Positions 1 through 64,000 of a DNA stretch of 64,000 bases are shown here, one piece after another. Position 1 is the first letter of the stretch. Each line of letters starts with the position of its first letter. This DNA comes from Macrostomum lignano (taxonomy: Eukaryota), in contig NIVC01000090.1 in the NCBI GenBank assembly GCA_002269645.1, forward strand, positions 347,560 through 411,559. The letters run 5' to 3'. The position numbers and the translations under genes were made by a program. The notes under the pieces are model-generated. The model did no database searches. It had not been told where the DNA came from and was given only the letters and a program-made list of their open reading frames with translations.

Positions 1-12500: not shown

Positions 12501-15500
12501 CGGTTGCTTCAGAGAGACGAGCTACAACGAGAGCAGAGTGCGATTCAAGGAGGAGATCGCCGTGACTGGAAGCGGTTGCTTTCAGAGAGACAAGCTACAA
12601 CGAGAGCAGAGTGCGATTCAAGGAGGAGATCGCCGTGACCGGAAGCGGTTGCTTTCAGAGAAATGAGTCTCAATGAAAGCAGAGTGCGATTCAAGGAGGA
12701 GATCGCCGTGACCGGAAGCGGTTGCTTCAGAGAGACAAGCTACAACGAGAGCAGAGTGCGATTCAAGGAGGAGATCGCCGTGACCGGAAGCGGTTGTTTC
12801 AGAGAAATGAGTCTCAATGAAAGCAGAGTGCAGTTTAAGGAGGAGATCGCCGTGACCGGAAGCGGTTGCTTCAGAGAGACGAGCTACAACGAGAGCAGAG
12901 TGCGATTCAAGGAGGAGATCGCCGTGACTGGAAGCGGTTGCTTCAGAGAGACAAGCTACAACGAGAGCAGAGTGCGATTCAAGGAGGAGATCGCCGTGAC
13001 CGGAAGCGGTTGTTTCAGAGAAATGAGTCTCAATGAAAGCAGAGTGCAGTTTAAGGAGGAGATCGCCGTGACCGGAAGCGGTTGTTTCAGAGAATGAGTC
13101 TCAATGAAAGCAGAGTGCAGTTCAAGGAGGAGATCGCCGTGACCGGAAGCGGTTGCTTTCAGAGAGACGAGCTACAACGAGAGCAGAGTGCGATTCAAGG
13201 AGATCGCCGTGACCGGAAGCGGTTGCTTTCAGAGAAATGAGTCTCAATGAGAAGCAGAGTGCGAGTTCAAGGAGGAGATCGCCGTGACGGAAGCGGTTGC
13301 TTCAGAGAGACGAGCTACAACGAGAGCAGAGTGCGATTCAAGGAGGAGATCGCCGTGACGGAAGCGGTTGCTTCAGAGAGACGAGCTACAACGAGAGCAG
13401 AGTGCGATTCAAGGAGGAGATCGCCGTGACGGAAGCGGTTGCTTCAGAGAGACGAGCTACAACGAGAGCAGAGTGCGATTCAAGGAGGAGATCGCGTGAC
13501 ATGCGGTTGCTTCAGAGAGACGAGCTACAACGAGAGCAGAGTGCAGTTCAAGGAGGAGATCCTGTGACTGGAAGTGGCTTTTGTTTTGAGCTGGATTTTA
13601 TCTCTGCAATGTCGTTGCTGTCGATGAGGTGGTCCTGTCGGCTACCCATGCAGTTTAGAAGTTAAAGTGCAGGATGCAGAAACGGACAATGACGAATATG
13701 TTCAGGTGAAGCATGCTAAAAAGCTTCATAAGCAGAGTAGACCAAGTGTTGAGACGCAAACATTCGTAGAAGTTGCATGTACGGAAGCTTGTAAGGAAAT
13801 ACAACAGCAAAACAGCAGAGTATCCATACAACAAATCCTTGAAGTAACAAGCACGTCCAGTTGCAGAGAAACCGCAACTATCGAAAACAGCATGCAGCAC
13901 GTCGAACTGTTTCTGTCAGCACCACCGGCTGCTGCAAAGAGACACAACTAAGCGAAAGCCGAGTGCACTTTAAAGAAGAGATCGCCGTGACCGGAAGCGG
14001 TTGCTTCAGGGAAATGAGTCTTAATGAAAGCAAAGTGCAGTTCAAGGAGGAGATCGCCGTGACCGGAAGCGGTTGCTTCAGAGAGACGAGCTACAACGAG
14101 AGCAGAGTGCGATTCAAGGAGGAGATCGCCGTGACCGGAAGCGGTTGCTTCAGAGAAATGAGTCTCAATGAAAGCAGAGTGCGATTCAAGGAGGAGATCG
14201 CCGTGACCGGAAGCGGTTGTTTCAGAGAAATGAGTCTCAATGAAAGCAGAGTGCGATTCAAGGAGGAGATCGCCGTGACCGGAAGCGGTTGCTTCAGAGA
14301 GACGAGCTACAACGAGAGCAGAGTGCGATTCAAGGAGGAGATCGCCGTGACTGGAAGCGGTTGCTTCAGAGAGACAAGCTACAACGAGAGCAGAGTGCGA
14401 TTCAAGGAGGAGATCGCCGTGACCGGAAGCGGTTGTTTCAGAGAAATGAGTCTCAATGAAAGCAGAGTGCGATTCAAGGAGGAGATCGCCGTGACCGGAA
14501 GCGGTTGCTTCAGAGAGACAAGCTACAACGAGAGCAGAGTGCGATTCAAGGAGGAGATCGCCGTGACCGGAAGCGGTTGTTTCAGAGAAATGAGTCTCAA
14601 TGAAAGCAGAGTGCAGTTTAAGGAGGAGATCGCCGTGACCGGAAGCGGTTGCTTCAGAGAGACGAGCTACAACGAGAGCAGAGTGCGATTCAAGGAGGAG
14701 ATCGCCGTGACTGGAAGCGGTTGCTTCAGAGAGACAAGCTACAACGAGAGCAGAGTGCGATTCAAGGAGGAGATCGCCGTGACCGGAAGCGGTTGTTTCA
14801 GAGAAATGAGTCTCAATGAAAGCAGAGTGCAGTTCAAGGAGGAGATCGCCGTGACCGGAAGCGGTTGTTTCAGAGAAATGAGTCTCAATGAAAGCAGAGT
14901 GCAGTTCAAGGAGGAGATCGCCGTGACCGGAAGCGGTTGCTTCAGAGAGACGAGCTACAACGAGAGCAGAGTGCGATTCAAGGAGATCGCCGTGACCGGA
15001 AGCGGTTGTTTCAGAGAAATGAGTCTCAATGAAAGCAGAGTGCAGTTCAAGGAGGAGATCGCCGTGACTCGGAAGCGTTTGCTTCAGAGAGACGAGCTAC
15101 AACGAGAGCAGAGTGCGATTCAAGGAGGAGATCGCCGTGACCGGAAGCGGTTGCTTCAGAGAGACGAGCTACAACGAGAGCAGAGTGCGATTCAAGGAGG
15201 AGATCGCCGTGATCGGAAGCGGTTGCTTCAGAGAGACGAGCTACAACGAGAGCAGAGTGCGATTCAAGGAGGATCGCCGTGACCGGATGCGGTTGCTTCA
15301 GAGAGACGAGCTACAACGAGAGCAGAGTGCAGTTCAAGGAGGAGATCCCTGTGACTGGAAGTGGCTTTTGTTTTGAGCTGGATTTTATCTCTGCCAATGT
15401 CGTTGCTGTCGATGAGGTGGTCCTGTCGGCTACCCATGCCAGTTTAGAAGTTAAAGTGCAGGATGCAGAAACGGACAATGACGAATATGTTCAGGTGAAG

Positions 15501-18500
15501 CATGCTAAAAAGCTTCATAAGCAGAGTAGACCAAGTGTTGAGACGCAAACATTCGTAGAAGTTGCATGTACGGAAGCTTGTAAGGAAATACAACAGCAAA
15601 ACAGCAGAGTATCCATACAACAAATCCTTGAAGTAACAAGCACGTCCAGTTGCAGAGAAACCGCAACTATCGAAAACAGCATGCAGCACGGTCGAACTGT
15701 TTCTGTCAGCACCACCGGCTGCTGCAAAGAGACACAACTAAGCGAAAGCCGAGTGCACTTTAAAGAAGAGATCGCCGTGACCGGAAGCGGTTGCTTCAGG
15801 GAAATGAGTCTTAATGAAAGCAAAGTGCAGTTCAAGGAGGAGATCGCCGTGACCGGAAGCGGTTGCTTCAGAGAGACGAGCTACAACGAGAGCAGAGTGC
15901 GATTCAAGGAGGAGATCGCCGTGACCGGAAGCGGTTGCTTCAGAGAAATGAGTCTCAATGAAAGCAGAGTGCGATTCAAGGAGGAGATCGCCGTGACCGG
16001 AAGCGGTTGCTTCAGAGAGACGAGCTACAACGAGAGCAGAGTGCGATTCAAGGAGGAGATCGCCGTGACCGGAAGCGGTTGCTTCAGAGAAACGAGCTAC
16101 AACGAGAGCAGAGTGCAGTGCAAGGAGGAGATCGCCGTGACCGGAAGCGGTTGCTTCAGAGAAATGAGTCTCAATGAAAGCAGAGTGCAGTTCAAGGAGG
16201 AGATCGCCGTGACCGGAAGCGGTTGCTTCAGAGAGACGAGCTACAACGAGAGCAGAGTGCGATTCAAGGAGGAGATCGCCGTGACCGGAAGCGGTTGCTT
16301 CAGAGAAATGAATCTCAATGAAAGCAGAGTGCAGTTCAAGGAGGAGATCGCCGTGACCGGAAGCGGTTGCTTCAGAGAGACGAGCTACAACGAGAGCAGA
16401 GTGCGATTCAAGGAGGAGATCGCCGTGACCGGAAGCGGTTGCTTCAGAGAGACGAGCTACAACGAGAGCAGAGTGCGATTCAAGGAGGAGATCGCCGTGA
16501 CCGGATGCGGTTGCTTCAGAGAGACGAGCTACAACGAGAGCAGAGTGCAGTTCAAGGAGGAGATCCCTGTGACTGGAAGTGGCTTTTGTTTTGAGCTGGA
16601 TTTTATCTCTGCCAATGTCGTTGCTGTCGATGAGGTGGTCCTGTCGGCTACCCATGCCAGTTTAGAAGTTAAAGTGCAGGATGCAGAAACGGACAATGAC
16701 GAATATGTTCAGGTGAAGCATGCTAAAAAGCTTCATAAGCAGAGTAGACCAAGTGTTGAGACGCAAACATTCGTAGAAGTTGCATGTACGGAAGCTTGTA
16801 AGGAAATACAACAGCAAAACAGCAGAGTATCCATACAACAAATCCTTGAAGTAACAAGCACGTCCAGTTGCAGAGAAACCGCAACTATCGAAAACAGCAT
16901 GCAGCACGGTCGAACTGTTTCTGTCAGCACCACCGGCTGCTGCAAAGAGACACAACTAAGCGAAAGCCGAGTGCACTTTAAAGAAGAGATCGCCGTGACC
17001 GGAAGCGGTTGCTTCAGGGAAATGAGTCTTAATGAAAGCAAAGTGCAGTTCAAGGAGGAGATCGCCGTGACCGGAAGCGGTTGCTTCAGAGAGACGAGCT
17101 ACAACGAGAGCAGAGTGCGATTCAAGGAGGAGATCGCCGTGACCGGAAGCGGTTGCTTCAGAGAAATGAGTCTCAATGAAAGCAGAGTGCGATTCAAGGA
17201 GGAGATCGCCGTGACCGGAAGCGGTTGTTTCAGAGAAATGAGTCTCAATGAAAGCAGAGTGCGATTCAAGGAGGAGATCGCCGTGACCGGAAGCGGTTGC
17301 TTCAGAGAGACGAGCTACAACGAGAGCAGAGTGCGATTCAAGGAGGAGATCGCCGTGACTGGAAGCGGTTGCTTCAGAGAGACAAGCTACAACGAGAGCA
17401 GAGTGCGATTCAAGGAGGAGATCGCCGTGACCGGAAGCGGTTGTTTCAGAGAAATGAGTCTCAATGAAAGCAGAGTGCGATTCAAGGAGGAGATCGCCGT
17501 GACCGGAAGCGGTTGCTTCAGAGAGACAAGCTACAACGAGAGCAGAGTGCGATTCAAGGAGGAGATCGCCGTGACCGGAAGCGGTTGTTTCAGAGAAATG
17601 AGTCTCAATGAAAGCAGAGTGCAGTTTAAGGAGGAGATCGCCGTGACCGGAAGCGGTTGCTTCAGAGAGACGAGCTACAACGAGAGCAGAGTGCGATTCA
17701 AGGAGGAGATCGCCGTGACTGGAAGCGGTTGCTTCAGAGAGACAAGCTACAACGAGAGCAGAGTGCGATTCAAGGAGGAGATCGCCGTGACCGGAAGCGG
17801 TTGTTTCAGAGAAATGAGTCTCAATGAAAGCAGAGTGCAGTTCAAGGAGGAGATCGCCGTGACCGGAAGCGGTTGTTTCAGAGAAATGAGTCTCAATGAA
17901 AGCAGAGTGCAGTTCAAGGAGGAGATCGCCGTGACCGGAAGCGGTTGCTTCAGAGAGACGAGCTACAACGAGAGCAGAGTGCGATTCAAGGAGATCGCCG
18001 TGACCGGAAGCGGTTGTTTCAGAGAAATGAGTCTCAATGAAAGCAGAGTGCAGTTCAAGGAGGAGATCGCCGTGACTGGAAGCGGTTGCTTCAGAGAGAC
18101 GAGCTACAACGAGAGCAGAGTGCGATTCAAGGAGGAGATCGCCGTGACCGGAAGCGGTTGCTTCAGAGAGACGAGCTACAACGAGAGCAGAGTGCGATTC
18201 AAGGAGGAGATCGCCGTGATCGGAAGCGGTTGCTTCAGAGAGACGAGCTACAACGAGAGCAGAGTGCGATTCAAGGAGGAGATCGCCGTGACCGGATGCG
18301 GTTGCTTCAGAGAGACGAGCTACAACGAGAGCAGAGTGCAGTTCAAGGAGGAGATCCCTGTGACTGGAAGTGGCTTTTGTTTTGAGCTGGATTTTATCTC
18401 TGCCAATGTCGTTGCTGTCGATGAGGTGGTCCTGTCGGCTACCCATGCCAGTTTAGAAGTTAAAGTGCAGGATGCAGAAACGGACAATGACGAATATGTT

Positions 18501-21500
18501 CAGGTGAAGCATGCTAAAAAGCTTCATAAGCAGAGTAGACCAAGTGTTGAGACGCAAACATTCGTAGAAGTTGCATGTACGGAAGCTTGTAAGGAAATAC
18601 AACAGCAAAACAGCAGAGTATCCATACAACAAATCCTTGAAGTAACAAGCACGTCCAGTTGCAGAGAAACCGCAACTATCGAAAACAGCATGCAGCACGG
18701 TCGAACTGTTTCTGTCAGCACCACCGGCTGCTGCAAAGAGACACAACTAAGCGAAAGCCGAGTGCACTTTAAAGAAGAGATCGCCGTGACCGGAAGCGGT
18801 TGCTTCAGGGAAATGAGTCTTAATGAAAGCAAAGTGCAGTTCAAGGAGGAGATCGCCGTGACCGGAAGCGGTTGCTTCAGAGAGACGAGCTACAACGAGA
18901 GCAGAGTGCGATTCAAGGAGGAGATCGCCGTGACCGGAAGCGGTTGCTTCAGAGAAATGAGTCTCAATGAAAGCAGAGTGCGATTCAAGGAGGAGATCGC
19001 CGTGACCGGAAGCGGTTGCTTCAGAGAGACGAGCTACAACGAGAGCAGAGTGCGATTTAAGGAGGAGATCGCCGTGACCGGAAGCGGTTGCTTCAGAGAA
19101 ACGAGCTACAACGAGAGCAGAGTGCAGTGCAAGGAGGAGATCGCCGTGACCGGAAGCGGTTGCTTCAGAGAAATGAGTCTCAATGAAAGCAGAGTGCAGT
19201 TCAAGGAGGAGATCGCCGTGACCGGAAGCGGTTGCTTCAGAGAGACGAGCTACAACGAGAGCAGAGTGCGATTCAAGGAGGAGATCGCCGTGACCGGAAG
19301 CGGTTGCTTCAGAGAAATGAATCTCAATGAAAGCAGAGTGCAGTTCAAGGAGGAGATCGCCGTGACCGGAAGCGGTTGCTTCAGAGAGACGAGCTACAAC
19401 GAGAGCAGAGTGCGATTCAAGGAGGAGATCGCCGTGACCGGAAGCGGTTGCTTCAGAGAAATGAGTCTCAATGAAAGCAGAGTGCGATTCAAGGAGGAGA
19501 TCGCCGTGACCGGAAGCGGTTGCTTCAGAGAGACGAGCTACAACGAGAGCAGAGTGCGATTCAAGGAGGAGATCGCCGTGACCGGAAGCGGTTGCTTCAG
19601 AGAGACGAGCTACAACGAGAGCAGAGTGCGATTCAAGGAGGAGATCGCCGTGACCGGAAGCGGTTGTTTCAGAGAAATGAGTCTCAATGAAAGCAGAGTG
19701 CGATTCAAGGAGGAGATCGCCGTGACCGGAAGCGGTTGCTTCAGAGAGACAAGCTACAACGAGAGCAGAGTGCGATTCAAGGAGGAGATCGCCGTGACCG
19801 GAAGCGGTTGTTTCAGAGAAATGAGTCTCAATGAAAGCAGAGTGCAGTTTAAGGAGGAGATCGCCGTGACCGGAAGCGGTTGCTTCAGAGAGACGAGCTA
19901 CAACGAGAGCAGAGTGCGATTCAAGGAGGAGATCGCCGTGACTGGAAGCGGTTGCTTCAGAGAGACGAGCTACAACGAGAGCAGAGTGCGATTCAAGGAG
20001 GAGATCGCCGTGACCGGAAGCGGTTGTTTCAGAGAAATGAGTCTCAATGAAAGCAGAGTGCAGTTCAAGGAGGAGATCGCCGTGACCGGAAGCGGTTGTT
20101 TCAGAGAAATGAGTCTCAATGAAAGCAGAGTGCAGTTCAAGGAGGAGATCGCCGTGACCGGAAGCGGTTGCTTCAGAGAGACGAGCTACAACGAGAGCAG
20201 AGTGCGATTCAAGGAGGAGATCGCCGTGACCGGAAGCGGTTGTTTCAGAGAAATGAGTCTCAATGAAAGCAGAGTGCAGTTCAAGGAGGAGATCGCCGTG
20301 ACTGGAAGCGGTTGCTTCAGAGAGACGAGCTACAACGAGAGCAGAGTGCGATTCAAGGAGGAGATCGCCGTGACCGGAAGCGGTTGCTTCAGAGAGACGA
20401 GCTACAACGAGAGCAGAGTGCGATTCAAGGAGGAGATCGCCGTGATCGGAAGCGGTTGCTTCAGAGAGACGAGCTACAACGAGAGCAGAGTGCGATTCAA
20501 GGAGGAGATCGCCGTGACCGGATGCGGTTGCTTCAGAGAGACGAGCTACAACGAGAGCAGAGTGCAGTTCAAGGAGGAGATCCCTGTGACTGGAAGTGGC
20601 TTTTGTTTTGAGCTGGATTTTATCTCTGCCAATGTCGTTGCTGTCGATGAGGTGGTCCTGTCGGCTACCCATGCCAGTTTAGAAGTTAAAGTGCAGGATG
20701 CAGAAACGGACAATGACGAATATGTTCAGGTGAAGCATGCTAAAAAGCTTCATAAGCAGAGTAGACCAAGTGTTGAGACGCAAACATTCGTAGAAGTTGC
20801 ATGTACGGAAGCTTGTAAGGAAATACAACAGCAAAACAGCAGAGTATCCATACAACAAATCCTTGAAGTAACAAGCACGTCCAGTTGCAGAGAAACCGCA
20901 ACTATCGAAAACAGCATGCAGCACGGTCGAACTGTTTCTGTCAGCACCACCGGCTGCTGCAAAGAGACACAACTAAGCGAAAGCCGAGTGCACTTTAAAG
21001 AAGAGATCGCCGTGACCGGAAGCGGTTGCTTCAGGGAAATGAGTCTTAATGAAAGCAAAGTGCAGTTCAAGGAGGAGATCGCCGTGACCGGAAGCGGTTG
21101 CTTCAGAGAGACGAGCTACAACGAGAGCAGAGTGCGATTCAAGGAGGAGATCGCCGTGACCGGAAGCGGTTGCTTCAGAGAAATGAGTCTCAATGAAAGC
21201 AGAGTGCGATTCAAGGAGGAGATCGCCGTGACCGGAAGCGGTTGCTTCAGAGAGACGAGCTACAACGAGAGCAGAGTGCGATTCAAGGAGGAGATCGCCG
21301 TGACCGGAAGCGGTTGCTTCAGAGAAACGAGCTACAACGAGAGCAGAGTGCAGTGCAAGGAGGAGATCGCCGTGACCGGAAGCGGTTGCTTCAGAGAAAT
21401 GAGTCTCAATGAAAGCAGAGTGCAGTTCAAGGAGGAGATCGCCGTGACCGGAAGCGGTTGCTTCAGAGAGACGAGCTACAACGAGAGCAGAGTGCGATTC

Positions 21501-24500
21501 AAGGAGGAGATCGCCGTGACCGGAAGCGGTTGCTTCAGAGAAATGAATCTCAATGAAAGCAGAGTGCAGTTCAAGGAGGAGATCGCCGTGACCGGAAGCG
21601 GTTGCTTCAGAGAGACGAGCTACAACGAGAGCAGAGTGCGATTCAAGGAGGAGATCGCCGTGACCGGAAGCGGTTGCTTCAGAGAAATGAGTCTCAATGA
21701 AAGCAGAGTGCGATTCAAGGAGGAGATCGCCGTGACCGGAAGCGGTTGCTTCAGAGAGACGAGCTACAACGAGAGCAGAGTGCGATTCAAGGAGGAGATC
21801 GCCGTGACCGGAAGCGGTTGCTTCAGAGAGACGAGCTACAACGAGAGCAGAGTGCGATTCAAGGAGGAGATCGCCGTGACCGGAAGCGGTTGTTTCAGAG
21901 AAATGAGTCTCAATGAAAGCAGAGTGCAGTTCAAGGAGGAGATCGCCGTGACCGGAAGCGGTTGCTTCAGAGAGACGAGCTACAACGAGAGCAGAGTGCG
22001 ATTCAAGGAGGAGATCGCCGTGACCGGAAGCGGTTGTTTCAGAGAAATGATTCTCAATGAAAGCAGAGTGCGATTCAAGGAGGAGATCGCCGTGACCGGA
22101 AGCGGTTGCTTCAGAGAGACGAGCTACAACGAGAGCAGAGTGCGATTCAAGGAGGAGATCGCCGTGACCGGAAGCGGTTGTTTCAGAGAAATGAGTCTCA
22201 ATGAAAGCAGAGTGCAGTTCAAGGAGGAGATCGCCGTGACCGGAAGCGGTTGCTTCAGAGAGATGAGTCTCAATGAAAGCAGAGTGCGATTCAAGGAGGA
22301 GATCGCCGTGACCGGAAGCGGTTGCTTCAGAGAGACGAGCTACAACGAGAGCAGAGTGCGATTCAAGGAGGAGATCGCCGTGACCGGAAGCGGTTGCTTC
22401 AGAGAGACGAGCTACAACGAGAGCAGAGTGCGATTCAAGGAGGAGATCGCCGTGACCGGAAGCGGTTGTTTCAGAGAAATGAGTCTCAATGAAAGCAGAG
22501 TGCAGTTCAAGGAAGAGATCGCCGTGACCGGAAGCGGTTGCTTCAGAGAGACGAGCTACAACGAGAGCAGAGTGCGATTCAAGGAGGAGATCGCCGTGAC
22601 CGGAAGCGGTTGCTTCAGAGAAATGAGTCTCAATGAAAGCAAGTGCAGTTCAAGGAGGAGATCGCCGTGACCGGAAGCGGTTGCTTCAGAGAGACGAGCT
22701 ACAACGAGAGCAGAGTGCGATTCAAGGAGGAGATCGCCGTGACCGGAAGCGGTTGCTTCAGAGAAATGAGTCTCAATGAAAGCAAGTGCAGTTCAAGGAG
22801 GAGATCGCCGTGACCGGAAGCGGTTGCTTCAGAGAGACGAGCTACAACGAGAGCAGAGTGCAGTTCAAGGAGGAGATCGCCGTGACCGGAAGCGGTTGCT
22901 TCAGAGAGACGAGCTACAACGAGAGCAGAGTGCGATTCAAGGAGGAGATCGCCGTGACCGGAAGCGGTTGCTTCAGAGAGACGAGCTACAACGAGAGCAG
23001 AGTGCGATTCAAGGAGGAGATCGCCGTGACCGGAAGCGGTTGCTTCAGAGAGACGAGCTACAACGAGAGCAGAGTGCGATTCAAGGAGGAGATCGCCGTG
23101 ACCGGAAGCGGTTGCTTCAGAGAGACGAGCTACAACGAGAGCAGAGTGCGATTCAAGGAGGAGATCGCCGTGACCGGAAGCGGTTGCTTCAGAGAACGAG
23201 TCTCAATGAAAGCAGAGTGCAGTTCAAGGAGGAGATCGCCGTGACCGGAAGCGGTTGCTTCAGAGAGACGAGCTACAACGAGAGCAGAGTGCAGTTCAAG
23301 GAGGAGATCGCCGTGACCGGAAGCGGTTGCTTCAGAGAGACGAGCTACAACGAGAGCAGAGTGCGATTCAAGGAGGAGATCGCCGTGACCGGAAGCGGTT
23401 GCTTCAGAGAGACGAGCTACAACGAGAGCAGAGTGCGATTCAAGGAGGAGATCGCCGTGACCGGAAGCGGTTGCTTCAGAGAAATGAGTCTCAATGAAGC
23501 AGAGTGCAGTTCAAGGAGGAGATCGCCGTGACCGGAAGCGGTTGCTTCAGAGAGACGAGCTACAACGAGAGCAGAGTGCGATTCAAGGAGGAGATCGCCG
23601 TGACCGGAAGCGGTTGCTTCAGAGAGACGAGCTACAACGAGAGCAGAGTGCGATTCAAGGAGGAGATCGCCGTGACCGGAAGCGGTTGCTTCAGAGAGAC
23701 GAGTCTCAATGAAAGCAGAGTGCAGTTCAAGGAGGAGATCGCCGTGACCGGAAGCGGTTGCTTCAGAGAGACGAGCTACAACGAGAGCAGAGTGCGATTC
23801 AAGGAGGAGATCGCCGTGACCGGAAGCGGTTGCTTCAGAGAGACGAGCTACAACGAGAGCAGAGTGCGATTCAAGGAGGAGATCGCCGTGACGGAAGCGG
23901 TTGCTTCAGAGAGACGAGCTACAACGAGAGCAGAGTGCGATTCAAGGAGGAGATCGCCGTGACCGGAAGCGGTTGCTTCAGAGAAATGAGTCTCAATGAA
24001 GCAGAGTGCAGTTCAAGGAGGAGATCGCCGTGACCGGAAGCGGTTGCTTCAGAGAAATGAGTCTCAATGAAAGCAGAGTGCAGTTCAAGGAGGAGATCGC
24101 CGTGACCGGAAGCGGTTGCTTCAGAGAGACGAGCTACAACGAGAGCAGAGTGCGATTCAAGGAGGAGATCGCCGTGACCGGAAGCGGTTGCTTCAGAGAG
24201 ACGAGCTACAACGAGAGCAGAGTGCGATTCAAGGAGGAGATCGCCGTGACCGGAAGCGGTTGCTTCAGAGAAATGAGCTCAATGAAAGCAGAGTGCAGTT
24301 CAAGGAGGAGATCGCCGTGACCGGAAGCGGTTGCTTCAGAGAGACGAGCTACAACGAGAGCAGAGTGCGATTCAAGGAGGAGATCGCCGTGACCGGAAGC
24401 GGTTGCTTCAGAGAAATGAGTCTCAATGAAAGCAGAGTGCAGTTCAAGGAGGAGATCGCCGTGACCGGAAGCGGTTGCTTCAGAGAGACGAGCTACAACG

Positions 24501-27500
24501 AGAGCAGAGTGCAGTTCAAGGAGGAGATCGCCGTGACCGGAAGCGGTTGCTTCAGAGAGACGAGCTACAACGAGAGCAGAGTGCGATTCAAGGAGGAGAT
24601 CGCCGTGACCGGAAGCGGTTGCTTCAGAGAAATGAGTCTCAATGAAGCAGAGTGCAGTTCAAGGAGGAGATCGCCGTGACCGGAAGCGGTTGCTTCAGAG
24701 AGACGAGCTACAACGAGAGCAGAGTGCAGTTCAAGGAGGAGATCGCCGTGACCGGAAGCGGTTGCTTCAGAGAGACGAGCTACAACGAGAGCAGAGTGCG
24801 ATTCAAGGAGGAGATCGCCGTGACCGGAAGCGGTTGCTTCAGAGAGACGAGCTACAACGAGAGCAGAGTGCGATTCAAGGAGGAGATCGCCGTGACCGGA
24901 AGCGGTTGCTTCAGAGAACGAGCTCAACGAAGCAGAGTGCAGTTCAAGGAGGAGATCGCCGTGACCGGAAGCGGTTGCTTCAGAGAGACGAGCTACAACG
25001 AGAGCAGAGTGCAGTTCAAGGAGGAGATCGCCGTGACCGGAAGCGGTTGCTTCAGAGAGACGAGCTACAACGAGAGCAGAGTGCGATTCAAGGAGGAGAT
25101 CGCCGTGACCGGAAGCGGTTGCTTCAGAGAGACGAGCTCAACGAAGCAGAGTGCAGTTCAAGGAGGAGATCGCCGTGACCGGAAGCGGTTGCTTCAGAGA
25201 GACGAGCTACAACGAGAGCAGAGTGCAGTTCAAGGAGGAGATCGCCGTGACCGGAAGCGGTTGCTTCAGAGAGACGAGCTACAACGAGAGCAGAGTGCGA
25301 TTCAAGGAGGAGATCGCCGTGACCGGAAGCGGTTGCTTCAGAGAGACGAGCTACAACGAAGCAGAGTGCAGTTCAAGGAGGAGATCGCCGTGACCGGAAG
25401 CGGTTGCTTCAGAGAGACGAGCTACAACGAGAGCAGAGTGCAGTTCAAGGAGGAGATCGCCGTGACCGGAAGCGGTTGCTTCAGAGAGACGAGCTACAAC
25501 GAGAGCAGAGTGCGATTCAAGGAGGAGATCGCCGTGACCGGAAGCGGTTGCTTCAGAGAGACGAGCTACAACGAGAGCAGAGTGCGATTCAAGGAGGAGA
25601 TCGCCGTGACCGGAAGCGGTTGCTTCAGAGAAATGAGTCTCAATGAAAGCAGAGTGCAGTTCAAGGAGGAGATCGCCGTGACCGGAAGCGGTTGCTTCAG
25701 AGAGACGAGCTACAACGAGAGCAGAGTGCAGTTCAAGGAGGAGATCGCCGTGACCGGAAGCGGTTGCTTCAGAGAGACGAGCTACAACGAGAGCAGAGTG
25801 CGATTCAAGGAGGAGATCGCCGTGACCGGAAGCGGTTGCTTCAGAGAAATGAGTCTCAATGAAGCAGAGTGCAGTTCAAGGAGGAGATCGCCGTGACCGG
25901 AAGCGGTTGCTTCAGAGAGACGAGCTACAACGAGAGCAGAGTGCGATTCAAGGAGGAGATCGCCGTGACCGGAAGCGGTTGCTTCAGAGAGACGAGCTAC
26001 AACGAGAGCAGAGTGCGATTCAAGGAGGAGATCGCCGTGACCGGAAGCGGTTGCTTCAGAGAGACGAGCTACAACGAGAGCAGAGTGCGATTCAAGGAGG
26101 AGATCGCCGTGACCGGAAGCGGTTGCTTCAGAGAAATGAGTCTCAATGAAAGCAGAGTGCAGTTCAAGGAGGAGATCGCCGTGACCGGAAGCGGTTGCTT
26201 CAGAGAAATGAGTCTCAATGAAGCAGAGTGCAGTTCAAGGAGGAGATCGCCGTGACCGGAAGCGGTTGCTTCAGAGAGACGAGCTACAACGAGAGCAGAG
26301 TGCGATTCAAGGAGGAGATCGCCGTGACCGGAAGCGGTTGCTTCAGAGAGACGAGCTACAACGAGAGCAGAGTGCGATTCAAGGAGGAGATCGCCGTGAC
26401 CGGAAGCGGTTGCTTCAGAGAAATGAGTCTCAATGAAAGCAGAGTGCAGTTCAAGGAGGAGATCGCCGTGACCGGAAGCGGTTGCTTCAGAGAGACGAGC
26501 TACAACGAGAGCAGAGTGCGATTCAAGGAGGAGATCGCCGTGACCGGAAGCGGTTGCTTCAGAGAGACGAGCTACAACGAGAGCAGAGTGCGATTCAAGG
26601 AGGAGATCGCCGTGACCGGAAGCGGTTGCTTCAGAGAGACGAGCTACAACGAGAGCAGAGTGCGATTCAAGGAGGAGATCGCCGTGACCGGAAGCGGTTG
26701 CTTCAGAGAAATGAGTCTCAATGAAAGCAGAGTGCAGTTCAAGGAGGAGATCGCCGTGACCGGAAGCGGTTGCTTCAGAGAAATGAGTCTCAATGAAAGC
26801 AGAGTGCAGTTCAAGGAGGAGATCGCCGTGACCGGAAGCGGTTGCTTCAGAGAGACGAGCTACAACGAGAGCAGAGTGCGATTCAAGGAGGAGATCGCCG
26901 TGACCGGAAGCGGTTGCTTCAGAGAGACGAGCTACAACGAGAGCAGAGTGCGATTCAAGGAGGAGATCGCCGTGACCGGAAGCGGTTGCTTCAGAGAAAT
27001 GAGTCTCAATGAAAGCAGAGTGCAGTTCAAGGAGGAGATCGCCGTGACCGGAAGCGGTTGCTTCAGAGAGACGAGCTACAACGAGAGCAGAGTGCGATTC
27101 AAGGAGGAGATCGCCGTGACCGGAAGCGGTTGCTTCAGAGAAATGAGTCTCAACGAAAGCAGAGTGCAGTTCAAGGAGGAGATCGCCGTGACCGGAAGCG
27201 GTTGCTTCAGAGAGACGAGCTACAACGAGAGCAGAGTGCGATTCAAGGAGGAGATCGCCGTGACCGGAAGCGGTTGCTTCAGAGAGACGAGCTACAACGA
27301 GAGCAGAGTGCGATTCAAGGAGGAGATCGCCGTGACCGGAAGCGGTTGCTTCAGAGAAATGAGTCTCAATGAAAGCAGAGTGCAGTTCAAGGAGGAGATC
27401 GCCGTGACCGGAAGCGGTTGCTTCAGAGAGACGAGCTACAACGAGAGCAGAGTGCGATTCAAGGAGGAGATCGCCGTGACCGGAAGCGGTTGCTTCAGAG

Positions 27501-29252
27501 AGACGAGCTACAACGAGAGCAGAGTGCAGTTCAAGGAGGAGATCGCCGTGACCGGAAGCGGTTGCTTCAGAGAGACGAGCTACAACGAGAGCAGAGTGCG
27601 ATTCAAGGAGGAGATCGCCGTGACCGGAAGCGGTTGCTTCAGAGAGACGAGCTACAACGAGAGCAGAGTGCGATTCAAGGAGGAGATCGCCGTGACCGGA
27701 AGCGGTTGCTTCAGAGAAATGAGTCTCAATGAAAGCAGAGTGCAGTTCAAGGAGGAGATCGCCGTGACCGGAAGCGGTTGCTTCAGAGAGACGAGCTACA
27801 ACGAGAGCAGAGTGCGATTCAAGGAGGAGATCGCCGTGACCGGAAGCGGTTGCTTCAGAGAGACGAGCTACAACGAGAGCAGAGTGCGATTCAAGGAGGA
27901 GATCGCCGTGACCGGAAGCGGTTGCTTCAGAGAAATGAGTCTCAATGAAAGCAGAGTGCAGTTCAAGGAGGAGATCGCCGTGACCGGAAGCGGTTGCTTC
28001 AGAGAGACGAGCTACAACGAGAGCAGAGTGCGATTCAAGGAGGAGATCGCCGTGACCGGAAGCGGTTGCTTCAGAGAAATGAGTCTCAATGAAAGCAGAG
28101 TGCAGTTCAAGGAGGAGATCGCCGTGACCGGAAGCGGTTGCTTCAGAGAAATGAGTCTCAATGAAAGCAGAGTGCAGTTCAAGGAGGAGATCGCCGTGAC
28201 CGGAAGCGGTTGCTTCAGAGAAATGAGTCTCAATGAAAGCAGAGTGCAATTCAAGGAGGAGATCGCCGTGACCGGAAGCGGTTGCTTCAGAGAAATGAGT
28301 CTCAATGAAAGCAGAGTGCAGTTCAAGGAGGAGATCGCCGTGACCGGAAGCGGTTGCTTCAGAGAGACCGCGTTTTTACAAAGCCAGGTGCATCACGATC
28401 AAACTGTTGCAATCAGTTCGACTTGCTGCTACAAAGAGTCACACCTGAGCGAGAGTAGAGTTCAGTTTAAAGATGAGGCTCTTGTCACTGGCAGTGGTTT
28501 CTTTAGGGAAAAAGTTTTCGTTGAAAGCGAGATGCGGTCTTGCTTGGATGTGGACAGTAAGACAGTAGTTTCTGATGGTTGCTTCCGTGAACTTGTTTCC
28601 TCGGAGAGTATAGTTCGATTCAAGGAGGAATCTCGTCTAGCTGTTAGCGGCTGTTGTAAGGAGTTTAGTCTGGATCAGTCCTGTGTCAAAGTGTGCTTAG
28701 AGAATTTTGCTGTAGCTAGCGGTTGCTTCCGAGAAAGAAATGATGGCGAGAGTGTTGTGCAATTCAGCACTCCGTGCACTGCTAGTAGTGCTTCCTTCGT
28801 TGATGGATCAGGGCAACCGTCTCGTCCGTTTGTCACAGACTCTGGGCTGAAGGTGTGAAGCGTTTGTTTAGCCGCGGCACTCAAATCAGCGTGTCTAAAG
28901 CTGTGGAAAGTGGCACATTTTTTGAGACGTCTTCGCCTCAAGCTGAGCAGTCTGAGGAGATCAGTCGCGGCGCCTCGTTCACTTTTTCCGGCCTGATGTC
29001 GGCAGATTCGGCGGACTCAACGACTGTCTCTCGGCGTCCAGCGGCCTCAAATTTTAGTCGCCCTTCGCTGGCGTCGATTTCGATTTCGGAGACCGGAGCC
29101 GAGGGACTCGTTGCGCCGGACCTGCTACCGCGTGCTGGGCAGCACGCTGAGGATGCCATGACAGAATCGGAGCTCCAGACTGACACTGAATCGGAGGCCG
29201 ACCTGCTAGCCATCTCGGATCGTTTAAATATTGGAAAAATCTCCGGATTCAG
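598..29252 (+). CDS. Giant exon: acidic N-terminal region, about 320 x 24-aa repeats, six 142-aa spacers, Ser/Glu-rich tail (frame broken by scattered indels)
   Basis: Long clean ORFs 547-3525, 13861-15282, 15279-22670 (2463 aa) and 26228-28858 all encode the same repeat. Many unit variants are synonymous third-position changes in this frame (TGC/TGT, TTC/TTT, ACC/ACT, ACG/ACA). The repeat grades into unique coding sequence at both ends. Donor CAG|GTTTGG at 29253 is phase 2 and matches the next exon. Confidence 0.85.
2569..28367 (+). repeat. 72-bp coding tandem array with two main unit types (TSYN..R and MSLN..Q) and higher-order blocks
   Basis: Unit TTCAAGGAGGAGATCGCCGTGACCGGAAGCGGTTGCTTCAGAGAGACGAGCTACAACGAGAGCAGAGTGCGA. 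Spacer copies begin at about 10187, 13559, 15345, 16563, 18354 and 20580. Confidence 0.98.
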
Positions 29253-29961
29253 GTTTGGATCTGATTGCTGTTTGTTACACTCAAGCGCTTTTTAATAAAC
29301 TTCAAAAACTGTCCATATGTAGAAAAATCTGGTGACGGATCATCCTATGACGAAAGAAAGAACAAACGTCAAATATTATTTACACAAAACATTATGCAAA
29401 TGCATTTCGAGCATTTTGGTCAGCTTCAGGGGCAGCTTGCGGAGATGTTTAGATAGACAGACAGTCCCTCGACCAATTACTGAAGTGATCGTTTATAAGT
29501 TTCAGCGCTCAATAGGGACCAGAGTATCCCCTACATAGGGAAACCAAGCGAGACTTGTACACACGGTCATGTTGTTCATGTTGTAACAGCAACCCTCTGG
29601 ACTAGTGTTATGATTATTGATTCCCGCCGTCTTGAGCCCACTGAACACTTTAGAGGCCGGGACAAAGGCGTGTTGCTGTCGAATACAAATATAACTGGCT
29701 GTCAATCTAAAAATCTCTACAAGCTGCCCTGAAAATAACCAAAATGTTCATCGACTGCTTTATTAAATATTTGATGTTTGTTCATTCCTTCATTCTTATA
29801 AATGGTTATTAAGCGAGCTGGAATAAAGGAGAGAGAAGAGGAAAGAGGAGATGAGAGATGAGAGAAGAGAGCTGAGAAGAGACCCAAAACCAAATTGGTC
29901 TGGGTTAGACTAGCTGTAGCTGTGAATTAAATACTTAATTACTATCTGCAATCTAACAAAG

Positions 29962-30700
29962 GTTGGACAATCTGAGCAAAAACCGCGCTGAGGTGGCTGT
30001 GCAGACGGACTTAAAGTACAATTCAAACGTTTGGCGCATGCTTCGCCTGCAAGAGGGCAATTTTGAATTCGACGTTCGCACGATGGTCAAGGTGATCGGG
30101 GCGGATAGCTTCACCCAGGTGATTCGCCAGCTCAGACGCGTTGCGGATGCCAGCGTCCAGACGTTATCGACTGATGACCAGCAGCATCAGGAGCTGCGCC
30201 TCAGCGGCCAGTGGCGTTTCGAAGCTGAGGATGGCTCGGTGCTGCTCGGGGACCGCGGCAGCGTTGTCATCTCGCAGTCGAACGTCGAACGTTACGTGCC
30301 GTCGCAGCCGCCTTCCTTGGCCTCCTCTGTAGCCGGAGACGATCTAGCTGAGGACCAGATGATGTCGATGTTTCCCCATCACGGCTCACTTCATCATTCG
30401 CAGCACTTGCAGTCGCAACATCAGCATCACTCCATCAACCTACTGAGTCCGCCAACGCCAACCGGTGGCGGCCAACTACTGTCGCCTTCGATTCACCTGA
30501 GACCCCGACCAAGCGGTTTTGGAACCGGCAGTTACGAGCCGCCGTCGTTGCAGCAGCACCACATGCATTACTATCAGCAGCAGCCTCAGTCTCTGCCAAC
30601 GTCAGCTGCGACTGCTCAACAGTCGATGTACGGCGGCAGCGGCGTGGTGACTCCGCAGTCAGCGCGCATGACAATCGGGCGGCATACAAGGACGGGTCAG
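29962..30700 (+). CDS. Downstream exon of the giant repeat protein (unique region with His/Gln/Pro-rich tail)
   Basis: Acceptor CTAACAAAG|G at 29961/29962 (phase 2), open frame LDNLSKNRAEVAVQTD...RHTRTGQ, strong donor CAG|GTGAG at 30701 (phase 0). The gene must continue further 3'. Confidence 0.8.
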
Positions 30701-30775
30701 GTGAGCTTCTCGAGCTTTTGATCTTTTAAATGCTTTTCTATACGTATTTCTGTTGGTAAGCGAGGAGTGTAATAC

Positions 30776-31135
30776 TTGGTGAGACATGGATTGGCTTGGT
30801 GAGACATGGATTGGCTGGGTGAGACATGGTTGGTTGGGTGAGACATGGATTGGCTTGGTGAGACATGCATTACATGGCTTGATGAGACATGGATTGGCTT
30901 GATGAGACATGGATTGGCTTGGTGAGACATGGATTGTCTTGGTGAGACATGGATTGGCTTGGTGAGACATGGATTGGCTGGGTGAGACATGGATTGGCTT
31001 GGTGAGACATGGATTGGCCTGGGTGAGACATGGATTGGCTTGGTGAGACATGGATTGGCTTGGTGAGACATGGATTGGCTTGATGAGACATGGATTGTCT
31101 TGGTGAGACATGGATTGGCTTGGTGAGACATGGAT
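30776..31135. repeat. 20-bp minisatellite (GAGACATGGATTGGCTTGGT), intronic
   Basis: Tandem 20-bp period visible just inside the intron that starts at 30701. Confidence 0.95.
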
Positions 31136-31914
31136 CGTGATTTTGGCGAGACTGATCTTATTGGTGTAAATAACGATGCCAAACAATATTTCCATTGCAG
31201 TACCCCAGTGTCGAGGCATTCCTAAGCCAAAAAAAGCACTGAGCATCACTACCGATTACTTGACAATTCGTTATAATGTGACGAGCTAATTTCAAGGATT
31301 GGAATATATTTATTTTGCTACAATTTTACAGTGTTATTATGATTGTTATTACTATTTATATTATACCACAATAGTTGCTTATTATTTACGTTTGAAATTT
31401 GTATTTTTGGTCAATAGTAAATTTTTGGAGTTACGCAGCATTCATCGATTTCTAAAATCTATTCTTCCAATTGAAAAAATCAAAATCAATTAATTTCATA
31501 GCTAAATATAAATAAAGAAAATATTTGAGACACCCTGCTGTCTTTGCTCCTAAAATTTACTATTTTACAATTCTTTTAACTGACAAAATTTAGCATGTCT
31601 AAATGATTAACCGTAGTAGCTCGTACTTAAACTAATAAACATTTTACAATACTATTTTTTTTGTTTTTTTCATAATCGCATGCAGCCATTAACCACAAAC
31701 TGCAGTTTTGCTGCGCACTTTTGCGTATTGTATGTGATCAATATGCTTAAAAATACATTTGTTAGATTCTTGTTTCCATCAATAAAACTTAGAGCTAGAA
31801 TCATATAAAAATTATAACAAATTTTAACTATCAAGCTACAATACGTTGTCTCTAATTTTTATTTAGCACGGAGCAATTCCTTAAGGATTGAACATTTACG
31901 GTGTGCAAACAGTT

Positions 31915-34302
31915 GTCACTGATTAAGTTGACCAATTCACGATCTGAGACCAATTATCACTGATTAAGTTGACCAATTCCCGATCTGAGACCAATTATCA
32001 CTGATTAAGTTGACCAATTCACGATCTGAGACCAATTATCACTGATTAAGTTGACCAATTCCCGATCTGAGACCAATTATCACTGATTAAGTTGACCAAT
32101 TCCCGATCTGAGACCAATTATCACTGATTAAGTTGACCAATTCCCGATCTGAGACCAATTATCACTGATTAAGTTGACCAATTCCCGATCTGAGACCAAT
32201 TATCACTGATTAAGTTGACCAATTCACGATCTGAGACCAATTATCACTGATTAAGTTGACCAATTCACGATCTGAGACCAATTATCACTGATTAAGTTGA
32301 CCAATTCCCGATCTGAGACCAATTATCACTGATTAAGTTGACCAATTCCCGATCTGAGACCAATTATCACTGATTAAGTTGACCAATTCACGATCTGAGA
32401 CCAATTATCACTGATTAAGTTGACCAATTCACGATCTGAGACCAATTATCACTGATTAAGTTGACCAATTCCCGATCTGAGACCAATTATCACTGATTAA
32501 GTTGACCAATTCCCGATCTGAGACCAATTATCACTGATTAAGTTGACCAATTCACGATCTGAGACCAATTATCACTGATTAAGTTGACCAATTCCCGATC
32601 TGAGACCAATTATCACTGATTAAGTTGACCAATTCACGATCTGAGACCAATTATCACTGATTAAGTTGACCAATTCCCGATCTGAGACCAATTATCACTG
32701 ATTAAGTTGACCAATTCCCGATCTGAGACCAATTATCACTGATTAAGTTGACCAATTCACGATCTGAGACCAATTATCACTGATTAAGTTGACCAATTCC
32801 CGATCTGAGACCAATTATCACTGATTAAGTTGACCAATTCACGATCTGAGACCAATTATCTTTGATTAAGTTGACCAATTCCCGATCTGAGACCAATTAT
32901 CACTGATTAAGTTGACCAATTCCCGATCTGAGACCAATTATCACTGATTAAGTTGACCAATTCCCGATCTGAGACCAATTATCACTGATTAAGTTGACCA
33001 ATTCCCGATCTGAGACCAATTATCACTGATTAAGTTGACCAATTCACGATCTGAGACCAATTATCACTGATTAAGTTGACCAATTCCCGATCTGAGACCA
33101 ATTATCACTGATTAAGTTGACCAATTCACGATCTGAGACCAATTATCACTGATTAAGTTGACCAATTCACGATCTGAGACCAATTATCACTGATTAAGTT
33201 GACCAATTCCCGATCTGAGACCAATTATCACTGATTAAGTTGACCAATTCACGATCTGAGACCAATTATCACTGATTAAGTTGACCAATTCCCGATCTGA
33301 GACCAATTATCACTGATTAAGTTGACCAATTCCCGATCTGAGACCAATTATCACTGATTAAGTTGACCAATTCCCGATCTGAGACCAATTATCACTGATT
33401 AAGTTGACCAATTCCCGATCTGAGACCAATTATCACTGATTAAGTTGACCAATTCACGATCTGAGACCAATTATCACTGATTAAGTTGACCAATTCCCGA
33501 TCTGAGACCAATTATCACTGATTAAGTTGACCAATTCCCGATCTGAGACCAATTATCACTGATTAAGTTGACCAATTCCCGATCTGAGACCAATTATCAC
33601 TGATTAAGTTGACCAATTCACGATCTGAGACCAATTATCACTGATTAAGTTGACCAATTCACGATCTGAGACCAATTATCACTGATTAAGTTGACCAATT
33701 CCCGATCTGAGACCAATTATCACTGATTAAGTTGACCAATTCCCGATCTGAGACCAATTATCACTGATTAAGTTGACCAATTCCCGATCTGAGACCAATT
33801 ATCACTGATTAAGTTGACCAATTCACGATCTGAGACCAATTATCACTGATTAAGTTGACCAATTCCCGATCTGAGACCAATTATCACTGATTAAGTTGAC
33901 CAATTCCCGATCTGAGACCAATTATCACTGATTAAGTTGACCAATTCACGATCTGAGACCAATTATCACTGATTAAGTTGACCAATTCACGATCTGAGAC
34001 CAATTATCACTGATTAAGTTGACCAATTCCCGATCTGAGACCAATTATCACTGATTAAGTTGACCAATTCACGATCTGAGACCAATTATCACTGATTAAG
34101 TTGACCAATTCCCGATCTGAGACCAATTATCACTGATTAAGTTGACCAATTCCCGATCTGAGACCAATTATCACTGATTAAGTTGACCAATTCCCGATCT
34201 GAGACCAATTATCACTGATTAAGTTGACCAATTCCCGATCTGAGACCAATTATCACTGATTAAGTTGACCAATTCCCGATCTGAGACCAATTATCACTGA
34301 TT
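31915..34302. repeat. 41-bp satellite, about 58 copies (ATTATCACTGATTAAGTTGACCAATTC[C/A]CGATCTGAGACCA)
   Basis: Highly homogeneous head-to-tail units differing mainly at one C/A site. Degenerate copies resume at about 34930-35005. Confidence 0.98.
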
Positions 34303-34331
34303 ATAGGGGCGTCGCCACCGGGAGGACCAAC

Positions 34332-34840
34332 ATGAGTGCCTGCGGCGCTAAAATGAGTGACTGCGGCGCTAAAATGAGTGACTGCGGCGCTAAAATGAGT
34401 GCCTGCGGCGCTAAAATGAGTGCCTGCGGCGCTAAAATGAGTGCCTGCGGCGCTAAAATGAGTGCCTGCGGCGCTAAAATGAGTGCCTGCGGCGCTAAAA
34501 TGAGTGCCTGTGGCGCTAAAATGAGTGCCTGCGGCGCTAAAATGAGTGCCTGCGGCGCTAAAATGAGTGCCTGCGGCGCTAAAATGAGTGCCTGCGGCGC
34601 TAAAATGAGTGCCTGCGGCGCTAAAATGAGTGCCTGCGGCGCTAAAATGAGTGCCTGCGGTGCTAAAATGAGTGCCTGCGGCGCTAAAATGAGTGACTGC
34701 GGCGCTAAAATGAGTGCCTGCGGCGCTAAAATGAGTGACTGCGGCGCTAAAATGAGTGCCTGCGGCGCTAAAATGAGTGCCTGCGGCGCTAAAATGAGTG
34801 CCTGCGGCGCTAAAATGAGTGCCTGCGGCGCAAAAATGAG
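34332..34840. repeat. 21-bp minisatellite (ATGAGTGCCTGCGGCGCTAAA)
   Basis: About 24 tandem units. The ORFs here (MSACGAK, AAGTHFS) follow from a stop-free 21-bp unit. Confidence 0.95.
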
Positions 34841-35637
34841 CACGCGGGGGGGGGGGGGCAACAGGCACTTCGACAACACTGATTCGGAAATCATTTACAT
34901 GTAGGAATTTACTCATGTACACACGTACCAATCATCACTGATGGTGTTGACCAATTCACGATCTGAGACCGATTATCACTGATTAATCATAAGTTGACCC
35001 ATTCACGAACAGTTATATGAGCATGTGAAACTGCGTGTATGAATGCATTATAAATAGATTAGCTATGCATTGGGGAGCTACGCTCGTACACAATATTCAC
35101 CTGTTCGGAGTCCATGCAGGTAAGATCGATTGAAGCCCTCTTGAGTCAGGCCTGAATGAGCTAGGGGGGATATCGCGATATAGAGAAGTAGCTTGAGCAC
35201 TTCGACACGAGCTCAACCACCCATCTGCGTGCTTACAAGATGTCACTGTCACCTAATTCTATTTCAGACAACAGTGCTTCCCACCTCTGAATGCAACGAA
35301 AGTTTTATTCAATAGAATTATAACATGGAATATTGTTGACAGGCGGAAGAGCCTAAGTAATACGACCGAAATATTGTTTAAGTTTTGTGAAATTTTTCCA
35401 GAACTTTCATGTCTTACTGGCATGCATGGTTGATGGGGTGATAAAACAAATTAGCTACTTGCAACGAGCTAGATATCCACACGTATCTCGCATTCTTCCT
35501 TTGAGAAGATCGTTGAAGCTTGTTGAGGTGTTTTGAAGTTGAGGTGTTTTAGCGTCCTTTGTAAAAGAACTTGTTGCACATGGCATTACCTGCAAAATAG
35601 AAATTATTGTATATATATATATATCAGTCCCCGGTAC

Positions 35638-37335
35638 ATTTCATTTGACTGAGTGCCACTTCAATTGACTGAGTGCCATTTCAATTGACTGAGTGCCATT
35701 TCATTTGACTGAGTGCCATTTCAATTGACTGAGTGCCATTTTATTTGACTGAGTGCCATTTTGTTTGACTGAATGCCACTCAATTTGACTGAGTGCCATT
35801 TCAATTGACTGAGTGCCATTTTATTTGACTGAGTGCCATTTTGTTTGACTGAATGCCACTCAATTTGACTGAGTGCCATTTCAATTTGACTGAGTGCCAT
35901 TTTGTTTGACTGAATGCCATTTCATTTGACTGAGTGCCACTTCAATTGACTGAGTGCCATTTTATTTGACTGAGGGCCATTTCATTTGACTGAGTGCCAT
36001 TTCATTTGACTGAGTGCCACTTCAATTGACTGAGTGTCATTTCATTTGACTGAGTGTCATTTCATTTGACTGAGTGCCATTTTGTTTGACTGAATGCTAT
36101 TTCATTTGACTGAATGCCATTTCATTTGACTGAGTGCCATTTCATTTGACTGAGTGCCATTTCATTTGACTGAGTGCCACTTCAATTGACTGAGTGCCAT
36201 TTTATTTGACTGAGTGCCACTTTGTTTTACTGAGTGCCATTTTATTTGACCGAGTGCCATTTTATTTGACTGAGTGCCATTTTGTTTGACTGAGTGCCAC
36301 TCAATTTGACTGAATGCCATTTTATTTGACTGAGTGCCATTTCATTTGACTGAGTGCCATTTCATTTGACTGAGTGCCATTTCATTTGACTGAATGCCAT
36401 TTCATTTGACTGAGTGCCATTTTGTTTGACTGAGTTCCATTTTATTTGACCGAATGCCATTTTATTTGACTGAATGCCATTTTTTTGACTGAGTGCCACT
36501 CAATTTGACTGAGTGCCATTTCATTTGACTGAGTGCCACTTCAATTGACTGAGTGTCATTTCATTTGACTGAGTGCCATTTCATTTGACTGAGTGCCATT
36601 TCATTTGACTGAGTGCCATTTTGTTTGACTGAGTGCCATTTTATTTGACCGAATGCCATTTTATTTGACTGAATGCCATTTTTTTGACTGAGTGCCACTC
36701 AATTTGACTGAGTGCCATTTCATTTGACTGAGTGCCACTTCAATTGACTGAGTGTCATTTCATTTGACTGAGTGCCATTTCATTTGACTGAATGCCATTT
36801 CATTTGACTGAGTGCCATTTCATTTGACTGAGTGCCACTTCAATTGACTGAGTGTCATTTCATTTGACTGAGTGCCATTTCAATTTGACTGAGTGCCATT
36901 TCAATTTGACTGAGTGCCATTTCATTTGACTGAGTGCCATTTCATTTGACTGAATGCCACTTCAATTGACTGAGTGTCATTTCATTTGACTGAGTGCCAT
37001 TTCATTTGACTGAGTGCCACTTCAATTGACTGAGTGTCATTTCATTTGACTGAGTGCCATTTCAATTTGACTGAGTGCCACTTCATTTGAATGAATGTCA
37101 TTTCAATTTGACTGAGTGCCATTTCATTTGACTGAATGCCATTTCATTTGACTGAGTGCCACTTCATTTGACTGAGTGCCATTTTATTTGATTGGGTGCC
37201 ATTTCAATTTGACTGAGTGCCATTTCAATTGACTGAGTGTCATTTCAATTGACTGAGTGCCACTTTAATTGACTGAGTGCCATTTCATTTGACTGAATGC
37301 CATTTCAATTTGACTGAGTGCCATTTCAATTGACT
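35638..37335. repeat. 20-bp minisatellite (TTCATTTGACTGAGTGCCAT)
   Basis: About 1.7 kb of tandem 19-21 bp variant units. Confidence 0.97.
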
Positions 37336-37750
37336 AAGCGACAGGTAAACACACTAAAATGTTTTTGAATAGCGATGCAGTGCGTATCAATAAGCCGTTT
37401 CAACAGAATTACAGAATCCTACTAGATACATGTACCGAAGTTACCAGTTTACGGTACTCGTATAACTAATGATTTATACGATTGTATACGATCGACTAAA
37501 ATCAATAACTGACACATACGAGTATCTAAATGTAGTCAGAATTTAGGAGCTGCAAACCTAAAGTGTCTGGAGAATTCTGATTGGCCAATGATAGAACGAG
37601 AAACACTCTTTTAAGGTAGAGCGAGAGACCCAATGAAACGGCTTATAGTTAATAACTGTGGCAGAATCAACTGAAAAAAATATATTTAGACAGCGTACAA
37701 TAATGCAGCTTGAGCTTTGCAGAATCTGGCAACAGACGATTTGAGACGAA

Positions 37751-37847
37751 GTAAGAGTAAAATTATACATTTTGTCACCATTCAATGCTGTAGAATTTCC
37801 CAAATAAGTATTATCGACATAAAAAGACCGCAAATCATCATCTTTAG
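37751..37847 (+). other. Probable 5'UTR intron of the peptide-precursor gene
   Basis: GAA|GTAAGA at 37751 and TCTTTAG|G at 37847 give 97 nt, similar to the 92-nt coding intron. The acceptor is 37 nt upstream of the ATG. Confidence 0.45.
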
Positions 37848-37884
37848 GATAGTGAGATCATTATAAATCTTGCCCAAAAGCAAT

Positions 37885-37930
37885 ATGAACTTTGTTTTCG
37901 CCACTTTGTTGCTCATCTCTGCTTTTAGCG
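37885..37930 (+). CDS. Exon 1 of secreted peptide precursor: signal peptide MNFVFATLLLISAFS
   Basis: ATG plus hydrophobic stretch, consensus donor G|GTGAGT at 37931 (phase 1). The 92-nt intron ends in branch-like CTAAC and TCATTTCAG at 38022. Confidence 0.85.
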
Positions 37931-38022
37931 GTGAGTAAAGCAAAAAAGTACATTTGATACTAAATGATTTAGCCACGTTTTTTAATAACACAAATGAGTT
38001 TTACATCACTAACTCATTTCAG

Positions 38023-38549
38023 CACTGGGGCTTGAGTCTGAGGCTCACTATGTCACAGATTCAATGGACGAGTTGGGAATTGTAAGCGAGTCGAAGTGGC
38101 TGTCTGACGGAATCCGTGCCAAGAAGTGGCTGTCTGACGGAATCCGTGCCAAGAAGTGGCTGTCTGACGGAATCCGTGCCAAGAAGTGGCTGTCTGACGG
38201 AATCCGTGCCAAGAAGTGGCTGTCTGACGGAATCCGTGCCAAGAAGTGGCTGTCTGACGGAATCCGTGCCAAGAAGTGGCTGTTGCATGGAATCCGTGCC
38301 AAGAAGTGGCTGTCTGACGGAATCCGTGCCAAGAAGTGGCTGTCGCATGGAATCCGTGCCAAGAAGTGGCTGTCGCATGGAATCCGTTCCAAGAAGTGGC
38401 TGTCGCATGGAATCCGTGCCAAGAAGTGGCTGTCGCATGGAATCCGTGCCAAGAAGTGGCTGTCGCATGGAATCCGTGCCAAGAAGTGGCTGTCGCATGG
38501 AATCCGTGCCAAGAAGTGGCTGTCTGACGGAATCCGTTTCAAAAAGTAA
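38023..38549 (+). CDS. Exon 2 of neuropeptide-like precursor: acidic pro-region plus 15 WLS[D/H]GIR[A/S/F] peptides separated by KK (190-aa precursor)
   Basis: The phase-1 splice puts exon 1 in frame with ALGLESEAHYVTDSMDELGIVSESK followed by (WLSxGIRxKK)15 and TAA right after the last KK. AATAAA at 38705-38710. Confidence 0.85.
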
Positions 38550-39379
38550 CTTCTTTACAACCAGAACATTCTTTATGATGAATTGGAAGAGAAAGTCTAT
38601 TGCCATTTCGAAAATTCCATTAAGTAAGAATCCAGGTATTGATTTAGTTTAAGACTAAGCATAACACGAACTCACGATCTTTTGAAAAGCAGTTTCTGTG
38701 ACGAAATAAACGTGTTACTGACGTCATATACTGCTAAAGTGCTGAAATCTAATGATAATTAACTATTGCTTTATAATCAAATTAAATAAGAGCCAACAAA
38801 ATGCTATGCATTTTTTTGATTAATCTATAACAAAATGGCAAACGTAAGAAAAAGGCGCATATATATTTTATTTTGATCATATAATGTTCAAATTTTGAGT
38901 TTTGTCGGAAAAATTATATAAAAACAACAACCCAGACTAAAAGACAGTTGAAAAGCAACAGAATGAATTCCTAATAAAGAGAGGAAACATCGATAAAAAT
39001 CCCAAAAACTATCTTTTAACAATTAATTAGCATGACAATGAACACATACAAGGAAATATACTTTGCGAAACTAATAGCCATTGGCACTGAACCTTCAATT
39101 CTAACGTCAAATAAAAGTTTTATAGCATTTCAACAAAAACTTTATAATAAGATTAATACTTGAGCTGTAGAAGTCTGAATTGTTTTTTGAATCCGAAAAC
39201 AGAAAAAATCTTTAAGTTAATAAACATGAACAAAGAAATAACTACCAAAGCTTTACAGATAAAGAAGCATACAGATTGCTATGCGTATAGTGATTACACA
39301 GCTTCAAGGATCAAGGACTACTTGTAGTAAGAAGACGCAGCAAAGGAGGCAAAGTATGTATTTATCGATCCGTTCATCT

Positions 39380-39526
39380 ATCTATCCATACGTCTATCTA
39401 TCTATCTATCTATTTATCTATGTATCTATGCATCTATTTATCTCTGTATCTATCTATCTATCTATCTATCTAGCTATCTAACTATCTATCTATTTATCTA
39501 TGTATCTATGCATCTATTTATCTCTG

Positions 39527-39577
<51 letters not shown>

Positions 39578-39578
39578 G

Positions 39579-39665
<87 letters not shown>

Positions 39666-39874
39666 GTATCTATCTATCTATCTAGCTATCTAACTATCTA
39701 TCTATTTATCTATGTATCTATCTATCTATCTATCTATCTAGCTATCTAACTATCTATCTATTTATCTATGTATCTATGCATCTATTTATCTCTGTATCTA
39801 TCTATCTATCTATCTATCTAGCTATCTAACTATCTATCTATTTATCTATGTATCTATGCATCTATTTATCTCTG

Positions 39875-39917
<43 letters not shown>

Positions 39918-39918
39918 G

Positions 39919-39957
<39 letters not shown>

Positions 39958-39958
39958 G

Positions 39959-40001
<43 letters not shown>

Positions 40002-40030
40002 GTATCTATCTATCTACCTTAATCTATCTA
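39380..40030. repeat. (TATC)n compound microsatellite
   Basis: TATC/TATG/TAGC tandem runs. Confidence 0.97.
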
Positions 40031-40144
40031 CCTTAATCTATCTATCAGACCTTCAAACAATTGTCAATCGTTTCTGTGCGTTACGCCCTCTTTAGCTACT
40101 TGTTGCTCTCGGGTAAGATAAATTGCAAGGCAATCGCGTCACAA

Positions 40145-41098
40145 TCAAGCAGCAGACTTCACTGACTGCTGACCCAATGCTGTCGTGGGCAGCTGGGTAG
40201 CCGCCTTAGCAACGATGTCCTCTCGTAGTTTAACCCAAGAGTAAGCGAACACACCTAAGCAGACTAGTAGTATAGCCATGACCTGTTCTAACGATATTGG
40301 ATCGTTAAATATCAGGTAGCCCAAAGTGAGAGCCGAACAGAATTTCAGATGTCCGGCCATATTATAGGTTAGAGCTGACGTATTGCCAATGATCCAATAG
40401 ATGGACAAATTAACAAGGAAGGCGATGCCAGCCGACAGGCCAACCATGCCGACAGCCTGACTGCTCAGAGTCAAACTGACACTCGATGGTGGCTCAAAAT
40501 AAGCAATCGGTGGCAGTAGAAGCAGAGCAGACAAAGGCGCCTGATAGAACAGCAGCTGAGCAGAGTCGCACTGCAAATTAGACTGGAAAGTGCCAACCCA
40601 GATTTGGTAAAGCGACGTCACAAGCACGCCAGCCGCGGCAAATGCCATACCTATTGGGCTAAATTTTAAATCGTAGTGCGAATTCAAAGCAACACCAACA
40701 ACAACCGGTACAAAAGTGAGACGCAGACGCCAGGACGATGGTTTGCCATAAGCTACGGCATTAATAGTCATAATGCAGGGCGTAGTTAAAGTCTTTAACA
40801 CCTGATAGGTGCCCACAGTGTTGAATTGCAGACTAAGATTTGTCAAGGCGACAAAGCCGCAGAAGGTGAGGGACAGAGGCAGCATACGAAGCACCGGGAG
40901 ATTTTTCGGGCGGAAAATGCCAAACAGTCTGCAGATTAGCAGGCCAAGAAAGGTGACAACAAAGTGTATCATTGTTAGAGTCAAATTGGGAAAGCCGTAA
41001 TGCGTATAGACGTATTTGTTAACGCCAACAATGGCTACGGATACCAGGATGTTGAGGCACAGAATCGTGCCTATAAAAAAGTCTGAACGATGAGCCAT
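40145..41098 (-). CDS. SLC35E3: Solute carrier family 35 member E3-like nucleotide-sugar/TPT-family transporter, intronless CDS
   Basis: 317-aa multi-TM ORF with family motifs: SVAIVGVNKYVY, FPNLTLTMIHFVVT, FCGFVALTNLSLQFNTVGTYQVLKTLTTP, QLLFYQAPLSA, VNLSIYWIIGNTSALTYNMAGHLK. Confidence 0.88.
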   Translation of the reverse strand: MAHRSDFFIGTILCLNILVSVAIVGVNKYVYTHYGFPNLTLTMIHFVVTFLGLLICRLFGIFRPKNLPVLRMLPLSLTFCGFVALTNLSLQFNTVGTYQVLKTLTTPCIMTINAVAYGKPSSWRLRLTFVPVVVGVALNSHYDLKFSPIGMAFAAAGVLVTSLYQIWVGTFQSNLQCDSAQLLFYQAPLSALLLLPPIAYFEPPSSVSLTLSSQAVGMVGLSAGIAFLVNLSIYWIIGNTSALTYNMAGHLKFCSALTLGYLIFNDPISLEQVMAILLVCLGVFAYSWVKLREDIVAKAATQLPTTALGQQSVKSAA

Positions 41099-41499
41099 CG
41101 TGTCTTTGATTATTAATTATTCTCTGCTTTCTGCAGGTGACGATTCACGAGGTCATTGTGACGTCATTAAAAGTTGATGGCCTCTGAAATTTTGTCGAAA
41201 ACAGTAAATTTAAATGAAAAAAAATTATAATCGACATTTTCTAGGTCGTACTTGATACTTTTCGATGACCTGAAGCCAGAGAGAAGACAAGCATACTTTC
41301 TACCTAACCGCGTACAACATTATAAACTTAAGCTGTACCTATCTGTATAAAAAGTAAATAAAAGGAGGCTTTAAATAAACACAAAAACATAAATTTCAGT
41401 ATGAAAACCAACTAATAGGACTTTGTTAGATGACAAAATGCTTCACCAAAATTAATTTAGTGGGTGTATTTTTGAACAAAAACTCTAGCATAGAAGAGC

Positions 41500-42075
41500 A
41501 CTGTAATGGCCTATAGATTAGACAGTGTAACATACCCAATGATCTATAGATTATACACTGTAATATACCCAATGATCTATAGATAAGACACTGTAACATA
41601 CCCAATGATCTATAGATTATACACTGTAATATACCCAATGATCTATAGATAAGACACTGTAACATACCCAATGATCTATAGATTATACACTGTAACATAC
41701 CCAATGATCTATAGATTAGACAGTGTAACATACCCAATGATCTATAGATAAGACACTGTAACATACCCAATGATCTATAGATTATACACTGTAATATACC
41801 CAATGATCTATAGATTAGACACTGTAACATACCCAATGATCTATAGATAGGACAGTGTAACATACCCAATGATCTATAGATTATACACTGTAATATACCC
41901 AATGATCTATAGATTAGACACTGTAACATACCCAATGATCTATAGATTATACACTGTAATATACCCAATGATCTATAGATTAGACACTGTAACATACCCA
42001 ATGATCTATAGATAGGACAGTGTAACATACCCAATGATCTATAGATAGGACAGTGTAACATACCCAATGATCTAC
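41500..42075. repeat. 33-bp minisatellite (TACCCAATGATCTATAGATTAGACACTGTAACA)
   Basis: About 17 tandem units between MRPL53 and SLC35E3. Confidence 0.95.
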
Positions 42076-42161
42076 AGATGGGACACCAAACCAGTATCGC
42101 AAACAAGGATAGCAAACGCACAAATGTAAGCAAAAAAGCATCATATCAAGTTGCAAAGAAG

Positions 42162-42578
42162 TCAACTAGAAGCAGGCGAAGCAGCATCGGTCACGTGCAG
42201 ATCAGTCTGGCGTTGAATTAACTCCACCAAATCTGCCAGACTGAAATTGCCTGTCTTAACTACCAGCGACTGGCCGTCGAAATACGAGACGAGAAGCGTC
42301 GGCTCTGACCGATCGCCCCGAATGACAACCTGACAGGGACACTCCAGATTGCTGGCTCGCCATCGCGGCGTGTGCAATACGCTGCACAGTTTTCTTAAAG
42401 AAGCCGACTGCGGATTAAACGGGTCGTATTCGAATCGAAAGCTGGAAATTGGTTTTAAATTGAATTTTCGCAGCTTGTCCCGAGATATCTGTTGGTCATT
42501 CTCCGATAGGCGATTACGAAAATACTTGATAAAAGGCACCGTCTTGTGCGGTCGCAGGGAGCCCCAACGAGTTGCCAT
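42162..42578 (-). CDS. MRPL53: Mitochondrial ribosomal protein L53, intronless CDS
   Basis: 138 aa. LKPISSFRFEYDPFNPQSASLRK...RASNLECPCQVVIRGDRSEPTLLVSYFDGQSLVVK matches the mL53 pattern (LRPVKQVRVQFCPF...STNLNC...RHDGSEP...FGDG). The basic N-terminal extension fits a mitochondrial presequence. Confidence 0.85.
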   Translation of the reverse strand: MATRWGSLRPHKTVPFIKYFRNRLSENDQQISRDKLRKFNLKPISSFRFEYDPFNPQSASLRKLCSVLHTPRWRASNLECPCQVVIRGDRSEPTLLVSYFDGQSLVVKTGNFSLADLVELIQRQTDLHVTDAASPASS

Positions 42579-42879
42579 GCTGACTGTTTAAATTGGATTC
42601 TCTGAAATACAGCAGCGATTCAAAAATTAGTGTTATGGGCTTAGTAACACTAACTTAGTAACACTTATGGGCCGATGGTAGTGAGCATAGAATAGGGAAT
42701 AACTGATAATGGTAAGACCTGCTATTAATAACAACCGAATTAGTTGAACAGAAAGGCAACAGTAGAAAAAGTGAAAATATTTATCAACAATCTTATATAC
42801 GAATTATAATTTTTAGAATTACGCAAAAATCATTTATTGTGGAAAAACGTGATTCAATTAAAAAGTTGCAGTGGCCAAA

Positions 42880-42927
<48 letters not shown>
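42880..42927. repeat. (GACA)n microsatellite
   Basis: Perfect GACA run. Confidence 0.95.
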
Positions 42928-43429
42928 TGTAGAAGGACAGAAAGACTCATTAAGTCTTTTTCGCAAAATAGAAACTCTACAGTAAAAGTTTTGCATAAAA
43001 GGAGGTCAAATTGTATTTACAAACAGTATAAAGAATTAATTTAACAAAGAATCGTGTAAAGTCAATTAAAAAAGATCATCTGACATAACCTGAGATAGGC
43101 GATTTGAAGAGATGAAAATAATTTAATGAATAATTGTTCTTTTTTAATTTCCTCTTAGCAGAACAATTTCAAACTGATTTTATTACACTAAATAATTATT
43201 CTAGAAGCATTTACATCACTTAAAAAGAATTTGCTGTCTTTAAGTTCTTAGCAAATGTGCAAAATTAAAACAAAAAGTTAATACAAATAATTCGCTTTCG
43301 ATATAAAATACTGAAAATTTTACGCGCTTATATCTTATATAATCGGGCTATTGCACAATAACACAAGGCACAAGAAAAGCAATAAACGTTTAATTGGCCA
43401 ATTTTAATAACTTGTGAACAATTGTGCGC

Positions 43430-44110
43430 GATTCCCCCGGTGCTTGATGGAATTCCCCCATTGCTCGATGGAACTCCCCCATTGCTCGATGGAATTCCCT
43501 CGGTGCTTGATGAAATTCCCCCATTGCTTGATGGAATTCCCCCAGTGATTGATGGAATTCCCCCGGTGCTTGATGGAATTTCCCCAGTGATTGATGGAAT
43601 TCCCCCGGTGCTTGATGGAATTCCCCCATTGCTTGATGGAATTCCCCCGGTGCTTGATGGAATTCCCCTAGTGATTGATAGAATTCCCCCGGTGCTTGAT
43701 GGAATTCCCCCGGTGCTTGATGGAATTCCCCCGGTGCTTGATGGAATTCCCCTAGTGATTGATAGAATTCCCCCGGTGCTTGATGGAATTCCCCCGGTGC
43801 TTGATGGAATTCCCCCGGTGCTTGATGGAATTCCCCCGGTGCTTGATGGAATTCCCCCGGTGCTTGATGGAATTCCCCCGGTGCTTGATGGAATTCCCCC
43901 GGTGCTTGATGGAATTCCCCAGTGATTGATGGAATTCCCCGGTGCTTGATGGAATTCCCCCGGTGCTTGATGGAATTCCCCCGGTGCTTGATGGAATTCC
44001 CCCGGTGCTTGATGGAATTCCCCCGGTGCTTGATGGAATTCCCCCAGTGATTAATGGAATCCCCCGGTGCTTGATGGAATTCCCATGGTGCTTGATGGAA
44101 TTTCCTCATT
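43430..44110. repeat. 21-bp minisatellite (CCCCCGGTGCTTGATGGAATT)
   Basis: About 32 tandem units. Confidence 0.95.
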
Positions 44111-44544
44111 GCTTGACAGGAATATATTCAGGAATGATTTCAATTTAAATACAGAAAAATTTGACTTAGAATGAAAATTTAGAAAATGGAAATGTCTATC
44201 AAATTATGAATTTGATGATAAAGATCAATAAACGATATTAAGTAGAAGCACCAGCTTCATTTGGAGTGCAAGTAGGAGCTACTTTGTGCATAATTCAATC
44301 GCAAATCACTTGGCCATTTAAACTAAGTACATTCAGCCACACTTTAAAAGATAGCAATTAAGGCAATTAAGCAGTAAAATATGGAAATGGCATTAAGATG
44401 GCACAATATATTTGCATAAAATTACACTTTACAATTCCATGATACGATACATCAATATACATATGGGCATACATGCATTTGACTTTTTGTGACAAAAAAC
44501 CACGACTAAAACAGGATCCGTAGGGAATATGTGCACTAAAATAC

Positions 44545-45165
44545 ATGACACCATCGATTCTTGACATGATCTCACCAATTTTTTACATGACCTCATCGAT
44601 TTTTAGCATGAACCCATCGATTCTTAGCATGACCCCATCTATTCTTAGCATGACCTAATCGATTCTTAGCATGACCCCATCGATTCTTAGCATGACCCCA
44701 TCTATTCTTAGCATGACCTAATCGATTCTTAGCATGACCCCATCGATTCTTAGCATGACCCTATCGATTTTTAGCATGACCCAATTGACTCTTAGCATGA
44801 CCTACCTCATCGATTCTTAGCGTGACCTCATGGATTCTTAGCATGACCCTATCGATTCTTAGCATGACCTCATCAATTCTTAGCATGACCCCATTGATTC
44901 TTAGAATGACCCCATTGATTCTTAGCATGAACCCATTGATTCTTAGCATGAACCCATTGATTCTTAGCATGAACCCATTGATTCTTTGCATGACCTCATC
45001 GATTCTTTAGCGTGACCTCATCAATTCTTAGCATGACCCCATTGATTCTTAGAATGACCCCATTGATTCTTAGCATGACCCCATTGATTCTTAGCATGAC
45101 CTCATCGATTCTTTAGCGTGACCTCATCAATTCTTAGCATGACCCCATCGATTTTTAGCATGACA
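44545..45165. repeat. About 21-bp minisatellite (CATCGATTCTTAGCATGACCC)
   Basis: Tandem variant units. Confidence 0.93.
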
Positions 45166-45347
45166 TGACCAGATTGACCACGTGCATTCTAAGAAAGCCT
45201 CCCACAATTAATACCTTGCCTTAATTTATTGAGCAACATTGATTAATTTATTGATCAATTGATCAGCAATTTATAATATTTAACTGACATAATCTTATTG
45301 AATCTTATATACTTGTATTTTTAAAATAAGCACCCAGATCAACAATT

Positions 45348-45928
45348 TCAGGTTAAACTGAAACAACCTCGCCATATAGCTAACGGGCTACGTTTGAATC
45401 CGGTCTCCTGGGCGCCAAGGCACAGCACCGAGGCGCCAAACTCGCCGCCGCTGCCATCAACAGCAGCGGGTTCAGCGTCGAGTTCATCATCGTCAGCGCC
45501 GATGGAAGCCGCGGAAGCGCCGCCAACCGTAGAACCGCAGCTCGACGAAACGGACAGAGACGGATTAGCGAACGCCCACGAGACGGGGTCAGCTGCCGAA
45601 GTCGCTGCCGCATCAACTGGTCCTCCGCCCGGCTGCCTAATTGTTGCCAATTCAATTTCCGCTCCGGAACATTGATGACGATTATAATGAGAAGATTCGA
45701 ACTCGCGACCTTCGTTGTTAGACCGACTATTAACTTGTTGAATAGATGGCTTAGTATAGTGCGGAAATAATGACAGCAGACTGTGATGCACCGTGCCTCT
45801 TGGCCGTTGCTGGCGCTGCTGCTGTACAGATCGTACCGGAGTCCAAGTCTCCGAGGTCAGTCGCAATGACCACAGCTGGTCTGTGGTCCGTTGGTCTCGA
45901 GTTTCGCCGCCAAATATTAGCATGTGAC
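45348..45928 (-). CDS. Kelch-repeat protein, terminal exon (GHMLIFGGE...SPLAIWRGCFSLT*)
   Basis: Acceptor TTTTATACCCTGCCAG|GT (AG at 45930-45929), phase 1 completes ...IVQG-HMLIFGG kelch blade. TGA at 45350-45348. Confidence 0.85.
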
Positions 45929-46030
45929 CTGGCAGGGTATAAAAGATTTTGTTTACAACCTGGCGCAACAAAGCATGTCGGGCATGTACACTCTGTGTCT
46001 TGGGGGTTGGTTGCACATTATTATTATATT

Positions 46031-46140
46031 GCTGTTCAGTCCAAGGACTGGGGGGGGGGGGTCGCCACACACACCCTCAATTACCCCAGCTAATGCTGGC
46101 ACCCATTTTACAGCTGGGCGAACTGAAGCACTGCATCTAT
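46031..46140 (-). mobile_element. CORE-type SINE body, truncated copy
   Basis: Closely similar to 51256-51360, including CACCCATTTTACAGCTGGG..AACTGAAGC, which resembles the reverse MIR/CORE domain. Confidence 0.7.
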
Positions 46141-46194
46141 AAATAAATAGAAAACGCTGTTCTTTATAACAGAGCATTCCTCGATATCACCGGA

Positions 46195-46262
46195 GGGGTT
46201 GTAGCCTAGTGGTCAGAGCGTCGGAGTCACGACTTGAAGGTCGGTGGTTCGATTCTCGACCG
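46195..46262 (+). mobile_element. tRNA-derived SINE head (Pol III A and B boxes)
   Basis: TAGCCTAGTGG (A box) and GGTTCGATTCT (B box). No proper anticodon arm or acceptor stem. Confidence 0.65.
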
Positions 46263-46589
46263 AAAGTTGTAAATTATATGTCTGCCACTTTAAAGCAAAT
46301 CCAAACAATTCAATCTATTCTATATCATATTATAACGTATAATTAAATATATTCGGTAAAATATATAGTATTAAATTTAAAAGAAGTCCCATCAGGCTAG
46401 GCACAAAGTGCATTAGAATCATCATGCAGAATCAATAATATAGAAAAGTGCAACAGTGAAGTGTATATTCTTGACTCTCCCAGTTTTTTATTTAATAATT
46501 ATATTACCTATCCGAATCAGAATACAAATCAGATCAGTTTTTCTTATGCAAATTGAATTTCTGCTATTAGCAGAATTTGAAATGATGTG

Positions 46590-48316
46590 AGAGTGCCACT
46601 ATCACACATGATGTGAACTGCACCAGAGTGCCACTATCACACATGATGTGAACTGCACCAGAGTGCCACTATCACACATGATGTGAACTGCACCAGAGTG
46701 CCACTATCACACATGATGTGAACTGCACCAGAGTGCCACTATCACACATGATGTGAACTGCACCAGAGTGCCACTATCACACATGATGTGAACTGCAGCA
46801 GAGTGCCACTATCACACATGATGTGAACTGCAGCAGAGTGCCACTATCACACATGATGTGAACTGCACCAGAGTGCCACTATCACACATGATGTGAACTG
46901 CACCAGAGTGCCACTATCACACATGATGTGAACTGCACCAGAGTGCCACTATCACACATGATGTGAACTGCACCAGAGTGCCACTATCACAAATGATGTG
47001 AACTGCAGCAGAGTGCCACTATCACACATGATGTGAACTGCAGCAGAGTGCCACTATCACACATGATGTGAACTGCACCAGAGTGCCACTATCACAAATG
47101 ATGTGAACTGCAGCAGAGTGCCACTATCACACATGATGTGAACTGCAGCAGAGTGCCACTATCACACATGATGTGAACTGCACCAGAGTGCCACTATCAC
47201 AAATGATGTGAACTGCAGCAGAGTGCCACTATCACACATGATGTGAACTGCAGCAGAGTGCCACTATCACACATGATGTGAACTGCACCAGAGTGCCACT
47301 ATCACACATGATGTGAACTGCACCAGAGTGCCACTATCACAAATGATGTGAACTGCAGCAGAGTGCCACTATCACACATGATGTGAACTGCAGCAGAGTG
47401 CCACTATCACACATGATGTGAACTGCACCAGAGTGCCACTATCACACATGATGTGAACTGCACCAGAGTGCCACTATCACAAATGATGTGAACTGCACCA
47501 GAGTGCCACTATCACACATGATGTGAACTGCACCAGAGTGCCACTATCACACATGATGTGAACTGCACCAGAGTGCCACTATCACACATGATGTGAACTG
47601 CACCAGAGTGCCACTATCACACATGATGTGAACTGCACTAGAGTGCCACTATCACAAATGATGTGAACTGCACCAGAGTGCCACTATCACACATGATGTG
47701 AACTGCACCAGAGTGCCACTATCACACATGATGTGAACTGCAGCAGAGTGCCACTATCACACATGATGTGAACTGCAGCAGAGTGCCACTATCACACATG
47801 ATGTGAACTGCACCAGAGTGCCACTATCACACATGATGTGAACTGCACCAGAGTGCCACTATCACACATGATGTGAACTGCACCAGAGTGCCACTATCAC
47901 ACATGATGTGAACTGCACCAGAGTGCCACTATCACAAATGATGTGAACTGCAGCAGAGTGCCACTATCACACATGATGTGAACTGCAGCAGAGTGCCACT
48001 ATCACACATGATGTGAACTGCACCAGAGTGCCACTATCACAAATGATGTGAACTGCAGCAGAGTGCCACTATCACACATGATGTGAACTGCACCAGAGTG
48101 CCACTATCACACATGATGTGAACTGCACCAGAGTGCCACTATCACAAATGATGTGAACTGCAGCAGAGTGCCACTATCACACATGATGTGAACTGCAGCA
48201 GAGTGCCACTATCACACATGATGTGAACTGCACCAGAGTGCCACTATCACACATGATGTGAACTGCACCAGAGTGCCACTATCACAAATGATGTGAACTG
48301 CAGCAGAGTGCCACTA
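46590..48316. repeat. 35-bp satellite, about 49 copies (AGAGTGCCACTATCACACATGATGTGAACTGCACC), in kelch intron
   Basis: Exact 35-bp period with two variant sites (CACC/CAGC, ACAC/ACAA). Confidence 0.98.
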
Positions 48317-48989
48317 TTCAACCCTTAAAATTATTTATATGACCACAAACAGCGTTTAAAAGCAGCTATTTTTTGTTAAATCCGCTGACTATAAAACAAA
48401 GGCAGACAGAATCATGGCTGCGAAAAGAAGCTTATAAAATTTCAATTGAAATTTACCTAAATAGGCATCCCTTGATCTCACAGTGGCATCAGTGTCAAAA
48501 GCGAAAAAAACTAATTTCCTCAGTAGAAAAGACTCAAATCCTCGTTAATTTTAATAACTATAATTAAAGCTTTGAAATTGCTGTGCCAATAACAGATTAA
48601 CAACAAATGAATTCCCTGTTTTTAGAATATTTATTCGCTTTAAATCTTTTCTAAATTAAGATTCTTCTTTGTTGAGAGTTAGAGACAAAGCTTAAGAAGT
48701 GAATTTTTCGATTAAGGATCCAATCAAGGATTCAGGACACACACATAGACACACACATAGGTGACCATTTGACTTGAAAAGTGAAAATGGTGTTTCTTTC
48801 ATATCTCTATCAGCCAGGCTATCAAAAAGCATATGCTATGCATTGTATTATTTAAAAAAATTGAATAATCATACTTGGATTCCATTATTATTAATCTGTT
48901 TGTTACTTTCTAATAAAAAATGCTTCTTTCTATTATCCACCTCTTGTACTCGTAAATTGACACTAACTGAATGACTATCTAAGGAAGGC

Positions 48990-49290
48990 CGGCTGTGCGT
49001 AGCCCAGTGGTCTAGCTAGGCGCTCCGATGTGCCAGCGGCCCAGGCTCGATTCCAAGTGCAGTCACATTAATTTGGGGCTAAATTGGAATCTCGGCTTGG
49101 CTCTGCTCGTGCAATTAACGCTCAGCTTGAGGGCCAACCCCCAAATGCACAGTGAAGTGTACATGCCTAACGATAAATAAAGTTAGGGCCGCTGTACACT
49201 CCTGTGTGAGTGTGTGCCTGTGCGTATGACTGCGTACGTATCCCCGCGCTTGTGTGCCTGCTCAGGGGAGTCGGCGGAATGGGGGCAGCA
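48990..49290 (+). mobile_element. tRNA-derived SINE-like element in kelch intron
   Basis: A-box-like TAGCCCAGTGG and B-box-like GGCTCGATTCC followed by about 220 nt of unrelated body. The 3' boundary is uncertain. Confidence 0.5.
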
Positions 49291-49333
49291 ATGCCTCTCG
49301 CTAGCTATGAACGCTCTAAACAGCAGCACTCAC

Positions 49334-49891
49334 CCTGCACAATACAGGCCGAATGAAATGCAACAGCTTGAGGCCCTCCATTAGCCGTTAACTCGCTAAC
49401 GTGACCGCTACTTGACTGATTTCCATCCGTCGGGATTCGAATCCGGGACCACTGGCCAATACGGAAGCTCCAGCGCCACAGGTCGGGCTGGCAGAGGTAC
49501 AGGCCGCCATAGCCGCCGAACACGTACATGCCGCAGTCGTGGGCGCAGGCCGTGTGTCCGAACCGAGCACTCGGACCGAAATAAGCGTCCGACGAACTAT
49601 TCGAATCGCTATGGATTGAAGTTAAACCAGTAGAACCGTGCGAACCGTCCGACCCGGTGTCGGACAGCTGGCCAGCCGGACAGCTCGGCCAGACCAGATG
49701 CCATTCCTCCGATTTCAGATCGAATCGCCACAGTTCTTGAGTAGGCTTGTCAGCGTAACCGCCAAAGATGTACAGGTAGCGGCTGTGAAGCACTGCGCTG
49801 TGATTGCGGCGGCTGCTTGGCTGGGGCTGATGCTGCTGCTGATGATGCTGCTGCAGGTGCTGCTGCACTGGCGACAGGCGGCCAGATGGAA
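49334..49891 (-). CDS. Kelch-repeat protein, internal exon
   Basis: Blades PSSRRNHSAVLHSRYLYIFGGY..ELWRFD and PSARFGHTACAHDCGMYVFGGY..DLWRWS. Acceptor CTGACCGCAG and donor G|GTGAGT, phase 1-1, 558 nt. Confidence 0.88.
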
Positions 49892-49974
49892 CTGCGGTCA
49901 GTTGTTAAGGGGATTTTTTAGCTGGGAATTGTTGTAAACACTGGTTACAGTTAGATTAATCATGTAATCTGAAT

Positions 49975-50540
49975 TGAGATTCTTAAGGTGAGATGGACTG
50001 AGATTCTCTAGGTCAGATGGATTGAGATTCTCAAGGTGAGATGGAGTGAGATTCTCAAGGTGAGATGGACTGAGATTCTCCAGGTGAGATGGAATAAGAA
50101 TCTCAAGGTGAGATGGACTGAGATTCTCCAGGTGAGATGGAATGAGAATCTAAAGGTGAGATGGACTGAGATTCTCGAGGTGAGATTGGCTGAGAATGTA
50201 AAAGTGAGATGGACTGAGATTCTCAAGGTGAGATGGACTGAGATTCTCAAAGTGAGATTGTTTGAGAATCTAAAGGTGAGATGGACTGAGATTCTCGAGG
50301 TGAGATTGGCTGAGAATCTAAAAGTGAGATGGACTGAGATTCTCAAAGTGAGATGGACTGAAATTCTCGAGGTGAGATTGGCTGAGAATCTCAAAGTGAG
50401 ATGGACTGAGATTCTCAAAGTGAGATGGACTGAGATTCTCAAGGAGAGTTGGACTAAGATTCCCTAGATATGATAGACTGGAAATCTCAAGGTGAGATGG
50501 ACTGAGATTCTCTAGGTGAGATGGACTGAGATTCCCAAGT
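49975..50540. repeat. 24-bp minisatellite (TCAAGGTGAGATGGACTGAGATTC) filling a kelch intron
   Basis: Occupies about 565 of the 697 nt of intron 49892-50588. Confidence 0.95.
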
Positions 50541-50588
50541 TAAGACTGGCTTACAATCTTTAGATGGAACAGGCATACAAACACTCAC

Positions 50589-51036
50589 CAGCAGCCGCAG
50601 GCGCTGTCAGTTGATCAACCACCGCTACCCCACCAGGCTGCCACTGCCTGCTAAGCCGCAGTCTCGGCGACACAATCCACAAAGGACAGTCCGGATAGCC
50701 TCCGTGGGTGCCGCCAAACAGGTACAGCCTGCCATTTGCGCCAGTCATTGTGTGACCGTCTAAATGAGGTGGCGCGCAACCAGTCAGGCTCAGCCGCTCC
50801 CAGCCTGCGTCCGAGCGCCAACGCCAAGCGTCTTTCAATGGTTGCCGACCTCGCCGACCGCCGTGTACATACAGCCAGCCATTTAACAGGGCGCAGGCCT
50901 GTTTCCAACGGCCCAATGGTTGAGGCTGATCGGCACTATCCAGAAGACTCTGCTCTTCATCAGAATCATCTGGAGCAAAGGTGCCGTTAAATGGTGTTGG
51001 CCCGGTCAGTTGAGACCATTGTACAGTGTTGTCGGT
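50589..51036 (-). CDS. Kelch-repeat protein, 5'-most securely identified exon
   Basis: Blades GRWKQACALLNGWLYVHGGR..PLKDAWRW and PPHLDGHTMTGANGRLYLFGG. Acceptor TTTTAACACAG (phase 0), donor G|GTGAGT (phase 1). No in-frame ATG before the first blade, so an upstream exon is needed. LZTR1/KLHDC-type kelch, no BTB domain seen. Confidence 0.82.
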
Positions 51037-51255
51037 CTGTGTTAAAAGTAAATGATTAAAATAGCTTTATTAATTGTATATGCTACTAACAGTAGCAATA
51101 AATGGAAATTTGATCTAAAATCGTTTATTTATTTTTCACTCTAATTGAATTGTTTATAATAAGAATAAAAACTGATTAGACTTGCAACAATGGGCAGATG
51201 TACAACCGACAGCTTAGCCGCAGCTATTGCACGGCGCATCTGAAGGCTGCGTACG

Positions 51256-51460
51256 GCTGTTCAGTCCAAGCACTGGGGGGTCGCCACACACACCTTCAAT
51301 TATCCCAGCTAATGCTGGCACCCATTTTATAGCTGGGTGAACAGAAGCAATGCAGAGTTAAGTATCTTGCTTAAATACACAAATTGCTCCAGTTGGGATC
51401 AGGAATCGAACCCCCAACCTTCAATGTTCTAACCTGTAAGCTGCAACACCAATGTAGTCC
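51256..51460 (-). mobile_element. CORE-type SINE with tRNA-like head
   Basis: Minus strand reads GGGTTCGATTCC (B box) then TGTGTATTTAAGCAAGATACTTAACTCTGCATTGCTTCTGTTCACCCAGCTATAAAATGGG, aligning by eye with the MIR CORE TGTGACCTTGGGCAAGTTACTTAACCTCTCTGTGCCTCAGTTTCCTCATCTGTAAAATGGG. Confidence 0.75.
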
Positions 51461-51793
51461 ACTTTGATAAAAGACAGCTAAAACAGTGGATTTTTCAAAT
51501 TAGAAAGCTAAAAACTGGATTAGGCACATCTTTGATTAGAAATTAGAAATGGTTGCCAGCAACAGGGATGCAAAACCAATTCATTTCTCTTATGACTCTG
51601 GCGTGACCGTCTTCACTCTCGAGCACCCTATTAGATACTATCAATACTACTATCAGAAGTAGCTGTACTAATAATTAGGATTCTTTGATTCTTTTTGCTA
51701 AAAATATTCAATTATAAATAAAATAAAATAACAGCATGAATGGCTCAGCTAAAAATAGTTTAAACATGCAGACATTTTTCTAAATAAATATTG

Positions 51794-51844
<51 letters not shown>

Positions 51845-51857
51845 TTAGTTATTTATT

Positions 51858-52583
51858 ACCATGTCAAACATTAAAGAGCCACCATGTCAAACATAAAATT
51901 TACACAATTTCAAACGTAAAAGTAAGCGTCATGCCAATTTTAAAGGAGCCACTATAGAGCTAAGGAAATTGTAGCACTAGCTACTTTACTTATTGTATGG
52001 TGGATGCTTATTATTTGGGGTGCTTGCTATCTGGGGGATGCTTGCGATCTGGGGGATGCTTGCGATCTGGGGGATGCTTACGATCTGGGGGATGCTTGCT
52101 ATCTGGGGGATGCTTACTATCTGGGGTCTGGGGGAATGCTTGCTATCTGGGGATGCTTGCGATCTGGGGGATGCTTGCGATCTGGGGGATGCTTGCTATC
52201 TGGGGGATGCTTACTATCTGGGGTCTGGGGGAATGCTTGCTATCTGGGGATGCTTGCTATCTGGGGTTGCTTGCTATCGGGGGGATGCTTGCTACCTGGG
52301 GGATGCTTGCTATCTGGGGTCTGGGGGAATGCTTGCTATCTGCGGATGCTTGCTATCTGGGGTTGCTTGCTATCGGGGGGATGCTTGCTACCTGGGGGAT
52401 GCTTGCTATTTTGGGATCGATGCTTGAATGCTGTCTGAGGATGCTTGCTGTCTTGGGATGTTTTGTTTTTGGAGGGAATGTCTGTTGTTGTTTTTTGAAG
52501 GCTTTAGTTCGCTGTCTATTTGTTATTTGTAAAGAACAAGGATTCTAACCAGATGTCCCCCATCGGGGGGCGAAGATTGCTAA
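51858..52583 (+). mobile_element. Non-autonomous Helitron-like element with internal minisatellites (CCACCATGTCAAACATAAA and about 18-bp CTATCTGGGGGATGCTTG)
   Basis: Ends with hairpin CCCCC-ATC-GGGGG (52557-52569) then CTAA|T (52580-52584). Internal junction shared with 60840-61645. Confidence 0.55.
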
Positions 52584-52589
52584 TATTGT

Positions 52590-54780
52590 TATTCTATAAT
52601 TAATGAGCAAAAGCAAGCAGACAACTGCAAAATAAAAAAGTGACCATTCCAATTGCAAAGTGAGTAAGTACACTTCATTGCCAAAAAATAAATTTAGACA
52701 CCAATTTTATATCTATCTCTTACCTGCAACATCATTCTAGAATATTCAAAAGAGACATTTTCTCCTTCATTGCACATAAAAGCCTGTAGGCCAAAGGATT
52801 AAAAGTAGTTATGCAATAATTTTACCAAAAATAACTATCAATCTATTAGTCTTTTTTTATTCAAAGCAAGAGCTTTAATGATGAAATTAAACAAATATCA
52901 ATATATTTATTCCTACCTTTATTCTTGATGCAACAGCATTGCTATAATCAGCAATAGACATGTATTTTGTCTGGAAAATAGCAAGAAAAAAGATTTATAG
53001 CTACTTGGCATGGGTAGATAGCCAAGAAAAAAGCTATTTAAATCATGTTATGGCTTGTGTTTTTGTAGTTTATTAAAGACACCATGAAAATATCATGAGA
53101 ATATTTTGATAAAAAGATGGGCATTACTAGTCATTAAACTCTTCATTAAACAAAATATTTTTGATTTCTTAAAGATTAGACCCTAACATTTTTTCAACCA
53201 CCAATTTTCTTTCAACATTTCTCAATGTGTTTCCTTGCAAAGTACTATGATATATGATTGCAAATTGTTTTTGAAATGCTATAGGTAGATAAGCAATGAA
53301 GTTCCAATGCTCTTTGAAATGTATTGCAATGCTTCCACTTGCACAAGCTTTGTGCTTATCACCACACAAGAAAGGAAATCTGGTGCAAATGCATAGATTT
53401 TCAAAAGATGACACTGCAGCAAAGTGCTGGCAGTAGCTACTAGAGCTGGATATTCACTTGCAAACAGTTAAATTATAGGGCCTACATGTGTGCAGCTTGC
53501 ACTTGATGGATGAGGCCTACAATTGCTTTACAAAGTGCCACAAACAAGACACCCATATTTGCTAGGATGCAATCCAATACCAAGAGCTTGTGCTACCTTG
53601 CTTATTTGATTAGACCAGCTACTATCTGTGCAAGGGACTGATAAAGAGCTGGACAACATTTACCCTCTAATGCTAGAGCCAATTAGCAATCTGCCTGTAG
53701 CCAAGCCTGCAACCTGCCAGCTACCACTGCTATGGCAAAGCAACTATCAGCTACCAGATGCTGTGCAAAGAACAGCTGTTGCGACTGAGAGCTCTCACCT
53801 TTGCAGCCAATTCCAAGTGAAAGAGGCAATAATAAAGTGGCTGCAGAAGCTATTCTTGAGGGACAAGGCTAGTGCAATGCAGGCATGCATCCATGACAGT
53901 GTGGCTAGGGGCAGCTTCTAATAGTCAACTGGACACTTGCAGTCAAGGGCTATGCTAGTCAAAGGATGCCATCAATAGATCATTGCAGCTGCACCACAAG
54001 AGTTTTGTTGCTTATTGGCTGTTACTGGGGATTGCTTTTGCAAGACGACAACAATGCTACAACTAGTGACCTAACACCATCAAATAAAGCCTCTGGCAGC
54101 AACTCCAATGAAGCAGCTATCATGCTATTGCACAAACTGATAGAAGACTAAATTACTGACCAAGGCAATGCAGTACTAAACAAGGCCACTGAATATCTTG
54201 CTGGCTGTGTGCTTAAAATAAGTGGTATATTGGACTGCATCAACTACAAAGTTTCAGATCTGTCTAGCTATTACATGCAACATTATAGTCATTATCTGGC
54301 CCACATAGTCATTAGCCTCATACACCTTTTGTTCGTGGCTTTGGGTGAGTTCTGCAAGATGGAGGCTGCTTTCATAGCATTATTTCCCAGTTTTACTCGT
54401 AGCTAAACAATTGGCTGCTGTGTTCATAGCTGCAGCAGTTGCATCATTAGCATGCAGCTTACATACTACACATGTGTAATGTCAAATATGCAGCATGTTT
54501 GCATGGTTTCAACTGCATCATTGGCACCCTTACAAGATAAAAAGCCTATAAGCAAAGGCAAGCAAAATCAGCACATTAAAAAAGTTTCACAAATTGACAA
54601 ACTGATTAATTGATAAGAAATCTTTCTATTTAGCTATATGAATATCATGTATATAATATCTCATATTTGCTAAATATAGTTAAATATAACAATATAGCCT
54701 TCAATGCAATCTAAAGCATTTAAACTGCTGCTTTTAACTGTGGAAAATATAATTATAAGTTTATATTTGCATATAAAGTC
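52590..54780. pseudogene. Heavily decayed, CpG-depleted coding-like relic, possibly a DNA transposase
   Basis: Only 4 CpG counted in 53401-54540. Short stop-riddled frames. ..ATEYLAGCVLKI..LDC..FCKMEAAF weakly recalls the C-terminus of P-element/THAP9-type transposases. Boundaries approximate. Confidence 0.35.
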
Positions 54781-56462
54781 ATAATGTAGAAGCGGTTACT
54801 GTTTTCTAGGAAACCTTATTTCTAAAATTACGCAAAAACTATGTTTTGTTTTAATTTGCAAAATATTCCTAATATTTTACGTTTGTTATAAATATACACA
54901 GTCGAGATGGTATAAATAGGAGCGAAGTTGGAGGTAGGAAAATTAACACTCGTTCAATAGCTATAAGCTCAAAATGTGTTCAATAAATTGTTCTCAGATC
55001 ATTATTCATTTCTAAGAGTATTGTAAAGAAAGTTGGAGGTTGCAATCGGGATTCATGCAAAGAGTAGTACCAAGAGTAATTGCTGTGACCCTCTAATCTC
55101 GGTAACGCCCAGACTAGAGAGAGAAAGTACATATACCAGTAAGACCGCTCAGGCCATACATGTATACTAAGAATGCTACCAGACTAATACATAAGACGCT
55201 ACCAGACTAATACATAAAAACGCTACCAGCATATCCAAATGAAATTCTAAGAAACAGTTAGAAATAGGCCTACCAAAGGCAGAATTTAGTACCAGCAGTA
55301 TAAATTCTAGAGAGAGCTAAAAGGCCTAGTACAACTTTGGTGGCAATAGTGGGATAATTGGAGGACAGAAGTAAGCCCTGCAACAACTTTGGTTACAGCG
55401 GTAGGATTTGGTATTGTACGGGAACACCCCTAGCACAATAATACAATTGCAGCATTGTACTCATTGGTTCTAGTTTTTAAAATATAAAAAACACTAAAAT
55501 GTTTATATTACTACTAAGCAAAGAATAGAATAAAATGTGTGATGAAAATTAATTAGAATGGCCTATCTAGTGTTGATAATATATATAGATAAAACTAATC
55601 TATCAATTTTATCGTAGACTGCAATCTATCAATTTTCTCTCTATGAACTTCTTCATGGCAACTGATTCTCAAACCAAAATTGGTTCGGATTTCCAATAAA
55701 AAAGCAGTATAACTATTTAACTTTGTTGAAGTAGTTTGTTGAAGTTGTTGAAGAAGTAGTTAGTAGTGAATTCGTTGTTTGGCTGCCTTAACAGCCTCAC
55801 TTTGCACAATTTTTTACTTTCTTCTTGGCTATTGCCATTTAATAATCACAATTTTAAAGCACTAATATCCCTCTAGTTTAGGAGACAGAAAGTTATACTT
55901 TACAAATTGGTTCTGGTTCTAGAACTAGAACAATATGAAGAGCCTTTATGAAACTAAAATTTATGAGTAGGCCCCTATAAAAATCCTTTCAATAAAACTA
56001 AAAACTATAAAAACATTTCTATGAAACTGAAATCCATCAGTGCCAATTAGCATTGCACCTCAATCTAGCCTTGCCAAGCCTCCAAATTCTATTAATGTGT
56101 CAACTACATATGTCTGCATTTGCACTTTGTTGGTCACTGGCCTTCACCTAGGTCATTTCTAGACCTTCAACAGGTGGCACCAGGTGACTATAAATATACT
56201 GTTACAAAATTCTTTAGTTTTGCCAATCAAGCTTCAATAATAGGCAACTGCCTCAACTGCTTCAACTGCTAGACATGCTCAGCTAGTTGCTTAAGTATTC
56301 TGTTATTAACCCAATGTCAATGCCAAAGGCATGCATCAATTACCTTGATAGAAAGTTTATAGTGCTTATTTGTTAATAGGTTTGCTCATTGTTTTGCAAG
56401 TAGCATTCCCATGAGGCACTGACAAGCTAGAGAAGACTAGACAAAAATCCTATATACTAAAA

Positions 56463-56476
56463 ATGGTCTGTCTATG

Positions 56477-56517
<41 letters not shown>

Positions 56518-56650
56518 GTGATCGATTAGAGAAAAAATGGCTGGACCGATTTTCTTCGAACTTGCACCATTCGATCAGAAATTTTCCCGTGACGGTACAT
56601 GCATCTTGGCTAAGAAATTGCTCCATGTTAAAGCGATTAAATATTCAAAA
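56463..56650 (+). mobile_element. Microsatellite-bearing Helitron/Helentron-derived (DINE-1/Lep1-like) fragment
   Basis: GTCTGTCT/(ATCT)n run followed by AAAAAATGGCTGGACCGATTTTCTTCGAA, the layout typical of these elements. Confidence 0.5.
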
Positions 56651-56964
56651 AACATGCTTTTTTGCAAAGGTCAAGCAAACTTTTCGACTTGAAATGCATT
56701 GTAATAATGCTAGAGAAAAAACTGACTGGTTGAATTCTGATTCTGAAATAGATTGCATCATAACTGAATTGTAACTCCAACTTGAATTGCGTCACAGTAT
56801 TGAAAATGCAGTGTGGAAGCGTAGCACCAGACTTGATTTAGATTGCGTAACCATATTCTCAACTTTAATTGAGACTGATACTGACTTGCCTGGGAAATTG
56901 ATTATGTCATAACTGCTTCGTGAGTGAGTGTTGAATTATATGTGAGTGTTGATTTATAAATTCG

Positions 56965-57032
56965 ATAAGAGCTAGCCTAGATGTGAACAGACTGGACTGC
57001 AAATGCAGCGACCTGGGTTCGAATCTTAGTAG
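56965..57032 (+). mobile_element. tRNA-like SINE head; decayed second copy at about 60757-60812
   Basis: TAGCCTAGATG...GGGTTCGAATCTTAGTAGTG, versus GAACAGACTGGAACTGC...GGTTCAAATCTTAGTAGTG at about 60760-60810. Confidence 0.55.
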
Positions 57033-57084
57033 TGAAAAGTTTTTTATTAAAAGCTTTTATTCAAGGACAAATAAAGGACAAAAG

Positions 57085-58760
57085 GCGTCATGTAAAAAAA
57101 TCATTGAAGCGTCATGTAAAAAATCATAGAAGCGTCATGAAACAATCATAGAAGCGTCATGTAAAAATCATAGAAGCGTCATGTAAACAATCATAGAAGC
57201 ATCATTTAAAAAATCATTGAAGCGTCATGTAAAAAATCATAGAAGCGTCATGTAAACAATCATTGAAGCGTCATGAAACAATCATAGAAGCGTCATGAAA
57301 CAATCATAGAAGCGTCATGTAAACAATCATAGAAGCGTCATGTAAACAATCATAGAAGCGTCATGTAAAAAGCATAGAAGCATCATGTAAAAAGCATAGA
57401 AACGTCATATAAAACTCATAGAAGCGTCATGTAAAAAAATCATAGAAGCGTCATGTAAACAATCATAGAAGCGTAATGTAAAAAAATCATAGAAGCGTCA
57501 TGTAAACAATCATAGAAGCGTCCTATAAAAATCATAGAAGCGTCATGTAAAAAATCATAGAAGCGTCATGTAAACAATCATAGAAGCGTCATGTAAACCA
57601 TCATAGAAGCGTCATGTAAACAATCATAGAAGCGTCATGTAAAAATCATAGAAGTGTCATGTAAAAAATCATAGAAGCGTCATGTAAAAAATCATAGAAG
57701 CGTCATGTAAAAAATCATAGAAGCGTCATGTAAAAATCATAGAAGTGTCATATAAACAATCATAGAAGCGTCATGTAAAAAATCATAGAAGCGTCATTTA
57801 AAAAATCATTGAAGCGTCATGTAAAAAATCATAGAAGCGTCATGTAAACAATCATAGAAGCGTCATGAAACAATCATAGAAGCGTCATGTAAACAATCAT
57901 AGAAGCGTCATGTAAAAAAGCATAGAAGCGTCATGTAAAAAGCATAGAAACGTCATATAAAACTCATAGAAGCGTCATGTAAAAAAATCATAGAAGCGTC
58001 ATGTAAACAATCATAGAAGCGTAATGTAAAAAAATCATAGAAGCGTCATGTAAACAATCATAGAAGCGTCCTATAAAAATCATAGAAGCGTCATGTAAAC
58101 AATCATAGAAGCGTCATGTAAACCATCATAGAAGCGTCATGTAAACAATCATAGAAGCGTCATGTAAAAATCATAGAAGTGTCATGTAAAAAATCATAGA
58201 AGCGTCATGTAAACAATCATAGAAGCATCATATAAAACTCATAGAAGCGTCATTTAAAAAAATCATAGAAGCGTAATGTAAACAATCAAAGAAGCGTCAT
58301 ATAAAAAATCATAGAAGCGTCATGTAAACAATCATAGAAGCGTAATGTAAAAAATCATAGAAGCGTCATGTAAAAATCATAGAAGTGTCATGTAAACAAT
58401 TATAGAAGCGTCATGTAAAAATCATAGAAGTGTCATGTAAACAATCATAGAAGCGTCATGAAAAAATCATAGAAGCGTCATGTAAACAATCATCGAAGCG
58501 TCATCTAAAAAGTCATAGAAGCGTCATGTAAACAATCATAGAAGCGTCATGTAAACAATCATAGAAGCGTCATGAAAAAATCATAGAAGTGTCATGTAAA
58601 CAATCATCGAAGCGTCATCTAAAAAGTCATAGAAGCGTCATGTAAAAATCATAGAAGCGTCATGTAAACAATCATAGAAGCGTCAAGAAAAAATCATAGA
58701 AGCCTCATTAAAAACTAATGAAAGTGTCATTTAAAAATTAAGAAGCATCATGGTAGAATA
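57085..58760. repeat. About 22-bp minisatellite (AAACAATCATAGAAGCGTCATGT)
   Basis: About 1.7 kb of 20-24 bp variant units. Confidence 0.95.
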
Positions 58761-58789
58761 AAAGAAGCGTCATGTCAGACATGAAGGGT

Positions 58790-59970
58790 GTCATGTAAAA
58801 ATTAAATGAAGCTATAGTGCTGGCTAGGGAGAAAAACTGAGACGTCAAGGCTCACAGAGAATAACTGAGATTACGGGGGTGGGGTTTCTGAGATGTCAAA
58901 GCAAAAGTCAGAAGCTACTTCAAAGTTCATCTACTTTACTCAATTTTTTATTACATTCTTTGTTGGCTCGCCACAGGGGGGGGGGGCGCTGATAGAAGAA
59001 GAGTCATGTAAAAAATAAAAGTAGCACTATGTATATGTAAAAGAAGAGTCATGTCGAAGTTAAAAGATTCCTTTGGGAATTGCTACGATGTCAAAGCTTG
59101 GTGGAAATCGTTATAGTGCTGTGATTCTTAAAGAAGGAATCACTAAAATGTCAAGGCTTAGGGAGAAGAATTGCTGAGATTACAAGACTTTAGGTTGGTT
59201 AAAGTTAGGTTTAGTCAGGTTTGGGTTGAGGGTTAATCTTATCGGGTTTCAAGGTTACGGGGGGTTTTTAGATTTCAAGGTTTATGGGGGCCATCGCTGA
59301 CATGTCAAGGCTTACGAGGGGAATAGCTGACATGTCAAGGCTCAGGCGGGTATAAATGAGATTTCAAGGCTAAAAGTCAGAAGCTACATAGTTAGTTTAT
59401 TGAAACTTTTTATTACATTATTTGATGCCTCCTCAGGGAGGGATCGCTGATAAAAAAGCGTAATGTAAAAAATAAAAGAAGCTTCATGTCGAAGTGAAGA
59501 GATGCATTTGGGAATCCCTACGATGTTGAGGCTTGCAGGGAATCGCTATAATGCTGTAGTAGTGCAATAATGACTCTTAGAGAGAATTACTGAAATGTCA
59601 ATGCTTTAGGGTTAGGTTAGGGTTAGGTTGGTTAGGGTTAGGGCTAGGTTAGTTAGTTAGGTTAGGGCTAGGGTAGGGTTAGGGCTAGGGTTAGGTTAGG
59701 GTTAGGGCTAGGGTTAGGGTTAGGGTTAGGCTAGGGTTAGGGTTAGAAGGTTGACAGATATTTTTAGATTTCCAAGGCTTATTGGGGGCATTGCTGAGAT
59801 GTCAAGGGGGGAAGTTGATATGTTAAAGCTTGGGGGGGGGGAATTACTGACATTTCAAGGCTGACAAGTTTTGACAGGAGATTTTTTAAGATTTCAAGGA
59901 TACATGTAGCTTATTAAAAAAACGTGTATTGCATTTCTTTGGCTCCCCAACGGGGGGCGTAGATTGCTAG
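58790..59970 (+). mobile_element. Helitron-like 3' region with about 470-530 bp internal tandem duplication
   Basis: AAAGTCAGAAGCTAC at 58904 and 59373 marks the duplication. Ends with hairpin CCCC-AAC-GGGG (59945-59955) and CTAG|T (59967-59971). Confidence 0.55.
59606..59746 (+). repeat. Interstitial telomeric-like tract (TTAGGG/TTAGG/CTAGGG)
   Basis: Directly visible. A more degenerate counterpart lies at about 59188-59235. Confidence 0.9.
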
Positions 59971-60839
59971 TAATGTATCTAAATGTACTACCTTCTTCAA
60001 CTAAGTTGACAACATTTACAAGCTAGGCTTAGAACTGAACAATATTGGCCTTTTACTGACAAATTTCTAATATAAACTGCAAAAAAATTCTATACAAAGC
60101 ATCAAACAAATAAAATTTTAATGCCAAATAGAACTTAAAAAGGATATTGGTATTGAACTAGCAAAAATGCAAGAAAAGCTCATTTAAAAAAATAATGAAT
60201 GATATTTACAGTAACAAAAAATCTGTAGCCTATCTATAGCAACAATGAACTTGGCTAATTAGAGCTGTTTGCAAGCATCTAGAATTTTTATTAAATACCC
60301 TAGATAGGGCCTAGGGTTACACAAGTTAAATAGAGTAATTATCTCTGCTAGTGGGGCACGGTGAGTTTTCTTATCATTTGGCTCTGGTGCAATCATTAAA
60401 ATTGGCTACAAAGTCTTTTGCTACATATAAGTTAATAAGAAATACATCATTAAGAAAGCCCATTTAAAGTAGTTTTTCAAATATTTAATCTTTTTAGCAA
60501 TGAGCTAGAGCCTACTAAAAATATATATTGTCATAAGCACATTTGACATCTTTTGACAAAGAAATAACAAAATTGGTTGAGCCTTGGCTTTATAGAGATA
60601 ATTGATTGCACACAAGCATACAATTTTTTATTTTAGGCCTAGTTTACTAGATTTAACTACCAAGGGTTGCATTAAAGGAAAATCAAGGCAGCTTTTTATA
60701 ATGTTAAAACATTGCATTATGAAAACTCTCTTTTTACTACTGATGCTCATGCTCATGCGAACAGACTGGAACTGCTAATGTAGCAACCTGGTTCAAATCT
60801 TAGTAGTGCAAAATGACACCCTTAAAACACAAAATGCTA

Positions 60840-61645
60840 AACATAAAAGAAGCGCAATGTCAAACATAAAAGAGTCACCATGTCAAACATAAAACTGCCA
60901 CCATGTCAAATATAAAACAGCCACCATGTAATTGTAAGACATAAAAGAGCCACCATATCAAACATAAAAGAGCTACCATGTCAAAAAATTATTGAGCCAC
61001 CATGTCAAACATAAAAAAGACACCATTTCAAATGTAAAAGGGCCGCCATGTCAAACATAGAAGAGCCACCATGTCAAACACAAAAAAGCCACCATGTCAA
61101 ACATTAAAAAGCCACCATGTCAAACATAAGAGCTACCATGTCAAACATTAAAAAGCCACCATGTTGAACATAAATGAGCCACCACGTCAAACATAAAAGC
61201 TACCATGTGAAACATAAAAGAGACACCGTTTCAAACATAAAGAAGTGTCATGCCAAACAAAATGGAGCCACTATAAAGCTAAGGAAATTGTTGCGCTAGC
61301 TACTGCCTACTTGTTCCTTGGTGGGTGCTTGCTATTTAAGGATGGATACTTGCTATTAGGGGGGTGCTTGCTATCTGAGGGATGCTTACTATCTGAGGGA
61401 TGCTTGCTATTGGGGCTGAGGGTACTTGCTATCTGAGAGGGGGTTGCTAGACATCTATAAGGTCTCTTCGTATCCAGGTTATGCTTGCTATCTGGGGTTG
61501 CTTGCTATCGGGGGATGCTTGCTATCTAGGAAATGCTTGCAGTCTAGGGATACTTGTTATCTGGGTTGCTTGCTATCTGGAGAATGCTTGCTATCTAGGG
61601 GATGCTTGCTATCTAGGGGATGCTTGCTATCTGGGGAATGCTTGC
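60840..61645 (+). repeat. Second copy of compound minisatellite element (GAGCCACCATGTCAAACATAAAA array plus about 18-bp G-rich array)
   Basis: Shares GGAGCCACTATA[G/A]AGCTAAGGAAATTGT..GC.CTAGCTACT with 51945-51985. Confidence 0.8.
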
Positions 61646-62143
61646 AGTTTCTTTCTGCAGAGGGCTAAAGGGGAGCTCTGCGGTTGAGTTCAAATCGGTG
61701 CCGTAAATTCTAGGAGTCTAAGTTAATTTAACCAAACTAGGGGTGCGTAGGGAGTTCCTTCCGCTCAAAGGGGTAGCTGTGTCATAGGTGACTGATTGAA
61801 TTAAGATGACGCCGTCTTTTATAATGCCGAACAGACAGGGTTTAATGTGAGCCGATACGGAGACTTAAGTCTAAAATGAACAAATATATATTCACTGCCA
61901 CCACGTGGTAATACACGAAGAAACGCCCTAAGACTTGATTAGCTAGAATTAGTCTGAGAACTCTCCTTGATTCAAATAAATCGCTAAGGATCAGATAGGT
62001 TCAGTAAATCCGAGGTCGATCACAACGTATTGGAAAAGGGTCCATGAGAATTGCCCGAAATTAACGATCGGATTGCCCGCCGAGCTTTTCCCGCCGAGAT
62101 TTGCCCGCAGTGCATTTTGCCCGTGAGTGAACTGTCCATGAAG

Positions 62144-62568
62144 GAGTTGGCCCGTCGAGTTTTTTCCCGCCGAGGTTTTCCCGAAATGCATGCTTTTTTC
62201 CTGCAGCGCATATTTAGCCACGCTGTGCAGATTTTGTCTGCATTGCCCCCAATGCTTAATAACCCCTAGTAATAAGATTTACCAGATCAAAACATTTCGA
62301 TAGTTACTGCATATCGATTGCATATTTTTCTTGTACATTTAGGTATGCAGTTCTATATATGCAAGAAGGGGTTACATCAGTGAGCTAATTAATGTATATG
62401 CAATGTCGCTTTATTGTCCCCAAAATCTCTTTTAGGATTCACACGGTACTAAAGCATTGCAGGGGGGGGGGGCAATAATGCAGACAAATCTGACGCGTGG
62501 CTAAATTCGCTGCAGGAAAAAAGCATTTCTGGCAAACTTTGGCGGGAAAAAAACTCGACGGGCAACTC
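62144..62568. mobile_element. Foldback/MITE-like element with about 115-bp imperfect inverted repeats
   Basis: 62144-62257 is the approximate reverse complement of 62452-62568 (e.g. TGCTTTTTTCCTGCAGCG..TTTAGCCACGC vs GCGTGGCTAAATTCGCTGCAGGAAAAAAGCA). Confidence 0.75.
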
Positions 62569-62699
62569 GTCGAGCACCGCAGGTGCAGGGGATCCCTATT
62601 TACATATTATTTTTACATACTATTTACTATGTATTACATACCTACATACGATTACATATTATTTTTACATATATTTACATATTTACATATTTACATATT

Positions 62700-63243
62700 C
62701 AGATGCAGAGGGCCTGGCCTGGCCGCGGCGCAATTGCTCGGTCGGCCGGTGCAGCATGGCCATGCAGGGCCAAAGGGACGCGCATCGGGCGGCGCCGGCG
62801 CAGAGTAGCGCTCAGGGCGGAGTTCCAGCGCGGGGCCATCAGAGCGTTGTTGGTCGCAGGCAATCCGGGTAGTGCACGCCCAGCGCGTAGCGCAGCAGCG
62901 ATCGGTAAAGCGCATCCAAGGCTCGCTCTCGCGTTTCGATCGGCGGCACAGCGTCCATGCCGTACAGCAGGATCGGCTTAACGGCGCGCGGAACAGGCGC
63001 ACCTTCAGGTTGTCTCTGGCAGCTGAATTAAAAACGTTCCTGAGGGGGTGCGCAGCGCGCCAGGCCTGATTCCGATCTGTCGGAGACAATCGCATCGAGG
63101 TCCATGCAAGGTAGAGGTCCATCACCTCGCTCACCAGCGCAGCAGGTAGCTACTCCATAATAAGATAAAAGCCACGCGATCGCAGGCCTAGACACCGAGT
63201 CAAACGCCTTGCGAAAGTCGACGAAGATGATTGACACGGAGCG
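62700..63243 (-). pseudogene. Non-LTR retrotransposon reverse transcriptase fragment (RTE-like), frameshifted and internally deleted
   Basis: IIFVDFRKAFDSVSRPAIAWLLSYYGV(P)AALVSEVMDLY (RT domain 3) joined directly to AWRAAHPLRNVFNSAARDNLKVRLFRA and downstream thumb-like sequence. Confidence 0.85.
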
Positions 63244-63364
63244 CTATTTACATCTATATTTACTTGTACTTTTTATACACAGTGAGCCAGTGAGGATCAG
63301 TGAGCCAGTGAGCCAGTGAGCCAGTGAGCCAGTGGATTTTTTACTTTTTATACACATAAAAATT

Positions 63365-64000
<636 letters not shown>

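What the first reader, a model, noticed from the sequence alone, without database searches (positions are those of the whole stretch)
37885..38549. Hidden two-exon precursor for 15 KK-flanked WLS[D/H]GIRA peptides: candidate new neuropeptide or secreted-peptide family
Seen in sequence: ATG 37885 encodes MNFVFATLLLISAFS. A 92-nt GTGAGT...CTAAC...TTTCAG intron (37931-38022) joins it in phase 1 to ALGLESEAHYVTDSMDELGIVSESK, then 15 x 30-bp units, then TAA. Units are WLSDGIRA x7, WLSHGIRA x5, WLLHGIRA, WLSHGIRS and WLSDGIRF, each followed by KK; the precursor is 190 aa. Established: signal peptide, acidic pro-segment and repeated peptides between dibasic sites is the standard prohormone layout processed by PC1/3 or PC2 and carboxypeptidase E. 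No Gly precedes the KK, so the products would be non-amidated. Inference: I do not recognise WLSxGIRA from any known peptide family. The ORF track misses the signal exon, so the array looks like an ordinary minisatellite. Alternatives to a neuronal role are a glandular, seminal or antimicrobial product, since the uncleaved decamer WLSHGIRAKK is cationic and amphipathic.
Basis: partly seen in the sequence, partly recalled or inferred. Interest (0 to 1): 0.9.

Follow-up and report, generated by a model that had tools for sequence, protein, structure and literature searches.

The report
Flatworm gene for repeated secreted peptides
This is a real, already-annotated but unstudied gene of the flatworm Macrostomum lignano that encodes a signal peptide followed by 15 near-identical ten-residue units ending in Lys-Lys; it looks like a precursor for many copies of one small secreted peptide, though where it is expressed and what the peptide does are unknown.

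Summary

The window is Macrostomum lignano assembly Mlig_3_7, contig NIVC01000090.1. The gene is not hidden. The public, RNA-seq-guided annotation already calls a 190-aa product on exactly this span.

Two colinear duplicate loci carry the same gene with 17 and 29 units.

An exhaustive HMMER scan found true relatives only in M. lignano. These are paralogues with WLSDGFRNKK and W[IL]GDGFRSKK arrays. The decamers are 50-80% identical to this array's, while the pro-regions are only 23-40% identical. The shared motif is W-[LI]-x-[DH]-G-[IF]-R-x-K-K.

A signal-like spliced start is not expected by chance: 0 of 1870 control anchors under strict criteria, and none of the other arrays in this minisatellite-dense window has one.

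Best reading: a lineage-restricted multi-copy secreted-peptide precursor. A neuronal role, KK cleavage and the final products are all untested. All-KK sites, no amidation and 15/17/29 copy variation fit a gland or other secreted product equally well.

I found no published description of the family. Verdict: a new member of a known kind, of moderate interest.

The parts
37846..37868 (+). Possible 5' end signals. A pyrimidine-tract AG (ATCATCATCTTTAG, ending near 37846) could be a spliced-leader acceptor. TATAAA lies at 37862-37867, only 23 nt before the ATG. Both assignments are uncertain.
   Evidence: Pattern scan. There is no ATG between 37847 and 37884, and the start context AGCAATATGA has A at -3 (sequence). 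This is inference only.
37885..37930 (+). Exon 1 coding part: MNFVFATLLLISAFS plus the first base of codon 16. It forms the signal-peptide-like N-terminus. The hydrophobic run has no charged residue. Candidate cleavage sites by the -3/-1 rule are AFS|A and ALG|L.
   Evidence: hydrophobicity score 2.6. It is identical in the two duplicate loci. It lies within the called 190-aa gene.
37931..38022 (+). 92-nt phase-1 intron, GTGAGT…CTAAC (38009)…TTTCAG.
   Evidence: The called gene span of 665 nt yields 190 aa only if 92 nt are removed. The paralogous copy L003 has a 725-nt span for 210 aa, which needs the same 92-nt intron. There is one substitution in 92 nt between copies.
38023..38096 (+). Start of exon 2: the end of the signal region plus the acidic pro-segment (A)LGLESEAHYVTDSMDELGIVSESK. 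Residues 19-40 have pI 4.1 and net charge -5. The segment ends in a single Lys before the first unit.
   Evidence: The paralogues carry KK at this junction, and H24, V26 and K40 are invariant.
38097..38546 (+). 15 tandem 30-bp units encoding W-L-[S/L]-[D/H]-G-I-R-[A/S/F]-K-K.
   Evidence: W, L, G, I, R, K and K are invariant in all 61 units of the three loci.
38547..38549 (+). TAA stop codon.
38705..38710 (+). AATAAA, the likely polyadenylation signal, giving a 3' UTR of about 160-180 nt. An alternative ATTAAA lies at 38781.
   Evidence: Pattern scan. This is inference only.

Best explanation
This is a genuine two-exon protein-coding gene of Macrostomum lignano. It is one member of a small family, so far seen only in this species, of multi-copy secreted-peptide precursors.

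The N-terminal hydrophobic segment would direct the 190-aa product into the secretory pathway. An acidic pro-segment would balance a very basic array (net charge +32). The 15 decamers would be separated at their Lys-Lys pairs by a subtilisin-type proprotein convertase. M. lignano has a neuronally expressed PC2 homologue. A carboxypeptidase would then trim the KK. The result would be about 15 non-amidated octapeptides, WLSDGIRA and WLSHGIRA plus three single variants, released as extracellular signalling or effector peptides.

Shown: the gene structure, its presence in a transcript-based annotation, the paralogous family, and the conserved motif with KK spacing.

Inferred: secretion, cleavage at KK, trimming, and any biological role. 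The array evolves by unequal exchange, with 15, 17 and 29 units in three near-identical duplicates.
For: - The gene model is exact and spans 37885-38549. The public gene calls on contig NIVC01000090.1 of GCA_002269645.1 have a 190-residue product on exactly that span and strand.
- That annotation was built from RNA-seq with StringTie, TACO, TBONE and TransDecoder (PMC5730564). A called intron therefore implies spliced reads.
- A second copy is called as 210 aa with the same intron.
- A signal-like spliced start is absent from 1870 control anchors under a strict donor, and from the other 19 open frames tested in the window's arrays.
- The full HMMER scan of 1.84 billion representatives found true relatives only in M. 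lignano. P0006 has W[IL]GDGFRSKK x11. P0007, P0029 and P0156 have WLSDGFRNKK. UniProt names P0029 'Secreted protein'.
- Between subfamilies the units are 5-8 of 10 identical. W1, G5, R7, K9 and K10 are fixed, and position 4 is D (D or H in this gene). The pro-regions are only 5-8 of about 20-22 identical. Conserved peptides with drifting spacers are the usual signature of bioactive-peptide precursors.
- In both paralogue types KK also precedes the first unit.
- The 190-aa copy meets the formal criteria used for planarian prohormones: a signal sequence, basic sites flanking the peptides, and length under 200 aa (PMC2953531).
- M. lignano has a PC2 homologue expressed in the nervous system (PMC4490696).
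Against: - I saw no RNA-seq reads, expression site, peptide mass spectra or orthologue outside M. lignano.
- The exact proteins are absent from the searchable protein collection, so there is no independent transcript-derived copy.
- All 15 sites are KK. From my own knowledge of proprotein convertase specificity (Veenstra 2000; NeuroPred), KK is the least used dibasic site. No unit ends in Gly for amidation.
- Unit number differs (15, 17, 29) among duplicates that are 95-98% identical in their flanks. This behaviour is more typical of minisatellite-encoded gland or structural proteins. The 210- and 330-aa copies exceed the 200-aa rule of thumb.
- The 29-unit copy was not called as a gene.
- Substitutions among units (3 synonymous, 4 non-synonymous) and codon usage do not single out this frame.
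- The three copies are too recent for their identity to show constraint.
- TATAAA sits too close to the ATG to serve it.
Confidence: 0.55

Rival explanations
1. It is a secreted but unprocessed repetitive protein. The ~20-kDa, pI-11 polycation would be made by a gland cell (prostate or seminal, rhabdite or mucus, cement or pharyngeal gland). It would act intact, for example by binding polyanions. On this reading the KK pairs are charge-bearing residues, not cleavage sites.
For: - The mature protein has net charge +32 and pI 11.06.
- Unit number varies (15, 17, 29) with higher-order blocks, as in minisatellite-encoded secretory proteins.
- KK is a poor convertase site (my own knowledge).
- AlphaFold2 gives one continuous helix across the array, mean pLDDT 80.6.
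- M. lignano gland products include very basic, repeat-rich orphan proteins such as Mlig-ap1 (PMC6410801).
Against: - The helical hydrophobic moment over six units is only 0.10, so a 10-residue period gives no persistent amphipathic face. pTM is 0.29 and the model used a single sequence.
- The strict retention of a dibasic pair after every unit and before the first unit in the paralogues, together with an acidic pro-segment, is the precursor layout.
- The sequence has no Tyr or Cys, no Pfam domain hit above the curated cut-off and no convincing match to a solved structure, so nothing points to cross-linking or a folded domain.
Confidence: 0.25
2. It is a processed polyprotein whose products are host-defence or other externally acting peptides (antimicrobial, pheromonal or seminal), not neuropeptides. 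This would be analogous to the apidaecin or Baramicin multipeptide precursors, or to yeast alpha-factor. It overlaps with the best explanation in mechanism and differs in cell type and target.
For: - The layout has an acidic propiece followed by basic repeats.
- Copy number varies between duplicates. From my own knowledge, this is known for apidaecin genes.
- The untrimmed decamers carry +2 to +3 charge and include Trp and Arg.
- The family is lineage-restricted and diverging fast.
Against: - After normal carboxypeptidase trimming the octapeptides are neutral (WLSDGIRA) or +1 (WLSHGIRA), and only 8 residues long. That is atypical for membrane-active peptides.
- There are no induction or expression data.
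Confidence: 0.15
3. It is not a functional gene. It would be one of the many minisatellites of this region that happens to be transcribed and to carry an open frame, with the gene model being an annotation by-product.
For: - The window holds at least 16 tandem arrays, several with triplet periods and open frames.
- 4 of 6 frames of this unit are open, including an ATG-started 181-aa antisense ORF.
- Codon usage and within-array substitutions do not favour any frame.
- The 29-unit duplicate was not called as a gene.
Against: - A strong-donor intron joins a signal-like exon in frame. That occurred in 0 of 1870 controls, and at none of the other arrays.
- Diverged paralogues keep W, G, R and KK in the same register, and keep a basic site at the pro-region junction, while the pro-region drifts.
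- The model sits in a transcript-based annotation at two loci.
Confidence: 0.05

Closest known systems
Clade-specific multi-copy peptide (MCP) neuropeptide precursors. Examples are the planarian spp/npp prohormones (Collins et al. 2010, PMC2953531) and the xenacoelomorph LWDY, AWDF and MxGFG peptides (Thiel et al. 2018, PMC6188537).
   Same: A signal sequence, a non-conserved spacer, and many near-identical short 'paracopies', each flanked by basic residues. The family is lineage-restricted, has paralogous subfamilies, and non-amidated members exist.
   Different: Every site is KK rather than KR or RR. The array holds 15-29 copies of an almost invariant unit, with copy-number differences between near-identical duplicates. 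There is no evidence yet of neuronal expression, PC2 dependence or a mass-spectrometric product.
Insect multipeptide immune precursors: the honeybee apidaecin genes and Drosophila Baramicin (my own knowledge, not tested here).
   Same: A polyprotein of tandem peptide units separated by convertase sites, with a variable repeat number and rapid lineage-specific evolution.
   Different: Those units are longer (about 18-28 aa) and Pro-rich or structured. Their spacers use RR or RXRR plus dipeptidyl trimming. Here the trimmed products are 8 aa long and nearly uncharged.
Yeast alpha-factor precursor MFα1 (my own knowledge).
   Same: A signal, then a pro-region, then tandem copies of one short peptide, each bounded by a dibasic site and trimmed by a carboxypeptidase. 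The product is a secreted signal.
   Different: That precursor uses KR-EAEA spacers cut by Kex2 and Ste13 and has only 4 copies. It is an unrelated sequence from an unrelated lineage.
M. lignano paralogues A0A1I8IJ38, A0A1I8FF56, A0A1I8FXQ2 and A0A1I8FTA2 (UniProt models from the older ML2 assembly).
   Same: They have the same 10-residue period, the same W-[LI]-x-D-G-[IF]-R-x-K-K motif and a related pro-region (…LES..H.V…). One is auto-named 'Secreted protein'.
   Different: They have Phe instead of Ile at position 6, and Asn or Ser at position 8. KK rather than a single K precedes the first unit. Two of the models are chimeric read-throughs with frame slips and misleading 'ANK_REP_REGION' names.

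Membership tests
Flatworm neuropeptide/peptide-hormone prohormones (criteria of Collins et al. 2010, PMC2953531) | N-terminal signal sequence | tested here: inconclusive
   The N-terminus has a 13-residue uncharged hydrophobic run, with small residues at -3/-1 for the cuts AFS|A or ALG|L. No SignalP-type predictor was available, so the heuristic is met but no formal prediction was made.
Flatworm neuropeptide/peptide-hormone prohormones (criteria of Collins et al. 2010, PMC2953531) | Basic cleavage sites flanking the predicted peptides | tested here: met
   KK follows all 15 units and a single K precedes the first. In the paralogues KK precedes the first unit too.
Flatworm neuropeptide/peptide-hormone prohormones (criteria of Collins et al. 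2010, PMC2953531) | Precursor shorter than 200 aa | tested here: inconclusive
   This copy is 190 aa, but the two duplicate loci encode 210 and 330 aa.
Flatworm neuropeptide/peptide-hormone prohormones (criteria of Collins et al. 2010, PMC2953531) | cDNA verification and mass-spectrometric detection of the peptides, with PC2 dependence | not testable with these tools
   Only indirect evidence exists: the model is part of an RNA-seq-guided annotation. No reads or spectra were accessible.
Flatworm neuropeptide/peptide-hormone prohormones (criteria of Collins et al. 2010, PMC2953531) | Expression in neurons or neurosecretory cells | not testable with these tools
   No expression atlas, ISH or single-cell data for this gene were found.
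Any named protein or peptide family (Pfam, PDB, literature) | Significant sequence match to a described family | tested here: not met
   - Pfam: only a sub-threshold chance hit, PF10391 at 23.9 bits against a cut-off of 29.8.
- PDB: only spurious repeat matches.
- 1.84 billion protein representatives: only unnamed M. lignano paralogues carry the motif.
- Peptide strings and accessions are absent from 8.3 million full texts.
Cationic antimicrobial peptide polyproteins | Mature peptides that are cationic and amphipathic | tested here: inconclusive
   The untrimmed decamers carry +1.8 to +2.8 charge, with µH 0.43-0.45. The trimmed octapeptides carry -0.2 to +0.8 charge, with µH 0.62-0.66. The result depends on unknown processing.
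Non-coding minisatellite | No feature beyond a stop-free repeat unit, and no conservation of a reading frame in diverged copies | tested here: not met
   The gene has an in-frame signal-like exon and a strong-donor intron, seen in 0 of 1870 controls. Its motif and KK register are kept in diverged paralogues.

The most novel reading that the evidence does not exclude
W-[LI]-x-[DH]-G-[IF]-R-x (the 'WLSxGIRA' type) is a previously undescribed, Macrostomum-restricted family of non-amidated signalling peptides, either neuropeptide or pheromone. They would be cut exclusively at Lys-Lys from precursors whose copy number changes rapidly (15 to 29) between the subgenome copies of a neopolyploid. This would give a tractable case of the birth and dosage evolution of a peptide signal in an animal with RNAi and transgenesis.
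Probability: 0.25. Interest if true: 0.55.

Novelty: new member of a known kind. Interest (0 to 1): 0.4.

Why it matters
If the peptides are real, this adds an orphan peptide family to a flatworm model that has RNAi, transgenesis and a known PC2. The ligand, its cells and its receptor could then be found directly.

The three near-identical loci with 15, 17 and 29 units would show how peptide dosage evolves by unequal exchange after genome duplication.

It is also a practical reminder. In minisatellite-rich genomes, arrays that repeat-masking would discard can be coding. The older UniProt models of the paralogues are chimeric and misnamed.

It does not open a long-standing question. Lineage-specific multi-copy peptide candidates are common, and the gene model itself is already public.

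Tried and rejected
- Word-indexed protein search with the full 190 aa found no hits.
- The same kind of search with a profile of the three subfamilies found only two UniProt M. lignano fragments.
- Exact look-ups of the 190-, 210-, 330-, 161- and 181-aa products showed none is in the collection. No Logan or transcript-derived copy could be used as expression evidence.
- The spliced protein could not be looked up by contig. The paralogues P0007 and P0029 have no gene position on record. I therefore could not test whether the paralogues share the signal exon and the intron phase.
- Codon-usage likelihood, trained on 1005 codons from neighbouring genes, does not discriminate between frames.
- Synonymous versus non-synonymous counts among the six unit variants give 3:4 in three different frames, which is uninformative.
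- Identity among the three loci is uninformative on selection because they are very recent duplicates. The upstream 400 nt match at 398-400 positions and the intron at 91-92 of 92.
- Rfam found nothing in the window.
- Literature: there is no M. lignano neuropeptidome or cell atlas in the held library. McVeigh et al. 2009 is not held. The supplements of Weber 2018 and Wudarski 2017 contain no sequences, primers or IDs for this gene. I abandoned a planned primer-tile search because those supplements hold no primer lists.
- I rejected an identity with the adhesive proteins Mlig-ap1 and Mlig-ap2, whose described repeats and domains differ. I also rejected the eggshell/tanning-protein idea, because the unit has no Tyr.
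- AlphaFold2 from a single sequence gives one long helix with pTM 0.29. I treated this as non-diagnostic.

Full report
**What is in the sequence**

- An ATG at 37885 sits in a good start context (AGCAATATGA). It opens a 46-nt exon encoding MNFVFATLLLISAFS plus one base.
- A 92-nt intron follows at 37931-38022. It starts GTGAGT, contains CTAAC at 38009 and ends TTTCAG.
- Exon 2 runs from 38023 to 38549. It continues in phase 1 with ALGLESEAHYVTDSMDELGIVSESK.
- Fifteen exact 30-bp units follow at 38097-38546, then TAA.
- The product is 190 aa. The units are WLSDGIRAKK x7, WLSHGIRAKK x5, and one each of WLLHGIRAKK, WLSHGIRSKK and WLSDGIRFKK.
- Tandem Repeats Finder gives period 30, 14.8 copies, 96% matches and no indels.

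**Why an open frame alone proves nothing here**

The window is extraordinarily rich in tandem arrays. A 72-bp unit is repeated about 360 times across 2569-28368. At least fifteen more arrays follow, with periods 20, 41, 21, 20, 30, 8, 33, 21, 21, 35, 24, 18, 23 and others.

Four of the six frames of the 30-bp unit are stop-free. One is an ATG-started 181-aa antisense ORF. The test therefore had to rest on what lies around the array.

I scanned for an ATG exon with an uncharged hydrophobic run, joined in frame through a GT[AG]AGT…YAG intron.

- 0 of 1870 control anchors in the non-repeat parts of the window (both strands) gave such a model.
- 14 of 1870 did with a loose GT[AG] donor.
- Among 20 open frames of the 8 arrays tested, only the WLSxGIRA frame has such a start.

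**Where the window comes from, and the existing annotation**

The intronless 317-aa sugar-phosphate-transporter (TPT) gene lies 1.6 kb downstream at 40145-41098 on the minus strand. It is found on contig NIVC01000090.1 of assembly GCA_002269645.1. Its near-identical relatives are named as Macrostomum lignano proteins. The organism is therefore the free-living flatworm M. lignano, assembly Mlig_3_7.

The gene calls stored for that contig include a 190-residue product at L001 12550-13214. That maps to window 37885-38549 on the plus strand.

That annotation was derived from RNA-seq by StringTie, TACO, the TBONE boundary pipeline and TransDecoder (PMC5730564). A called intron thus implies spliced reads, although I could not see the reads myself. 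The gene is therefore not hidden. It is annotated but unnamed, with no Pfam family on record.

**Duplicate loci**

The TPT paralogue led to two more contigs. Both are colinear with the window over at least 16 kb at about 90-98% identity. All the minisatellites are included. This fits the known redundancy of this neopolyploid assembly.

Both contigs carry the same gene. Exon 1 and the pro-segment are identical, and the intron differs at one position. The arrays have 17 units (210 aa, called as a gene) and 29 units (330 aa, not called). A sixth unit type, WLSDGIRSKK, appears, and the long array shows higher-order blocks.

W, L, G, I, R, K and K are invariant in all 61 units. Because these copies are so recent, their identity says nothing about selection. 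They do show that the array changes length quickly by unequal exchange.

**Relatives**

A word-indexed search found nothing. The exhaustive HMMER scan of 1.84 billion representatives gave 242 hits. Of the 150 listed, all but three are unrelated proteins with 10-residue repeats.

The true relatives are all M. lignano models from the older ML2 assembly:

- A0A1I8IJ38 has W[IL]GDGFRSKK x11, preceded by …LESSSHEVSGYDDDERLTKK.
- A0A1I8FF56 has WLSDGFRNKK.
- A0A1I8FXQ2 has WLSDGFRNKK and is auto-named 'Secreted protein'.
- A0A1I8FTA2 has WLSDGFRNKK.

Two of these models are chimeric read-throughs with frame slips inside the arrays. That is probably an assembly or annotation artefact.

Between subfamilies the decamers are 5-8 of 10 identical. 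W1, G5, R7, K9 and K10 are fixed, and position 4 is D (D or H in this gene). The pro-regions share only 5-8 of about 20-22 residues. In both paralogue types KK also precedes the first unit. Conserved peptides and cleavage register with drifting spacers is the classic pattern of a bioactive-peptide precursor. This is the strongest argument that the frame is under selection.

I could not obtain the paralogues' genomic DNA to test for a shared signal exon.

**Properties of the product**

- The N-terminus has a 13-residue uncharged hydrophobic core, and small residues that allow cleavage after S15 or G18. No formal signal-peptide predictor was available.
- The pro-segment is acidic, with pI 4.1 and charge -5.
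- The mature protein has pI 11.06 and charge +32.
- If the protein is cut at KK and trimmed, the products are WLSDGIRA (neutral) and WLSHGIRA (+1). The untrimmed decamers carry +2 to +3.
- AlphaFold2 from a single sequence draws one 155-residue helix (pLDDT 80.6, pTM 0.29). A 10-residue period gives a helical hydrophobic moment of only 0.10 over six units. A long amphipathic helix is therefore not supported.
- Pfam and PDB give only sub-threshold or spurious repeat matches.

**How it most likely works**

The product would enter the secretory pathway. A subtilisin-type convertase would cleave it after each KK. M. lignano has a PC2 homologue that is expressed in the nervous system and is essential for development (PMC4490696). 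A carboxypeptidase would remove the KK. The result would be about 15 copies of a non-amidated octapeptide per precursor.

The 190-aa copy satisfies the operational criteria used for planarian prohormones: a signal, flanking basic sites and length under 200 aa (PMC2953531). Clade- or species-specific multi-copy peptides, some non-amidated, are a well-known class (PMC6188537).

Every step after translation is inference. Four points argue against a classical neuropeptide:

- All sites are KK, which from my own knowledge is the least favoured dibasic site.
- No unit has a Gly for amidation.
- Copy number is labile.
- The duplicates exceed 200 aa.

These features fit a gland product equally well, whether processed or not. 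I give 0.55 to a processed multi-copy secreted-peptide precursor, of which about 0.25 is for a neuronal signalling role. I give 0.25 to an unprocessed secreted polycationic protein, 0.15 to a specifically defensive or externally acting peptide role, and 0.05 to a non-functional transcribed minisatellite.

**Novelty and score**

No paper in the held library contains any of the peptide strings, the UniProt accessions or the neighbouring gene IDs. No named family matches. The family appears undescribed. However, the gene model is public and the kind of object is familiar.

The verdict is a new member of a known kind, with interest 0.4. The candidate is clean, testable and paralogue-supported, in a tractable model.

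Noticed in passing
window 2569-28368 (+), with flanking ORFs 547-3525 and 26228-29295: A 26-kb array of about 360 copies of a 72-bp unit. It is open on the + strand for up to 2463 aa, with the 24-aa unit FKEEIAVTGSGCFRETSYNESRVR. It shows strong GC and AT skew. Pfam LRR_5 (BspA-type leucine-rich repeat) scores 2.6e-20, and DUF7808 also hits. A gene of more than 983 residues is called at the colinear place in the duplicate L002. By the published descriptions it is not the adhesive proteins Mlig-ap1 or Mlig-ap2.
   Followed up: partly
window 30775-52409: A field of at least 12 minisatellites with periods 20, 41, 21, 20, 30, 8, 33, 21, 21, 35, 24 and 18. All are conserved and colinear in two duplicate contigs at 90-98% identity. 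Several have triplet periods and long open frames, such as (MSACGAK)n at 34332-34904. None has a signal-like start and none is called as a gene.
   Followed up: partly
window 38061-38606 (-): An ATG-started 181-aa ORF antisense to the array, (LLGTDS[V/M]RQP)n. Its N-terminus is partly hydrophobic but contains charged residues. It is most likely a by-product of a stop-free unit, and it is not in the public gene calls.
   Followed up: partly
L002 (NIVC01000091.1) about 11995-12864 and L003 (NIVC01003752.1) 11995-12719, both on the minus strand of the locus: The same gene has 29 and 17 units instead of 15. The 29-unit array contains a repeated five-unit block (WLLHGIRAKK, WLSDGIRSKK, WLSHGIRAKK, WLSHGIRSKK, WLSHGIRSKK). 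This is a footprint of unequal exchange. The 29-unit copy is intact but was not annotated.
   Followed up: yes
Proteins P0006 (A0A1I8IJ38) and P0007 (A0A1I8FF56): These UniProt/ML2 models of the paralogues are 710-1007-aa chimeras. They read through neighbouring minisatellites and slip between frames inside the decamer array, for example in the stretches SGSPMASGTRSG and VALRRLQEQ. They are auto-named 'ANK_REP_REGION domain-containing protein', which is misleading.
   Followed up: partly
window 37846-37868: TATAAA lies only 23 nt upstream of the ATG, too close to place a start site before it. A pyrimidine-tract AG at about 37846 could be a spliced-leader trans-splice acceptor, which is common in this species.
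   Followed up: no
window 40145-41098 (-), 42162-42578 (-), 45348-50916 (-): The neighbours are ordinary genes: an intronless TPT/SLC35-type transporter, mitochondrial ribosomal protein mL53, and a Kelch-repeat protein whose introns are filled with minisatellites. The peptide gene is convergent with the transporter gene.
   Followed up: partly
window 38059: A second in-frame acceptor (first exon-2 base at 38059) would give MNFVFATLLLISAFS|DSMDELG…, a product shorter by 12 aa. There is no evidence that it is used.
   Followed up: no
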